Source: Abditibacteriaceae bacterium (GTDB taxonomy: Bacteria; Armatimonadota; Abditibacteriia; Abditibacteriales; Abditibacteriaceae). Taken from it: a stretch of 64,000 nt of DNA. Below, piece by piece: positions 1 to 64,000 of this stretch; positions within the stretch are counted from its first letter, which is position 1; the number at the start of each line of letters is the position of its first letter. The notes beneath the pieces are model-generated. The model did no database searches and was not told the origin of the DNA. It saw only the letters and a program-made list of their open reading frames with translations. Made by a program: the position numbers and the translations under genes. The stretch lies in contig JANPJS010000066.1 in the NCBI GenBank assembly GCA_031425655.1, forward strand, positions 1-64,000. The letters run 5' to 3'.

Positions 1-85
1 AAGTCGCCCTGCGGCGACTAAAAACTCAGAAAAGAGTCCACGAAGGTGGACTTTGCCGAGTTGTTGCCGCGAATTTATTCGCCGG
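1..85. repeat. Cluster of short palindromes (REP-like)
   Basis: Hairpins gtcgcc-ctgc-ggcgac, agtccac-gaag-gtggact and gcgaat-tt-attcgc in tandem. Confidence 0.5.
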
Positions 86-182
86 GCCATTCTGGGAAAC
101 ACCGAAAAATCCTCATGCGATTGCCCTGTATGGGACATGGCTTGCCGTGTCCCTGCCGACTGCGATTCGTAAACTGAAACCA

Positions 183-908
183 ATGAGTAACGCTGTTGAC
201 ACCGCCGCACCTAAACCGGCCCGAAAAAGAAGCGATAAAGAATTTCAAGTCTCGCACGGCTTCGTTTATCGCCTGACTTTCGGCTCTTACGGGCTGCTTT
301 TCAAGCTCGGCGGCTTGAAAGTGCATGGGCAGGAAAACGTGCCGATGGAAGGGCCGGTTATCATTGCGCCCAATCACGCATCGCTTTTCGATCCGCCTCT
401 TGTTGGTTGCACTATGCCGCGCCCGGTGACCACGATGGGCAAAATCGAGCTTTTCGAGAAGAAAACTTGCGGCGTAAAGCTGCTCGGCTGGATTATTCAG
501 CGCATGGGCACCTTTCCCGTGAAGCGCGGCCAGCCCGACCGCCGCGCGCTGCGCATGGCGATGCGCGTTTTGAAAAACGGCGATGCTTTAGTGCTGTTTC
601 CCGAAGGCACGCGCACGCGCACCGGCGAGTTTGGGCCGCCCGAACACGGCATCGCGCTCATCGCGCATTCGACTAAAGCGCCGGTGGTGCCGATGTATCT
701 CAAGGGCACCGAAGCCGGTTTTTCGCCGTTGCAGCCAAAGTTTCGCTTGATTCATCCCGAAGTCTTTTTCGGCGAGCCGCTGCGCTTTGAAGAAGAATAC
801 GCCCGCAAAGGCGACCGCGCCACGCTCGAAGCCATCGGCAGCCGGATCATGGCCGAAATCGCACGACTCAAGGCAAGTGCGGAGTGCGGAGTGCGGAGTG
901 CGGAATAA
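183..908 (+). CDS. plsC: 1-acyl-sn-glycerol-3-phosphate acyltransferase
   Basis: NHASLFD (HX4D) and FPEGTR motifs; ATG 183 chosen as start. Confidence 0.9.
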   Translation: MSNAVDTAAPKPARKRSDKEFQVSHGFVYRLTFGSYGLLFKLGGLKVHGQENVPMEGPVIIAPNHASLFDPPLVGCTMPRPVTTMGKIELFEKKTCGVKLLGWIIQRMGTFPVKRGQPDRRALRMAMRVLKNGDALVLFPEGTRTRTGEFGPPEHGIALIAHSTKAPVVPMYLKGTEAGFSPLQPKFRLIHPEVFFGEPLRFEEEYARKGDRATLEAIGSRIMAEIARLKASAECGVRSAE

Positions 909-933
909 AACTTCGCACTTCGCACTTCGCACT
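876..933. repeat. Inverted heptamer tandem repeat
   Basis: (agtgcgg)n followed by complementary (ttcgcac)n, overlapping the plsC stop. Confidence 0.8.
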
Positions 934-1050
934 CGAATGGCCTGAACCTGCCGGCCTGTGAGCCGTCTGCCGCAAGACTCATTTGCCGATGTCTGTAAAC
1001 TATGGTGTTCTACGCGCTTTAAAAGCCGTATCGAAAAGGAGACGTTCTTC

Positions 1051-1998
1051 GTGAAAGTAATTAAATGTTCCCGGTGGCTGTGTGCCGCCTTGCCGCTCGG
1101 TTTGGTCTTGAATGGCGCTGTTTTGCCGGTGTCTGCCGACGAGCCTGCCGAGCCGGATCGCACAACCCTACCCGATGTGCCCGCAGCCGATCAAGTGTTT
1201 CCGCAGGGCATCCTTTTTCCCTATTATTGGTTCGACCGCGTGCTTGCAGACAAAGTGGATAAAGACGGCCATGTCAATTATGTGGCGATGCAAAACGATA
1301 AAGACGGCAAGCGCGCTCTGCGTTATTTCATGCAGGCCGTAGCGACTGCCGATGTCAGCCGTTTTCCGGTTTTGCCGACGAAAACAACCACCAAAGATAA
1401 GTTGGGCCGCGAGGTTGAGACCCTTACGGAAGACAAGGCGCCGGAGCTTGTTTTTTGGATCAACGCCTACAACGCCCACGTTTTGAACGCGATTTTGGCG
1501 GCTTATCCCATCGGCTCGCCCGACGATATTAAAGACTTCGACACGGTCAAAACGCGGCGCGTGGCCGGCAAGGATTATTCGCTCGCCGAACTCCGCAAAA
1601 AGATCGTGACCGCCGATCCGCGCGCGTTTTTCGCGCTCTCCGACGGCACATTGGGCGGCCCGATTCTGCGCAACGAGGCCTATCGCTACACCGACATCAA
1701 CGATTCGCTCAATCGCGCGGTGCAATACTACATCAGCAATCCGCAGCAAGTGCAATTGCTCCAATTGGAAAAGAAAACCACGGTTAACCCACTGTTGCAG
1801 GAAGCCGACGAGCTTTTCCTGCCCAAAGGCGCCCGCAACAAATGGGACGGCATCCGCAAGCTCCTGACGACTTATTCCGTCGTCGGCTCGGAGCAGCGTT
1901 TTTACATTACCAACCCGAACATTGAGATCAAATTCGCGCGCCCCATCCGCGCGGTCAATAAAGACCCGAACGCCAGTCCGGTTTCCGCGCCGCAATAA
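1051..1998 (+). CDS. Secreted DUF547-domain protein
   Basis: Signal peptide; GHVNY and FWINAYNAHVL motifs; GTG start after AAGGAG. Confidence 0.75.
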   Translation: MKVIKCSRWLCAALPLGLVLNGAVLPVSADEPAEPDRTTLPDVPAADQVFPQGILFPYYWFDRVLADKVDKDGHVNYVAMQNDKDGKRALRYFMQAVATADVSRFPVLPTKTTTKDKLGREVETLTEDKAPELVFWINAYNAHVLNAILAAYPIGSPDDIKDFDTVKTRRVAGKDYSLAELRKKIVTADPRAFFALSDGTLGGPILRNEAYRYTDINDSLNRAVQYYISNPQQVQLLQLEKKTTVNPLLQEADELFLPKGARNKWDGIRKLLTTYSVVGSEQRFYITNPNIEIKFARPIRAVNKDPNASPVSAPQ

Positions 1999-2121
1999 AA
2001 ACGCGGTTCGTAACACAATCGCAAAAATAGCACGCCAAACTGTGGCGTGCTATTTTTGTGTGTAACGGGGTCGCCGTTGGCGCACATCGCATCTGGCACT
2101 CATTTACTTTCAAGGAAAACC

Positions 2122-3582
2122 ATGACTTCTCATCACGCGCCGCGCCGCGCGAAAATCATCTGCACCATCGGGCCGGCTTCGCGTTCGCCGGAAATGATGC
2201 GCGCCCTGCTGCTCAACGGCATGGACGTGGCGCGCTTCAATTTTTCGCACGGCGGGCCGAATTTGCAGGCCGAACACGTTGCTTTGCTGCGTCAAGTCAG
2301 CGCCGAAATTGGGCGGCCCGTGGCGATTTTGCAAGATTTGCAAGGCCCGAAAATCCGCGTCGGAGTGCTGGCCGGAGGCTCGATTACGCTCGTCGCCGGC
2401 CAGACTTTCACGCTGACCAACCGCAACGTGCCCGGCGACGAACATTGCGCTTCGACGGTTTATCAGGCCCTGCCGCGCGATTGTCGGCGCGGCGATAGGA
2501 TTTTGCTCGACGACGGCTTGATGTCGCTGCAAGTCGAGGACGAGAACGAAACCGATGTCATTTGCACGGTTCTCATCGGCGGCGTGCTGAAGTCGAATAA
2601 AGGCATCAATTTGCCGGGCGTCAATGTCTCGGCGCCCGCGCTTTCGGAAAAAGACCGCCACGATGTCGCGTGGGGCATCGCCAACAATCTCGATTACGTG
2701 GCGCTGTCCTTCGTGCGCCAGGCCGCCGACGTGCGCGAATTGCGCGAAATTCTGCGCGCCGGCGGCTCGAAGATGCAAATCATCGCCAAGCTCGAAAAGC
2801 CCGAAGCGATTGCCGATTTAGACGCGATTATTGCCGAATCCGATGGCGTAATGGTGGCGCGCGGCGATTTGGGCGTGGAAATGTCGTCGGAAGAAGTGCC
2901 GCTTTTGCAAAAGCACATCATCAACGCGGCCAACGCGGCGGGCAAAACCGTAATCACTGCCACGCAAATGCTGGAAAGCATGACCACTAATCCGCGTCCG
3001 ACGCGCGCCGAAGCCAGCGACGTAGCCAACGCGGTTTTAGACGGCACCGCGGCGCTGATGCTGTCGGGCGAAACCGCAGCCGGCGCGTATCCGCTCGAAT
3101 CGGTGCAAATGATGGCGCGCATCGTGGAAAAAGTCGAGGCGAGTTGCGAAGACGAATGGCACGAAATGCGGAATCTGGCGCGCTTGCTGAAAATCAGCCC
3201 GCACGATTTTCAGTTCGCCGTCTGCGAAGCCGCCGCGCACGCCGCCGCGCGCCTCAAAGCCAAAGCCATCGCGTGCTTTACCGAAAGCGGCAACAGCGCG
3301 CGACTGGTGGCCAAATTTCGCCCGCCCGTCCCGATTATCGCGCTCACTCCGCACGACGACGTGATTCGCCAACTGCAACTGGTGTGGGGCGTGCGTCCCG
3401 TGAAAATCGAGCGCAGCACCGACACCGACCAAATGATCGTGCATGGCGACCACGCTTTAGTTCAATCGGGCATCGTGTCGCCGGGCGACATCGTCGTCGT
3501 GACTCTGGGCGCGCCTGTCACGCAATTCGGCTCGACTAACGCCATGAAACTGCATCGCGTCGGCGAAGCGGACATTGCCTAA
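2122..3582 (+). CDS. pyk: Pyruvate kinase
   Basis: KIICTIGPAS, ARFNFSHG, DLQGPKIR, MVARGDLGVE, TATQMLESM. Confidence 0.97.
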   Translation: MTSHHAPRRAKIICTIGPASRSPEMMRALLLNGMDVARFNFSHGGPNLQAEHVALLRQVSAEIGRPVAILQDLQGPKIRVGVLAGGSITLVAGQTFTLTNRNVPGDEHCASTVYQALPRDCRRGDRILLDDGLMSLQVEDENETDVICTVLIGGVLKSNKGINLPGVNVSAPALSEKDRHDVAWGIANNLDYVALSFVRQAADVRELREILRAGGSKMQIIAKLEKPEAIADLDAIIAESDGVMVARGDLGVEMSSEEVPLLQKHIINAANAAGKTVITATQMLESMTTNPRPTRAEASDVANAVLDGTAALMLSGETAAGAYPLESVQMMARIVEKVEASCEDEWHEMRNLARLLKISPHDFQFAVCEAAAHAAARLKAKAIACFTESGNSARLVAKFRPPVPIIALTPHDDVIRQLQLVWGVRPVKIERSTDTDQMIVHGDHALVQSGIVSPGDIVVVTLGAPVTQFGSTNAMKLHRVGEADIA

Positions 3583-3672
3583 ATGCAAAATGTAAAGATA
3601 AATGCAAAATGCAAAAACGCCATGAAACGAGACGTTTTTGCATTTTGCATTTTTAATTTTGCATTTATCTTT
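3581..3672. repeat. AT-rich palindromic repeat, (aaaatgc)n family, copy 1
   Basis: Arms atgcaaaa/ttttgcat around core cgccatgaaacgagacg; near-identical core at 8382-8460. Confidence 0.8.
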
Positions 3673-4681
3673 GCACGCGCCCGGAAGCGTCGCCGCCGGC
3701 CAGAGTTTCGACTTCGGCGACGGTCACGCGATTATAATCGCCGGGAATAGTGTGTTTGAGCGCGGAAGCAGCGACCGCCCATTCCAGCGAGGCTTGCGGC
3801 GTCATGCCTTTCAGCGAGCCATAAATCAGGCCGGCGCCGAAGCTGTCGCCGCCGCCGACACGGTCTACAATCGTGATGTCGTAGCGATTAGAGAAAAACG
3901 CCTCGCCGTCTTGAAAAAGCATTGCGCTCCAACCGTTGCGGCTGGCGCTGATGGATTCGCGCAGCGTGATCGCCACTTGTTTGAAGCCGAAACGCTGGGT
4001 CAACTGCTGCGCGACATCCACATAAACATCGTGTTCAATCACGCCGCTTTCGACGTGCGCGCCCTTGATGCAGAAAACCGATTCGGCGTCTTCTTCGTTG
4101 GCGATGCACACGTCCACGAATTGCATTAAATCGCCCATCACCTGCCCGGCCTTTTCACGGCTCCACAGCTTTTTGCGGTAGTTGAGGTCGGTGCTAATCG
4201 TCAATCCGGCGCTTTTGGCGGCTTGGCAGGCCTCGCGCACCGTCGCGGCGGCGCTGTCCGAAAGCGCGGGCGTAATGCCCGTCCAGTGAAACCAGCGGGC
4301 GCCCTCAAAAACCTTCGGCCAATCAACCATTCCGGGCGCGATTTCGCTTATCGCCGAATGCGCGCGGTCGTAAGTCACTTTCGAGGCGCGCTGGCTGGCG
4401 CCGCTTTCCAAAAAGTAAATGCCCATGCGCTCGCCTCCGCGCGCGATGAAATCGGTGTTCACGCCCAGCCCGCGTAATTCAGCGATGGCGCGTTCGGCAA
4501 TGTCGTTCTTCGGCAATCGCGTGACAAACGCGGCATCCACACCAAAATTCGCAAGGGAAACCGCGACGTTGGCCTCGCCGCCGCCGTAAGTCAGTTCCAA
4601 ATGTGTCGCCTGCGAATAACGCGTGAATCCCGGCGTCGCCAAACGCAGCATGATTTCGCCAAAAGTAATGACCTGAGACAT
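3665..4681 (-). CDS. kdgK: 2-dehydro-3-deoxygluconokinase (PfkB family)
   Basis: TFGEIMLRL, GGGEANVA, DRVGGGDSF; adjacent to eda. Confidence 0.9.
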   Translation of the reverse strand: MSQVITFGEIMLRLATPGFTRYSQATHLELTYGGGEANVAVSLANFGVDAAFVTRLPKNDIAERAIAELRGLGVNTDFIARGGERMGIYFLESGASQRASKVTYDRAHSAISEIAPGMVDWPKVFEGARWFHWTGITPALSDSAAATVREACQAAKSAGLTISTDLNYRKKLWSREKAGQVMGDLMQFVDVCIANEEDAESVFCIKGAHVESGVIEHDVYVDVAQQLTQRFGFKQVAITLRESISASRNGWSAMLFQDGEAFFSNRYDITIVDRVGGGDSFGAGLIYGSLKGMTPQASLEWAVAASALKHTIPGDYNRVTVAEVETLAGGDASGRVQR

Positions 4682-4694
4682 GAATTTCCTTTTT

Positions 4695-4837
4695 ATTAAC
4701 CACGGATGGACACAGATGGACACTGATATTTGAGATTTTGGGTTGGTAATCCAAGCCGCGACTTAATAACGCATCAAATCACAGAATCTCAAACATCTGT
4801 ATTTATCCGTGTTTATCCGTGTCCATCCGTGGTTAAT
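4695..4837. repeat. Palindromic element with (gatggacac)n arms, copy 1
   Basis: aaccacggatggacac...gtgtccatccgtggtt; same family at 31937-32053. Confidence 0.8.
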
Positions 4838-4838
4838 T

Positions 4839-5513
4839 TTATTCTTCGCGCGCGGCGCGCACGGCGGCGACGAGTTCTTTGGCGCGCTGCGTGATGAGGT
4901 TCCAATCGCCGGCTTTGATGGCGGCGCGATCTACCAATTTGCCGCCTACGCCCAGCGCCACGGCGCCGGCTTTGATCCATTCTGCGGCGTTTTGCGCGTC
5001 CACGCCGCCGGTCGGCAAAAGAGGAATGTGCGGCAGCGGTGCCCGCACGTCTTTGATGTAGCTCGACCCCATGCGCGTGGCTGGAAAAACTTTGATGATG
5101 TCGCCGCCCATTTGGTAAGCGTTGAAAATCTCCGTGGGCGTGAGCGCGCCGGGCAACATAGCCACGCCGCATTCGCGCGCAACCGCAATGACTTCAGGAA
5201 TCACGCACGGGCTGATGAGATATTGCGCGCCGGCTTCGATGGCCTGATGCGCCTGCTCTGCCGAAGTGACGGTTCCGGCTCCGAGCAAAAGCTCGCCGTC
5301 GGGCGCTTCCAGGTTGCCCTTTGCGTTTTCCTGCGCCACACGCGCGATAACACGCGCCGCGTCCGGGACAGTGAACGTGATTTCGATGGCGCGCACGCCG
5401 CCAAGCAACAACGCGCGGGTGGCGCCCAGCGCCTCGTCTGCGGAATCCACGCGCACCACGGCCACGACGCCGCCTTCACGAATCGCTTGTAACACCTTTG
5501 CTTTTTCTAACAT
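4839..5513 (-). CDS. eda: KDPG/KHG aldolase
   Basis: AIEITF, GAGTV, PGALTPTE, IKVFPA, PTGGV. Confidence 0.93.
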   Translation of the reverse strand: MLEKAKVLQAIREGGVVAVVRVDSADEALGATRALLLGGVRAIEITFTVPDAARVIARVAQENAKGNLEAPDGELLLGAGTVTSAEQAHQAIEAGAQYLISPCVIPEVIAVARECGVAMLPGALTPTEIFNAYQMGGDIIKVFPATRMGSSYIKDVRAPLPHIPLLPTGGVDAQNAAEWIKAGAVALGVGGKLVDRAAIKAGDWNLITQRAKELVAAVRAAREE

Positions 5514-5593
5514 GATTTATCCTGAAACCAAAGATATAAGTGAACAGCTCACAGCGATTTTAGCGCAAACCAACGCCAAACGTAGCCATATAA

Positions 5594-5739
5594 GGAACAG
5601 TTGGCTCCGAAGGCGGTCAAAAGCCTCGTTTAAGCAGGGTCTTAAGCCTAAATCCCGCTGATCTGACCAGCGCAGACGTGTTTCAACTCTGAAAGTGATG
5701 GTTATACTGACAGTTGGCTTTCGTAAGGCCATCTGTTCC
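5594..5739. ncRNA. Putative 6S-like rod-shaped RNA
   Basis: Nested pairings GGAACAG/CTGTTCC, TGGCT/GGCCA, CGAAGGC/GCTTTCG, GTCA/TGAC, a central bubble, CAGGGT/ACTCTG and apical CGCTG/CAGCG; folded by eye, strand unresolved. Confidence 0.4.
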
Positions 5740-5868
5740 ACACAAGTTGTCTATTGTAGATGCAAAGTCGCGGAGAGCGCCGTGCGGCAGCTAATTCTCG
5801 CGCAACGAGAATTGGCTATTTTAATCGCACCAAATTTTAAAATTCAAGGCTTTTTAGGAAAAATAATC

Positions 5869-6663
5869 ATGTCAGCTCAAAAACAATGTCCCAAATGCGG
5901 TGAAAAAAACCCGGCGGAAGCTGTTATGTGCTGGGCTTGCTACACCTCGCTGACGGGCGGCGTAACGGCGGCAGGCGGCCTTGCCGCGCCGGGCGCTGCT
6001 CCCCTTGCCATGGCGGACAGCGGCGAGAAAAAGAAAATCGAGCCGAAGCAATTAGCGATTATCGGAGTCGGCTTGGTGGTGTTGCTGGGCGTCGGCGCCA
6101 CAGTGATGATGGGCGGGGGTGAGACGGAGCCAGATGATGTGGCATTTACGTCCGGCGCGGCAAAAAGCACGAATCCAAACCCGGCTCCCGCCGCGACTAC
6201 GCCTCCGCCTGTCGCTTCGACTGTGGTGGCCGGAGGCCCGGCGCCCGGCGCACCGGCAGTGGCGCAAGTTCCGCAGCGTTTCCCGTATCAAATGCTGGGT
6301 TCGCCCAATCCCAATGCTTCGACGGCAACGGTTGCCATCGTGCCTACGGAAAACGATCTCACGGAAGGGCAAGCCAGAGGCTTGGCGACTTTCGCGCATC
6401 GCCAGATTAGTCGAGCCAAAAAGTGGCCGGCGGTTGAAATTTTCGTCTTCAACGATGTTCCTTCAGCGCAAGCCTTTGCCACTTACCAGAACAAAAATCT
6501 TCGCACCCGGAGCATGAGCGATGGCGACTACACCAATCCTCAACTCGCGGCTTTGTGGCCTAAGGCCATTGTGCGCTACTATAGTCGCAACGAACGAGTC
6601 TGGGTCACCTCGCCGCGCGGCAGTTCAGGAAACTTCTGGAAAAGCGGCGCCGCATCAAGCTGA
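5869..6663 (+). CDS. Zinc-ribbon, single-pass membrane protein
   Basis: CPKC...CWAC at N-terminus, one TM segment, Pro/Ala linker. Confidence 0.7.
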   Translation: MSAQKQCPKCGEKNPAEAVMCWACYTSLTGGVTAAGGLAAPGAAPLAMADSGEKKKIEPKQLAIIGVGLVVLLGVGATVMMGGGETEPDDVAFTSGAAKSTNPNPAPAATTPPPVASTVVAGGPAPGAPAVAQVPQRFPYQMLGSPNPNASTATVAIVPTENDLTEGQARGLATFAHRQISRAKKWPAVEIFVFNDVPSAQAFATYQNKNLRTRSMSDGDYTNPQLAALWPKAIVRYYSRNERVWVTSPRGSSGNFWKSGAASS

Positions 6664-6678
6664 TAGCACCCGCAAAAC

Positions 6679-6710
6679 AAAAACGTCCGGCTTTTGAGCC
6701 GGACGTTTTT
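6679..6710. terminator. Bidirectional intrinsic terminator
   Basis: aaaacgtccggct-tttg-agccggacgtttt between convergent genes. Confidence 0.75.
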
Positions 6711-6738
6711 CGTTTATGGAAGTAAGATGCCTTAAAAC

Positions 6739-7434
6739 TTACGGGTTGAAATTCGGTTTGGTAAGATCGCCGTCTCTGACCTTGAGCCATTTAACGTGGC
6801 CGTCCATATAAGCGTAGTTAATTCCATCCAAATGCCGCGCCGCACCGTAGACGTTCACATCGAACAACGGGCTGCTGCCGGAATACCATCCGCAATCGAA
6901 AGCCAATGCCGTTGTCGTCGGTTGAGTAGCATCGGACATATGAAAGGCAGGAGTAAAGGTGCCGATCACGTTGATGTTTACTCCATAGCCTCCCTCGGAA
7001 GCAGAACGCCACGGCGGCGCCGGTGCGCGCCAAAAATAGTCCTTGCCATCGCCCATGGCCGCAGTGGCCGGTGTGCGCGAACCCGAAGGACAAACGAAGA
7101 CTTGAGGGTTTTTGACGTAAGGCATTGCTAACGTCATAAATGTCGCGCCCGCGCCCGGCGTCGAAGCCGTAAGCGGTTGAGGCGGCATATAGTATTCATC
7201 GTAATCTTGCAGATATTGATAAATTCCAAGCCCTATTTGCTTCAAGTTGTTGGCGCACGACGATTTGCGGGCGTTTTCGCGCGCCCTTGAAAAAACCGGA
7301 AAAAGAATGGCCGCGAGCAATGCGATTATCGCAATGACGACCAAGAGTTCGATGAGAGTAAAACCGCTCCGGCGTTGCGTCCGGCCTCCGAAGTTGCCGT
7401 TGCGCGGGATAAAGCGAGAATGTTGAAAAATCAT
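6739..7434 (-). CDS. Prepilin-type N-terminal cleavage/methylation protein (DUF1559, H-X9-DG)
   Basis: [52 protein letters not shown]. Confidence 0.92.
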
Positions 7435-7523
7435 AGCAAAAGACCTCTATTCAGACAGTCTCAATCATTATAACCGTTCGGAGCCAAACCCAAACCCAAA
7501 ATCAGAGTCATTATAATTTTCAT

Positions 7524-8381
7524 TTAATTGCGCACGCATTCCAACGCTCCTCGCCGCAAACATTCGTCCATCCAGCGCCGATGCGGGCCGTGTCCGGCGC
7601 GCACGGCGATGACATGAGCCTGTAAAATGCCGCCATCGCTTCCAAACAGCAGCGCCAAGTCGCCGATCACATCCAAAGCTTTATGGCGCGCCAATTCGTT
7701 GGCGAAGCGAAACTCCGACGACGGCCCGTTTTGGCTCAGCACGACGGCGTTATCGGTCGAACCGCCGCGAATTAAGCCTTGAGCGCGCAAAGGCTCCAAC
7801 CAGCTTTCGAGAGTAAAGGTGCGAGCCGGCGCCAACTCATGCGCAAAGCTTTCATCTGTGATTTCAAAATCGCAGGTTTGACGCTCGCCGCACGGCACAG
7901 CGTATTCGACGGCGCAAGTCAGGCGAAAGCTCGGATGCGGCACGCCCAACACGGCCACCTCGCCATCGCCAATCCACACGGCTTCGCGCAAACGATAAAG
8001 CGGACGCGGCCCGACGCCATGCAACTTCTGTGTGCCGGCCTCGCGCAGCAATCGCACCCACGGCTCGGCGCTGCCATCTAAAATCGGCACTTCCGGCCCA
8101 TCAAGTTCAATTCGGCACGCCGTTACGCCCAGCACCCACAAACTCGCCAGCAAATGCTCGGTCGTGGATACGCCGGCTTCTCCAACGGCTAAAGTGGTAG
8201 CGTGCGTCGTCGTCGTGACGTGCGCCACGTCGGCGGGAATGAGCGGCTGAGTGGGTAAATCTACGCGCGCGAAGAAGATGCCGACCTGCGGCGCCGGACA
8301 CAAGCGCACGGTTACGCGCTCGCCGCTATGCAGGCCAACGCCTTGAAGTTGAATTTCGCGCTGAAGCGTGCGATGTTCCAT
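7524..8381 (-). CDS. lpxC: UDP-3-O-acyl-N-acetylglucosamine deacetylase
   Basis: GVGLHSG, TTEHLLA, EVPILDGSA, ARTF, HKALDVIGDL. Confidence 0.95.
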   Translation of the reverse strand: MEHRTLQREIQLQGVGLHSGERVTVRLCPAPQVGIFFARVDLPTQPLIPADVAHVTTTTHATTLAVGEAGVSTTEHLLASLWVLGVTACRIELDGPEVPILDGSAEPWVRLLREAGTQKLHGVGPRPLYRLREAVWIGDGEVAVLGVPHPSFRLTCAVEYAVPCGERQTCDFEITDESFAHELAPARTFTLESWLEPLRAQGLIRGGSTDNAVVLSQNGPSSEFRFANELARHKALDVIGDLALLFGSDGGILQAHVIAVRAGHGPHRRWMDECLRRGALECVRN

Positions 8382-8460
8382 AAAAATGCAAAATTAAAAA
8401 TGCAAAATGCAAAAACGCCATGGAACGAGACGTTTTTGCATTTTACATTTTTAATTTTGC
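8382..8460. repeat. AT-rich palindromic repeat, (aaaatgc)n family, copy 2
   Basis: Core cgccatggaacgagacg nearly identical to that in 3581-3672. Confidence 0.8.
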
Positions 8461-8469
8461 CTTGAGAAG

Positions 8470-9882
8470 TTAGCCGCGAATGTGAATCAGCATCGAACTT
8501 TTGACCGGCGCTTTTTTGCCGGCGCGGTCGGTGACGGTCACTTCTACGCGATAATCCTGCTCTTCGTTGGGATATTCAAACTTGGCCACCAAACCACGCG
8601 CATGGAAGTGCGGGCCTTCGGGAATGTCAGTCACAGCGCCTTCGCCGATTGGAGGCGCTTCCGGCCCGCCAAAACCGGGGCTGCTCGTTCTGCCACCCGG
8701 ACTGCTGGTTCTGCCACCCGGACTGCTCGTCCTGCCGCCAGGAGTGCCGGTCTGCACCGGAAATCCTTCCGGCCCGGCGGGAAAGCCTTCGCCACCAAGC
8801 GGGACTGCCGGGGCCGGCGACAATTCGGGGTTGACGTTATCCGCGTCGAAGTTCCATTCAATGAGAGGATCGGCGGTTCCGGCTTCGACATCGGCCACCA
8901 GAGTGACTAAACCGGGCTTCAAGTTGAGTTCGGCCACTTGCGCGCCGCGCTGATCGGAAGGACGACGAATCGAGACTTCCATTTGCCCGGTTTCGACCAC
9001 GAGCGCCGCTTGCGCCAAGAAAAACGTGTCTTCCTTGTCGCTGGTGACCACCAAACGATGCGCGGCGCCCTGCGCGTTGGGCGTGGCGCGCAAATCCTTG
9101 ACGGGCACTAAAAACAAGCGCCAGCCATCGTCATCGGGCTTGATTTTTTCCAAATCGGCGGGAATGTCCAGAGCGCCGGACATCACGCCGCGTTCGAGCA
9201 CGAAGTTCAGCAGCAAACGGCGAACTTTAGTTTCCTGCGGCACCGGGCCAAGAGGCACAAGCAAGCCGCCGCCTTCAGCGCCGGGAAATCCGCCTTCAGG
9301 AAAACCGCCGGGGAAACCGCCGGGCACACTGCCGGGCGAACTGAAGCCGCCGGGACTGCCCATCGGCCTACTGCCGCTACCCATCGAACCGGGACTGCCG
9401 GCGGGCGGCCTTTTTTGAAAATTCACGCGCGGCGGCAACAGTTTCGGGGCCGCGAAAGTGCCGGGCGCACCAAAACCTTCTCCGCCACCTTCGCCGCCGG
9501 GGAAACCACCGGGAAAGCCACCCGGAAAAGCTCCCGGCCCGGCCACCGCCGCCGCGTCACGGAAGCGTAGGCGCAAGCGGATAAAGCCTTCTTTCTTATA
9601 AGCCGACAAATCCACGGGCGGAGTCATTTCAAACAGCACGCCTTCGTTGAAATTGCGCGTGGTCATTTGCAGCACGTCGTCGCCATTGTAGGTAATGGCG
9701 CGCGACAATTTCGTCACGCCGTTGCCCCACGCGGTGGCTTGCCCGACCGACAATTGCCCGCCGCTGTCCCATAAATAGGTCGTCGGAGCATCAGCGGCCC
9801 AAAGCGGAAGGCTCAAAGCCAGCGGCGTCAGCGCCAGCAGTCCGGGAACTGCCCATTGTTTACGGTTTTCTCTCAAATTCAT
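8470..9882 (-). CDS. Secreted Gly/Pro-rich hypothetical protein
   Basis: Signal peptide; GGFP repeats; three GGRTSSP repeats; beta-rich C-terminus. Confidence 0.7.
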   Translation of the reverse strand: MNLRENRKQWAVPGLLALTPLALSLPLWAADAPTTYLWDSGGQLSVGQATAWGNGVTKLSRAITYNGDDVLQMTTRNFNEGVLFEMTPPVDLSAYKKEGFIRLRLRFRDAAAVAGPGAFPGGFPGGFPGGEGGGEGFGAPGTFAAPKLLPPRVNFQKRPPAGSPGSMGSGSRPMGSPGGFSSPGSVPGGFPGGFPEGGFPGAEGGGLLVPLGPVPQETKVRRLLLNFVLERGVMSGALDIPADLEKIKPDDDGWRLFLVPVKDLRATPNAQGAAHRLVVTSDKEDTFFLAQAALVVETGQMEVSIRRPSDQRGAQVAELNLKPGLVTLVADVEAGTADPLIEWNFDADNVNPELSPAPAVPLGGEGFPAGPEGFPVQTGTPGGRTSSPGGRTSSPGGRTSSPGFGGPEAPPIGEGAVTDIPEGPHFHARGLVAKFEYPNEEQDYRVEVTVTDRAGKKAPVKSSMLIHIRG

Positions 9883-9971
9883 CGTCACCACTCCCTCAAA
9901 TTGCAGAAGCACTGATTTGGACACCGCGCACGACTCAGCGATGCTGCGGTCACAAATATAATGCGCAAGCC

Positions 9972-11123
9972 TTACGTCAACAAACGCAGCGCGATGGCAT
10001 CGGCTACGGCTAACGCCGTCGGCGCCAAACGAAGATTGCCCTTATCTTCTCTTAAAAGCCCCTGCTCCGTCAAGACGCGCCACGCCCTACTCTGCTGCAA
10101 CGCACCGCGCACATCGTAATTTAAACAACACGAAGCCGCCTCTAATGAAAATCCCGCGCGCAAGCGCAGACCTAACACGACAATTTCACTCAGCCGTTCG
10201 CTCGTCGTCAGAAACTCTTCACCGCCGCGCGCCGAGCCGTCGGCGTTCACCATTTCAACGTAGCGAACAGCCGCGCGTTCGTTCCACCAGCGATGCCCGG
10301 CGCGATGTCCGTGCGCCCCGTTGCCGCACGCCAGATAATCGCCGCCGAGCCAATAATTCAAGTTGTGACGGCTCTCGAATCCACGCCGCGCATAATTGCT
10401 GACTTCGTAACGCACAACGCCGGCTGCACCCAAAATCGCTTCGGCGTCGTCCATCAATTCGGATTGCGCGTCGTCGTGCAGCGGCACGATTTTGCCGCTC
10501 GCCGCGCGCCGCGCGAACGCCGTTTGCGGCTCAATAGTCAGCGAATAACACGAAACGTGTTCAATGCTCAAATCCGCCGCGCAACGCAGCGTGTCTTGCC
10601 AACTTGCGCGACTTTGCCCCGGAACCGCGTAAATCAAATCGAGGCTGACGTTTTGCCAACCCGCGCGCCGCGCCAGAGCGATCACGCTTTCAATATCCTG
10701 CGGCGCATGAACCCGTCCCAGAGTTTTCAAGGCCACCGCATCGAAACTTTGCGCGCCTAACGAAAGCCGGTTAAAGCCGGCTGCGCGCAGCTTCATTAGC
10801 TTTTCTTCGCTCAAATTTTCGGGATTCGCTTCAATAGTGATTTCCGCATCCGGCGCTACGCCGATGCCGTCGAAAATCGTTTTTAAAATCGCGTTTAATT
10901 CTTCGGCTTCGAGTTCTGTGGGCGTGCCGCCGCCGAAGAAAATCGAAGTCACCGCGCGTTCCGGCTCCAGCGCGCTTTGCTCGCGCAGCACGCCTTCGAT
11001 TTCACATCGCAGCGCCGCCGCATATTGCGCGCGTCCCGCTTCGCCGCCGCCAATTTGAATGGCGAAATCGCAATACGGACAGCGCCGCGCGCAAAACGGA
11101 ATATGAACGTAAAAACCAAGCAT
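9972..11123 (-). CDS. hemW: Radical SAM heme chaperone (HemN-like)
   Basis: YVHIPFCARRCPYCDF, FGGGTP, YEVSNYA, HNLNYW. Confidence 0.92.
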   Translation of the reverse strand: MLGFYVHIPFCARRCPYCDFAIQIGGGEAGRAQYAAALRCEIEGVLREQSALEPERAVTSIFFGGGTPTELEAEELNAILKTIFDGIGVAPDAEITIEANPENLSEEKLMKLRAAGFNRLSLGAQSFDAVALKTLGRVHAPQDIESVIALARRAGWQNVSLDLIYAVPGQSRASWQDTLRCAADLSIEHVSCYSLTIEPQTAFARRAASGKIVPLHDDAQSELMDDAEAILGAAGVVRYEVSNYARRGFESRHNLNYWLGGDYLACGNGAHGHRAGHRWWNERAAVRYVEMVNADGSARGGEEFLTTSERLSEIVVLGLRLRAGFSLEAASCCLNYDVRGALQQSRAWRVLTEQGLLREDKGNLRLAPTALAVADAIALRLLT

Positions 11124-11182
11124 TGTAGGAAGACAGAGTTTAGCGCGAGGCCGCATCAATAAACTGCATTTCGGCAGGCAAA

Positions 11183-11214
11183 AAAAGCTCGCTGCGAATT
11201 CGCAGCGAGCTTTT
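11183..11214. terminator. Intrinsic terminator hairpin
   Basis: aaaagctcgctgcg-aatt-cgcagcgagctttt. Confidence 0.7.
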
Positions 11215-11231
11215 GCGTCCCGACCCTTCTC

Positions 11232-11552
11232 TTAGCTGCCCGGTCCGCCTGGGCATTCGCAGGCGCCGTCTCCGGCCTTACGAAAAGCGTCGGCTTCGGC
11301 CTTATTGTTGACCCGGCCCAAGACGAAATCCGGGCTGTTATTCTTGCCGTGTCCCGGAGCCGTGCCGTCAAAGTGCCCGCTAAGCGCGCTTTCGTCCACA
11401 ATGATGAGGACGTAAGGATTCGTGGCACTCGCCGTTCCGTGACAAATGGCCACTTTGTGCGCCTTGTCGCCGGCATAGGCACTTTTGCCCACAGCCAAAC
11501 CTGCGGCCAATCCCAATCCGACCATCAATATCCGACCAACTGAACGTTTCAT
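11232..11552 (-). CDS. Small secreted hypothetical protein
   Basis: Signal peptide, AAGGAG RBS, KVAICH...NPY...GH motif. Confidence 0.7.
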   Translation of the reverse strand: MKRSVGRILMVGLGLAAGLAVGKSAYAGDKAHKVAICHGTASATNPYVLIIVDESALSGHFDGTAPGHGKNNSPDFVLGRVNNKAEADAFRKAGDGACECPGGPGS

Positions 11553-11663
11553 TTCGTTCTCCTTTATATCGCTTCAGCTAAAGAGAATCCTTTGCGGAAA
11601 CCTTTGCCTGTGTTCCCAAATAAGCAACAAATTGGCCCAACGCACGAAAAATTCGTTAGAAAA

Positions 11664-12110
11664 TCAAGGTCGCTGCTTGACACTTTTGGTATTGCCAACG
11701 ATGACGTAATTGCAAACGAACCTAAAAGGCACACCAACACCGTTTTCGACGTTCTTGGCTTCGATTGCAACCTGCGTCTCGTTACCCAACGGGTTAACTT
11801 TGATGCTGTAGATTCCAAAGAGAGTTCCTGGGCCTTGTGTAGGCACAATCGTGGCTGTAACAGTTGGAGTGCCAATGAACTTGGAGGGAATCCTGATCTC
11901 GATGCTGCGAAATTGCTTGCCGCCTGACGGAATTCCCATCAGCGCGACGCCGGAGCAGATCAGTGTATCGCCAATGCGCACAACGTTTGGCTTGGCGATT
12001 TGTGCTTTAGCAATTTGTGCTTTAGCGTTCTTGGCTACGGGCACATGAGAGGGGGCAGCTAAGGCGAGCGATGGACAAAGAGCAATGCCAACAAACAAAA
12101 CGCGTTTCAT
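11664..12110 (-). CDS. Secreted hypothetical protein
   Basis: Signal peptide, AAGGA RBS, beta-strand-rich body. Confidence 0.65.
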   Translation of the reverse strand: MKRVLFVGIALCPSLALAAPSHVPVAKNAKAQIAKAQIAKPNVVRIGDTLICSGVALMGIPSGGKQFRSIEIRIPSKFIGTPTVTATIVPTQGPGTLFGIYSIKVNPLGNETQVAIEAKNVENGVGVPFRFVCNYVIVGNTKSVKQRP

Positions 12111-12202
12111 CTATGTTCCTTTCATTCTTTCAATTTTAGATTACTGCCACATGAAGCGATTATTTGACGTTATCGCTGTCACATAGCAGATATGGGCGAA
12201 AG

Positions 12203-12250
12203 CTACTCTTCCTTCAGCAAACTCTCCGGCAGCATCGGCGCGGCGTTGCC
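12203..12250 (-). repeat. Diverged duplicate of the argG 3' end
   Basis: Encodes GNAAPMLPESLLKEE* versus argG GNPAPMLPESLLKEE* (17494-17541), with many synonymous changes. Confidence 0.9.
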
Positions 12251-12367
12251 TTATGCTGCACATAGTTGTGTGCCTGCGCAGTTGAAAAGCCAGAACGCCT
12301 AACAGAGTCTGCAGGCACTGTGGGAAGCGAAATTGTTCGCTCCAATGATAGTATTTTTAGGTTACTG

Positions 12368-13207
12368 TTACGCGACGAGTGCGGGGCGTGAAGAAAGGTG
12401 CCGGACGGTCGTGCGTGGGGTCTGAGGCTCTTCCGCTAACCTCTTACCAATATCGCCCGGCATTTGGCGGATACGAAATTCCAAAGGCAATTCCTCAAGG
12501 TGACCGCCTTTGCCACTGCAACCCCATTCTCGCGCCAGCACCGCCCCTACTTGTTTAAAGAAAAGTGCCGTTCCAGAATCGAGGCACTGTTGTTTAATAC
12601 CTCGCACCCATTCGGGAGCCATGCGGCGCGCCCCCGGCCCCGATTCGCCACCCACAATCACCCATTCGATGTGTTCAATCGGCAGATTCGGCAACGGCCC
12701 AATAAGCGGTTCCAATGACAAGAAATGCACAACTGCCGCCACGCTTTTCAATTGTTGGACACGTTCTACCACGCGAGCATCTTCTATGCTGGTGCCAAGC
12801 CAAACATTGGGCCAGCCTGTGCCCCAATCATTGGGGAGTAAACCGGCAATAAGGTGCGGGCGCTTTGTAAGTAATTGCCAGTCGAGATGCGGCGTTTCGC
12901 GGATCACTTGCCATAAGCGTTCGCGCTGGCCTTCGGGCGCCTGTTCTTCAAAAACATCGGCCATCGAAGCACAGAAAACACGAGAACGCTGACCCGCAGA
13001 CTTGGCCGCTGCGTTCCATTTCGCCGGCTGCTTCCAGTAAGTGTCGCTCATCAAACGCCGCTCTTTGCCAACACCCCACACGTCGTGACCGTAGCGATGC
13101 GACAGCGTTTCGGCGTAACAAAATTTACAACCGTCCGAGACTTTAGTGCAGCCCCACCACGGATTAAAAGTGTGTGTTGTCCATTCAATTGAGGAATCGA
13201 ATCCCAT
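12368..13207 (-). CDS. DUF5131 (phage Gp37/Gp68) three-Cys-motif protein
   Basis: SSIEWT, NPWWGCTKVSDGCKFCYA, FCASMADVF, LLTKRP, WVIVGGESG. Confidence 0.92.
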   Translation of the reverse strand: MGFDSSIEWTTHTFNPWWGCTKVSDGCKFCYAETLSHRYGHDVWGVGKERRLMSDTYWKQPAKWNAAAKSAGQRSRVFCASMADVFEEQAPEGQRERLWQVIRETPHLDWQLLTKRPHLIAGLLPNDWGTGWPNVWLGTSIEDARVVERVQQLKSVAAVVHFLSLEPLIGPLPNLPIEHIEWVIVGGESGPGARRMAPEWVRGIKQQCLDSGTALFFKQVGAVLAREWGCSGKGGHLEELPLEFRIRQMPGDIGKRLAEEPQTPRTTVRHLSSRPALVA

Positions 13208-13307
13208 AAAACTACTTCCTTTGGTTATTCTTTTCCTGCGCAAGGGAAAGTCCTTGTTTAGGAAGGGCTATGAGAGGTAAAGTTATATTCCAAAGTGAGT
13301 TAGACAT

Positions 13308-14900
13308 ATGTCAGATTTATCAATCTTGCCAGCCGAGGAAAACGAAAACACTTTTGCGGGTGAAATCAAGGTAGCTTCTCGCATCATTGATTACCTCAGT
13401 TCTGGTCTCTATCACACTCCTGCTGCTTGTTTGAAGGAATTGATCAACAATTCCTACGATGCCAAAGCGACGCGCGTTGATGTTTTCATCAAGCCAGATG
13501 CGGATCGCATCGTCATTGCTGATGATGGCGAAGGCATGAGTCGTGAAGAATTTGAAAAACATTTTAATCGTGTAAGTGAATCTCATAAACGTGACGAATC
13601 GGACAAAACCGAAGGAGTGCCACCAACCGGCGGACGCCCAAAAATCGGCAAGATTGGTATAGGTTTTATCGCTGCTAATGAACTGTGCGAAGTATTAGAA
13701 ATTTTTTCTACAAAGCAAGGAAGTAATGATCTGCTTCATGTCACGATTGATTTCCAAGAAATGCGCAAGCCAATCGAAGAGCGACGCCGTGGCGAGGCAT
13801 TAGTAAAGGCTGATTATACAGGAGAAATCCTTCCTGAGAAAAATGATGCCCATTATACACAATTGTTTTTAACCTCTGTGCGAGGTAATGCTAAAGAAAT
13901 CTTGGCGAGTGCTTTATCGACATCTGCATGGGCAGATGAATCACAGGGAGCCAATCCGCAAGACACCCAAAAGATCAATTCTAAAATAACTCCTGTTCGC
14001 TCGCTTTACGGTCTGAAAGCTGATTCTGTCGCTGAGGTTTTACGCGATCCAAAACTTGATACTTGGTCTGAGTTCGATATGTATTCTTCGACTATGTTAG
14101 CCGTTGGTCTTAATGTGCCTGTTCAATACCACACAGAATGGCTGCCTTCCGCGTTACAGGAAAAGGTCGCCGATCTGGATAAAGAGACAAGGGACTTGGG
14201 TTTCAAAGTTTTTTATGACGGAAGCGAACTCAAAAAGCCCATTATCCTCTTTCCTCCCAGAGAACGTGCGTTCATCCATCGCTTTTCTTTTGAAGGTGAG
14301 TATGTAGGAGCGCACGGCTACTTTTATGCTCAAGGTAACACCATTCAACCTCGTGATTTGCAAGGTTTATTGATACGGATTCGACACGCTGCAATTAGTG
14401 AATACGATCATTCCTTCTTGGATTTTTCTCCAAGCGAATATCCATTGATTCAGCGCTGGATTTCTGCGGAAATTTGGGCAGATACCAGATTAGAAGAGGC
14501 AATGAATATAGATCGGCGGACTCTACGCATTGCCCATCCAGCTTATGTAGAATTGCGAAATGCCATCCATAAAGAATTGCGCGTGGTTCTCAAGAGAGCG
14601 CTTTCGGAGATTTACGAAGCAGGAAGCAAGGAACGGAAACAGCACCGCGTTGAAGATGTAACGCGCACTATCTCGAATTTGGTAAATGAAAACATTGCAC
14701 CAGTCGCCCCTAAAGCAGCTCAGCAAATGAGAAAATCGCTGAGCGACGCTGTAACAGAACCAAAGGCACAGAAAGCATTGCAAAAAAAATACACCGTTGC
14801 CGAGTTTTACGAGATTGTTGTTGAAATTGCTAAAGATAATCTTCCTCCTGAACAGTTAGATAATTTTTTGCAGAGTCTCACCACGCGCTTGGGATTATAA
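13308..14900 (+). CDS. GHKL (HATPase_c_3/MORC-like) ATPase
   Basis: ELINNSYDA, DDGEGM and GKIGIGFIAA Bergerat motifs; C-terminal S5-like and helical region. Confidence 0.88.
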   Translation: MSDLSILPAEENENTFAGEIKVASRIIDYLSSGLYHTPAACLKELINNSYDAKATRVDVFIKPDADRIVIADDGEGMSREEFEKHFNRVSESHKRDESDKTEGVPPTGGRPKIGKIGIGFIAANELCEVLEIFSTKQGSNDLLHVTIDFQEMRKPIEERRRGEALVKADYTGEILPEKNDAHYTQLFLTSVRGNAKEILASALSTSAWADESQGANPQDTQKINSKITPVRSLYGLKADSVAEVLRDPKLDTWSEFDMYSSTMLAVGLNVPVQYHTEWLPSALQEKVADLDKETRDLGFKVFYDGSELKKPIILFPPRERAFIHRFSFEGEYVGAHGYFYAQGNTIQPRDLQGLLIRIRHAAISEYDHSFLDFSPSEYPLIQRWISAEIWADTRLEEAMNIDRRTLRIAHPAYVELRNAIHKELRVVLKRALSEIYEAGSKERKQHRVEDVTRTISNLVNENIAPVAPKAAQQMRKSLSDAVTEPKAQKALQKKYTVAEFYEIVVEIAKDNLPPEQLDNFLQSLTTRLGL

Positions 14901-14904
14901 ATAC

Positions 14905-15930
14905 ATGGACAACTCACCGCAGCAAAGCGACCCGCAAGCAAATCGAGATGTAGACGTAGCAATGGCAGCCGACCGTCCTGCAAAGCAATCAGTGCGTCAA
15001 TTGTGGCTTCAACAGGCTCAGCACTTTAACGAGCTTTATCCCGAAGACGATGTCCCATTGTATTTGACATTGAGCGGGGCCGAAGCCCGTGACATTCGGT
15101 TGTTAGCTGAACATCAAATTATAAAATTGACAGAAGTCGGTGGCATCGCTGAGGAATCTAAAAATCGTGTTGTAGCGGTAGAAAGTGATCAGCAGGCCTT
15201 TTTGCAGTTAAAACTGGCTTTTCCGGGGTTGAGAGTGATAGGAGAAAATTTTAAAGGCGTAGTTCAAGGCGATACTCTCACACGTTTCCCTACGAAAGAA
15301 GTGGAGAAGATTTGCTGCGCGAAAATCGTCAATTTGGATTTAACACAACCTCTGCTCCCAACTAAAAACAGCGAAGTGTTTGACTTTCCTGTTATACGCT
15401 GGGTAGAAAAATTATCATTGTTGCACACAGAAATAAAACCACGAGCAAACTGGTGCTTGTGCCTGACACTAAATGGCACAATTGGGCGGCTTCAACCTGA
15501 AACCTCCGAGCAAATAGGAAAAGTAATAAAAGATTTCTTAAAAGAAAATTTCGAACGCTCAATTGATTTTGAAAAGTCCTGCAAATCTTTATTAGGGGAT
15601 GATTTGCATCAAAGAATTTGCAGTGAGGAATTATTAGAGATCGACAATTTAGGTCAAGAGGATCAACAAAGACTTTTAATGGTTTTTGTGCCAAAGAAAA
15701 TTGCCCAACGAGTTCACAATCATAATTGGCAAGTCGACACACTGTGGAATTTGCACTATGGTGGTCATTCGGGGCACGCTCCTATGGTAACTTGGGTTTT
15801 GTCTTTTATTTGGGATGAGCGTGCTCAGAGTATGCCGGACGCAGTTTATAAGGACAGCCTCAATAAAATTCTTGCTTCTGCTGGATATATTGAAGACGAT
15901 GGGAAAGTTCAAACCATAAAAATACACTAA
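14905..15930 (+). CDS. Hypothetical protein, possible SAM-methyltransferase-like Rossmann fold
   Basis: Operonic ORF; YLTLSGAEARD, VVAVESD and IVNLDL strand pattern; fold is inferred. Confidence 0.6.
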   Translation: MDNSPQQSDPQANRDVDVAMAADRPAKQSVRQLWLQQAQHFNELYPEDDVPLYLTLSGAEARDIRLLAEHQIIKLTEVGGIAEESKNRVVAVESDQQAFLQLKLAFPGLRVIGENFKGVVQGDTLTRFPTKEVEKICCAKIVNLDLTQPLLPTKNSEVFDFPVIRWVEKLSLLHTEIKPRANWCLCLTLNGTIGRLQPETSEQIGKVIKDFLKENFERSIDFEKSCKSLLGDDLHQRICSEELLEIDNLGQEDQQRLLMVFVPKKIAQRVHNHNWQVDTLWNLHYGGHSGHAPMVTWVLSFIWDERAQSMPDAVYKDSLNKILASAGYIEDDGKVQTIKIH

Positions 15931-15952
15931 ACTCTGTGCGACGAATTTTGCC

Positions 15953-17434
15953 ATGCCTCATCAAAAAACCTCCCGAAAACCTCAGTTGTCAAAAATCAAT
16001 CAAAGCATTTCAGAGAATCCAGAAAATAATTGGGAATGTCTTCTCAAAAGCCTACAAGAAGTTCCGGGGACTCATGCAGTAAAGAATCAGTGCATTCTTT
16101 TGGGAGCGGACAGCCGCACGGTATTGGCTCACTTACCAAACGAGTCCGTTGCTTGCTTCATCACATCACCTCCTTACGCCAGTTTGAAGGATTATGGGAC
16201 GCCGGGGCAAATTGGTTTCGGACAAGACCCACACACAGAGTTTCTCCCCGATATGCGCAAGGTGTTAGCTGAACTTTATCGGATCGCATTGCCAGGAGCT
16301 TCTCTGTGGTTAGTATTAGATATGATAAAGAAATCTGGTGAAGCGATTCCGTTACCTTGGGATATCGTCACACTTGCACGCGAAGCAGGATGGACATTGC
16401 ACGATACTATTATTTGGGATAAAGGGAAAAGCTTACCTTGGTCTGGTGCAGGGCGCTTTCGTGCCGTATGCGAACACATTTTTCTTTTAGGCAAGGGCAA
16501 ACTTTCTACTTTCAATCTCGATGCTGTGCGCGATTCGACTCATTTATCGTCCTATTGGATAAAATACCCAGAACGTTATCATCCAGATGGTAAAGCTCCA
16601 ACTGATTTGTGGCATTTTCCTATACCAAATCAAGGCACTTGGGCCAAAGGGCAGTCCCGCCACTATTGCCCTTTCCCCGTCGGCTTGATAGAGAGAATGA
16701 TTTCGGTTTCCACGCACTGCGGAGACATAGTAGTTGATCCTTTTTCTGGCACAGGAAGCGTGATCGCTACTGCAAGCCACTTAAAGAGACATGGAGTAGG
16801 AATCGAACTTAATCCTGTATTTGTTCACGAGTTCGACAAGACAGGTTTTACAACTCTTGTAGAGCGTGCGGAGCAAGAATTCCCCTCAACTAATCCACGA
16901 AGCATTTCATTGCGAAAAACGATTATTGAACTGCGTATGTTGAAATACGCAAAAACCCTTTTCGCCGGAATTGCAAGGAATGATGTGTTAGGCAATCAGG
17001 CCAAAGATGGTATTTGTGCCTTTCTTTTAACATCAACTCAAAAAACTACTGAGAGAGAGACAGATGCACTCGACTCTGGTAATTTGGGATGTATAAATCT
17101 GCAAGTTTTACTGCGCAGGGATACGGATTATGAGACAGTTTCTTCTGCGATAGAAAGCAAATTGCGCGTTGAGCCTCTGTCCATATTTGGTATAAAAGCG
17201 CATGTCGAAGTTATTTCTTTTGACTCATGGGAAGATGGCAGCAACCTACCAAACAGTCCTACTTCCGATTGGTATGCTTACCGTAATGGTAAATTTTTCC
17301 GATATTCTGAAATTGTAGAGTCAACTAATTTACTTGAAACATTTCATTTGGAAGCAGCAAAAAATCCTTCCTGCAAAGTTCCCAGCATATTTTCAACTCT
17401 GGGGCTCAGTTTGGATGATGCCATTAGTGATTGA
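15953..17434 (+). CDS. DNA amino-methyltransferase (N4-C/N6-A, beta class) with C-terminal extension
   Basis: TSPPY before DPFSGTGS; IIWDK; HYCPFP; GIELN. Confidence 0.9.
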   Translation: MPHQKTSRKPQLSKINQSISENPENNWECLLKSLQEVPGTHAVKNQCILLGADSRTVLAHLPNESVACFITSPPYASLKDYGTPGQIGFGQDPHTEFLPDMRKVLAELYRIALPGASLWLVLDMIKKSGEAIPLPWDIVTLAREAGWTLHDTIIWDKGKSLPWSGAGRFRAVCEHIFLLGKGKLSTFNLDAVRDSTHLSSYWIKYPERYHPDGKAPTDLWHFPIPNQGTWAKGQSRHYCPFPVGLIERMISVSTHCGDIVVDPFSGTGSVIATASHLKRHGVGIELNPVFVHEFDKTGFTTLVERAEQEFPSTNPRSISLRKTIIELRMLKYAKTLFAGIARNDVLGNQAKDGICAFLLTSTQKTTERETDALDSGNLGCINLQVLLRRDTDYETVSSAIESKLRVEPLSIFGIKAHVEVISFDSWEDGSNLPNSPTSDWYAYRNGKFFRYSEIVESTNLLETFHLEAAKNPSCKVPSIFSTLGLSLDDAISD

Positions 17435-17446
17435 ATAATGCTTTAA

Positions 17447-17482
17447 AGAAAGGCCCGCCGAAAATCTTCGACGGGCCTTTCT
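17447..17482. terminator. Bidirectional terminator between the MTase and argG
   Basis: agaaaggcccg...cgggcctttct. Confidence 0.7.
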
Positions 17483-17493
17483 GCGTTCGTGGC

Positions 17494-18741
17494 TTACTCT
17501 TCTTTGAGCAGCGATTCGGGCAGCATCGGCGCGGGGTTGCCCTGTCCGGCGGTGAGCATTTGATGTTTGGCTTGCGTTTGCAGCGGGAGGCCCCACAATT
17601 TGATGAAGCCGAGCGCGGCGTCTTGGTCGAAGGTGTCTCCTTTATCGTAAGTCGCCAGATCGTATTGATAAAGCGATTTGGGCGATTGGCGTCCGACAAT
17701 CATCGAAGTGCCTTTGAACAATTTCACGCGCACGGTGCCCGTAACGTGCTTTTGGCTTGATTCGACGAAGGCGCGCAAATCCTGATGCAAAGCTGAAAAC
17801 CACAGGCCATTGTAAATCATCTCGGAAATCTGGTTCGACACTGTTGTTTTGAAACGCGCCTGATCGCGCGACAGCGTCATATCTTCAAGGGCGTGATGCG
17901 CCTGATGCAGCACCACAGCGGCGGGTGATTCGTAAATTTCGCGGCTTTTGATGCCGACTAAGCGGTTTTCAACGTGGTCAATGCGGCCCACGCCGTGTTC
18001 GCCCGCGATGTCGTTCAATAAAAGCACGAGTTTCACGCCGTCCATTTCTTCGCCGTCTAAGGAAATCGGAATGCCGTTCTCGAAGCCGATTTCGATGTAT
18101 TGCGGCTTGTTGGGCGCGTCTTCCGGGCTTTTCGTCCACAGCCACACCTCGGCGGGCGGCTCAACCCACGGGTCTTCTAAAATGCCGGCTTCGATTGAGC
18201 GGCCCCACAGGTTTACGTCGGTCGAATACGGCGAATCCACTGTCGCGGGAATTGGAATATTATTGACGCGCGCGTATTCAATTTCTTCGGGGCGCGACAT
18301 TTTCCATTCGCGCACCGGAGCGATAATTTGCAGATTCGGGTCAAGCGCCGTCACGGACACGTCGAGGCGCACTTGATCGTTGCCTTTGCCGGTGCAGCCG
18401 TGTGCCACGGCTTTGGCGCCGGTTTCGTGCGCCACATCCACGAGAAGTTTGGCAATCAAAGGGCGGCCAATCGCGGTCGCCAGAGGATATTCGCGTTCAT
18501 AGATCGCGCCGGCTTGCAGCGCGGGAAACGCGAAGTATTTGAGGAACATTTCGCGTCCATCCACGATTTTGGCGTCAATCGCGCCGACATCCAAAGCGCG
18601 CTGTTTAATTTCGGGCAAATTGCGCTCGCTGCCCAAATCAATAGTCAGCGCGATGACATCTAACGCATATTTTTCTTTAATCCACTTAATGGCGACGGAC
18701 GTGTCCAGACCGCCCGAATAAGCTAAAACAACGGTTTCCAA
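17494..18741 (-). CDS. argG: Argininosuccinate synthase
   Basis: LAYSGGLDTS, HGCTGKGNDQVR, ENRLVGIKSRE; TTG start after AAGGGAG. Confidence 0.97.
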   Translation of the reverse strand: METVVLAYSGGLDTSVAIKWIKEKYALDVIALTIDLGSERNLPEIKQRALDVGAIDAKIVDGREMFLKYFAFPALQAGAIYEREYPLATAIGRPLIAKLLVDVAHETGAKAVAHGCTGKGNDQVRLDVSVTALDPNLQIIAPVREWKMSRPEEIEYARVNNIPIPATVDSPYSTDVNLWGRSIEAGILEDPWVEPPAEVWLWTKSPEDAPNKPQYIEIGFENGIPISLDGEEMDGVKLVLLLNDIAGEHGVGRIDHVENRLVGIKSREIYESPAAVVLHQAHHALEDMTLSRDQARFKTTVSNQISEMIYNGLWFSALHQDLRAFVESSQKHVTGTVRVKLFKGTSMIVGRQSPKSLYQYDLATYDKGDTFDQDAALGFIKLWGLPLQTQAKHQMLTAGQGNPAPMLPESLLKEE

Positions 18742-18770
18742 TTGAGTTTCTCCCTTAAATGTCGGCGAGT

Positions 18771-18998
18771 TCATTCGCCGGATGATTTCTTTGCTTTCTC
18801 GGCTTCCAATTGCAGTCGCAAACGCTCCTGCTCGACGTGAACGGCGCGCAGTTCGTCGCTGAGTTTGGAATCGTTGCGCGCCATTTGTTCGCGCAGATTG
18901 CCCAATTGCTGCGTGGTTTGCGTCAGGCGCCGCAACAGAATCGCGGCCAATCCGAAGGCCACGAACAACAGGGCAATTACAAAAATGACTTTAAACAT
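18771..18998 (-). CDS. Small membrane/coiled-coil protein
   Basis: N-terminal TM helix then coiled coil; lies within the arg operon. Confidence 0.55.
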   Translation of the reverse strand: MFKVIFVIALLFVAFGLAAILLRRLTQTTQQLGNLREQMARNDSKLSDELRAVHVEQERLRLQLEAEKAKKSSGE

Positions 18999-19058
18999 GG
19001 GATGGAATGTTAGATATTGGATGCCGGATTTCAACCATCCAGCATCCAATATCCAGTA

Positions 19059-19979
19059 TCAAGAAAGCAGCCACGCCAAAATCGCTTTTTGCGCGTGCAG
19101 ACGATTTTCGGCCTGCGAAAAGATCGTTTCGGCGTGCATCTCGAAGATTTCTTCGGAAATCTCCTCGCCTTTGTGCGCCGGCAAATCGTGCAGCACAATC
19201 GCGCCGGGTTTGGCCTGTTTCATCAGTTCGGCGTTGATTTGATAAGGCGGAAAAATCGCGGCGCGATGCGCGCTTTCTTCTTCCTGCCCCATCGAAGTCC
19301 ACACGTCGGTGTAAAGCGCGTCGGCATTTTGCGCGGCCTCGCGCGGGTCGCGCACAACTTCGATAGTTGCGCCACTGCGTGCGGCATCGCTTTGCGCTTG
19401 CACCACATATTCCGGCAACGGCTCGTAGCCTTCGGGCGAGGCAACCGCGCAACTCACGCCCAATTTGGCACAAAGCATCATCAGCGAGTGGCAAACGTTG
19501 TTGCCGTCGCCTAAATACGCGATTTTGCTGCCTGCCAAAATGCGATGCTCTTTGAGCGTCAGCAAATCGGCTAAGGCCTGACACGGATGCTCGGCATCGC
19601 ACAGGCCATTAACGACCGGCACACGCGACCAGCGCGCCAGTTCGACAACGGTTTCGTGCTTGAAAACGCGTGCCATGATGCCGTCGCACATCCGTGACAG
19701 CACGCGTGCCACATCGGATATGCTTTCGCGCGTGCCCAGCCCGATTTCCTGCGGCGACAAATACAGCGCGTGCCCGCCCAATTGATACATTCCGGTATCG
19801 AACGACACGCGCGTGCGCAAACTGGGTTTTTCAAAAACCATCGCCAGAGTTTTGCCGCCGAGCAATGCGCGCTGGCGCTCTGGATGCGTGCGCAACTCGC
19901 TTTTCAGGCGCCCGGCTTCGGCGATGAGAAACGCGGCTTCATCGTGCGAAATGTCGTTGATCGAAAGAAAATGTCTCAT
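19059..19979 (-). CDS. argF: Ornithine carbamoyltransferase
   Basis: FEKPSLRTR, HPCQALAD, DVWTSMGQE, HDLP, QAENRLH. Confidence 0.95.
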   Translation of the reverse strand: MRHFLSINDISHDEAAFLIAEAGRLKSELRTHPERQRALLGGKTLAMVFEKPSLRTRVSFDTGMYQLGGHALYLSPQEIGLGTRESISDVARVLSRMCDGIMARVFKHETVVELARWSRVPVVNGLCDAEHPCQALADLLTLKEHRILAGSKIAYLGDGNNVCHSLMMLCAKLGVSCAVASPEGYEPLPEYVVQAQSDAARSGATIEVVRDPREAAQNADALYTDVWTSMGQEEESAHRAAIFPPYQINAELMKQAKPGAIVLHDLPAHKGEEISEEIFEMHAETIFSQAENRLHAQKAILAWLLS

Positions 19980-20524
19980 TTTTTGACTTTGCCGCCTAAG
20001 AGAATGCACCACGTCGCCGCGCCGACAATGCCGTCAGATTTCAAGCTGGAATTTGTTTGAAATTCGCGCACGACTTTTTCCGTTCCGAAGCCGAAAACGC
20101 CGTCTACTTTGGTCGGATAAACCGATTCGCCGGATTCCGTAATCATACTGTTCAATATGGCCTGTAACGCCTTCACGGCTTCGCCTTTGTCGCCGCGTTT
20201 GAGGCGCACGATGAGTTTTTCCAAAGTTTGCGGCCCGGCGATGCCATCGGCTTTTAGGCCGCGCTTTTTTTGAAACTGTTTCACGGCAGCTTCGGTTTTC
20301 TTGTGGAAAATGCCATCCGGCTGCACTTTTACTCTGTGATAACGCAACAAGTATTGCAGCGCGGCAAATTCACCGACATAATCGCCGTGCGCCATGCGTT
20401 GGAAGCGCGGCCACTGCAACGCGGTTTTCGGCTGCGTCGCCACCGATTTATGCGGAATTTCGGCAAAAACGGGATTCGCGCATAAAACGCCGGCACAAAG
20501 ACAAACGACGATTTGCAGCTTCAT
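19976..20524 (-). CDS. Secreted peptidoglycan-binding domain protein (two PG_binding_1 repeats)
   Basis: TEAAVKQFQKKRGLKADGIAGPQT and VREFQTNSSLKSDGIVGAATW; signal peptide. Confidence 0.85.
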   Translation of the reverse strand: MKLQIVVCLCAGVLCANPVFAEIPHKSVATQPKTALQWPRFQRMAHGDYVGEFAALQYLLRYHRVKVQPDGIFHKKTEAAVKQFQKKRGLKADGIAGPQTLEKLIVRLKRGDKGEAVKALQAILNSMITESGESVYPTKVDGVFGFGTEKVVREFQTNSSLKSDGIVGAATWCILLGGKVKK

Positions 20525-21747
20525 TTTGCAACCGCCTCATACGCTGCCGAGAGTTTAGCCATCGCTTCATCCACTTCGGTGATAGTGATGTTGAGCGGCG
20601 GCAGAAAACGCAGCGTTTTGTCGCCGATAGCGTTGAAAACCAGACCGTTTTTCAAGCCTTCGAGCATCAGTTCGCGCGCGACAGGCTTATTCAGCACCAC
20701 GCCGACCATTAAACCACAGCCGCGCACTTCGCGCGCCGCGTTGCTGTATTCGGCCCATGCCCACAAACGCGCTTGAAAGTAATCGCCGACGTGCGCCGCA
20801 TTGCTCATCAGGCTTTCATCGAACAGCGTGTCGAGCGTGGCCAAAGCCGCCGCGCACGCTAAAAAGTTGCCGCCAAACGTGCAGCCGTGACTGCCCGGAG
20901 TCAGCGAAGCGGCGATATTTTCATCGGCCAACAACGCGCCAATCGGCACGCCGTTCGCCAAGCCTTTGGCTAAAGTAATCACGTCGCCGCGAACGTGCGA
21001 CCATTCGTGCGCGAAGAATTTTCCCGTCCGGCCCATGCCCGCCTGCACTTCGTCGAAAATCAGCAGTGCGCCGCTTTCGTCGCACAGTTTGCGCGCTAAT
21101 TGCAAATACGTTTCGCTGGTGGGAATCACGCCGCTTTCGCCTTGAATCGGCTCCAGCAATATCGCGGCGGTATTCGCAGTCACGGCGGCGCGCAAGGCGT
21201 TTTCATCGTTAAGCGGCACATGAACGAAACCCTGCGGCATTGGCGCGAAGCCTTCGTGATATTTCGGCTGCCCCGTCGCGGCCAGGCTGCCGTAAGTGCG
21301 CCCGTGAAACGAGTTCTGCGTGGTGATGATTTCCACGCGCGCGGCGCGTCCGTTGTCCTTGTGAAATTTGCGCGTGAGCTTAATCGCCGCTTCGTTGGCT
21401 TCGGTGCCGCTGTTGCAGAAAAACGCGCGTTTACCGCCGCTGATTTCGTGCAATCGCGCCGCGAGTTTCACTTGCGGCTCGATATAAAAATAATTGCCGG
21501 TGTGCAGAATTTGCCCCGCTTGATGCGCGATAGCTTCGGTCACGCGCGGATGAGCGTGCCCCAATGTCGTCACGGCGATGCCCGATAGAAAATCGAGATA
21601 TTCGCGCCCTTCGACATCCCACAACCGCGCGCCTTCGCCGCGCACGAATGCCACAGGAATGCGCGAACCGTAGTTTTGAAACGCACATTCAGCGTCTGTT
21701 TTTTGCAATTCTTCAAACGTCGCGTGTTCGAATGTCGAGGCCGTCAT
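20521..21747 (-). CDS. argD: Acetylornithine aminotransferase
   Basis: NSGTEANEAA, SFHGRT, EPIQGESG, DEVQAG, LAKGL; arg operon context. Confidence 0.92.
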   Translation of the reverse strand: MTASTFEHATFEELQKTDAECAFQNYGSRIPVAFVRGEGARLWDVEGREYLDFLSGIAVTTLGHAHPRVTEAIAHQAGQILHTGNYFYIEPQVKLAARLHEISGGKRAFFCNSGTEANEAAIKLTRKFHKDNGRAARVEIITTQNSFHGRTYGSLAATGQPKYHEGFAPMPQGFVHVPLNDENALRAAVTANTAAILLEPIQGESGVIPTSETYLQLARKLCDESGALLIFDEVQAGMGRTGKFFAHEWSHVRGDVITLAKGLANGVPIGALLADENIAASLTPGSHGCTFGGNFLACAAALATLDTLFDESLMSNAAHVGDYFQARLWAWAEYSNAAREVRGCGLMVGVVLNKPVARELMLEGLKNGLVFNAIGDKTLRFLPPLNITITEVDEAMAKLSAAYEAVAK

Positions 21748-21760
21748 AAATTCGTCCTTC

Positions 21761-21910
21761 AATTTAACGGGAAGTCGGGAAGGGCGGTAAGACGGGAAGT
21801 ATTTTGATGGTTTTCTGGGCAATAATTCGTCTTCAAAAACCACACCTGAATTTTCTTCCCGTCTTACCGCCCTTCCCGTCTTACCGCCCTTCCCGACTTC
21901 CCGTTAAATT
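21761..21910. repeat. Palindromic element with nonamer-based arms
   Basis: aatttaacgggaagtcgggaagggcggtaagacgggaag ... reverse complement. Confidence 0.8.
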
Positions 21911-21915
21911 TCTTT

Positions 21916-22785
21916 CTATTTCGTAATCATCGTGCCGCAGCCGGAGTCGGTGAAAAGCTCCACTAAAATCGCGTGCGGTTCGCGCCCATCCACGATATGC
22001 GCTTTTTGCACGCCGCTCAGCACCGCGTGGACGCAGCAGCGCACTTTGGGAATCATGCCTTTCGATACGATGCCGTCGGCAATGAGCTGGGTGGCTCCCT
22101 CGACGCTCAGTTCCTGAATTAGCGACGATTTATCATCAAAATTGCGATAAATGCCGGCCACATCGGTCAAAAGCAGCAGTTTTACGGCGCCGGTCGCTTC
22201 GGCAATCGCCGCCGCTGCGAGGTCGGCGTTGATGTTATAAGTTTGCCCGTCGGCGCCGGGCGCAACCGGCGTCACGACGGAAACGAAGCCTTCGCGCGAC
22301 AACGTATCGAGCAACTGCGGATTAACTTTTTCGATTTCGCCGACCAAGCCCCAATCGGCTTCGCCTTGAAATTTCACGGCGCTGAATAACCCGCCGTCTT
22401 TGCCCGAAAGCCCAACGGACGGCGCGCCGTGACTGCCCAAAAGCTGCGCGATGCCTTTGCCGATTTGTCCCAGCACCATTTCCGTGACGCGCATCGTGGC
22501 TTCGTCCGTGACGCGCATTCCCTGCACGAACTGCGGCTCGATGCCCAATTGTTTGCACATCGCCGAAATTTCCGGCCCGCCGCCATGCACCACGATGACT
22601 TTCACGCCGACGTAATGCAAAAGCGCGATGTCGCCCATCACGGCGGCTTTGAGATGCTCTTCGGTCATCGCGGCGCCGCCGTATTTTATTACGACGGTTT
22701 GGCCGCTCAAGCGCCGAATATAAGGCAGCGCTTCGGAAATAATCTGCGCGCGCCTCGCCGCGCCGTTAGGGATCTGATCGCTCAT
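21916..22785 (-). CDS. argB: Acetylglutamate kinase
   Basis: VIKYGGAAM, VHGGGPEI, YNINAD, GMIPKV. Confidence 0.95.
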   Translation of the reverse strand: MSDQIPNGAARRAQIISEALPYIRRLSGQTVVIKYGGAAMTEEHLKAAVMGDIALLHYVGVKVIVVHGGGPEISAMCKQLGIEPQFVQGMRVTDEATMRVTEMVLGQIGKGIAQLLGSHGAPSVGLSGKDGGLFSAVKFQGEADWGLVGEIEKVNPQLLDTLSREGFVSVVTPVAPGADGQTYNINADLAAAAIAEATGAVKLLLLTDVAGIYRNFDDKSSLIQELSVEGATQLIADGIVSKGMIPKVRCCVHAVLSGVQKAHIVDGREPHAILVELFTDSGCGTMITK

Positions 22786-22828
22786 TTTTTGCCGTAAACC
22801 CGCAGTATAACGGTTGAGGCATAGCGAT

Positions 22829-23677
22829 TCAATCGTAACGCGGTGCCGCATAATGCACGCCGTTGGCTTTGCACCACGCGCGCAGCGGCGTAGCGATGCC
22901 GCCGGGGACGAAACGGCCATCGGGGTCTTTGAGGCCGCCCAAAAGCTGTTTGCCGATGTCGTCGGTTTTATCCAGCAATTGCGGCGATTGCGTGACGTAA
23001 TCGAACTCTTTGAGCCACAAATAGCCGTAGCCGAACATGACCATTTTTGCCACGCGATTCGTAAGATTGGCGCTGCCGGCGTGCCAGGTGCGATTCTCGA
23101 AAAACACCGCATCGCCGGCACGCAAAAGCGGCTCGACCGCGCCTTCGGGGTCGCTTTGGCCCTCGGAAATAGCAATGCGCTCTTTCAATTGGTTGCTGCC
23201 CGGCGCGAACATCGTGACGCCCGAACTCGGCGCGCTGAGATCGGTGAGATAAAAGGCGCACTTCATTTCCATGCGCGGCACATTCGCGTGGCCCAAATCT
23301 TCGGGCGTTCCGGCAATGTCGCGGTGCCAATTCGGTTGACGCATGGTGCGCGGCGTGCCTTCGGGATTCGGCATTTTATAAATGAGATGGCTCGTCACCA
23401 GATGCAAATTCGGGCCGAGCAACTGTGCGATGAGAGGCATAGTTTTCGGATGCGTCAAAAGCGGCAAAAACGCTTCGTCCATGCCGATGCAGTTGCGAAA
23501 TCCGTCGTAAGTGCCGCTCATTTTCTGGCGATTTTCAGTCGCGTCGGAAGCGATTAAACGGTCGCCGGCAGCGATCAGATGCGCGATTTCATCGCTGTTC
23601 AACGCGCCGCGCACGATGAGATAACCTTGTTCGTCGAATTGGCGCTTTTGCTCGGCGCCTAACGGTGTAAATTCCAT
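22829..23677 (-). CDS. Phytanoyl-CoA dioxygenase family (Fe/2OG) protein
   Basis: FDEQGYLIV, WHRD, GDAVFF...WHAG..N. Confidence 0.85.
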   Translation of the reverse strand: MEFTPLGAEQKRQFDEQGYLIVRGALNSDEIAHLIAAGDRLIASDATENRQKMSGTYDGFRNCIGMDEAFLPLLTHPKTMPLIAQLLGPNLHLVTSHLIYKMPNPEGTPRTMRQPNWHRDIAGTPEDLGHANVPRMEMKCAFYLTDLSAPSSGVTMFAPGSNQLKERIAISEGQSDPEGAVEPLLRAGDAVFFENRTWHAGSANLTNRVAKMVMFGYGYLWLKEFDYVTQSPQLLDKTDDIGKQLLGGLKDPDGRFVPGGIATPLRAWCKANGVHYAAPRYD

Positions 23678-23678
23678 T

Positions 23679-24233
23679 TCAGCCTTTGAGTTGCTTGCCC
23701 TTCAATTTGAATCGCTCGTCGAATTTGCCGCCGCTGTGCGTTTTGCAGCAGCGTCCGCAGGCCACGGCGCGGCCATAACGACGGCGACGCGCGAATTCGT
23801 GACCACAATGCGCGCAGACGTAAATCCAGCCGCGTTTGGGTGCCGGCAGCGCAATCGCGTGGCGCGTTTTCGGCTGCCCGATGGCACGGGCTTTGGCGCG
23901 AAATTCCGCCGTATGGCCGCTGGGTTTTCCCCGCTCGTGCAGCCACAAATGAATCATTTCGTGCTTGAGAATTTCGCGCAGCGCCGTTTCGTAAGAATCG
24001 CATTCCACGCCGCAAATTGGAAACGTCGGGCCGAACAGCGAGGCGCCTTGAAACGATTCGATGAGCAGAGGCACCGATAATTTTATGATTTTGCGCCGCA
24101 CGTCAATGTTGCCCGCCGCGCGCGTCAGACGACGGCTCCAAATCAGGCGACAGGGCGGCAAAATGGCCTCAAAATATTCACGATTGAGTTCTTCATAAAG
24201 CGCGGCTAACGACGCGCCATCCGTCAAAGTCAT
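23679..24233 (-). CDS. SprT-like zinc metalloprotease
   Basis: LNREYF, HEMIH, GHTAEF, C-terminal CxxC pairs. Confidence 0.85.
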   Translation of the reverse strand: MTLTDGASLAALYEELNREYFEAILPPCRLIWSRRLTRAAGNIDVRRKIIKLSVPLLIESFQGASLFGPTFPICGVECDSYETALREILKHEMIHLWLHERGKPSGHTAEFRAKARAIGQPKTRHAIALPAPKRGWIYVCAHCGHEFARRRRYGRAVACGRCCKTHSGGKFDERFKLKGKQLKG

Positions 24234-24309
24234 GGTTGGCAGTCTAAAGAGAATCCGAAAATCACGCGAGGCAGGGTTATTTAACCAATGGTGGGGGTTT
24301 GGCATTAGG

Positions 24310-24471
24310 CCGGTTAAAACCGACCTCTGGAGGAACAAAGCCCGCCTGCGCGGGCTGCGCCGGAGTCAAAAACCACATTCAAAAACCACAGGGTTTTCAG
24401 TCGCTTTGCATTCCGCGCCGGGTGCCCTTTGGGCGGGTGACTTGGCTTGTGCAGACTCCGGTTTTAACCGG
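24310..24471. repeat. REP-like element with terminal inverted repeats
   Basis: ccggttaaaaccg ... cggttttaaccgg with internal agcccgc-ctgc-gcgggct hairpin. Confidence 0.6.
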
Positions 24472-24498
24472 AGCTGTCAAATCCCCACCATTGGTTAT

Positions 24499-26010
24499 TT
24501 ATTTCGCGGGCGAGGCTAAATAGCGGCTGAGCAGCTCGACGTTGCGAATAAACGTCGCACTGCGAATAATCGGCACCGAAGGGTCTTTGGGACGATGAAA
24601 ACGCAAGCCTCCGCCTTCAATCCAGCGACCGCGCGCGTCCTGCGCGGCGATGACGCTTTGCACTTGCGCCGGCGTAACGATTTGAATTTTGGGCGCAACA
24701 CCGCGCTCAATTTTCAACTCGTCGCCCGTTAATTTCGCCAGACGCGCGTATTCGCGGGCGATGCTTTCGGAGTTGTCGGCGATTTTAAAAGCATAATGAG
24801 TCGGCACGTCGCCATCGCTGTAAGTCAGAAGATAATCGCGCGTAAAATAAAGCGGCTTGTTAGTGCCAAGTTCGTAAAAACGCGCCAATTGGCCGTCCGG
24901 CAACCGCGAACGACGCAGATATTCCAAAGCACGCGGGATGGGCGCCAGATATTTGCGCTCGCCGCTTTCGAGATAAAGTCGCAGCAGCACTTTGAGCGCG
25001 CCCTGCGACTCGGCGGAGGTAATCGCGGGCGGCTCGAATTTGCGCGCCCACGCCGGGTGCATTTCAAAATCGTATTGCTGCGCCCACGCCGGTTGCGGCT
25101 CCGGCATTTGCGCCAGAATCAGAAAATCGCCGGCTTTTTGGGCAGCGGCGCGGCATTGCTGGGCTAAAGCGTTCAATTCGGCACCGGCTTGGGCCTCGCT
25201 GCCGAGTTTCGCCGCTTCCAACATCGTCGAAATCAGATTCGCCAGCACGTTGTCGTTGAGCGTATAGCGAAACCAGTATTGTTGGCTGCCCGGCCAAACG
25301 CGCGGCCACGTTGCCGGAAAAGCCGCCGCTTTAACGGGAAAGGCCTGCGCGTCGGGAAACTGCTCGTAGCCCTGTGGCCACGCGCCATTGGGATATTGCG
25401 CCTTGAGCGTCGCCGCGAGGCCATAAATCAGCGCCTCGTGGATTTTCGCGTCCTGAAATTTCAAGGCTTTGTCGGCGCGCAATAGGAAGCGCAGAGCCGC
25501 CGTCGTGGTGTCATCGTCGAAAGTCGTGATATTGCGCCCGGTCTTTTTGCCATCAATGCGATAGGCGATTTTCCGGCGCTCTGCCGGCGCGAAATTAACC
25601 GCGTAATGCCAACCGCCCGACAAAAGTTGGCCGCGAATCAAACCGTGAGCCGTTTCGCGCGCGGCGTCCAGATATTCGACATCGCCGGTCGCTTCATAAG
25701 CACTTATCAGCGCCATACCCACGGCGGGCGTGCCCGGCGGCTGAACCCAGCCTTGAGTGGCGGTGGCCACGCCTTCACCTTCGCGCCGGGTTAAATCGGC
25801 GCTGTATTCCCATAAATAAGTGCCCTCGACGGCGACTTCACGACGAAAAAACATTGCGCCGCGATGCAGAGTTTCGCGCGCCTTTTGACGCAGCGCCGCA
25901 TCGTCGGCTGGCGATGGATTCACTTCAGCGCAAAACGACGGCGCAGCCAGCCCGAACAAAGCGAAGCCCACGAAGAACGAACACAAGAACGAAGAATGGA
26001 AGCGAAGCAT
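24499..26010 (-). CDS. Secreted pectate lyase (PL10/PelA-like)
   Basis: TFDDDTT, AQYPNGAWPQ, TLNDN, WAQQY, ARKFEP. Confidence 0.8.
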   Translation of the reverse strand: MLRFHSSFLCSFFVGFALFGLAAPSFCAEVNPSPADDAALRQKARETLHRGAMFFRREVAVEGTYLWEYSADLTRREGEGVATATQGWVQPPGTPAVGMALISAYEATGDVEYLDAARETAHGLIRGQLLSGGWHYAVNFAPAERRKIAYRIDGKKTGRNITTFDDDTTTAALRFLLRADKALKFQDAKIHEALIYGLAATLKAQYPNGAWPQGYEQFPDAQAFPVKAAAFPATWPRVWPGSQQYWFRYTLNDNVLANLISTMLEAAKLGSEAQAGAELNALAQQCRAAAQKAGDFLILAQMPEPQPAWAQQYDFEMHPAWARKFEPPAITSAESQGALKVLLRLYLESGERKYLAPIPRALEYLRRSRLPDGQLARFYELGTNKPLYFTRDYLLTYSDGDVPTHYAFKIADNSESIAREYARLAKLTGDELKIERGVAPKIQIVTPAQVQSVIAAQDARGRWIEGGGLRFHRPKDPSVPIIRSATFIRNVELLSRYLASPAK

Positions 26011-26082
26011 CGCGCTTACGACTCTAACAAGGCTTTGAGAGTTGCGCGCCTGTGTTTACTCTTGACTGCCAAAAAACAGACA

Positions 26083-26123
26083 AAAAAGCACCGCGCTCGA
26101 AAATTTCGAGCGCGGTGCTTTTT
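26083..26123. terminator. Intrinsic terminator
   Basis: aaaaagcaccgcgctcgaaa-a-tttcgagcgcggtgcttttt. Confidence 0.7.
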
Positions 26124-26138
26124 GCACAACCCGGAGAT

Positions 26139-26573
26139 TTAATCTACGCGCTTACCGGTGTTGTCGTCGTGTTTGTCGCCGGTGACGACATCAGCGGCCT
26201 TTTCGGTGATGCCGCGCGTGTCGGGCGTGCCGTCGAGGGCGTGGCCGCCGGTCTGCACGCCGGGAATGCGATTGCCCGGCAGATCGGCATCCACATCGGC
26301 CACATTGCGCGATACATCGGGAGTCGCGTCGTCGCCCAAGCCGGTGATGGTGTTGTCGTTGTCCACTTTGTCAACGGCACCCACTGCCACACCACTGGCG
26401 CCCGCACCGGCCAATCCGCCGGCCACCGCGCCGATAACTGCGCCAACCGGCCCAGCCGCCGCGCCGGCTACCGCTCCGACTGCCGCGCCGCCGAGTCCAC
26501 CGAGCGCCGCACCTTTTTCCGCATCATTGTGCGGATTGTCGTCAATACCATGTTGCACGTTGTCGTCAGCCAT
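26139..26573 (-). CDS. Glycine-zipper small protein
   Basis: GAALGGLGGAAVGAVAG repeat; AAGGAG RBS. Confidence 0.75.
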   Translation of the reverse strand: MADDNVQHGIDDNPHNDAEKGAALGGLGGAAVGAVAGAAAGPVGAVIGAVAGGLAGAGASGVAVGAVDKVDNDNTITGLGDDATPDVSRNVADVDADLPGNRIPGVQTGGHALDGTPDTRGITEKAADVVTGDKHDDNTGKRVD

Positions 26574-26701
26574 TTGAAAACACTCCTTAAAATTGGGGTG
26601 TTGGCCTTTTTAGCAGAAAGAATGCCAAACGCTTCGCAAGCGTATTAAATTTGTGTGCAGTTTTCGCGTGGCATTGCTGAGGCTTTAAAATCGGCGTCTG
26701 G

Positions 26702-26730
26702 TTGACGCGCGGCGGGCACGCTGCTAATAT
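26702..26730 (+). promoter_or_regulatory. Sigma70-type promoter of rplU-rpmA
   Basis: TTGACG-17-TAATAT with extended TG. Confidence 0.6.
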
Positions 26731-26770
26731 TTGTAGGGCGTTTTAGACAGGACAGTTTTAAGGAACAACG

Positions 26771-27082
26771 ATGTTCGCAGTTATTAGAGTTAATGGAAAG
26801 CAGTATCGCGTAGAGAGCGGCTCGCAGATTTTGGTGGATCAACTTTCCGCCGAACCGGGTTCGTCCCTTGAAGGCGTCGAAGTTTTGATGTTGTCCGATG
26901 GCGACAACGTGCAGGTCGGCGCGCCAACCGTGGCGGGCGCTGCTGTCGCGGCAACCGTCGTGCGTCACGCCAAAGGCCCCAAAATTCGCGTTTTCAAATA
27001 CAAAGCGAAAAAGAACTATCGCCGCCGCATCGGTGCCCGCGCGCACCAAACGCTGCTGCGTATCGAAAGCATCACGGCCTGA
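26771..27082 (+). CDS. rplU: 50S ribosomal protein L21
   Basis: MFAVIRVNGKQYRV, VFKYKAKKNYRRRIG. Confidence 0.97.
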   Translation: MFAVIRVNGKQYRVESGSQILVDQLSAEPGSSLEGVEVLMLSDGDNVQVGAPTVAGAAVAATVVRHAKGPKIRVFKYKAKKNYRRRIGARAHQTLLRIESITA

Positions 27083-27085
27083 GGA

Positions 27086-27154
27086 AGTTTTGAGTTTTGA
27101 GTTTTAAGTTTTTTGGTCAATCAACTCAAAACGCAAAACTCAAAACTCAAAACT
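27086..27154. repeat. Inverted heptamer repeat (agttttg)n/(caaaact)n
   Basis: Seen directly between rplU and rpmA. Confidence 0.8.
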
Positions 27155-27176
27155 CTTCACCCGCAGGGAGAAGACA

Positions 27177-27446
27177 AAGGCACATAAAAAAGGCATGTGG
27201 TCATCGCGCAACGGGCGCGATTCCAACTCTCAACGTTTGGGCATCAAGCGTTTTGGCGGCGAAACCGTCAGCGCCGGTTCGATTTTGGTGCGCCAACGCG
27301 GCACGCTTTATTATCCGGGCGTCAACGTCGGCATCGGCAGCGATGACACGCTCTTCGCCAAAGCCGACGGCGTCGTGAAGTTCGAACCGGCCCGCCGCGC
27401 CAAGCGCCGAGACGCCAAGCAAATTTCGATTTACACCACAGAGTAA
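27177..27446 (+). CDS. rpmA: 50S ribosomal protein L27 (expected start codon reads AAG)
   Basis: [38 protein letters not shown] 6 nt upstream of AAG. Confidence 0.9.
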
Positions 27447-27464
27447 ATCGAATTCGCCTCAATC

Positions 27465-27500
27465 AAAGGCGCCGGTTTCCAATTGGAAACCGGCGCCTTT
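27465..27500. terminator. Bidirectional terminator
   Basis: aaaggcgccggtttcc-aatt-ggaaaccggcgccttt. Confidence 0.75.
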
Positions 27501-27531
27501 TGTCGTGAAATGCGACTTAACACGCTAACGC

Positions 27532-27726
27532 TTAATTGCGCGCGATGAAAATTAGCCCTACGACCGCGATAACGAACATCAGCAGCACCATCGCCACCAC
27601 GATTTTTAAAATTCGCGTGCCTTCGGCGTCGTCGCTGTTGACAATCGGCGCGCCATCCGCTTCGACTGCGTTTTGCGCGGTTTCCGTGTGGCGGCGTTCT
27701 AATGGGTTCTGGGAAGGTTCGGGCAT
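27532..27726 (-). CDS. Small membrane protein
   Basis: C-terminal TM helix; operonic spacing. Confidence 0.55.
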   Translation of the reverse strand: MPEPSQNPLERRHTETAQNAVEADGAPIVNSDDAEGTRILKIVVAMVLLMFVIAVVGLIFIARN

Positions 27727-27730
27727 AGAA

Positions 27731-28048
27731 TTAAACGCTCACGCTTCCCGCAGAAAATTCTTTGGCCCACAGTTCGACGATTTCGGCAACGGAATAAGCG
27801 TTCGGGTTGATGCGTAATTTCCAAAGATGGCCGGTATCGGCGTCGGAATCGGCGTCGGAATCGGCGTCGGGAGCTAACAATTCGTAAAGCTCCGGCAAAT
27901 CGGGGTTGCACAGCGCCAGGGATTCGCGCGCCGGCAGCGAAAGCTGGTGCAACTCGACATCGGCGGTCACGATGGCCGGGAAAAGCTGAGCGCGCTGCAC
28001 GAATTCCGCGCGCCGCAAATCGTAGTCAATGGCATAGCGAATCTGCAT
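27731..28048 (-). CDS. Hypothetical protein
   Basis: Tightly packed with neighbours; DADS repeat. Confidence 0.55.
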   Translation of the reverse strand: MQIRYAIDYDLRRAEFVQRAQLFPAIVTADVELHQLSLPARESLALCNPDLPELYELLAPDADSDADSDADTGHLWKLRINPNAYSVAEIVELWAKEFSAGSVSV

Positions 28049-28050
28049 GA

Positions 28051-28344
28051 TTACTGGGCCTTGCCCGCATCGCCGGACGCAGCGCCGCTTGAACTCGACG
28101 GCCCTACACTACCCGTTCCGGTGCCCGCTTCGCCGACCCTTTTATCCAAGTTGAGGAAGATTTTGCCGTCTGCGAGGCTTTGGGACACCAGTTCAAAGAC
28201 TTTGCGCGCTTCGGCTTCGTTGGCGCGATGCGCCAGAGGGCGCGTCTGCTGGCTGATATGCGCTTCGACTGTGCCGCCGCTAAGCGTCACTTCGCTAACC
28301 TGATCCAAGTTCACTAACACTCCGAATTCACTTCGCACCCACAT
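28051..28344 (-). CDS. Hypothetical protein
   Basis: AAGGAG RBS; first gene of a three-gene operon. Confidence 0.6.
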   Translation of the reverse strand: MWVRSEFGVLVNLDQVSEVTLSGGTVEAHISQQTRPLAHRANEAEARKVFELVSQSLADGKIFLNLDKRVGEAGTGTGSVGPSSSSGAASGDAGKAQ

Positions 28345-28436
28345 AAAAGCTCCTTTTACGCAATCGCGGTTTGTTAAGGCAAATTATACCGTTGCGGCGC
28401 GCCTCCAACCTCACAATTTGCCAAACTGGGCTTTCC

Positions 28437-29075
28437 ATGACTAACACTTCTCGCTTACTTTTCGTCGGCAACAGCTATACCTTTCGCAACGATTTGCCGG
28501 GTCTCATCGCGCAAATGGCGCCGATGCCGCTGGAATCGAGCAGCATCGTCGCGGGCGGCGCCAGTTTGCGCCGCCACATCAACAGCGGCGAAGTCGCGGC
28601 GGCGCTTGGCGATTCTCGCTGGGATTTCGTGGTTTTGCAGGAGCAAAGCACGCTGCCACTGAAAAACGCCGCGCGTTTCGGCGCGGGCGTGCGCGAATTA
28701 GACGCGATAATTCGCGCGCACGGCGCCAAAACCGCGCTTTACCAAACGTGGGCGCGACAAAACGCGCCCGACACGCAAGACGCGCTCAGCGCCGAATATG
28801 CGAATTTGGCGCGGGAACTGGGCGCACTGCTGGTTCCCGTCGGCGCGGCGTGGCAAAACGTGCTGCGAAACGCGCCGAATACGCCACTTTTCGACGCCGA
28901 CGGCAGCCATCCTTCGCCGCTGGGCAGTTACTTGGCGGCGTGCGTTTTCACGGCGGCGCTGTGGCAGCGCAATCCGCTCGGCCTCGCCCTGCCCGACGGC
29001 GTGACCATTTCTAACGAACACGCCGCGCTGCTACAAAACGCGGCGTGGCAGGCCGTGCAACAACTTGAAATTTGA
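28437..29075 (+). CDS. SGNH/GDSL hydrolase family protein
   Basis: LFVGNSYT, WDFVVLQEQS, DGSHPS. Confidence 0.85.
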   Translation: MTNTSRLLFVGNSYTFRNDLPGLIAQMAPMPLESSSIVAGGASLRRHINSGEVAAALGDSRWDFVVLQEQSTLPLKNAARFGAGVRELDAIIRAHGAKTALYQTWARQNAPDTQDALSAEYANLARELGALLVPVGAAWQNVLRNAPNTPLFDADGSHPSPLGSYLAACVFTAALWQRNPLGLALPDGVTISNEHAALLQNAAWQAVQQLEI

Positions 29076-29084
29076 GGTGAAACA

Positions 29085-29435
29085 GTGGCTCGCTACTGGA
29101 AAGAATTGGCGCAAAACCGCAGTGATAACTTGCATTCGGAGTGGAATTACTTTGTCCACGTCTGCTCGTTCACATTCTGCTTTTCTTCGCTGCCGCAGAT
29201 CGAAGAGTATCACGCGTATTTTTCGCAGAAAATGCATTCGAGTTCGAGTGACATCTACAGTCGCCCAAAATGGGATTATGTGAAAGGGCGTCAAGAAAAA
29301 TTTGAATTCGCCGACAGTCATCACTACGAGCGCCAATCAGAATTCGACAAGCTGCCGCTTTATCTTTTTGAAGAGCCAAAGCGACAAAAAGTCGTGAAGG
29401 CGCTGGAACGTGCGATTCGTGAATTCTCCAAGTAA
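29085..29435 (+). CDS. Hypothetical protein
   Basis: GTG start after GAGGTG; AT-richer than neighbours. Confidence 0.55.
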   Translation: MARYWKELAQNRSDNLHSEWNYFVHVCSFTFCFSSLPQIEEYHAYFSQKMHSSSSDIYSRPKWDYVKGRQEKFEFADSHHYERQSEFDKLPLYLFEEPKRQKVVKALERAIREFSK

Positions 29436-29499
29436 AACCTGTGCCTTTAGCGAAGAAAACTGCTGCCCGGCGGACGTGTAAAAGGTATAATGCCCGCCA

Positions 29500-30447
29500 A
29501 TGGCACGCTCTTCTCGCGCGCGGCAATCGCGCCCGCTTACTCTTTTCTGGCTGCTTGTTCTTATTGGTTTTGGCATTTTTAAAGGCTGCCAGAAACAAGC
29601 CGAGCAAAAACCGCCCACGCCTCAGCCGCGCGCAACACGCGCGCCGTCCGGCAAACAGCCCAAACGCGCGCCTAAAAGCCGTCCATCGAACGGCCAGCCT
29701 TTGACTGCGCTACCCGCCGACGCTGACAACAGCAACGTGCTGTTGGGAATGCCGTCGCCCGCCCGCAAAAACCCCGACGATTTTCTGGTCGAGCGCCCGC
29801 AATTCGCCTTGTCTTACAACAAAGATTTGGGCGGCCCGAACTGGGTGAGCTGGCATATTGACGCCTCAACGTTGGGCGACACGCAGCGCGGCGATTTTCG
29901 TCCCGACTCGCTTTTGCCGCCCGACTGGCAGATTCGCCCCAGCGATTACCGGGGCAGCGGCTATGATCGCGGCCACGTTTGTCCCAGCGGCGACCGCACC
30001 GCGACCGAAGAAGACAATGACGCCACTTTCGTGATGTCGAATATGCTGCCGCAGACCGCCGCGCTCAATCAGCACGTTTGGAAAACGCTTGAAGATTACA
30101 GCCGCGAATTAGTCAGCCAAAACAATGAGCTTTACATCGTGGCGGGCGGCGACGGCTCGAAAGAGCGCATTGGACGCGGCAAAATCAACGTGCCGAAGCA
30201 ATACTGGAAAATCGCTGTAGTTTTGCCCGAAGGCGACAACGATTTGTCGCGCATTGACGCGAACACGCGCGTCATCGCCGTCTTGATGCCGAACGACGAA
30301 AGCCCGCAAATCGCCAACGCCGATTGGAGTGAATACACCACAAGCGTCGCACAAATCGAAAAAGTGACGGGCTACGATTTCTTCCCGAATTTGCCGAGCA
30401 ATGTGCGGCGAAAATTGGAAGCGAAAGTAGATAAGCAGCGCGGGTAA
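29500..30447 (+). CDS. nucA: DNA/RNA non-specific endonuclease (NucA-like)
   Basis: PNWVSW, YRGSGYDRGH, TFVMSNMLPQ, IEKVTGYDFF. Confidence 0.9.
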   Translation: MARSSRARQSRPLTLFWLLVLIGFGIFKGCQKQAEQKPPTPQPRATRAPSGKQPKRAPKSRPSNGQPLTALPADADNSNVLLGMPSPARKNPDDFLVERPQFALSYNKDLGGPNWVSWHIDASTLGDTQRGDFRPDSLLPPDWQIRPSDYRGSGYDRGHVCPSGDRTATEEDNDATFVMSNMLPQTAALNQHVWKTLEDYSRELVSQNNELYIVAGGDGSKERIGRGKINVPKQYWKIAVVLPEGDNDLSRIDANTRVIAVLMPNDESPQIANADWSEYTTSVAQIEKVTGYDFFPNLPSNVRRKLEAKVDKQRG

Positions 30448-30460
30448 AGCGAATCCACAT

Positions 30461-30596
30461 TGCGACTGCTGGCGGAACCCTCCCCTAACCCCTCCCGTTG
30501 GAGGGGAATTTACGCTTTTTGAGTTTAAAATTGGATTGAGAACGCGTGTTCCCCTCCGACGGGAGGGGTTAGGGGAGGGTTCCGCCAGCAGTCGCA
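30461..30596. repeat. Long palindromic element
   Basis: tgcgactgctggcggaaccctcccctaacccctccc ... gggaggggttaggggagggttccgccagcagtcgca. Confidence 0.85.
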
Positions 30597-30608
30597 CTTC
30601 GTTTGGTC

Positions 30609-31106
30609 CTACGTTTCCACAACCTTCGTCGCCACGCCTGCGAAGCCGCCTTCGACTTTTCCAGCCACAAAAACGTCTATTTTAATTTCGCCGGCGCGAT
30701 AAACCGTAATGTCGCTGAGATTATCTTTCAGCGTCTGCGCCAACTCCCCGAACTTGCGCGCTTCGGCTTTTTCGTCGTCGTTCATCCAATCTTCCTCGGT
30801 GGCGACCGGTTTGAAAAACTCATCGAGCGTTCGCGTCTCGATTTTGGTTTTGTCCGGCAGTTTTGCTAATTGGGCCACGAGTTCGGGCGTTAGCGTTTTG
30901 GCTTCGCTGGGCCAGAAAAACGGTGTCAAAGGCGCGTCGGTTTCGCTGATATAAAGCAAGCCTTTGGCGGCGGCTTCGAGCTTGGCTACAATCGCGTCGC
31001 CGGATTTGGTCGCGCTTTCGGGCATGGCTTCGGGCTTTTTTTCGTTGGATTTCGCTTCGGATTTCGCGGCGGGCTTCGCTTCCGGTTTTTCTTCGGATTT
31101 TGTCAT
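30609..31106 (-). CDS. nuiA: Nuclease A inhibitor family protein
   Basis: GLLYISETDAP, LDEFF, VYRAG, C-terminal TKVVET; next to nucA. Confidence 0.85.
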   Translation of the reverse strand: MTKSEEKPEAKPAAKSEAKSNEKKPEAMPESATKSGDAIVAKLEAAAKGLLYISETDAPLTPFFWPSEAKTLTPELVAQLAKLPDKTKIETRTLDEFFKPVATEEDWMNDDEKAEARKFGELAQTLKDNLSDITVYRAGEIKIDVFVAGKVEGGFAGVATKVVET

Positions 31107-31115
31107 GCCACAAGT

Positions 31116-31910
31116 TTAGCCGCGTTTTTCGATGCGATGCGCCGCCAGTTGATGCTTTGGCGTGAAAACACGTTGATAAATCAACAGCGCGATGAGAACG
31201 CAGCCGAAAGTCGCCGACGCCGTGACCATGAACATCACCACGATTTGATATTTCACGGCTTGCAGCGGGTCGGCGCCGGCTAAAATCTGGCCGGTCATCA
31301 TGCCGGGAAGCGATACCACGCCGACCACGTTCATGGTGTTGATTTGCGGAATCATGCCGCGCCGCACCGCCTCGGCCAATGGCCCGCGCGCCGCTTCCCA
31401 GCTTGTCGCGCCCAATGCCAAGTCGTTTTCGATTTCGCCGCGCCGCTCGGAAAAAGTGTCCAGCAAATAATCGAGGCTCAGCGAAACGCCGGTCAGCGCG
31501 TTGCCTAAAATCATGCCCAGCAGCGGGATGACGTATTGCGCGCGATGCCACGGATGCACGCCGATAATCGCGCCCGTCACGATAAATGTCGTGATTAAAC
31601 TGCTCAAACCCAGCGCGGCAAACGAGCGCCACAGCGTTCCGGGAAAGAAGCGATGCGCACGCGCCGCTGCGGTTTGCGCCGCGATAGCGATCATAAAAGT
31701 CATCACCAACAGCAACAGCGGCGCGCTGTTAATGGCGAAAACCCACTTTAAAATCGAGCCGATCAACAGCAGTTGCACGACGGTGCGAAGCGTGCCGATG
31801 AGCAGCGATTTTTCCAGCCCCAGCCGCAGCGCCACACTCAACACGCCACACGCCAGCATCAACCCAGATGCGATGGTTAGTTGCCAGAAATTCAGCGGAA
31901 GCGTCGTCAT
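31116..31910 (-). CDS. fetB: ABC transporter permease, UPF0014/FetB family
   Basis: RTVVQL, IPLLGMILGN, VSLPGMMTGQILAG, YQIVVMF. Confidence 0.88.
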   Translation of the reverse strand: MTTLPLNFWQLTIASGLMLACGVLSVALRLGLEKSLLIGTLRTVVQLLLIGSILKWVFAINSAPLLLLVMTFMIAIAAQTAAARAHRFFPGTLWRSFAALGLSSLITTFIVTGAIIGVHPWHRAQYVIPLLGMILGNALTGVSLSLDYLLDTFSERRGEIENDLALGATSWEAARGPLAEAVRRGMIPQINTMNVVGVVSLPGMMTGQILAGADPLQAVKYQIVVMFMVTASATFGCVLIALLIYQRVFTPKHQLAAHRIEKRG

Positions 31911-31936
31911 GGTTTAGAGTGCTTAAAAGAGATTTG

Positions 31937-32053
31937 AACCACTGATGGACACCGATGGACACGGATGACAAGCGAGTTGGGCCTTGCGCTGCCAAACGCA
32001 CAAGGCGAAATCAACAAATCGAAATCCGTGTCCATCGGTGTTCATCAGTGGTT
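31937..32053. repeat. Palindromic element with (gatggacac)n arms, copy 2
   Basis: Same arm family as 4695-4837, different spacer. Confidence 0.8.
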
Positions 32054-32073
32054 TATTTCTTTAGAAGCCGGCT

Positions 32074-32712
32074 TCAGGAACGCCACTGCGTCACGTCAAT
32101 TTCGCGGTCGGCCCAGCGCGCGGCTTGCGCGGCGTCGTGCGTGACAATGAGGGCCGCTAAGCCGGAGCGCGTTTCGTCGCGGATGACGGCTTCCATCGCT
32201 TCAACCGAAGCGGCGTCTAAGGCGCTGGATGGCTCGTCGAGCAACAGCACGCGCGGCGACAAAAGCAAAGCGCGCAGCAGCGCCAATCGTTGCTGCTGGC
32301 CTTGTGACAAACGCCGCGCCGCGAAATTGAACGCGATTTCGCCCAATCCCAAACGCGCCATGAGTTCGCGGGCACGCTCAACGGAAAACTCGGCTTCGTT
32401 GGCGCGATAAGCGAAAGGCCGGCGCAGATTAGCTTCGATGCTTGACTCGAAAAGCACGGCGCGCTGCTCGACCCAAATCACACGGCGGCGAAATTCGGGA
32501 TAGCCCCAATCGCCGGGCGTGCGGCCTTCGAGCAGCACTTGGCCGTCGCAATCATCCAACGCGCACAAAGCACGCAGCAGCGTGGTTTTGCCCAAGCCCG
32601 ACGGCCCGCGCAGCGCGATTAATTCGCCCGATTGCAACGAAAAGCTCACGTCGCGCAGCAAAATGCGCGTTCCGGCGGCGATGGTGAGATTACGCGCTTT
32701 AAAAAGCGTCAT
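32074..32712 (-). CDS. ABC transporter ATP-binding protein (FetA-like)
   Basis: GPSGLGKT, LSQGQQQR, LLLDEP, VTH. Confidence 0.9.
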   Translation of the reverse strand: MTLFKARNLTIAAGTRILLRDVSFSLQSGELIALRGPSGLGKTTLLRALCALDDCDGQVLLEGRTPGDWGYPEFRRRVIWVEQRAVLFESSIEANLRRPFAYRANEAEFSVERARELMARLGLGEIAFNFAARRLSQGQQQRLALLRALLLSPRVLLLDEPSSALDAASVEAMEAVIRDETRSGLAALIVTHDAAQAARWADREIDVTQWRS

Positions 32713-32796
32713 GCGAGGCATTTTAACAGTCGCGCGGGGCTTTTCCGCATCCAAAACTTTCAATTCGGCTGTTAAACTGCCTGCTGAGGTGATTCG

Positions 32797-33348
32797 ATGA
32801 GCACCCTTACGCATTTGATGACCGCCGAAGAATTGCTGCTGCTTCCCGGCGATGGGTTCCGCTACGAACTCGTGTAAGGAGAATTGAGGCAAACGCCGTT
32901 TCGCGGCGCGGAACACGGCGCAACAGGGATAAAATGTTCGTGGAGATTTGCTGAATTCGTCGAAACACAACGTTTAGGTGTAGTTTTCGCCGCCGAGACC
33001 GGATTTAAAATCTCCACCAATCCCGATACGGTTCGCGCGCCGGATTTGGCTTTTGTGTCCACCGCACGCATTCCGGCGGACGGCCTGCCGCGCGGCTATT
33101 TTCCCGGCGCGCCGGATTTAGCGGTCGAAGTGGTTTCACCGGGCGATACGGTTTACGAAGTCGAAGGAAAAACCGAGGAATGGCTGGCGGCGGGCGCGCA
33201 ACTGGTGTGGATCGTCAATCCGCGCAAGCGCACCGTCGAAGTGCATCGCAGCGACCGCGAAGAGCAAACGCTGCGCGAAAACGATGTTTTAGACGGCGAA
33301 GATGTCGTGCCCAGCTTTACGCTGCGCGTGGCCGAAATATTTCTTTAA
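32797..33348 (+). pseudogene. Uma2 family endonuclease with in-frame stop
   Basis: MTAEELL...RYELV*GEL with TAA at 32875-32877; RAPDLAFV, PDLAVEVVSP. Confidence 0.8.
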
Positions 33349-33362
33349 TTGAGCGAGGTTTC

Positions 33363-33998
33363 ATGGCGACGCACGTTCCTTTCACCGACAATTACGAAGA
33401 CCTTTCGACGGATCGCGGCTTTCAATTTAAGTTCAACTGCGAACGCTGCGGCAACGGCCATATGTCGTCGTTTCAAGCCAACGCAGCGGGCATGGCCGGC
33501 GACGCCTTGCAAGCAGCGGGCAACATCTTTGGCGGGCTTTTAGGCCGCGCGGCGAATGCTTTCGATATTCAGCGCATGGTCGGCGGCCCGGCGCACGATA
33601 GCGCCCTGCGCCACGCCGTTGGGGAGATTTCGCCGCTCTTCGTGCAATGCAAACGCTGCGGCCAATGGGTCTGCCGCGAAGTCTGCTGGAACGATTCGCG
33701 CGGCCAGTGTGTGAACTGCGCGCCGCACATGGACGAAGAAATCAAAGCCATCGAAAGCGAAGCCACGATTCAGTCCATCCGCGAAAAAGCCATGAGCGCC
33801 GGTTTGGGCGCTCGTGTCAACGTGCAAAGCGCCGCCGCGCCGATACAGTGCCCATCGTGCGGCGCCGAAGTCGAGCTTGGCCAGAAGTTTTGCGGCGAAT
33901 GCGGCACGAACGTGCTGGCCAAGCCCCAATGCAAAGCGTGCGGCGCCGAAAACGAGCGCGGCATGAAATTTTGCGGCGAATGCGGCACGAAGTTGTAA
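33363..33998 (+). CDS. Double zinc-ribbon protein
   Basis: Multiple CxxC pairs, two KFCGECG. Confidence 0.85.
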   Translation: MATHVPFTDNYEDLSTDRGFQFKFNCERCGNGHMSSFQANAAGMAGDALQAAGNIFGGLLGRAANAFDIQRMVGGPAHDSALRHAVGEISPLFVQCKRCGQWVCREVCWNDSRGQCVNCAPHMDEEIKAIESEATIQSIREKAMSAGLGARVNVQSAAAPIQCPSCGAEVELGQKFCGECGTNVLAKPQCKACGAENERGMKFCGECGTKL

Positions 33999-34074
33999 AA
34001 GCCGCGAAGCGCGCAAAAGCCACAAAAAGTTAGCTTTTTGTGCCTTTTGTGCTTTTAAAACGCGACTTGGAAAT

Positions 34075-34170
34075 TGGTGCGAAGCTCGTAGCGGTCGTTG
34101 CGTAAGTCACCGGTGCCGCTGCCGGTTCGGGCCGCCGGATCGCCGTTCTAAGAGACAGGCATTTGGTGAC
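34075..34170. ncRNA. Possible structured RNA upstream of tRNA-Lys
   Basis: GC-rich non-coding tract with gtcacc/ggtgac and tgcc/ggca pairings; family not recognised. Confidence 0.3.
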
Positions 34171-34221
34171 GTTGTAATCTTTCAGACAATTCGCGTCAAG
34201 GGTTTACGGAATTTTTCTGGT

Positions 34222-34250
34222 TTGACTCTACGCCCTGAAACGACTATAAT
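34222..34250 (+). promoter_or_regulatory. Sigma70 promoter of tRNA-Lys
   Basis: TTGACT-17-TATAAT. Confidence 0.8.
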
Positions 34251-34264
34251 GTTTCGGGTTGTCT

Positions 34265-34337
34265 GGGTCGTTAGCTCAGTTGGTAGAGCAGGGGACTCTT
34301 AATCCCAAGGTCGCAGGTTCGACCCCTGCACGACCCA
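34265..34337 (+). tRNA. tRNA-Lys(CTT), CCA not encoded
   Basis: Cloverleaf GGGTCGT...ACGACCC-A; anticodon loop CT-CTT-AA; T loop TTCGACC. Confidence 0.95.
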
Positions 34338-34339
34338 TT
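34294..34339 (+). repeat. attL core
   Basis: gactcttaatcccaaggtcgcaggttcgacccctgcacgacccatt, identical to 54264-54309. Confidence 0.95.
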
Positions 34340-34419
34340 GTAAATTTGCGTTTCGCCTTATGTAGCAAGGTTTTTCGGGCTTCTACTCTACTCTCTGCCG
34401 TCTCCAAAAGGACACGGTT

Positions 34420-35442
34420 ATGCTCTTAACAGCAGGAGACTACCCAAGAACTGCAACAGCAGGAGACTCGTCTTCCAAACGTGGAAACAAGTCAAGCGAA
34501 GTTCGTCTCAGCGTCTCTGAACTCAAGGATTACCTTGAAGATTGGAACCTTGAAAGCCAACTTCGCCAACACACTCCGCAAAGCATTCTCTCGCGCAAAG
34601 ACCGCATCGGGAAATTTTTTTGGTTCTTGGAACACAAGAATTTTCAGAGTGTGGGCGTTGCTGAACTGCGCGCGTTTTTCCTTTATTGTGCCGAAGGCCA
34701 TTTGGAACAGGGTGGTCGGTGGGGCAACCCTACCCTTACAACTCCGATGCGCCCCATATCGGTGCAAGGCTATCATCGCATCATCAAGGCTTTCTTCAAT
34801 TATCTGGTTAATGAAGAAATCCTTGAGTCCAGTCCACTCAAGCGGATAAAACCGCCAGCGGCCAGAGCCGAAATCAAAAATCCGGTTTCTGATGAACACG
34901 TCGCAAAAATCTTGAAAGCGTGTCGTCAGTCCGTTTATTCGCGCCGTGACACAGCGATAGTGTTATTGCTGTTAGACACTGGTTTGAGAGCTTCAGAATT
35001 GTGCGGGTTGAAAATGTGTGATTGGGATGCACCGAGCCATTCTTTAAGAGTGTTGGGGAAAGGCAACAAATACCGCACCGCCTTCTTAGGATTGGCTGCC
35101 ACTAAAGCGATAAGCAGTTACCTTCGCAACAAATCTCGTCCATCAGACTGTCCGATTTTCCTATCCCAAAAGCAGGTTCCACTCTCAGCATCCGGCCTTT
35201 ACCAAATGATGGAAAGGCTTTCTCTAAAGGCAGGTGTGCCGAATCCCGGCGTTCATGCCCTGCGTCGCACCTTTGCCGTGAATATGCTCAAGGCAGGAGC
35301 CAATGTCTTTACCGTGCAAATGCTCATGGGGCATTCAACTCTGGATATGACCCGCCGCTACTGCAAAGTCGCTGAAGCCGATTGCGAAGAACAACACCGA
35401 AAATTCTCGCCTGCGGACAGAATTGGAACGCGCGGAAAATAG
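34420..35442 (+). CDS. Tyrosine recombinase/integrase
   Basis: DTGLRASE, GKGNKYR, HALRRTFA, MGHSTLDMTRRY. Confidence 0.95.
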   Translation: MLLTAGDYPRTATAGDSSSKRGNKSSEVRLSVSELKDYLEDWNLESQLRQHTPQSILSRKDRIGKFFWFLEHKNFQSVGVAELRAFFLYCAEGHLEQGGRWGNPTLTTPMRPISVQGYHRIIKAFFNYLVNEEILESSPLKRIKPPAARAEIKNPVSDEHVAKILKACRQSVYSRRDTAIVLLLLDTGLRASELCGLKMCDWDAPSHSLRVLGKGNKYRTAFLGLAATKAISSYLRNKSRPSDCPIFLSQKQVPLSASGLYQMMERLSLKAGVPNPGVHALRRTFAVNMLKAGANVFTVQMLMGHSTLDMTRRYCKVAEADCEEQHRKFSPADRIGTRGK

Positions 35443-35685
35443 GGCGGGATGGGAAACATGAAAAGGGTGTCACGTTCAAGTGATGCCCTTTTTGCTTTAC
35501 CCTTGAGAATTGGCTTGTCCTAAACTACCGTGTTACTTTATGGCCTTGCAGAAACAGACGTAAACTGAGCTTATGGGCTATCATAACCCCATCCCCGTTT
35601 AAAAACTCCAAGCGGAAGATTTCTAAGTCTCAAAACGGTGACACAGCGCAAGAGAAACTGCGGGAAACGCCGCCGGAGCATTAAC

Positions 35686-35868
35686 ATGAAACGATTTCAA
35701 TCTTGGCTTCCAGTTGGTCTTGTTTTGATGTTGGCCGTCACGGTTCAAGCCAGTTTTGTCTACAAAGACAAAGCCCAAATGATTGAAACGGCGGATGCTA
35801 TCGCCGTTGTTGAAATCACTGGCGTTCAAAAGCAAATACTGGACAAATCAACAAAAGGCGTCAGCTAA
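35686..35868 (+). pseudogene. Truncated secreted protein (N-terminal fragment)
   Basis: GGAG RBS, signal peptide, ADAIAVVEI; ends at the IS relic. Confidence 0.4.
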
Positions 35869-35869
35869 A

Positions 35870-36174
35870 GTTGACAAAGTGGTCATGGGCTATTGAAGCC
35901 GACGAAACTTTCAATGGTGGCAAGGCTCGGAATATGCATGACCATAAGCGTCACGTTCTGCTCCGCAGTGTTCACCAATGGCCTTGAAAACTCTTGGTGC
36001 CATTCAAATGGCACCGCCAAAGCGCTTACATTAGCGTCGAATCGTTCCACCTGTTCCGCTATTAAAATGAGCAGGCTTTCCGCTTTCAAGAGCGCAAAGG
36101 AAACGACGCTCAACGCTTTGAGAAAGTGCTAAAATCCGTGGTAGAACGCCGGTTGACTTACAGAGTTAATCGGC
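35870..36174 (+). pseudogene. IS1595-family transposase relic (internally deleted, frameshifted)
   Basis: IEADETFNGGKARNMH, TNGLENSW and YISVESFHLFRY*NEQAFRF...RRLTY across frames. Confidence 0.8.
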
Positions 36175-36228
36175 TGTCTTTCGGAATAAGAAAGCTGAAC
36201 GCGGGCCTAAAAAGGGAGGTGAGAGAAA

Positions 36229-37413
36229 ATGCCAACAGAGCGGACTGCATTATTCAATAGAGCGCGTATTTTGTGGTGCTGCCAGCAAAATAAACTTACA
36301 GTAAAGAATCTTGCTGATGACTTGGGCTATTCTCCCACCGCTCTAAACACTGCAATCAATAACGAAGGTGCTTTGACCATAGGTCAGCTACAAAAGATAG
36401 CCGATTATTTTCACCGTCCCCTATTGTTCTTTTTTGAACAGGGGCCAATTAATGAGGCACAGGCGGACTCCCCGCAATTTCGCACAATCAGTAGCCAAAA
36501 ACCTGAACTGGCCCGCAAAATAAAAATTCTTGTGAAACGGGCCGAGGAGCAGCGACAGGTATTCATAGAACTCCTTGAAGGCGAGGAGGACTATACCAAC
36601 ACCAATTGGCAGACGAATCGGATTCAAAAGGCTCCGCAAGAAACGGTTAAAGCATTTGCGGTTAGAGTGCGAGAATGGTTAGGAATTGAAGATAAAGAAG
36701 ATAAATTCAGGGGGAAAAAGGATTTTGAGTATTACCGAATCGCCCTTGAGAAAATTGGAATGCTTGTTTTTGTCACAAATGGTTATGCCGGTAAATGGCA
36801 GATTGAGAAAGACAGTCCCATTAGAGGATTTTCTTTGTATTTTGATTTTTACCCCGTCATTGTTGTCAAAAAACAAGACAGCCCTGCTGCTCAATGCTTT
36901 ACATTGATGCATGAATTGGCACATCTTTTATTGCATCGGATAAGTTCCATTGATGAGGAAAGTGACCTTCATAATCATCAGGGTGCGGAGAGAGAGTCCA
37001 ATGAATTTGCTGGTAATTTGTTAGTGCCAGATTATTTGCTGAATGGAATCAGTTTGACTCACTTCCCTTTCTCTGAGGTGAACCAATACGATAATTACTT
37101 GAAGAGTTACCGCGATGCATGGGGGGTGAGCGGCGATGTTATCGTTCGTCGTTTATACGATGAGGGTTATTTGGGGCAGGATATTTATAGGCAGTATCTG
37201 GCATATAAAACCAGCATCCCGCAACCAGCACCTTCGGGCGGAGGCCGTTATCGCTACGGGGAACCTTTAAAAATGTTCGGCAGACTCTTTGTGGGCGTGG
37301 TGTTGGATGCACTTCATGACGAACAAATAACAATCAATAAGGCGAGTAAGTATCTGGACAATTTGCAGATTACCGACTTACGCCAATTGGAGCGAAGAAT
37401 TGCACACTTTTGA
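36229..37413 (+). CDS. XRE HTH + ImmA/IrrE metallopeptidase
   Basis: N-terminal HTH; RGFS, FTLMHELAH, ERESNEFAGNLLVP. Confidence 0.92.
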   Translation: MPTERTALFNRARILWCCQQNKLTVKNLADDLGYSPTALNTAINNEGALTIGQLQKIADYFHRPLLFFFEQGPINEAQADSPQFRTISSQKPELARKIKILVKRAEEQRQVFIELLEGEEDYTNTNWQTNRIQKAPQETVKAFAVRVREWLGIEDKEDKFRGKKDFEYYRIALEKIGMLVFVTNGYAGKWQIEKDSPIRGFSLYFDFYPVIVVKKQDSPAAQCFTLMHELAHLLLHRISSIDEESDLHNHQGAERESNEFAGNLLVPDYLLNGISLTHFPFSEVNQYDNYLKSYRDAWGVSGDVIVRRLYDEGYLGQDIYRQYLAYKTSIPQPAPSGGGRYRYGEPLKMFGRLFVGVVLDALHDEQITINKASKYLDNLQITDLRQLERRIAHF

Positions 37414-37945
37414 TGCGTCTTCAATGATTTATGCATGGGAGAATTATCCTATCAAAGTATTTCCATTCCTTTGGGAGTGGATAGCCGAGCGCATCAATTC
37501 GGGTGACTTCACGATGCCTGAACCTGCTTATGATGAGTGCCGCACTAACGCGCCTGATTGCTATAAATGGTTAAAGGGGTGGAAATTGCAGCGCCATCAA
37601 ACTAACACTAAAATTATTAGTCATTCTTTTGCAATTAGAGCGTTATTAGAGATTGATATTAACGGGTATCATAGCGATGGAGTGGGTGAAAATGATATTT
37701 TTATAATTTCTACAGCTAAGGAATTGACTCTTACATTGGTAGCTAATGAAGCAATTCAATCTATCCCACCAAGAAATATGTCACGGTATAAAATTCCTGC
37801 CGTGTGCAACATGGCAAAGGTAGGAGTTAAGTGCATCTCTTTTTTAGATTTACTCAATACTTTGCAACCTGACTTAACTAAATACATAAAGGTGTCAACA
37901 GGTGAGATAAATCTTGAGCCTAAAGGGACAGAGGAGTCAGAGTGA
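37400..37945 (+). CDS. DUF4411 family (PIN-like) protein
   Basis: FDASSMI, YPIKVFPFLW, NDIFIISTA, KIPAVC; overlaps the ImmA gene end. Confidence 0.85.
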   Translation: MHTFDASSMIYAWENYPIKVFPFLWEWIAERINSGDFTMPEPAYDECRTNAPDCYKWLKGWKLQRHQTNTKIISHSFAIRALLEIDINGYHSDGVGENDIFIISTAKELTLTLVANEAIQSIPPRNMSRYKIPAVCNMAKVGVKCISFLDLLNTLQPDLTKYIKVSTGEINLEPKGTEESE

Positions 37946-38120
37946 AAATTCAATCGCAATCAAGCAACACGCAGTCAATCCTTTTACCGACTCTAAACAG
38001 GCCGTCGCAAAAGTGCTGTCGGTCTCGAAAATAGAATCGGATGAGCAAACGCGCCGTTTCCAAGAGTCGAACCCGAAAAGCGCGGATAACAAACCAAAGA
38101 AACGCAAAAATGCCGCGTGA
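37914..38120 (+). CDS. Small basic ORF or relic, possibly IS1595-associated
   Basis: NPF...AVAKVLSVSK.E pattern; start uncertain. Confidence 0.3.
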   Translation: MSLKGQRSQSENSIAIKQHAVNPFTDSKQAVAKVLSVSKIESDEQTRRFQESNPKSADNKPKKRKNAA

Positions 38121-38138
38121 TAATCACGCGGCATTTTT
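38106..38138. terminator. Bidirectional terminator directly 3' of the tRNA-like RNA
   Basis: aaaaatgccgcgtga-taa-tcacgcggcattttt. Confidence 0.85.
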
Positions 38139-38139
38139 A

Positions 38140-38253
38140 TACTCTCGGCGGGACTCGAACCCGCACGCCTTGCGGCTACGGCTTGTGTGAGAGAGCATTC
38201 AAAGTAGGCACTCTCACACAAGCCGCTGCGTCTGCCAATTTCGCCACGAGAGC
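38140..38253 (-). ncRNA. tRNA-Leu-like RNA with extended (49-nt) anticodon arm
   Basis: Acceptor GCTCTCG/CGAGAGT-A; D arm GCG-AAATTGGCAGA-CGC; variable arm GCC-GCAA-GGC; T arm GCGGG-TTCGAGT-CCCGC; 16-bp anticodon stem. Confidence 0.9.
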
Positions 38254-38834
38254 ATTGCGCTAAGTATAGCGGTTTAACAACCGCCTACACAGATTCGATT
38301 GGGCGATTCAAGTGTATTCTCCACACTTCTGTCTTCTCGTGCCTTATGCACCCTGTTACTCCGAGCGCAAGCAGCCGAACGACCAAGTTATTCACTACCG
38401 GCACTACCTTGAACAAATACATTTCATTCGCTTCTTTTCTGACACTTAAAAAGCACCCAACCGAATATACCGCCAGCAACACACGCAAGCAGCACCCGAA
38501 CCCAAAGTTCGGTGAACTCACCACGAATACCCATTAGAAAGGCAAACAAGTGAATGCCGATTGTGACCTTAATGACTTTGTGCTTGGATATTCTGTCCAT
38601 TTTCGTCCGTATTGAGTTCTGACTGTCGCACACAACCAATCATGAATGTCGATTTAGGTTGAACTTCATGTCAAATTTCATCGCACCTTTACTGCTGAAT
38701 CCAAACGCCTGAGATTGAGAAAACGATGGAATTGCCATGCTTATGAGAAGCCCTTCAAACAGGGATGATTCAGAGCGCCCATCTGTGAGCTTGCAATGTT
38801 CACGGTAAAAGCGTCGCGCGCCCGACGTGTTGCT

Positions 38835-39581
38835 TCAACCGTCGTTATTCTGCGTCACCACCTGCTGCCCACTAACATTAACATTCATTTGATTCGCCAC
38901 GATTGCCGGAACTCTTCTTAGGTCTCGCAAGGCGCGGAGACTTCGGCAAAATAGACGATGAAATCTTTCCACTGTCAAAGCCGCTTGCTCAACGGCTTCG
39001 GCTTCCGTGATGCGTGGCGGCGTCCACTCATCGTCATCTTCAGTTTTCATATTGCATTGAGTCGTAGTTAGATGACAGAAATGCTTCAATGCTTGCTCGT
39101 AAAGTGTTTGAGCTTGTGCGAGATTTTGGATAAGAATCTCTTCAGCCCCATTCCGTGGCTCATATTGGCGCCGTAGCTCGGCCAGAAGAACGATGAATCT
39201 TGCCCGTTCGTATGGAGTGCTATTAAAACCTTCGGTCGCCTTCGCTGCTCTATGGCCGCTTGACAGTTCTGCAAGCGCAGATTCCAGGATTTCGTTCCAC
39301 CTGTCTTGCGCGAGTTCGGGGACAGCTTTTTTAAGTTCGTTCAATTGTAGCCAAGACAAGGAATTAGCCGGTGTGCTTTGAATTTGTTCAACTCGCGCGG
39401 CTATCACGGCTTCATCTAACTGAACTTCGTTGGTGACAAATTCGCCAGCAACCTTCGTCACACGCAGATGTTTAGTGAATCGCTCCGAACGCTGCTGTGC
39501 CCTTGCGAGTTCGGAATTTGGCATTTCAGGCAATTGCTTAACAACAGCGGTTGAAGTGCTAAACCGTTTTATTGATTTCAT
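38835..39581 (-). CDS. Hypothetical helical protein
   Basis: Last gene of the rep operon; C-terminal LRALRDLRR...QMNVNV; overlaps upstream stop. Confidence 0.7.
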   Translation of the reverse strand: MKSIKRFSTSTAVVKQLPEMPNSELARAQQRSERFTKHLRVTKVAGEFVTNEVQLDEAVIAARVEQIQSTPANSLSWLQLNELKKAVPELAQDRWNEILESALAELSSGHRAAKATEGFNSTPYERARFIVLLAELRRQYEPRNGAEEILIQNLAQAQTLYEQALKHFCHLTTTQCNMKTEDDDEWTPPRITEAEAVEQAALTVERFHRLFCRSLRALRDLRRVPAIVANQMNVNVSGQQVVTQNNDG

Positions 39582-39895
39582 GGTTTTAGGCTCCCTTCGA
39601 TTTGACGAATAGAATCTCGCACCGTGCGCCAATTAGCTTTTGCATTGTTGGCTGATTTACGCTCTTGCCGCTCCTGCTCTTTGCGCTCGGCACGGGCTTT
39701 CTTAACTACATCAACTTCAGCAGCCCGAACATAACGCTTGCTACGTCGCCCATTGGCCTGCGAACGCACATAGAAGTAAGGGCCATGATAATAGTCGGGG
39801 CTTACGGAACACCGGCAGTTAGGCTTCCCGCAGGAGACGTATTCAGCGCAGACCGCGCTAATCTTGGGGGTGGATTTTTTAAATTTTGTTTTCAT
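39578..39895 (-). CDS. DUF6788-like protein
   Basis: CGKPNCRC...HGPYFY. Confidence 0.7.
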   Translation of the reverse strand: MKTKFKKSTPKISAVCAEYVSCGKPNCRCSVSPDYYHGPYFYVRSQANGRRSKRYVRAAEVDVVKKARAERKEQERQERKSANNAKANWRTVRDSIRQIEGSLKP

Positions 39896-40517
39896 GGCTA
39901 ATCCCTTCCAATTTCGCGCGGCCAAGCACCGTAATGTAATAGAAATTTCGCTTATCGCGCTCAATATAACCTTTATTTCTCAAACGCTTCAAATCGGCCA
40001 ACAATGGAGTCGTTGAACGATTCAGTAGCGCGCAAAGTTGTGCCGTCGTTGCTCCAATGGCGTTACGCTCGGTCAAGGCTTGAAGAATTGCAATGAGTTT
40101 TGGTCTACGATGTGCTGCCGCTAATTTTTGCTTTAGAGCCAGCGTTTGCTTTCTATGGCATTCTACACACAGCAATCTCAGATTATCGAGTGTTGATTTC
40201 CCGCCTTCTGAAATGGGCCTTATGTGATGAATTTCTAATGGACAGCGCCCCCGATTAGCCCATTCCTTGCCTGTTTTTGGATGCATATACGCTTCTGCAT
40301 CGAATCCGCACTCTTCGCATTTGTTACCCGCCCGTCTCCAGGCTTTACCTTCAAGAAATGGGACTTTCATCCTTTCACGATAGTGGGAAGAGCATTCGGA
40401 GCTACAAAAGCGGGAACCGGGCAATCGAGAACTGCGGCAGTAATAGCAGAACTCGCCTTGCTCAACTTGCTTGAGATGGGCATCTCCGCCCCTAAATGGA
40501 TTGTGGTGCCTGTTCAT
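39879..40517 (-). CDS. HNH endonuclease with C-terminal winged HTH
   Basis: CEECG, EIHHIRPISEGG, DNLRLLCVECH. Confidence 0.85.
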   Translation of the reverse strand: MNRHHNPFRGGDAHLKQVEQGEFCYYCRSSRLPGSRFCSSECSSHYRERMKVPFLEGKAWRRAGNKCEECGFDAEAYMHPKTGKEWANRGRCPLEIHHIRPISEGGKSTLDNLRLLCVECHRKQTLALKQKLAAAHRRPKLIAILQALTERNAIGATTAQLCALLNRSTTPLLADLKRLRNKGYIERDKRNFYYITVLGRAKLEGISHENKI

Positions 40518-40530
40518 TCTTTACCCCGCA

Positions 40531-41706
40531 TCACTCTTTATCAGTTCTCTGATAAAGCTCCCCCGTATCATGCTGTTCCCCCCAAGCCAAAAGGTTGAGC
40601 GTGTTGGGGCCAAGACAATCTTCAATACCTTTCTCCCATTGCCATATTGTGTCCCACTCATCCTGAACATGCTCAGGGGTAGGTGGTGCATTGTCTTTAC
40701 TGCCCCGAAAGTCAAAAATGAACCAACAGAAAATCCACCGAAAAAGCTGTCCAATTGTCTTACCTTGAGATTCAAGGCTTTCTGCCACTTTTTTCAAACG
40801 CCGAAGCAACTTATCTGTAATGCGGTCTGGGTGCCTACGGCAGATGAAACACAAGGCATCGAAAAACAAGCCATACTCGCTCTGCGGCCATTCCAACCAT
40901 TCTTGATAAGTAGGGGTAGGAGCAAGCGGCACCACTGGTGACGCTCCCCTATTTCTTTGATTGTTGGTTTTTGAGTTTTTCTCTGTAGTAAAGGTATTTC
41001 CGCATGTAGCGGTTTCCAGATAGCTGGTAGGTTGCCTGTTATCTGGATAATCATTGGATGCGCCGTTATTTAGGTAATCGTGGTTTTGCGGATTATCTAC
41101 AGCACTGCTTTTCCGAGAAAAGGCGCCGTGCTTATCAAGGGCAGCATAAGTTTTGTTGAGCGCATCTGCCAGCAATTTGTCATTAAGCTGATACCACGTC
41201 ACGCGGTTTGCATCCGTCCAATAAATGACAAGTCGGTTAGCGTTTAACATACGTCCAGTGGCGTCGAGATTGGCTTCTACTTCACTGAGAATTTCTTTCT
41301 TCTTATCTCCCGTCTTCACCTTAGTAGCTATGGTTTTGAGCGCATTTGTGAAAGCAGATTCGCCGATGCCCAATTCTTCGCACCAACTATCACCTTGGCG
41401 GTAAAGTCGGTGTGAACACGGCTTATTAAATTTATAGAAACGCTGCCCTTTGTTGTTTTTCCACCGAAACACCATTTGCCCAAGCAAAATGGCGGCGGAC
41501 AATTTCCCTGTCAATCGAGCCAATTGTGGTCGGTAAGGTATTACTAACCCATCTTCAGCAATGAGATTGATGAGAGCCGGAACTGATATAGGGTCGGCCA
41601 CGCTTCGCGTTCCCGTTAGTAATGGGGACTGCTCATTTACAAATTGACTCTCGACTTCTATCGGAAGCGAGTTCGCCTGCTCGCCAAAAGCATCTTCTGC
41701 TTTCAT
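40531..41706 (-). CDS. Phage-type replication initiator-like protein
   Basis: YRPQLARLTG..SAAILLGQM, FYK, SWCEELG wHTH region; internal 27-nt periodic repeats. Confidence 0.65.
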   Translation of the reverse strand: MKAEDAFGEQANSLPIEVESQFVNEQSPLLTGTRSVADPISVPALINLIAEDGLVIPYRPQLARLTGKLSAAILLGQMVFRWKNNKGQRFYKFNKPCSHRLYRQGDSWCEELGIGESAFTNALKTIATKVKTGDKKKEILSEVEANLDATGRMLNANRLVIYWTDANRVTWYQLNDKLLADALNKTYAALDKHGAFSRKSSAVDNPQNHDYLNNGASNDYPDNRQPTSYLETATCGNTFTTEKNSKTNNQRNRGASPVVPLAPTPTYQEWLEWPQSEYGLFFDALCFICRRHPDRITDKLLRRLKKVAESLESQGKTIGQLFRWIFCWFIFDFRGSKDNAPPTPEHVQDEWDTIWQWEKGIEDCLGPNTLNLLAWGEQHDTGELYQRTDKE

Positions 41707-41878
41707 TTCTGCCCCCTAATGCGGGACGAATCCCGCTACAAACCAAGCGACCCACCTTGTCCGGGGCATGGAAGGTGGGTCGCAGCTATTTCCTTCAGAT
41801 AAGGAAGTTAAAATGTCCGCCCCGGACATTTGCAAGTTAGGTAGCCCAAAGAAATTCTTAGCATGGGATACAATGACT

Positions 41879-41907
41879 ATTATACGCCTTTAGTGGTCTT
41901 TTGTCAA
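41879..41907 (-). promoter_or_regulatory. Consensus sigma70 promoter of the rep operon
   Basis: TTGACA-17-TATAAT. Confidence 0.85.
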
Positions 41908-42402
41908 TTCCAAGAAAATATTATCACAATTACATGAAACTTCCGCCAGGCAGATTGCTTTGTCGCAAATACCTTGATACTTGACCCGTTTACAAAGAAC
42001 TCAACAGCGGTAGCGGCATATTATAAAAAGAGAACTCTTACAGCTAACAGGTCAGAGAAGGACATTCACAAACGATGGAGACCGAGAAGTAGGCGATTAT
42101 CAGGATTTGGCTGATAATTTTGCGACTACTGCTTTGTGAGTTATGTTGGTGGGCAACTCAGATTTGGCTGACTGGGAGCCTGTTCGTTACGCTGGACGAG
42201 AAGGCAGGAAGGGGAAAGGCGGACGGCGTGCGGGCACGCCTATGTCAGCAGATGCCAAAACACGAATAGCAGAAGCACAGAAGCAACGGTGGTCACGCAT
42301 TAAAAGTCACAACAAAAGCAGCAAGGATGAAACGCAAGCGAATGAAGGGCGACAAATTACGACACAAGTTTTTAGTCCGCAACTTTCAGTCAGCCTTTGC
42401 TA

Positions 42403-45400
42403 CTACACCGACTTTAACTGCACTTGGAGCGTTTGCGGCTCGTAGCAAACCATGATTTGCGGATGCCACGTTCCCAACTGGCCCCAGTTATTGGTGGCAG
42501 AGAGCCAGCGATTGGCAGCGTTATGTTTAGCGCGGTCTTGGTCGTCAATGGCACCTTTGATTTCCAAAAGCATAAGTCGCTTGTCCATCAGTTCAACTAA
42601 AAAGTCCGGCTCGTAGAAATGCTCGATGCCCTGATATTCGTAGGGAATCCGCAGGCCTAAGCGGTCGTTGCGTGCGTAGCAGCGCACCACGCCAGAGCTT
42701 TCCAGTGCGAACGCTGATGCTTGCTCCCAACTTTGGGTATCAGCAACAACGCCGGATAGATGGCTCTTCTGAGTGGCCTTTACAGGACGCGCCGTAACAA
42801 AGTTCACATCACCTGTTGTGCCGATGGGTTTAAAGCGATTGAGCAACGGCAAAAGCGGCGCTTCGCCTGCGCTGTCGTCCGGTTCGATGGCGTCGCGCAA
42901 ACGTCCAACGACACGCCCGACATACGTTTGCAAGGCGATTTCGCAGGGATGCTGACCGTTGAAACGCACCTTGCCTTCTTTGTCCGGCGTGCCAATATAG
43001 GCGTCAACGAAGCGAAATATTTGCGGGAAAAGTTGATGCCGCGCTTGCAAGCTAAGAACTCGCCCTTTGCGGTCATCGCTGTCGCGCTGTGTTACCAAAT
43101 CGGTCAGCAGTATTTGAGCGATGCGAAATTTGATGGTTTGTAAATGGTTGGCGGCATAGAAGGCCGTGCGGTCTTGGCTTTCCCATGTGAAGCCACCATT
43201 GGGGCCACTTTCCATTACGCTCGGAGCTACAAAGGTTGCGGTTGGAATGGAATAAGGTTCGATATGCAGTTCGTCCATCGCTTCAACATCGCATTTCAGT
43301 GCGAACTTAGATAACGAAAACGCATAGCCTTCTACATTGGGAAATCGCAATTCAAAACCGGCGCGTTCGGGCATGGCTTTGACGGCGGTGTAAACCGGCG
43401 GTGGGGGCGGGGGCTTATCATTTGGTTGTCCCTTAGCAGCCGTGAGTGAGAATGGAATGCCGTAAATATCGGCAACTTCTTCGCGCAGCAAGCCTGTGGT
43501 GGGGTCAACATCATAGGAAAGGCGGCGCAAAGCTCTCCCTACCACTTGTTCACAAAGCAACTGACTACCAAAAGCGCGCACGCCTAAAATATGAGTGACG
43601 TTGTTCGCGTCCCAACCTTCGGTCAGCATAGACACCGAAACCACACAGCGCACCTGCTCTCCGGGTTCTCCGCGCCGACCTACTGTCGCTACGACTTTGC
43701 GAAGTGCTTCCGCCGCCGCGTCTTTTTTTACTTTGGGGTCGTCGCTCTCGGCTTCGGCTAACAGTTTGGAGTCAATGCGAATGGTGCGTTTTTCCCCGTC
43801 CGCATTTGCTAATTCGGGCAGCACATCACTTGGGCCATAAACCGTGCGCTTGGTTAGTTTTTTAGCTTTTTGCTTCGGCTTGGTTTCCGTTTGGGCGTCG
43901 TCGCTGTCGCTCTCATCGTCAACTTCTGCTTCAACGTCGGCCAGAGTCACAGGCATTTCTTCTTCACGCTCGCCGGAAATCATTTCATAAAAGAGTTTGG
44001 CGACGTTGGTGTTATCACACACGACAATCATAACGGGCGGAATGGTCTCATCGCCGCCACGTTCTTCGTGGGCGTGCAGCGTGCGAAGCCATTGCCCCGC
44101 AAGTTGCACGAGCGCGGGTTGTGCCTTGCGGTAAATGACTTCGGGCTTGAGTTTCTTATTGCCCGATTGCCGTTCGGCGCTGGACGTGCCTTCGTGAATC
44201 CATTTCCAAAGGTTGTAAAATTCCGGCTCTGGCCTGCCTGTGTTGCTTTGAACGGGCACACGCGGCGTTTTCACGATGCCGCTCTCGATGGCATCACGCA
44301 AGCCAAAGTCGCTAACCAGCCACGGAAAGGGGCGCCCTTCCGAGTGGCCACTTCCCGCGAGATAAAAGGGCGTAGCCGATAAATCCACACAGAGCGCGAT
44401 ACCGGCCTTGCCGTCCTTTCCCGCACGGCTATTGTTGAGCTTGTCCAGTCCTTCTAACCACAAGCGGGCTTTTTCTGCTTCTTTGTCGGCGCCTTCTTCG
44501 GTGGCGAGCAGGCTTTCATCGTGCTGCGTATTGTCATTGGTCGCGGGGCGCCAGCAGTGATGACCTTCATCGTTCAGCACCATAATCGGCATCTTGGGGT
44601 AAAGGTCGCCCAATAATCGCCGCGCGAAATCATCGGGCGTCTCCATGCCTTTGTTGATGACGCGAGAGCGAAAGCCAGCTTCGGAATTGCCGGTGTCGGG
44701 CGCGAATTGGTGCCAGTTAGTGATAAGGACGCGCCCTGTTTTCAGAGCCGCCATCCATTTTCCCGGCACAATGTCGAACTGCTCGAAATAGTTGTTTTCG
44801 ATGTCGGGGCGTAGCACCTGCAACCGCTCTTTAACGGTCAGGTTGGGCGCGATGATGAGCGCGGCACTGGGAAAAATGGTGCTTTGTGGATTCTTGGCGT
44901 GATTGCAAAAAGCCCATGCCAGCAATAGCGCCATGACTACGGTTTTGCCGCTGCCTGTTGCCATCTTGCAGCCGACGCGATTCAAAGTGAGCGGGTAATT
45001 TGGCGAAGGGTCAATTAGCGATGGAACGATTTCGTTTATCTCAGCATGAAAACTGGGGCGCTTGCCGGTCATCATTGCCAACAAATCGTTATCGGTCAGT
45101 TCAAAGTTGTGGAAGCCGGTTGAGCCGGAGCGTCCGGGAAAGCGCATTTCGGCCAAATAGACGACGGTTTCCACGGCTTCGCGCTGGCAAAAGAAAAACC
45201 GTCGTTCGCGCTCTGCTGAAAACCAATGGGCGAACAGGTCTTTAGTGACGTTGGTGGCGCCGCGATAGCCGCTTTCTCGCCAGCGACGCACATCGCTCCG
45301 CAGCAAGTTGACAAGGGTTAGCTCAACGTAGTTTTCTTCGATGGCAAACGACAGGCGAGCTTGCGCTTCGGATTTGTAATCGTAGCCCGCAGGTCGGCGC

Positions 45401-45504
45401 GTGGGAATGACTTCCAACAAGGCGTTATCGGCAGAACGGCGCCAGTGCTGGATGGGTTCCGCGTAAGGCGAATTGAGAATCGGCGATTTTTGGTCGTTTT
45501 GCAT
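42403..45504 (-). CDS. Type III restriction enzyme Res subunit
   Basis: KMATGSGKT, NDEGHH, DLSATP, SMLTEGWD, YEPDF...LEIKG. Confidence 0.92.
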   Translation of the reverse strand: MQNDQKSPILNSPYAEPIQHWRRSADNALLEVIPTRRPAGYDYKSEAQARLSFAIEENYVELTLVNLLRSDVRRWRESGYRGATNVTKDLFAHWFSAERERRFFFCQREAVETVVYLAEMRFPGRSGSTGFHNFELTDNDLLAMMTGKRPSFHAEINEIVPSLIDPSPNYPLTLNRVGCKMATGSGKTVVMALLLAWAFCNHAKNPQSTIFPSAALIIAPNLTVKERLQVLRPDIENNYFEQFDIVPGKWMAALKTGRVLITNWHQFAPDTGNSEAGFRSRVINKGMETPDDFARRLLGDLYPKMPIMVLNDEGHHCWRPATNDNTQHDESLLATEEGADKEAEKARLWLEGLDKLNNSRAGKDGKAGIALCVDLSATPFYLAGSGHSEGRPFPWLVSDFGLRDAIESGIVKTPRVPVQSNTGRPEPEFYNLWKWIHEGTSSAERQSGNKKLKPEVIYRKAQPALVQLAGQWLRTLHAHEERGGDETIPPVMIVVCDNTNVAKLFYEMISGEREEEMPVTLADVEAEVDDESDSDDAQTETKPKQKAKKLTKRTVYGPSDVLPELANADGEKRTIRIDSKLLAEAESDDPKVKKDAAAEALRKVVATVGRRGEPGEQVRCVVSVSMLTEGWDANNVTHILGVRAFGSQLLCEQVVGRALRRLSYDVDPTTGLLREEVADIYGIPFSLTAAKGQPNDKPPPPPPVYTAVKAMPERAGFELRFPNVEGYAFSLSKFALKCDVEAMDELHIEPYSIPTATFVAPSVMESGPNGGFTWESQDRTAFYAANHLQTIKFRIAQILLTDLVTQRDSDDRKGRVLSLQARHQLFPQIFRFVDAYIGTPDKEGKVRFNGQHPCEIALQTYVGRVVGRLRDAIEPDDSAGEAPLLPLLNRFKPIGTTGDVNFVTARPVKATQKSHLSGVVADTQSWEQASAFALESSGVVRCYARNDRLGLRIPYEYQGIEHFYEPDFLVELMDKRLMLLEIKGAIDDQDRAKHNAANRWLSATNNWGQLGTWHPQIMVCYEPQTLQVQLKSV

Positions 45505-45507
45505 AAG

Positions 45508-45849
45508 TTATGCTGGCGGTTTCTCTATCAATTGAGATGGGGAAGTTTTTTCTTGCTCCACTTGGGTTTTAGCGTCCCTAACTTTAGCGGAGTTCAAGTC
45601 CATCACCAATCCTGAAACACAACCCGATTCGTTAAACGTGAGTTTTTCCCTGTCAACAAAAGCATCGCCGATAGACTCCCCGTTCTCATCAAAAATTGGA
45701 ACAAATATCTTACTCATTGAACAACCCCTAAAATAATTACAAATTGGTTCTCGCAGAAATTCGCGTTCTACCGAACTGATGTGGATATAAACGTCACCGA
45801 AATTGGCGAATGACTCAACAGAATGATTGTCGTTTATATCCTTGTCCAA
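45508..45849 (-). CDS. Small hypothetical protein between mod and res
   Basis: Fills the gap in the operon orientation; AT-rich. Confidence 0.5.
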   Translation of the reverse strand: MDKDINDNHSVESFANFGDVYIHISSVEREFLREPICNYFRGCSMSKIFVPIFDENGESIGDAFVDREKLTFNESGCVSGLVMDLNSAKVRDAKTQVEQEKTSPSQLIEKPPA

Positions 45850-45864
45850 TTATCGTGAGTTCAC

Positions 45865-48800
45865 TCATCCCAAATCCAGCACCTTCATCACTTCGTTACC
45901 GCGCGGGTCAATCACTTTCACGGCGGCGCGGGCATGGGAGCCTTTAGGAAAGGGCAAGCTAACAGTGCCGCTAAAGGACGAAACGTCAATCGAGCCTTTG
46001 AGAGCTTTGTCAATTTTGTCCCACGCGCTCTTGTCGGGAAAGAAAGCCTGCGTGATGCAAAACGTGCGGCCATCGTAATCGCTATCAAGGAACCACGCCG
46101 CGACTTTTTCTTGATTGGTGGGCAGGATTTCGTTGGTCACAGGGTCGAAAATATCCATGCCTTCCATCTCGATTTGCCATTGTCCTTCGTCAGCCGTTTT
46201 GAGATTCACGCGCGGCGAACCAAAGACCGTGAATAACTGGCTTCCGGGAGTGACTTTGAGCAAGCCGTTCATCGCGGGATTCACGTCGGGGCGAATTTGC
46301 GCCATGTGCAGTTGCACGCGCCCACCGCTTTCGATGAGAGACGATGCACCGTCATCGAAGGCGAAACCAGCAAAAATTGCGGCATCGTAGCCAAACTTAT
46401 AGGCGGCACGTTGCACTTCTTCAACTTGTTTGGAAGAAATCGGGCCGTATTGTGGGCCAAAGGAAACGATGGCGCGCACGGTCGCAGTTTGGCCGGTTTC
46501 GTCTGTCCATTCGTATTCGCCTTCGGCATGAACGGGCGTATTGCCCAATGACTTGGCTTCCAGTTGTGAAAACGTGATTTTCTTGTTTCCCGGAAAGGTG
46601 AGACCATCGCCGCGCAATAGCGAAATCAGGTTCTCGATGTAAGCCGCCACGTTTTCCACTTCCATCGCGGGTTTGGGCGTTACGAAGCTCACTTTGACCG
46701 GCGGCGTGAAGGTTTCCAGTTCTTCGGGAGCGCCGTCAAATTCTACGACGCTGGCTTCTTCCAAACTCATTTCCGGTGGCTGCACTGCTTCAACGGTGAA
46801 GGGGCCGGAAACGCGCACCACGCCTTTGACGATTTCAGGTTTGTCGTAAAGTGTTTCGCTTTCGGCGTTGGCGGCGATGCACGCATTGACGGCATCCATC
46901 TTGGCCCGCCACGCTTTGCGGTATGCTTCAACCCCGCTTGTCAAGGCAGTGGGATAGCTCTCGTCGGTGTCGAACGGCACCGTCCAATGTTCAAAGCGGT
47001 CGGGTAAATCGAGACGGCGCTTATCGGCATCAGTCGGTTTTTTGATACGCGTCAGTTGGTCTTTCAACGTGCGCCGCGCTGAGGAGTTAACTTCGTTCAA
47101 CGCCACATTACAGGCTTCCAGCGATTTATCCATTTGCGGATTCCACTCTTCAAAAATCGGGTCAAGGTGTGGATTCTGAGCGATGGATTTGAGCATAATG
47201 TGCGGCACTACTTCGCAATCGAATGTTTGCGGTGGCAACTGTGCGCCGCTTTCATCTTTAACGCGCAATCCCTTGACGTTGTCGGCTTCTTCCTTCACAT
47301 TGAGTGGGCGTAGTTTGTATTGGTCGAATCTTGCGGTTAGGATACGCTGCCTTGCAATAGAAAGCGCCACACGCGATGTATCGCAGGTTATCCAACGCCG
47401 TCCCCATTGCTCCGCGACAAATGCTGTTGTCCCACTACCGCCCGTTGGGTCAACCACCAAATCACCGGGGTCAGTGGTCATTAACATACAACGTTCAATA
47501 ATTTTGTTGTTTGTTTGCACTACATAGGCTTTTTCACTCGCATCAAAACCCCATCTCACATCCGTCCACAGATTGTTTATAGGTGATGCGGGAAAATCCT
47601 TTAATCTTCTTAGATATGAAACTGACGTATCGCGCGTAATAAGCCTTCCCGATTCTCCCAACCGTCTTAATCCAGCAATGCTCGTTTTCCAGTATTGACT
47701 ATTACCCGGACGAAAAACGCGCCCTTCAAAATCGAAGGGGTCACTTCCGGGTGGCCGTTGGGACGTGGTTGCACTTGGGCGAAATCTTGAAGCTCCGTAT
47801 GGTATTGGAGTAGCACCAGAAATCTCATCCGCAGTCATTGTCCGAGTGCAACCATTGTCAAGTTGAAGATATTTATACTCGCCTGCGCCATCTTCGACGG
47901 AACTCTTCACCCGATGTATTTGCCTGTATTTTAAATGAGCTTTGTCTTTCGCATACCAAATCAAAAAGTCACATACAGTTCCCAATAGCTCCGATGATGC
48001 ACCGGCAGTCTTTGCAATAGTAATCACGCTCACAAAATTTTCTGGCCCAAAGACTTCATCCATCAAAGCGCGGACGCGATGCAAATTTTCATCGGAGATT
48101 TGCACGAAAATCGAGCCAGAATCATGCAGCAGTTCGCGCGCAACGGTTAGCCGGTCACGCAAGTAAGTGAGATACGAATGGATGCCTAATTCCCAAGTGT
48201 CGCGGAAGGCGCGCACCGTTTCCGGCTCGCGGGTCAAATCCTTGTCTTGGTCTTTCACATCGCGCTGGCCGATTTTCGGCTGAAAGTTCGACGCGAATTT
48301 GATTCCATACGGCGGGTCGAAATACATCATCTGCACTTGCCCCGCCAAGTTTTCGCGTTGCGCCAGCGATGACATGACTTGCAGGCTATCGCCGAGAATC
48401 AGCCGGTTGCTCCAATCCACTTCATGCTGATAAAATGAAACCGCTGCGGTGTAATCCTGCTCAGGGTCGGCAAACAGGCTCTTTTGCGGGACTTCTCGCT
48501 GTGCGACTTTCAAAATCGCCTGTGTGGAAACTCGTTCGTGAATATGGAGCGCGATGGGGTCAACCAACAGTTCCCTTTTCTCGCGCTTGCCCGCCCATTC
48601 CAACCACGGCTCATGGTCAGCATAGAGCCGCCGCAGTTCCGCTACTTCATCGGGCATTAGCGGCGACTTAGCCGCTTTTTCGAGCAGGTTTTCCAGCCGC
48701 GCCTGCATATCGAATTGCAACTGCGGTGTGCGGTGCGCCGAAAATTCATACTTCGTTTTGGGAAGCAGCGGCACCGGCTTGTCACCGGCCAGCGTAGCGG

Positions 48801-48888
48801 GCGGATTGTTCAACCGCTTATCATCGTGGCGCAGGTCGGCCACATCGAGCAAAGAAGGCGTCTTCGGAGATTTGGGAAGTCGGGCCAT
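45865..48888 (-). CDS. Type III R-M methyltransferase (Mod)
   Basis: NRLILGDSL, YFDPPYGI, DPTGGSGTT, VKVIDPRGNE. Confidence 0.92.
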   Translation of the reverse strand: MARLPKSPKTPSLLDVADLRHDDKRLNNPPATLAGDKPVPLLPKTKYEFSAHRTPQLQFDMQARLENLLEKAAKSPLMPDEVAELRRLYADHEPWLEWAGKREKRELLVDPIALHIHERVSTQAILKVAQREVPQKSLFADPEQDYTAAVSFYQHEVDWSNRLILGDSLQVMSSLAQRENLAGQVQMMYFDPPYGIKFASNFQPKIGQRDVKDQDKDLTREPETVRAFRDTWELGIHSYLTYLRDRLTVARELLHDSGSIFVQISDENLHRVRALMDEVFGPENFVSVITIAKTAGASSELLGTVCDFLIWYAKDKAHLKYRQIHRVKSSVEDGAGEYKYLQLDNGCTRTMTADEISGATPIPYGASRFRPSATTSQRPPGSDPFDFEGRVFRPGNSQYWKTSIAGLRRLGESGRLITRDTSVSYLRRLKDFPASPINNLWTDVRWGFDASEKAYVVQTNNKIIERCMLMTTDPGDLVVDPTGGSGTTAFVAEQWGRRWITCDTSRVALSIARQRILTARFDQYKLRPLNVKEEADNVKGLRVKDESGAQLPPQTFDCEVVPHIMLKSIAQNPHLDPIFEEWNPQMDKSLEACNVALNEVNSSARRTLKDQLTRIKKPTDADKRRLDLPDRFEHWTVPFDTDESYPTALTSGVEAYRKAWRAKMDAVNACIAANAESETLYDKPEIVKGVVRVSGPFTVEAVQPPEMSLEEASVVEFDGAPEELETFTPPVKVSFVTPKPAMEVENVAAYIENLISLLRGDGLTFPGNKKITFSQLEAKSLGNTPVHAEGEYEWTDETGQTATVRAIVSFGPQYGPISSKQVEEVQRAAYKFGYDAAIFAGFAFDDGASSLIESGGRVQLHMAQIRPDVNPAMNGLLKVTPGSQLFTVFGSPRVNLKTADEGQWQIEMEGMDIFDPVTNEILPTNQEKVAAWFLDSDYDGRTFCITQAFFPDKSAWDKIDKALKGSIDVSSFSGTVSLPFPKGSHARAAVKVIDPRGNEVMKVLDLG

Positions 48889-48957
48889 AGCGTTTTTATT
48901 GTAAACGATTTCGGCAACCGACATTCAGTTTTTAGGAGCGATTTGAAAACAAGTCGC

Positions 48958-49272
48958 TTACGCTTTTTGGACTTTTTTCTTCGATAGGGTTATAGCATTC
49001 TGGCGCAGTTCTTCAATTGCAATCCGAAGTTCATGGACAAACTTTTCAAAGTCAACATCGAGCGCCGCGCAATAGTCCATTAGTTCAATCACGTTCAATT
49101 CGCGGTCAGCGGTTTCAACTTTGTTTGGAAATGAGTGTGCCTTGCCAAGTCGTGCCGCTAAAGCACGTTGCGTAACATCGGCGTCGTGGCGTGCCTGTCT
49201 CAGCTTCTCGGCAAGCAATTTGTAATCGGCTGAATGAACAGAACGTGGTCGCGCTATTGAAATCTCACCCAA
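48958..49272 (-). CDS. XRE-family HTH regulator
   Basis: LRQARHDADVTQRALAARLG...KVETADREL; start uncertain. Confidence 0.8.
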   Translation of the reverse strand: MGEISIARPRSVHSADYKLLAEKLRQARHDADVTQRALAARLGKAHSFPNKVETADRELNVIELMDYCAALDVDFEKFVHELRIAIEELRQNAITLSKKKVQKA

Positions 49273-49326
49273 ATGAGATGTTCACATCGCTTGATTTTGT
49301 CCCCTAAATGGGCGCAAAATTATTGC

Positions 49327-49968
49327 ATGGCGAAAATCGAGACCGTAAGGGCATTGAGCGTTAAGCAGCCGTGGGCTACCGATTTGATTAACGGCGAGAA
49401 AAAAGTTGAATACCGCGTTTGGCCGATAAAGGAATTAGGGCCGCTGTTGATTGTCTCGTCCAAGAATCCACGCTTCAAAGGGCGCTTACCTTTGGGGTGT
49501 GCGCTTGGATTTGTGGAAGTTGTCTCGTGCAAATGGAGCAAAAAAGACCGCTGCTTTCACTGGAATGTCAAGAATCCCATGCCATTAGCCAAACCCGTTG
49601 AACTCAAGGGGAAACTTGGCATTTACGATGTCTCGATTACGCAAGAGTTGAAGGAAATCAGCTCTAAATATCGGGAATTTTGTGCCCTGTATGGCAAACC
49701 CCGAAGTTATGCGGTGCCGAAGAAGCCGACTGGGTCTTATGACGAACCTGATATTGAAGTAGACAAGCGCCCGCAAATTGCCAAAGACCTGCGAGCCGCC
49801 TTGAAGGAATTGCCAGTGGTGGAGCAATCCATCGTTGACTTTCAGAACCGAGTCGGTGCCATCCATCCCTTTGCAGGTCGCATTGTAGCTGAAGCATTGG
49901 ATAACTTCCGCTACGATATGGGAGCAATTCAAGACGAAATAGATGAACTTACGGCTCAGAAGGAATAG
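49327..49968 (+). CDS. ASCH-domain protein with C-terminal helical extension
   Basis: ALSVKQPWA...GEKKVEYR, KGKLGIY. Confidence 0.85.
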   Translation: MAKIETVRALSVKQPWATDLINGEKKVEYRVWPIKELGPLLIVSSKNPRFKGRLPLGCALGFVEVVSCKWSKKDRCFHWNVKNPMPLAKPVELKGKLGIYDVSITQELKEISSKYREFCALYGKPRSYAVPKKPTGSYDEPDIEVDKRPQIAKDLRAALKELPVVEQSIVDFQNRVGAIHPFAGRIVAEALDNFRYDMGAIQDEIDELTAQKE

Positions 49969-50001
49969 ACCAGTCAGCACAAACAAAAGGAAGTGTTTAG
50001 C

Positions 50002-50751
50002 ATGAAAAAAATGATGGCGTTTTTGTGTGCATTAACATTGCTGTGTGCCGCTTCAAAGGTAAGTGCCAATGATTTCGGGGTTTATGGTGTTGGGGGAAGC
50101 TGGCGACCATTCAAAGGCGAACACCGGAGTATTCGGATGGTTCGGGAAACTGTTCGACTTGATATATACGATATTCAGAATGCACGCTACTATGATGTAA
50201 ATGCGACCTTTGTTTTTCACAATCAAGGTGCAGCAACGAGCGTTGATATGGCTTTCCCTGAAAGGTCAGGCGGGGCCGATGCAATGAATGCAAAATCATT
50301 AACCGGCTTCACTTCCTTCCGAACGACGATTGCAGGGAAAAGCGCAAAAGCTAATCGAGTTTTATCAAAGCGACGCCTTGCATCTGGTGTTGAATATCAG
50401 GCGCTCTGGATTAAGCGTGTCTCTTTCAAGAAAGGAGAAACCAAGTTAGTAAGCGTGAAATATAGGTCTGACGCCGGAAATTTGGCGGGAACCGGTTTTT
50501 TCGCTTCTTATGATTTTTCAGGTGAAAATTGGTTTGGCACGGTAAAGGAAAGCACCTTAACGGTGGTTTTTCATAGTTCAGAAAGCCAGCCTTCAGCGGG
50601 ATTCTTTAGAAACAAGCGGCTCGCTATGAAGCGGGACGGAAGCACTTTTACATACAAGTGGGCTAACTGGCAAGCCAATGGGCCGTTCAAATTCTGGTTC
50701 GCTTTGGCTGAAGACCTGCCACACACTGACGAAGATTTTAAGATTAATTAA
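50002..50751 (+). CDS. Secreted protein, DUF4424-like
   Basis: Signal peptide; IRMVRETV, FVFHN, MAFPE. Confidence 0.6.
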   Translation: MKKMMAFLCALTLLCAASKVSANDFGVYGVGGSWRPFKGEHRSIRMVRETVRLDIYDIQNARYYDVNATFVFHNQGAATSVDMAFPERSGGADAMNAKSLTGFTSFRTTIAGKSAKANRVLSKRRLASGVEYQALWIKRVSFKKGETKLVSVKYRSDAGNLAGTGFFASYDFSGENWFGTVKESTLTVVFHSSESQPSAGFFRNKRLAMKRDGSTFTYKWANWQANGPFKFWFALAEDLPHTDEDFKIN

Positions 50752-51115
50752 ATTGCGGCTTCGCGGGAACCGTGACTTTATATAAGCCAAGCTGCCCTTT
50801 AACCGAAAAAGGCTCCACCGGTCTCGCGTCGCTTAATAGCCACCGCCACGTTCCGTCGCCCGCTCGTTCGCAAGCCGTTAAATTGACGATACCAACGGCT
50901 TCCCCTGAAGGCAGACCGTCAATGTGCGGCTGTTTAGTCGCTACTATCAAAAGGTCGCCGCGATGAGCCGTGCCCCAACTTCGATACTCGATAGCTTTCT
51001 CGCCGGCAGCAATTTGAGATGCAAATGGTTGCTTCACACTTAGCGCCATGACTTCAACCGTTGGTTGCGTCGTCTCTTGCTCAGTCAATAGCTCAAGCTG
51101 TTTACCTTTCATCAT
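50744..51115 (-). CDS. ASCH-domain protein
   Basis: ALSVKQPFA...GEKAIEYRSWGTAHRGDLLI, KGQLGLY. Confidence 0.88.
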   Translation of the reverse strand: MMKGKQLELLTEQETTQPTVEVMALSVKQPFASQIAAGEKAIEYRSWGTAHRGDLLIVATKQPHIDGLPSGEAVGIVNLTACERAGDGTWRWLLSDARPVEPFSVKGQLGLYKVTVPAKPQFN

Positions 51116-51414
51116 TCCGCGCCCGATGTTGCGTCTGTCGCGTCATTGGCGGCAGCCGCTATACAAAGCTGATAAGCCTTGTCGAAACTCTCCGGGTCAC
51201 CATTGCCACCGCCGCTAAGATTTAAAATGCGTTCAGCAAATACCCTTGAAATCGGATGGGTATTAACAAAGGCGGTGCCTGCGCCTTCGGCGCGTGCAGC
51301 TTCGTGCAAGGTCTTCATGTGGCTGGCGAACAACGCCACCACACCGGAAAGATTGACCGCGTTTTGAACACTCAAGGCATCACGGTAGGCCTGTGTTAAC
51401 TTGGTTTCACTCAT
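51112..51414 (-). CDS. Hypothetical protein
   Basis: 4-nt overlaps with both neighbours. Confidence 0.65.
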   Translation of the reverse strand: MSETKLTQAYRDALSVQNAVNLSGVVALFASHMKTLHEAARAEGAGTAFVNTHPISRVFAERILNLSGGGNGDPESFDKAYQLCIAAAANDATDATSGAE

Positions 51415-51851
51415 GTTGTATTGCTCACGAAGCTGGAAGGGCTATTCTCAAACTCAATCTCTTTACGCCGCAGCCATTCCAATGCCGCTCCGATGCTTAT
51501 GCGCTCAATTTTGAAACTGCGGCATTCTTGTTCATCCGTTTTGACTTCGACGGTGAAGACGCGCGCATCGCCTTCATTGCCCCAAAAGCGGATGCGCTCG
51601 TATGTCCATTCAAGAAGTGGCACACCCATATCACAGCCATTTTCCCGAAGCACTACGACGAAGAAACGCGGCTGCTCACGATAGAGCATATCCACGTCTA
51701 TGGCTACATCGTCTGTATAGTGATTAGGCAAACGCTGTTCGTGCATCAAATGAATGAGTGCCCGCGTGCCCCAGTGCGCGTTGCTGTTCAAAGCGTCCAA
51801 TGTGTTAGTCCTGTTTGCTCGTTCCATTGCTCCCTTCCTTGTGCCCTTCAC
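51411..51851 (-). CDS. Hypothetical protein
   Basis: Operonic; start may be the ATG at 51827. Confidence 0.6.
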   Translation of the reverse strand: MKGTRKGAMERANRTNTLDALNSNAHWGTRALIHLMHEQRLPNHYTDDVAIDVDMLYREQPRFFVVVLRENGCDMGVPLLEWTYERIRFWGNEGDARVFTVEVKTDEQECRSFKIERISIGAALEWLRRKEIEFENSPSSFVSNTT

Positions 51852-51891
51852 AGCAGCGGGCGCGGCAGCCGTAGCTACCGCGCCCTTGTGG

Positions 51892-52971
51892 TCAGTTCAT
51901 TTCCGCCAATCGTTGCCAGTCTTTTTCTGGCAGTTGGATGATTTGGCCGCCGATGCTTTCGAGCGCACTCGCTCGCTCGTAGTTTTCGGTGGTGTTAGCA
52001 ACGCGAGTGATGGCATTAGCGAGACCCCACACGCTGCGCTCGTCGTCGGTCTCGAAGTTCGCCAGAGCCGCCGAATGTTCGTCAGCGGTCAAGCCATACT
52101 GCTTTGCCACACGCTCAATGAGCTTTTCGCCGTCGCTCTTGACCGTTGCTTTGTGAGCGGCTTGTAGCCGTTCCAGCAAATCTTTGAAGGTGGCTTCACG
52201 CAACAACTGACCAACAGCATCGCCGATGGTGCGCCAGATTTCAGTCTTGGCCGCTTTGCGTTCATCCGTATCAACAAAACGAGTGAAGTTTCGGTAACAC
52301 GGAATCGCGGTAGCGCGATGAATGCGCTTGATGGCTTCGTCGCCCTGCATGGTTGCTAAACCATTCGTGCAAACGAGCCGATAAATGAACGGCGTGACAC
52401 TCATGTTGCCAAAGCCCAATTCTGAGTTGACGATGGAGATGCCCGCTTCAACGGTGTCGCCGACTTTCACATCACCCTTCAATCGCGGAGTCGTGATTTT
52501 CAAATGGGTGCGCCGGTCTCCGATTTCGCAGCTTTGAACGGTCACGCCCGCTTCATCGAGAACCGGCTGTAAATTCTGCAAAAGTTCGTCGTTGTCCAAT
52601 GGCAAGAACGAAGTCGAACGAACGACACGCGCCGCACCCCGTCCGCTTTCGCTTCCCTGAAATAAGCGCATAAGTCGCGTTTCGGTGTTCGGCTCGGCTT
52701 TAAGCCAAGCATTCACGTTGGCATCCAGCAAAGCCGGATAGACCGATTGCATTTCGCCGTAGTAACTGACTGGAATCCGTAGCGTCTCTGCTACGCTGCG
52801 GTGAAAGGTTGGTTTGGCGTCAAATTCGCCGACGCCGTTGATTGTCCACACGCTGCCGTCTTCGTTGCTTTGCAGTTGGCAAGCATTAAGCCGAGCCACC
52901 ACGTCTTCGCGGCTCTCAGCATTACGCTCGATGGCCGTCACAAACTCGTTGAATTGTATTCCTGTATTCAC
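51892..52971 (-). CDS. DUF932/DUF945-like phage/plasmid protein
   Basis: VGDTVEAGISIVNSELG, YRLVCTNG, WGLANAITR. Confidence 0.8.
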   Translation of the reverse strand: MNTGIQFNEFVTAIERNAESREDVVARLNACQLQSNEDGSVWTINGVGEFDAKPTFHRSVAETLRIPVSYYGEMQSVYPALLDANVNAWLKAEPNTETRLMRLFQGSESGRGAARVVRSTSFLPLDNDELLQNLQPVLDEAGVTVQSCEIGDRRTHLKITTPRLKGDVKVGDTVEAGISIVNSELGFGNMSVTPFIYRLVCTNGLATMQGDEAIKRIHRATAIPCYRNFTRFVDTDERKAAKTEIWRTIGDAVGQLLREATFKDLLERLQAAHKATVKSDGEKLIERVAKQYGLTADEHSAALANFETDDERSVWGLANAITRVANTTENYERASALESIGGQIIQLPEKDWQRLAEMN

Positions 52972-53501
52972 TGAATGCTCCCTTTCTTGGTCAGGGTCTT
53001 GGTCTGCCGTGGTGCCACTGGCCCTGAAGTGACTTTCACGATTGCTAACGGCGCGATGGCGCGTCCGTTGACTGGTTTGTCGTTCGCAGGCTCACGGCCT
53101 ATGAGCGGCACATCTTCGATTTCGCCGTCTAACACAGCGGCGGCGAATTCGTCCGGCTTGTAATCGGGTGACTGCATCTCAGTCAGCAAATTAGTCAGAA
53201 TGCCGGTTTGCACGTCTTGAACAAAGTAATCGGCAGCGGCCTTAACTTCGTAAGCCGCATCGGTGTTGATGGCGGCAAGGTCGGCTTGGAACTTTCGGAT
53301 GGCTTGTTCCAAGATGGGCAGGTCGCGCTCGACCAATGCCCTAAGTCGGTCAGATGGCGTTAAAGGACTGGTGGCAGCCTTTGCCTTCTTACGCTGCTTA
53401 GGCGCAGTAGTCGGCGTAACTGTGCCGTTCGGCTCAACGGGTTGAACCGGCTCGGAAACTGGCGATTCCACCACGCCAGCTTGAGCTTTTATCGTTCTCA
53501 T
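52968..53501 (-). CDS. Hypothetical protein
   Basis: AAAGGA RBS; first gene of the operon. Confidence 0.65.
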   Translation of the reverse strand: MRTIKAQAGVVESPVSEPVQPVEPNGTVTPTTAPKQRKKAKAATSPLTPSDRLRALVERDLPILEQAIRKFQADLAAINTDAAYEVKAAADYFVQDVQTGILTNLLTEMQSPDYKPDEFAAAVLDGEIEDVPLIGREPANDKPVNGRAIAPLAIVKVTSGPVAPRQTKTLTKKGSIQ

Positions 53502-53552
53502 GTGTTCCTATCCTTTCACCCTTAATCAATGACTGATTTACAGGTATTTAAC

Positions 53553-53581
53553 AGTTTATCCCACGTCGGATTATTTGTCAA
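53553..53581 (-). promoter_or_regulatory. Sigma70 promoter of the DUF932 operon
   Basis: TTGACA-17-TAAACT. Confidence 0.7.
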
Positions 53582-53664
53582 ACTTTGACTACAAAGTAGT
53601 TAAATTTAACGATAATCATATCCAGATATGGCAAAAAACCCGACGAACCGATAAAATCGGTATT

Positions 53665-53943
53665 ATGAAAGCTGAAAATCCAAAATCAATTACCGATGCG
53701 GCAAGGGAAGCTGCCCGATTGCTTAGGGCTATTCCTTCGGAGAAGCGGAGCCAAACGTCGAGAGATAATGGGCGCAAGGGCGGTGGTCGTCCAGTTGGTT
53801 CGATTAAACCCTTAGACGAAATACGATGCACCTGTGGAGCTACCCGCATAGATGCTCATAAATCCACCTGTCCACGCGGGAGAGCTATCAAGCGAGATAA
53901 AAAATTGGGTGTGGTTCGCCCTGTAATGACAAGTTTGAATTAA
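53665..53943 (+). CDS. Small basic protein, possibly DNA-binding
   Basis: SRDNGRKGGGRP motif and CxC...H...C. Confidence 0.55.
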   Translation: MKAENPKSITDAAREAARLLRAIPSEKRSQTSRDNGRKGGGRPVGSIKPLDEIRCTCGATRIDAHKSTCPRGRAIKRDKKLGVVRPVMTSLN

Positions 53944-54263
53944 ATACGATTCTGCTTTTGTTGGTGGGCAGCATCTACTTTCTGCTAATAAAAAACAAAA
54001 GGGTAGAACGTCCATAAAGACGCTCTACCCTTCACTACTTCCGGCTCAGTTCAAACACATTATCGTCGCTTCTTTGCAAACGAGTCAGCGGGTGAAAATT
54101 GGATATGTTTCTTCGACAAAAACCTTTTTCATTCCAATGAAATCTCGTAAACTAATACTCGATTACAACATGAGATTCGGTAAGAGTTTGTAGTCGAAGC
54201 CTAATAGTCTTCTGGTTATCAGGTGAGCAAAAATTAAGGATTAGCGGCCCTGTTTTTCGGGCT

Positions 54264-54309
54264 GACTCTTAATCCCAAGGTCGCAGGTTCGACCCCTGCA
54301 CGACCCATT
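54264..54309 (+). repeat. attR core (3' part of tRNA-Lys)
   Basis: Identical to 34294-34339. Confidence 0.95.
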
Positions 54310-54319
54310 TTCCAGATTT

Positions 54320-54562
54320 TTACTCCGCATAAACACCGAGTTTTCGGGCTTGTAGTTGTTTTTTCGCCGTCTCCAAAAGGAAACGCCCGCGCCTTTCACA
54401 GAACGCCCAAAAAGCGATGTGGGCAGCTTTGTCAGGCCAGAGAAACCTTATTGACTGACATCGGTAACGTAGAACAACTTCTTGGGTTGTCTCCGGCAGT
54501 TGAATGAGAAATTGCCGGCTGGGGTTGGCGTCAAGCAGCGTTTCAAACGGTTTCAGCTTCAT
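54320..54562 (-). pseudogene. Truncated third gene of the ars operon (DUF6428-like N-terminus)
   Basis: MKLKPFETLLDANPSRQFLIQLP, coupled to the aquaporin stop, then runs into att-flank sequence. Confidence 0.45.
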
Positions 54563-55278
54563 AGAGAATGACCTTTCGTGGGTTGCAGCAGCGGCGAATC
54601 GCTGTCTAATTCATCTTGCGACTTCGCTTCGGTTTCAATTTCGCGCACGGTGCGGAACGCCAAAACGCCGGCCAGCGCGCCCGCTGTCGGTGCCGGCAAA
54701 TAAATCCACAGCGTGGCCACATGGCCCGATAACAGCGCCGGAGCCAGAGAGCGCGCCGGGTTCATCGAAGCGCCGCAAATCGGCCCGGCAAACATCGCTT
54801 CCAAGCCAATCACAGCGCCGATGACGATGCCTGCCGTGATGCCTTTTTCCTTCGCGCCGGTCGAGACATTCAAGATTACGAACATCAGCAACGCGCTTAA
54901 AACGAACTCCAAAACAAACGACTGCCCGCTTGATCCAGCGGGCAGCGTCGCGCCCAAAGTGCGGCTGGTGGGAAAAAGCACTTTTAGCACGCCGCTCCCC
55001 GCCAAAGCGCCCAAACATTGCGCCACAATATACGGCCCAACTTTGATCCACGGAAAACGCCCCGCAAAAGCAAAAGCCACGCTCACTGCCGGATTGAAAT
55101 GCGCGCCGGACACATCGCCCAACGTGTAAATCATGGCCATGATAATCAGGCCAAAAGTGGCGGCGATGCCGACGTGCGTCACGGTGCCGCCGCTGACTTC
55201 GTTAACGATAACAGCGCCGGTTCCCGCAAAGAGAAGCGCAAAGGTGCCCCAGAATTCCGCCGCCAATTGTTTTTTCAT
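54559..55278 (-). CDS. MIP-family aquaporin (probable arsenite channel)
   Basis: SGAHFNPAV and GASMNPARS; downstream of arsR. Confidence 0.9.
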   Translation of the reverse strand: MKKQLAAEFWGTFALLFAGTGAVIVNEVSGGTVTHVGIAATFGLIIMAMIYTLGDVSGAHFNPAVSVAFAFAGRFPWIKVGPYIVAQCLGALAGSGVLKVLFPTSRTLGATLPAGSSGQSFVLEFVLSALLMFVILNVSTGAKEKGITAGIVIGAVIGLEAMFAGPICGASMNPARSLAPALLSGHVATLWIYLPAPTAGALAGVLAFRTVREIETEAKSQDELDSDSPLLQPTKGHSL

Positions 55279-55280
55279 TA

Positions 55281-55296
55281 ATCGTAATTTAACGAT
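55281..55296. promoter_or_regulatory. Putative ArsR operator 2
   Basis: ATCGT-N6-ACGAT, same as 55638-55653. Confidence 0.55.
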
Positions 55297-55311
55297 GTAT
55301 TCAGGCAAATT

Positions 55312-55632
55312 TTAAAGCTTGCTCAACAGTGATTGAAAGCGTTCGAGCGCCAATGGATTAAGGCAATAGCAGGTGCGCGGGCCGTCTACTTCGCCTTGTA
55401 TCCAACCGGCTTCTTTCAGCACCTTCAAATGCTGCGAAACAGTGCTTTGCGCCAAAGGCAGCACCTCGACGATCTCGCCGCAAATGCAGGTTTCGCGCTC
55501 TTTGAGCAGTCGGATAATTGCCACGCGCGCCGGATGTCCTAAAGCCGCCGCCAACCGCGCCAAGCCTTCATCGCCGGCAAGCGATGTCACTTTCGACGGC
55601 GAATCATCGGGACAACAAAATGCGCGTTTCAT
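55312..55632 (-). CDS. arsR: ArsR/SmtB family repressor
   Basis: [30 protein letters not shown]. Confidence 0.9.
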
Positions 55633-55637
55633 CTTAT

Positions 55638-55672
55638 ATCGTTAATTTACGATAAGGCCGGCGCGAGGTCAA
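55638..55672 (-). promoter_or_regulatory. ars promoter with overlapping operator
   Basis: TTGACC-17-TAAATT; palindrome ATCGT-N6-ACGAT over the -10. Confidence 0.65.
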
Positions 55673-55816
55673 CTGGATTGAGAGTTCTGTGCGGTGTCAA
55701 AGGGCAGGTCAAACGTTAAGCGCATAAACTTGGCTTTATGCGCTTGTGGAATCTCCAGCCCGGCGCAATTTCATCGCGCCCTACCCGCACGTTTTTTGCA
55801 TACAGTTCTCATTCTC

Positions 55817-57247
55817 ATGTCCCAACCGATTCATATTCCCGAAGAAACGCAAGACGAAAAGCGTCCTGAAATTGTGCGCGATGCGCAAGGTTTAGTGCCC
55901 ACGCGCGTTGCCGCCGAACGCGCGCTTTTGGCGCAAGTGATTTACGACCAGCATCCCGGCCCGGCCTTAACCGGCACCCAAATCGAGTCGGGGCGGGCCG
56001 CCGACAATCACGAATCGCCCGAAGAAAGTTTGGAAGAACTGGCCGGGTTAGCCGAAGCCGCCGGCGCAGTCGTAGTTGGACGCGCCACGCAAAAGCGCTC
56101 CCGGCCTGATCCGGCCACGCTGTTCGGCAAAGGCAAAGTGCAGGAAATCGCCGAAATGTGCCGCGAACTGAAAGTGGATGTCATCATCGTGGATTGCGAT
56201 CTTTCCCCCGCGCAAGGCCGCAATCTGGAAAAACGGCTCGAAGTGCGCGTCATTGACCGTTCGGAGCTGATTCTTGATATTTTCGCGCGACGTGCGCGCA
56301 CTCGTCAGGCTAAATTGCAAGTCGAGTTGGCGCAGCTTCGTTATCAACTGCCGCGATTGAAGCGGATGTGGACTCACCTTGACAGCATCAGCGGTGGCGT
56401 CGGCACGCGCGGGCCGGGCGAAACGCAGCTCGAAACCGACCGGCGCTTGGCCGACACGCGCATCGCCCTGCTCGACGAGCAATTGTCGGCGCTGCGGCGC
56501 CAAAAGCAGGTCGAAGCCGAAGGCCGCCTCGATTTTGAAGGCGGCGCCCTTGTCGGCTACACCAACGTCGGCAAAAGCGCGCTGCTGAACGCTCTCTCGA
56601 ACCCGACCGGCAAGCAGGTTTTTGTCGCCAACCAATTATTCGCCACATTGGGCGCCGCCACGCGCCGCATTCCTCTGGGCGCCGGGCGCGACATATTGCT
56701 TTCCGATACCGTCGGCTTCGTGCGGCGCCTGCCGCATCACTTGGTTGAATGCTTTCATTCGACTTTAGCCGAAGTGCAAAGCGCGAGCTTTTTGCTGCTC
56801 GTCGCCGACGCCGCCGACCCCGAAGCCGACGAAAAACTCGCGTCGGTGCGCGAGGTTTTAGGCACGCTCGAAGTCGCGGAAACACCGATGATTTTAGTGC
56901 TGAATCAATGCGACCGCCTGAGCGAAACCGAACGAGAAAACCTGCTGGCGCTGCATCCCGGCGCGGTTTTGACCTCGGCTTTAACCGGCGAAGGACTGGA
57001 CAAACTCGCGGCGCGCATCAAGGAAGTGCTGGAACAAGACGACGAAGAAATCGCCCTCACGTTGGACGCCGCATCGAGCCACAGCGGCAAAATGCTCTCA
57101 GATTTGTCGCGACACGGTCGCATTTTGCAGCAGGAATGGGGCACCGACGCCGAAGGCAACAAGCCGCGTGTTTACGTGCGCGCCCGCCTGCCGCGCCGCT
57201 GGCGCGAAAAGCTCGGCATCCGCGATTCCGCCGTGATGAATGGATAA
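55817..57247 (+). CDS. hflX: GTPase HflX
   Basis: LILDIFARRA, GPGETQLETDRR, GYTNVGKS, DTVGF. Confidence 0.95.
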   Translation: MSQPIHIPEETQDEKRPEIVRDAQGLVPTRVAAERALLAQVIYDQHPGPALTGTQIESGRAADNHESPEESLEELAGLAEAAGAVVVGRATQKRSRPDPATLFGKGKVQEIAEMCRELKVDVIIVDCDLSPAQGRNLEKRLEVRVIDRSELILDIFARRARTRQAKLQVELAQLRYQLPRLKRMWTHLDSISGGVGTRGPGETQLETDRRLADTRIALLDEQLSALRRQKQVEAEGRLDFEGGALVGYTNVGKSALLNALSNPTGKQVFVANQLFATLGAATRRIPLGAGRDILLSDTVGFVRRLPHHLVECFHSTLAEVQSASFLLLVADAADPEADEKLASVREVLGTLEVAETPMILVLNQCDRLSETERENLLALHPGAVLTSALTGEGLDKLAARIKEVLEQDDEEIALTLDAASSHSGKMLSDLSRHGRILQQEWGTDAEGNKPRVYVRARLPRRWREKLGIRDSAVMNG

Positions 57248-57261
57248 GTCCTTGAGGTCTA

Positions 57262-57621
57262 ATGACTCAATTACACGCAAAAGAAGAAATCACAGAATTC
57301 GTGAGGGCCGAAATCGAATTATTTAAGGATTTGGCCCTTCGAGACAGAGTTGCAAAGTTCTTAATATCGCCTTCTTTACAAACCCGCAAATGGGCTAAAC
57401 CGCCATATCCGGAAGTGCCATGTTGGATCATTGCTGATTTTCGTGTGGACGGTTTTCAAGGACGTGGTGTCGGCGCGGCTTACTGTCAACTTGGACACGG
57501 AGAAAATGGCTACTTTTGGAATTTAGTTCTTCTACGGGATGAAGAATACTTGGATTCAGGCAATAACAATTGCTATAAAACACTCGAAGAATTAGCGAGT
57601 GATTCTGGTTATTGTGATTGA
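57262..57621 (+). CDS. Hypothetical protein (AT-rich cassette 1)
   Basis: GAGG RBS; directly after hflX. Confidence 0.6.
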   Translation: MTQLHAKEEITEFVRAEIELFKDLALRDRVAKFLISPSLQTRKWAKPPYPEVPCWIIADFRVDGFQGRGVGAAYCQLGHGENGYFWNLVLLRDEEYLDSGNNNCYKTLEELASDSGYCD

Positions 57622-57729
57622 GTCCTTGCGTCACCTGTCAACAACGCCATCGCCGACTGCCCACAAGCCTCGAATTGGCTCCAAAAGTTGACATTTTGGA
57701 ATTATTCCGGGTAACACGCTTCAATTCGG

Positions 57730-57790
57730 GTTCAACGACGGTTTTTTACCCGCAACGCATGACGTTCCGGGTAAAAAAGCGTCGTTGAAC
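57730..57790. repeat. 61-bp imperfect palindrome
   Basis: 28-nt arms with two symmetric mismatches, gttcaacgacg...cgtcgttgaac. Confidence 0.75.
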
Positions 57791-57866
57791 GCCTAAACAG
57801 ACTCGTTCCGCCCTCAACGACGGTCATGACACCAAGAACGCCATTCGTTGCGAGTATAAAAACCGT

Positions 57867-57917
57867 CGCTGGCGCGAAAAGCTCGGCATCCGCGATTCCG
57901 CCGTGATGAACGGATAA
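57867..57917 (+). repeat. Duplicate of the hflX 3' end
   Basis: 51 bp, one mismatch versus 57197-57247. Confidence 0.92.
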
Positions 57918-57951
57918 ATAAGTTCGGCTTTACCGCGTAAATTACGGGCTT

Positions 57952-58455
57952 ATGCCGCACTCCAAATCTCACATGATGATCTACTCTCACATCGAATATA
58001 AAGCAGACAATAGATACATCCATTTTGGAGAGGTATTCATCCCAATCGGCCATACACTTTTATACCTATTGACAGGGTTTCGACTAAGTAGCGTAAGTTC
58101 ACGAATAAATGCACCTCTATTTCCCACTCGTGGAATGCCGTCGGAGCTATCGGGGAAAAGTTTTTTTGCATGGACACTGCGTGTTACCACTGAACTAGGT
58201 TTGTCAGGAAGAGACATTTTGCGAATTGACGCAGAAAAATGGGTTGCGAAAGGAGCCTCGCAGTGGATTACAGGGAATTTCATCACTGACCCGGATTTTC
58301 ACACCCCGTCTTGGTTAATTACTGACGAGTTGGCAGAAGTTCAACAGCAATATGCAGCAGACACACAGGAAGCCATACCTGCTCTTTCAGCTACTATTGC
58401 AGCAATGCGAGAACTTCCCGATGCAAGATTTATTTTCTGGTTCGATTCCTGTTAA
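57952..58455 (+). CDS. Hypothetical protein (AT-rich cassette 2)
   Basis: HIEY, RGMP, HTPSWL and RFIFWFD motifs recall a phage-associated family; start uncertain. Confidence 0.6.
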   Translation: MPHSKSHMMIYSHIEYKADNRYIHFGEVFIPIGHTLLYLLTGFRLSSVSSRINAPLFPTRGMPSELSGKSFFAWTLRVTTELGLSGRDILRIDAEKWVAKGASQWITGNFITDPDFHTPSWLITDELAEVQQQYAADTQEAIPALSATIAAMRELPDARFIFWFDSC

Positions 58456-58747
58456 GACGAAAGTTATGAAGGAGCAGGGTTAAGAAAGTAATATTTGCAA
58501 AGCAAAAGCAGTTCTAAAACGGCGTATAAATCAGATAGCCCGGCACCTCGCACACCCCGAATTGAGTTCAAAATTTGACATTTTGGCCTAAAACGGCCTA
58601 AAATAGAGTGCGCTTAACGCTGACCCCCATTTTGTCGGGAAGGAAACTTCCGATCAAGGGCCGGCGTTTTTTATTTCCCGGCGAGTTTTTCGCCATCTGT
58701 TCCCGCGCCGAGAATATACAGCCGTTCGCTGTAAAAAGGAGACGCTT

Positions 58748-60709
58748 ATGCCGTTGTTTCGCCAGAGCTGCGCCGTGTTGCGCCGTCAATCGTCGCACAC
58801 TGCCGCCGCCTCATCTGGTTCCCCTCCAGCCGGTTCCAAATTGTCTTTCGCTGTTCCCGGATTTCGCTATCTACTGCGTCGCTCGCCGGTTTCGGGCGTT
58901 GCGGTTTCCCTTTTTGTCGCAACCATTGGTGCTGCTCTCTCCACTGCTCCGGCGCAGGCGCGCCGCGCGGCCAAGCGCAAAGTCGCTAAAGCCGAAGCTC
59001 CCAAGCCAACCGGCGTTTGGGCATGGACGTGCGGCTCGCAAACTTACATCCGTGCCCGTCCCGGCGTGCAAACGCCGCCCATCGCTAAAGTGGCGCGCCA
59101 TACCAAACTCTTCGTGTGGGGCAATTTCAACGGCTGGTATCGCGTCGAAACTCTCGATCACAAATTCGGCTGGATTCACAACGAATGCCTGAAATCGCCC
59201 GATCTTGATAAAGCGCACGAGATGTCGCACTTCGCGGCCAAAAAAGCCAGCGACCGCACCGAAAATCAGGTCATGTATGGCTCGGTCGAGATGCTGAAAA
59301 AGCATTACGCGCGCTACGGCGCCGCCGGTGCCAAAAAAGGCCTCGCGGAAATGGGCGTGCGCGTGGCCGTCAAGAAATCTCCCGCTAAAGCGGCGGCCAA
59401 AGCCGCGATAGCCCGCATTCAGCCGAAGCCCGTCAAAGCGGCGCAACTGGCGCAAGTGCTGCCGGCCAAAGCCGCTGTTAAAGCCGTCGCTAAAGCGCCG
59501 ATGCCCGCGCAGGCCAAACCGGCTGTCGCCAAAATCGCACCGAAGCCCACAGCGGCTCAGCCGGTCGCGCAATTGGCGAAACAAAAACCAACGGCGCCGA
59601 TTCCCGTCGCCGCAGCGACCAAAACGCCAGTCGCCAACATCACGCCGAAAACGGTCGTCGCTACGGCAGTTACGCCGCCCGGCAGCCAACTTCGTCCCAG
59701 CCTGCCCAATCCGGTAGTGAAAACCACACCGAGCGTGACGCAATTGCCCGTTAAAGTCGCTGCGCCGGCGACGAAAGCGAAAACGCCTCGCAGAGCGGCA
59801 ACGCAACGCTTATCGCCCGCGATTCCGCTGTCTCCAGCGATTCCCATGACGCGGCGCAACGCGGCCTCGAAGAACTTCACGCTGCCTCAAATTAGCACCG
59901 AAGACTTGCTGCGCGCCCGTCAGGAACATCTGCGCCAAAAGCCGGCGATGGTCGCTCCGGCGCCCGAAGAAACGGGCAGCGCACTCTTCATTCAGTCCTC
60001 GTATTCGCCCTCGACGTTGCCGGAAAATAGCTTTTCGCCACGCGAAGATTCCGGGCGCACCCGTCTGATGACGCTCGATTTGAATTATGCCCGTCCCGAA
60101 CCGCGCGCGGAGCCACGCGAGGAATCCGCCCTACCCGCGATTGTTTTGCAGGCTGCGCCGATAGCGCCAAAACCGGCGAAGCCAAGCGTCGTGGCGAAAA
60201 CCGTCGTGGCGAAAAACCCGGCGCCAGTCAAAAGCGCAGCCGTGAAAAGCGCGTCGGCTCCGGCGAAAATCGCAGCGTCGGCACCGTCGCGCGGTGGTTC
60301 ACCACGCGATTTGGCGCGATTGGCCAGTGTCGGCGCCTTCGGCTCGAAGATGGCGAGTTCGGCGTTATCCTTTCGCGGACGGCCTTACGTCAGAGGCGCC
60401 GCTTCGCCGAGTCGCGGCTTCGACTGCTCCGGCCTCGTTTATTATCTGTTGCGCCAGCGCGGCCTGAACCCGCCGCGCACCGCCGCTGGGTTGGCTCGCT
60501 ACGGCAAGCCGGTGGCGTCCGGCCAATTGCAGCCCGGCGATTTGGTGTTGTTTGCCAATACTTACAAGCGCGGCGTGTCGCACATCGGGGTGTATCTGGG
60601 GAGTAACAACTTCGTCCACGCCGCGACGAGTAGCGGCGGCGTGCGCGTAGATTCGTTAGGCAGCGCCTATTATTGCCGCAAGTATTACGGCGCGCGGCGC
60701 GTGAATTAA
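58748..60709 (+). CDS. SH3 + NlpC/P60 cell-wall peptidase
   Basis: GFDCSGLV, GDLVLF, SHIGVYLG, FVHA; N-terminal SH3b-like domain; long Ala/Pro/Lys linker. Confidence 0.9.
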   Translation: MPLFRQSCAVLRRQSSHTAAASSGSPPAGSKLSFAVPGFRYLLRRSPVSGVAVSLFVATIGAALSTAPAQARRAAKRKVAKAEAPKPTGVWAWTCGSQTYIRARPGVQTPPIAKVARHTKLFVWGNFNGWYRVETLDHKFGWIHNECLKSPDLDKAHEMSHFAAKKASDRTENQVMYGSVEMLKKHYARYGAAGAKKGLAEMGVRVAVKKSPAKAAAKAAIARIQPKPVKAAQLAQVLPAKAAVKAVAKAPMPAQAKPAVAKIAPKPTAAQPVAQLAKQKPTAPIPVAAATKTPVANITPKTVVATAVTPPGSQLRPSLPNPVVKTTPSVTQLPVKVAAPATKAKTPRRAATQRLSPAIPLSPAIPMTRRNAASKNFTLPQISTEDLLRARQEHLRQKPAMVAPAPEETGSALFIQSSYSPSTLPENSFSPREDSGRTRLMTLDLNYARPEPRAEPREESALPAIVLQAAPIAPKPAKPSVVAKTVVAKNPAPVKSAAVKSASAPAKIAASAPSRGGSPRDLARLASVGAFGSKMASSALSFRGRPYVRGAASPSRGFDCSGLVYYLLRQRGLNPPRTAAGLARYGKPVASGQLQPGDLVLFANTYKRGVSHIGVYLGSNNFVHAATSSGGVRVDSLGSAYYCRKYYGARRVN

Positions 60710-60774
60710 ACTTTCCAGCACAAAGAAGCAAAGGCACAAAGAGTTCCTCTTTGTGCCTTTGCTTTTAATCCGAA

Positions 60775-61485
60775 ATGGGACTCTTCAAGCAAGCTCGCGG
60801 CTATTTCTGGGCGCCGGAAAAACCGTGGAGCGCGGTGCGCGCATGGGCAGTGCCACGCCTATTTCAAGCGTGGCATTCCAGCCTGTGCTGCACTTTAAAC
60901 ATCACGACGAGCGGTTTTTCGCGCGGAATGCCTTTGGCCTTCGACCACGAACATGGCGCTTTAATCGTTTCGTGGCACGATCAAACGCTGATTCCGCAAC
61001 ATTTACTGCGTGATTTAGGTTTGGCCGGACTGTTCAGCACTTCGCGCTCCGGGCAGATGCAGAGCGCCTTCTGGGAGCTTTACGGCTGGCGCGTGGTGCG
61101 CGGCTCGTCCAAAAAGCGCGATGCCGTGGCCGCGTTGCGCGAAGCGTTACGGATGCTGCGTAAAGGCCAGAGCTTCGCCTTCACGCCCGACGGCCCCAAA
61201 GGCCCGCGCCATAAAGCGCAAGGCGGCGTGGTTTATTTGGCCTCAAACGCGCCCGCCGTGATTTTGCCTATCGGCGTGGCCGCCGCGCGCTGTTGGAAGA
61301 TGCCTTCGTGGGACAAATACCTCATTCCCAAGCCGTTTTCGCGCGTTCATCTGCATATGGGCGCCCCAATTCATCTGCCGCCCGATATTCCCCGCAACGA
61401 AACGTCGCACTATTTAAAGCTGGTCGAAGATGCCATCAACGCAGCCGAACGCGAAGCGGAAAAGCAATGCAAAATTAAAAATTAA
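60775..61485 (+). CDS. DUF374 lysophospholipid acyltransferase family protein
   Basis: WH, VVRGSS, FTPDGPKGP, SWDKYLIPKPFS. Confidence 0.85.
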   Translation: MGLFKQARGYFWAPEKPWSAVRAWAVPRLFQAWHSSLCCTLNITTSGFSRGMPLAFDHEHGALIVSWHDQTLIPQHLLRDLGLAGLFSTSRSGQMQSAFWELYGWRVVRGSSKKRDAVAALREALRMLRKGQSFAFTPDGPKGPRHKAQGGVVYLASNAPAVILPIGVAAARCWKMPSWDKYLIPKPFSRVHLHMGAPIHLPPDIPRNETSHYLKLVEDAINAAEREAEKQCKIKN

Positions 61486-61570
61486 AAATGCAAAAATGGG
61501 TGCCGGGAGAAAGAAGCACTTTTCTTCTTCCGGCACCCATTTTTGCATTTTTAATTTTTAATTTTGCATT
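61466..61570. repeat. AT-rich palindromic repeat, (aaaatgc)n family, copy 3
   Basis: Same arms as 3581 and 8382 with a different core. Confidence 0.75.
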
Positions 61571-62557
61571 TCACAAAACGCCTGCGCGCATGAGTTCCTG
61601 CACGTCCAAAACGCCGACGGGCGCGTTGTTTTCGTCCACGACGGGCGCGTCGTCTACGCCGCGTTCGCGCAGGGCGCGCAGGGCTTCGAGCGCGGAGTTT
61701 TGCGGTTGGAGCGTTAAAGGCGTTCGCATCATTAGCTCGCGGACCGGCTTTTCTAAAGCCTCCTCGTCACGCAAAAGTAGTCGGCGCACATCGCCGTCGG
61801 TGAGATAGCCGGCCAATTTTCCCGTTTCTTCGGTAACAATCGCGGCGCCGGATTGCGCGGCGGTAATCGCCGCCATCGCTTCGCGCACAGTGGCGTTTTC
61901 CGGCACCGTTGCCAAGCGTTCGCCGGTTCGCATCAAATCGGCGACACGCAGCGTCAGGCCGCGACCTAAAGCGCCGCCGGGATGAAAGCGCGCAAAATGC
62001 TCGGATGTAAAGCCGCGCTCCTGCATCGCGCACACGGCTAAAGCATCGCCGAGCGCCAACATCGCCGTCGTCGAAGCGGTCGGCGCGAGGTTCAACGGGC
62101 AAGCTTCTTTGGCCACGCTGATGTCTAAAATCACATCGGCTTGGGCCGCTAAATACGAATTCCGATTGCCGGTCATAGCGATAATCGGGACGCCCATTTC
62201 CTTGATGACCGGCAAAATGCCGGTTAAATCGTCGGTGCGGCCCGAATAGGAGAGCGCCAACAGCACGTCGCCGTTTGTCACCATGCCCAAATCGCCGTGC
62301 AAGCCTTCGGCGGCGTGCAGAAACAACGCAGGCGTGCCTGTCGAAGCTAAAGTCGAAGCCAATTTGCGCCCGATAGCACCGCTTTTCCCGACTCCAGTGA
62401 CGACCACGCGGCCCCGGCATTCGAGCAAAAGAGCAACGGCGCGCTCGAAATTCTCATCGAGTCGCGCCGACAAGGCCGCGACAGCTTCGCTTTCTATGCG
62501 TAAAACTTCGCGCGCCGCTTCTAAAATCGGAGTTTTCACGAGAGGCAGTTTAGTCAA
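61571..62557 (-). CDS. kdsD: Arabinose-5-phosphate isomerase (KpsF/GutQ)
   Basis: TGVGKSG, HGDLG, EACPLNLAPTAST, FHPGGALG, CBS pair. Confidence 0.93.
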   Translation of the reverse strand: MTKLPLVKTPILEAAREVLRIESEAVAALSARLDENFERAVALLLECRGRVVVTGVGKSGAIGRKLASTLASTGTPALFLHAAEGLHGDLGMVTNGDVLLALSYSGRTDDLTGILPVIKEMGVPIIAMTGNRNSYLAAQADVILDISVAKEACPLNLAPTASTTAMLALGDALAVCAMQERGFTSEHFARFHPGGALGRGLTLRVADLMRTGERLATVPENATVREAMAAITAAQSGAAIVTEETGKLAGYLTDGDVRRLLLRDEEALEKPVRELMMRTPLTLQPQNSALEALRALRERGVDDAPVVDENNAPVGVLDVQELMRAGVL

Positions 62558-62680
62558 GATCAGTTGAGAAAGCCTTTTGCAGCGGGGCTATCGCCCTCTT
62601 CCAAACTTGTCTCACTATCATCTTTCTTTGTTTGGAAGTGGGCGGCAGCCCCGCCATCCGGCAGCTTTCACAACAAGTCT

Positions 62681-63274
62681 TTAGAAATCCAATTCTATTG
62701 CGCCGCGACGCAGCACGCGCGGCGCGGCGCTGGTGCAATCTACAATCGTCGAAGGCGCGCCGCCGACTGCGCCGCCGTCTAATACGAGATCAACCAGCGC
62801 CTTAAAATCGGCGGGAATGTCGTCTAAAATGCGCGGGGCGGCAGCGTTTCCGGTCGCGCCGCTGAAATTGGCCGAAGTGGCGACAATCGGCACTCCGGCG
62901 CCTTCGCACAGCGCGCGGGCAATGGCGTGCCCACTTTCACGCACGCCGATGGTTTTCACGCCGTTCGCTTCACTCGTGAGGAGCGGTGACAGTCCCTCTT
63001 GCGCGGGGAGAATCAGCGTGAGCGCGCCGGGCCAGTGCTGCGCCATCAGTTCGCGCGCGGTGGGGGAAACATCGGCGACGAGCATCGTTAATTGCGCCTC
63101 GCCCGCGATAAGAAGCGGTGGCGGCTGCGTCAAAGCGCGCCCTTTGATTTCAAAAAGGCGGCGCAAAGCAGCTTCGTTGGTGGCATCGCAGCCCAAGCCG
63201 TAAAGCGTCTCCGTCGGGTAAATGACGAGGCCGCCGCGCCGGATAATTGCGATGGCTTGCTTTAAATCGCTCAT
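62681..63274 (-). CDS. tsaC: L-threonylcarbamoyladenylate synthase
   Basis: PTETLYGL, KGR, WPGALT, TSAN, PSTIVD. Confidence 0.92.
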   Translation of the reverse strand: MSDLKQAIAIIRRGGLVIYPTETLYGLGCDATNEAALRRLFEIKGRALTQPPPLLIAGEAQLTMLVADVSPTARELMAQHWPGALTLILPAQEGLSPLLTSEANGVKTIGVRESGHAIARALCEGAGVPIVATSANFSGATGNAAAPRILDDIPADFKALVDLVLDGGAVGGAPSTIVDCTSAAPRVLRRGAIELDF

Positions 63275-63280
63275 AAAAAA

Positions 63281-63349
63281 TGCGGAGTGCGAACTGAATT
63301 CACACTCCGCACTCGTCACTCGTCACTCGTCACTCTAAACTCGTCACTT
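63281..63349. repeat. Heptamer tandem repeat (actcgtc)n
   Basis: Seen directly; related in style to 876-933. Confidence 0.65.
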
Positions 63350-63891
63350 TAAAAGTGTCGTCCGACCGTGATCGCCAAGCCGCCGGGACGCAGGCCGTTG
63401 ACTTTGCCGACGAGATGGTATTTCGCCTCGACGAAATACGGATTCGGGAACTGGTAGCCGACGCTGCCGTAGCCGCCGATAGTGGTTTTGCTTTCGCTGA
63501 CGCCGGCCACTTTGCCGCGCACCAGATAAGCGCCCAAACCGGCGCCGAAATACACGTTGCCGGTGAGCGCGCCAACGGGATTGGGCGGCTGAATATAGCG
63601 GCCAATCGTGAGAGGAATCATGCGCAGGCTGTTGCCGTTGTCGCTGCCCTGAAAATAACCGGCGGAAATCAGATATTTGCCGCCGAATAGTTTCGGCAGT
63701 GCCACGTCAACTTCGCCGCCGATGTGCGTGCTGCCGGCCAAGTCGCGCGTGTCGCCATCGGTCGGGTAAATCGCGCCGAGTTTGGCGCGCACGGGAATCA
63801 GTCCGGTGCTTTGCGCCTGCACCGGTTGCAGCGCGCTGAGGCAAAAGCCCGCCAGCACGCCGGCCACGACTGTGATTGTTCTGCGTTGCAT
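63349..63891 (-). CDS. Outer-membrane beta-barrel protein
   Basis: Signal peptide, alternating beta strands, VYFGAGLG, C-terminal Phe. Confidence 0.75.
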   Translation of the reverse strand: MQRRTITVVAGVLAGFCLSALQPVQAQSTGLIPVRAKLGAIYPTDGDTRDLAGSTHIGGEVDVALPKLFGGKYLISAGYFQGSDNGNSLRMIPLTIGRYIQPPNPVGALTGNVYFGAGLGAYLVRGKVAGVSESKTTIGGYGSVGYQFPNPYFVEAKYHLVGKVNGLRPGGLAITVGRHF

Positions 63892-63957
63892 AAGTGTCTC
63901 CTTGAAATACAGCGCGCCCTTGAAATTTCGCGCTGTTGACGATAGTTAAAAACAAAA

Positions 63958-63995
63958 CGCTTTGGAGCGCAGAGAATTGTCTGCGCTCCAAAGCG
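63958..63995. repeat. Palindrome/terminator-like hairpin
   Basis: cgctttggagcgcaga...tctgcgctccaaagcg. Confidence 0.6.
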
Positions 63996-64000
63996 AAAAG

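Follow-up and report, generated by a model that had tools for sequence, protein, structure and literature searches.

The closest described system to the RNA gene considered here is RNA1 of phage T5 (rna1, NC_005859 30501-30644), an RNA of 144 nt that is annotated as a 'tRNA-like stable RNA with unknown functions', and T5 RNA2 is similar to it. Allo-tRNAs are described as irregular, partly non-translating class II tRNAs that, in soil bacteria, have toxin-antitoxin genes and transposons nearby, and in these accounts they are defined by 8/4 or 9/3 acceptor/T stems with the anticodon loop kept (Mukai et al., PMC5389517; review PMC7609411). The bacterial Y RNA YrlA is presented as mimicking a tRNA, with its D, T and acceptor-like arms, one such RNA being cut by RNase P and gaining CCA, and by the same account it requires a Ro60-binding module and a nearby Ro60 gene (PMC4201824). 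An artificial counterpart is the tRNA scaffold engineered by Ponchon and Dardel, which as described keeps the acceptor, D and T arms, carries a hairpin cargo in place of the anticodon loop, and is stable in E. coli (PMC3753655). Phage T4 also encodes stable RNAs of unknown role within its tRNA cluster, rnaC and rnaD (species 1 and 2 RNA), of which rnaC has a T arm.

The gene under study, hereafter the query, lies in a window of 64,000 nucleotides (the whole stretch of DNA analysed) from an Abditibacteriaceae bacterium. It encodes a Leu-type tRNA shell in which a hairpin stands in place of the anticodon (Table 1), and its family is closest to T5 RNA1 among the known systems, being a cross-phylum variant of that barely described build. 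Descriptions of neither T5 RNA1 nor this family were found in the literature searched, which was thin on subscription and older papers. Like the query, T5 RNA1 has a Leu-type D arm, a 5-bp anticodon stem and a long hairpin for a loop, with the variable and T arms kept; on model R1, a family model built from the query and scoring it at 91.7 bits, T5 RNA1 reaches 44.1 bits, below ordinary Leu tRNAs. It differs in an arm of about 57 nt that ends in a UAA-AA remnant, as in the type-A genes described below, whereas the query family has a rod of 16-19 bp without an anticodon remnant. T5 RNA1 also belongs to a lytic-phage tRNA cluster, whereas the query family mostly stands alone, and a pairwise alignment of the two RNAs agrees in the D and T arms only, with no homology between the inserts.

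The toxin-antitoxin context is common to the allo-tRNAs and the query family. However, the query and its aligned relatives have 7/5 stems and no anticodon, unlike the allo-tRNAs as their published definition has them. Neither a nearby Ro60 gene nor a Ro60-binding stem, the features that mark Y RNAs in the YrlA account, was seen at the query. The engineered scaffold, by its description, is artificial and class I, whereas the query is natural, Leu-type and furnished with a rod of constant length. The T4 RNAs rnaC and rnaD were rejected as relatives, since they have no Leu-type D arm and no match to R1.

Table 1. Features of the RNA gene and of the element that carries it, in window coordinates
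Feature	Position	Strand	Details
attL, 3' part of tRNA-Lys(CUU) (34264-34338)	34294..34339	+	46-nt repeat
Tyrosine integrase of the element	34420..35442	+	PF00589, E 3.6e-34
HTH-ImmA/IrrE gene	36229..37413	+	Pfam; NCBIfam spr1629-type antitoxin below cut-off
DUF4411 PIN-like gene	37400..37945	+	Pfam; ESM Atlas PIN clusters 0.94-0.95
Intrinsic-terminator-like hairpin	38105..38139	-	16 pairs; T-rich on both sides
RNA gene, Leu-type tRNA shell with hairpin for anticodon	38140..38253	-	114 nt, without encoded CCA; A73 at 38140
T arm	38148..38164	-	Rfam match and fold
Long variable arm	38167..38176	-	3 bp, GNRA loop
Anticodon arm	38178..38226	-	49 nt; 5-bp stem, U32-U33, insert, A37-A38; 18 bp in total
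Hairpin replacing positions 34-36	38185..38219	-	35 nt; 11-nt terminal loop at 38197-38207
Leu-type D arm	38228..38244	-	3-bp stem, A14, A15, G18, G19
-10-like hexamer TATACT	38263..38268	-	9 nt upstream of the RNA gene
Type III restriction-modification genes of the element	42403..48924	-	
attR	54264..54309	+	identical 46-nt repeat

A Leu-type shell without an anticodon

The original prediction read this minus-strand sequence as a tRNA-Leu body with a greatly lengthened anticodon arm, and both the letters and the tRNA-Leu body were confirmed. Over its full length the gene matches the Rfam tRNA family on the minus strand (RF00005, 44.2 bits), 41 bases of the anticodon arm staying unaligned, and no other Rfam family matches it. 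The predicted fold is a cloverleaf with a minimum free energy (MFE) of -58.1 kcal/mol (z -5.36), which none of 200 shuffles equalled. ARAGORN, one of the tools proposed for checking the gene, missed it when introns were not searched for and found it only when they were allowed.

The anticipated 49-nt anticodon arm with its 16-bp uninterrupted stem is present in the MFE fold, where the stem includes one G.U and leads to a U.U mismatch, 2 bp and an 11-nt loop, and the insert hairpin has a z of -4.4 against dinucleotide shuffles. Since positions 27-33 and 37-43 are as in a normal arm, exactly positions 34-36 are replaced by 35 nt. The 7-nt loop resembling that of tRNA-Gln(UUG), which had also been proposed, is absent from the MFE fold and would require an isolated A-U pair beyond a 2-nt bulge. 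The hairpins resemble one another in sequence scarcely more than shuffles do, so that such a loop is no family feature, and Gln-loop mimicry was rejected because the terminal loops are unrelated across the family.

The claim that no excision yields a Leu anticodon held: whichever of the 18 prefix/suffix excisions is made to arrive at a 17-nt arm, the triplet is one for Val, Asp or His, and the query has no 7-nt loop with a Leu anticodon, as a decoding tRNA-Leu would. The LeuRS identity set (A73, U8-A14, G18-U55, G19-C56 and the long variable arm) is present in the sequence. The query has G1.U72, as does the Leu(UAA) of its host, and the host Leu genes, like the query, are without an encoded CCA. 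Charging by the Aquifex LeuRS is reported to require A73, the tertiary core and the variable arm but to do without the anticodon arm, a part that matters in editing (PMC2377443).

The hallmarks of a group I intron, namely a catalytic core and a terminal G, were not found in the 35-nt insert, which has no Rfam intron match and no G at its would-be 3' splice site. A C4/CI-type antisense RNA, with loops complementary to its own element, was ruled out by the longest complement across the 20-kb element, which is 10 nt and comes from the stem. As for the signals, the predicted TATACT box is in place, although a sigma-70 scan upstream of the gene detected no -35 and no passing -35/-10 pair. The terminator was confirmed directly downstream and is likely common to the RNA gene and the convergent DUF4411 operon. 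Contigs of run X1 cover 33800-39800 with no differences and no joints, at a depth of 11.7-12.3, with the proviso that X1 is possibly the source sample and its contigs would then not be independent. The gene is real and no artefact, and it is probably not a product of decay.

The integrative element and its host

The RNA gene sits on an integrative element, as predicted, of about 20 kb, which is integrated at tRNA-Lys(CUU), bounded by the 46-nt att repeats, equipped with an integrase and set apart by a low GC content of 0.43-0.53 versus 0.55-0.59 in the flanks. The HTH-ImmA/IrrE and DUF4411 genes are a predicted toxin-antitoxin pair and convergent neighbours of the RNA gene, the DUF4411 gene ending 195 bp from it. 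An HNH protein, two ASCH proteins and DUF932 are also encoded, and neither a TROVE protein among the 22 element proteins nor a Y RNA match in Rfam at the query was found. In a type III toxin-antitoxin system the RNA antitoxin is expected to consist of tandem repeats that lie upstream of the toxin gene and are co-transcribed with it, whereas this RNA gene is single-copy, convergent and downstream of DUF4411, and the candidate was discarded. DUF4411 as an obligate partner was also rejected, since none of 10 other DUF4411 loci holds the RNA within 1.5 kb, and no DUF4411 relative was found on viral contigs.

Two further repeats were observed in the window. One, of 45 nt (78%), lies about 35 bp downstream of each att site (34372-34416 and 54341-54385), with one copy upstream of the integrase and the other beyond attR, and is possibly an integrase arm or the remnant of an earlier element. 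The other is the 3' end (57194-57247) of a gene which, from its translation, we take to be HflX-like; it is duplicated 670 bp downstream (57864-57917), and this suggests a second small insertion.

The host genome (G000) has ordinary Leu UAA, CAA, CAG, GAG and UAG genes, so the query is a spare copy. No close DNA homologue was found among 41 relatives and 50,697 phage records, which returned only ordinary tRNA-Leu or T-arm matches, and 30 genomes of the class contained no long relative except two RNAs at Ro60 loci. tRNA shells with an insert in the anticodon loop, presumably Y-RNA-like from its motif, adjoin Ro60/TROVE genes at L358:2340-2476 (G021), L359:2601-2738 (G012) and G000:C249:712-1088. 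Short, class I variable arms were seen in the tRNA-Leu(UAG) of the host (G000:C175:1885-1957) and in three Leu tRNAs of an array (G000:C61:187-594).

A family defined by its build

The family was searched for by build and not by sequence, through patterns that combined a Leu D arm, a long gap and a T arm and limited the arm length to about 33-69 nt. These yielded 28 loci in GTDB, 97 in metagenomes, and 2 and 33 in viral contigs, YU at positions 32-33 being required in the metagenome scan and in the 33-locus viral scan. Typing of the 107 distinct cores demanded at least 6/7 acceptor pairs, a 5-bp stem closing the long arm and a variable region of 9-21 nt, and if two stems were possible, preference went to the one with AA before it. 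The outcome was 28 cores of type B (query-like), 24 of type A, 12 with a normal arm and 43 others. L150, a duplication, was dropped from type B and L215 from type A, leaving 27 distinct type-B genes, the query included, and 23 of type A; within type B, L204 and L266 have the same insert.

The original prediction had named homologues with a normal loop, the insertion being unique, as the outcome that would speak against it; instead, the 27 genes share one build. They come from Planctomycetota, Chloroflexota, Acidobacteriota, metagenomes and one viral contig, and the seven named hosts are five Planctomycetota, one Chloroflexota and one Terriglobales. A73 is found in 26 of the 27 and an encoded CCA in 12. 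The arm measures 41-50 nt in 24 genes and its helix 16-19 bp in 21, and 24 inserts fold with z < -2, a property that was no part of the filter. U33 and A37-A38 occur in all eight genes from the scan without the YU requirement and are usual across type B. The sequence of the rod is another matter: insert identity is 0.48 versus 0.46 shuffled, with 0.70 for the shell, and the terminal loops, of 3-11 nt, have no common motif or size. In the clade of L165, L232, L203 and L264, shells are 0.83-0.93 alike and inserts 0.42-0.58, yet each gene keeps 18-19 bp.

The covariation check that had been suggested came out differently for shell and insert. In alignment A3, which holds 24 of the 27 genes (the length outliers L229, L241 and L268 were left out), the shell scores 0.549 versus 0.170 shuffled and at most 0.169 slid, and part of this follows from the filter, which included acceptor and lower-stem pairing. 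Two-sided changes occur at all seven acceptor pairs, and the acceptor, anticodon and variable stems of the family are compensated. In the insert, RNAalifold found no column-fixed pairs, because bulges shift the register, and the structure there rests on per-sequence folding. Folding of the inserts favours the transcribed strand (26 members, Wilcoxon p 0.02), the excess of G.U over A.C alone is not significant (27 vs 17, p 0.17), and a -10-like hexamer lies upstream of 9 of the 27 genes versus a 5% background. A full set of five Leu tRNAs is present in five of the seven named hosts (G406, G409, G410, G411, G412), as in G000, while only 2 and 3 Leu genes were seen in G407 and G408, respectively. 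No Rfam family besides tRNA matched any shell, the sole other match in the loci scanned being int-alpA RNA elsewhere in L029. The proposal of a maintained, non-decoding mimic in place of a decayed tRNA is thus supported by the 27 genes of the same build, the compensatory changes of the shell and the retention of A73 and the LeuRS determinants.

Gene neighbourhoods

Neighbours were counted at the 19 loci whose DNA exceeds 1.7 kb in length. A PIN or HEPN gene lies within 1.5 kb at five of them (the query, L200, L203, L204 and L232), and the other 14 have none in the stretch examined. At 20 type-A loci none of the 55 nearest genes encodes PIN or HEPN, an unmatched control that is confined to nearest genes and largely to one clade. 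This proximity has to be read in islands that are toxin-rich anyway. Restriction-modification or DISARM-like genes surround L152 and L161, restriction-modification or other defence genes also occur at the query, IS1595 is near L175 and L203, and a terminase stands beside L289; L148, L159 and L167 lie amid housekeeping genes. An all-against-all BLAST of the neighbours gave pairwise links only and no fixed partner gene. Homologous unannotated proteins (33% identity), for which no family was found, adjoin two members (L165:293-1090 and L175:3322-4278).

Type-A genes and wider shells

The 23 type-A genes (L146:138-247, L147, L156, L160, L163, L170 and 17 more) have YU, a hairpin insert of 20-45 nt between U33 and position 34, and then CAA or UAA followed by AA. 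The insert is a candidate short bacterial tRNA intron. In five Planctomycetota genomes no long-arm Leu(CAA) turned up other than a type-A gene; the tRNA arrays of G402 and G403 additionally contain a short-arm Leu(CAA) of 76 nt, and at least in L146 the type-A gene adjoins gmk-rpoZ. The inserts of L183 (UAA) and L198 (AAA) are near-identical and their genes one anticodon base apart, which shows that types A and B intergrade; type B therefore likely descends from an insert-bearing tRNA-Leu(YAA) whose anticodon was lost.

A looser pattern matched at least 120 loci in viral contigs (L021-L140). Among the matches listed, the Leu-type shells comprise 111 distinct cores, 93 of them with a perfect acceptor, and A73 in 86 of 100; their middles are unrelated and they stand mostly alone in phage operons. 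In 73 viral shells, also among the matches listed, antisense complementarity showed no excess over controls. These viral shells, among the matches listed, often follow directly on a small hairpin whose loop is GGAAAGAC-like. Viral contigs also hold Ser/Tyr-type shells with a replaced anticodon region (L306-L345), in which at least 6/7 acceptor pairs form in 33 of 38 distinct matches and most Ser-type shells have A73 instead of the usual G73; L310 and L325 resemble a tRNA-Leu(UAA) with the canonical 37/38 intron. Other Leu-type shells, whose 17-nt arm is normal and carries UUC or UUU (Glu/Lys), have a variable region of 42-60 nt (L180:4994-5120, L194, L205, L224, L227, L230, L261), and are possible missense suppressors.

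Interpretation

That the query is a selected non-decoding RNA of some kind is probable. Starting from the observed shell, rod, family-wide compensation, extra-copy status and neighbours, we tentatively favour one such role, to which we give somewhat less than an even chance: a spare tRNA-Leu whose anticodon has become an 18-bp rod would be made, processed and leucylated without decoding, and would act as an uncuttable decoy for the tRNA-targeting toxins of the mobile and defence islands in which many copies are found. The RNA would be transcribed from its own promoter and matured by RNase P and CCA addition; it may then be leucylated, given that A73, U8-A14, G18-U55, G19-C56 and the variable arm's orientation have been kept, and the rod would hold it out of the ribosomal A site. 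Anticodon nucleases contact the anticodon stem together with bases 32-33 and 37-38, and PIN/HEPN-type or acceptor-end toxins would bind the kept stem and these bases and meet no single-stranded anticodon to cut. A decoy is the first choice because of the spare status, the island context and this kept stem with its flanking bases. In its favour count the 27 genes of the same build, with compensated shells and free-sequence rods, the PIN/HEPN genes at 5 of 19 loci, the full Leu sets in most named hosts and the annotation of T5 RNA1, of the same build, as a stable RNA. Against it count the lack of a fixed partner, the 14 loci without PIN/HEPN, the three loci among housekeeping genes, the non-significant G.U excess and the two hosts with only 2 and 3 Leu genes.

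A neutral history is unlikely. Spare tRNA-Leu(YAA) copies would gain a palindromic insert within the anticodon loop, and DNA template switching, which can produce hairpins without selection, would perfect the hairpin during slow decay. The rarity and patchiness of the family suit such relics, since any long-shell pattern occurs in only 2 of 401 genomes from the phylum of the host and 2 of 301 from that of G411, as do the scarcity of long relatives in the class and the weak G.U signal. However, decay sits badly with intact acceptor pairs that carry many two-sided changes, with a nearly invariant A73, with arms of 41-50 nt where 33-69 were allowed, and with strand-biased folding and an enriched upstream -10-like box. 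Less likely again is a natural tRNA scaffold unrelated to toxins, whose shell would confer stability and whose rod would be a ligand that RNase III or a dsRNA-binding protein reads by shape. A helix of constant length but free sequence speaks for it, as do the Y-RNA-like inserts in the same shell beside Ro60 genes (G021, G012) and the engineered scaffolds, described as using exactly this site (PMC3753655). Yet no protein neighbour is common to the loci, and no antisense target emerged, either within the query's element or, among the matches listed, for the viral shells.

Lower still we place a dedicated Leu donor for a non-ribosomal enzyme (a Leu/Phe transferase, cyclodipeptide synthase or aminoacyl transferase), with the rod barring ribosomes. 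The kept LeuRS determinants would be explained, and the phage Ser/Tyr-type shells with replaced middles and largely intact acceptors fall into line, SerRS likewise ignoring the anticodon; but no aminoacyl-transfer enzyme was found among the neighbours scanned, and A73 in most Ser-type shells is at odds with it. The least likely reading makes the gene an intron-bearing precursor, from which the insert would be cut out after U33, as may happen in type A, to give a tRNA charged with Leu and bearing a foreign anticodon (Val CAC for the query), which would act as a missense suppressor. The regular plan of the type-A genes, their standing as sole long-arm Leu(CAA) in five Planctomycetota genomes with gmk-rpoZ adjacent in at least one locus, and the intergradation through L183 and L198 all lend weight to it. 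It is opposed by a resulting triplet that varies (about 20 kinds among the 28 type-B rows, L150 included), by the 12 of 27 genes that would carry A34, which is rare in bacterial anticodons, by the missing bulge-helix-bulge motif and omega-G, and by the annotation of T5 RNA1 at its full 144 nt.

The decoy reading can be widened into a proposal that we hold to be unlikely. The genes would form an undescribed class of hollow class II tRNAs in bacteria and mobile elements, Leu-chargeable shells with a rod of which the length, not the sequence, is read; they would serve as RNA antidotes against both toxins that cleave tRNA and defence nucleases, and would originate from a housekeeping tRNA-Leu(YAA) with a protein-spliced intron of 20-45 nt after U33. 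A bacterial tRNA intron of that kind, short, protein-spliced and located after U33, was not found in the literature searched.

Significance

Such genes are skipped by finders without an intron search and classed by Rfam as weak tRNAs, and a recurring RNA design has therefore gone uncounted. T5 RNA1, long annotated without a function, is now placed in a family with clear rules: the Leu identity set, U33, A37-A38 and a rod of 18 bp are retained, and the sequence of the rod is left free. The type-A genes, in turn, suggest that housekeeping tRNA-Leu genes of bacteria can contain short introns that are not ribozymes. If the decoy reading is true, these RNAs would represent a new counter-measure to tRNA-targeting toxins.
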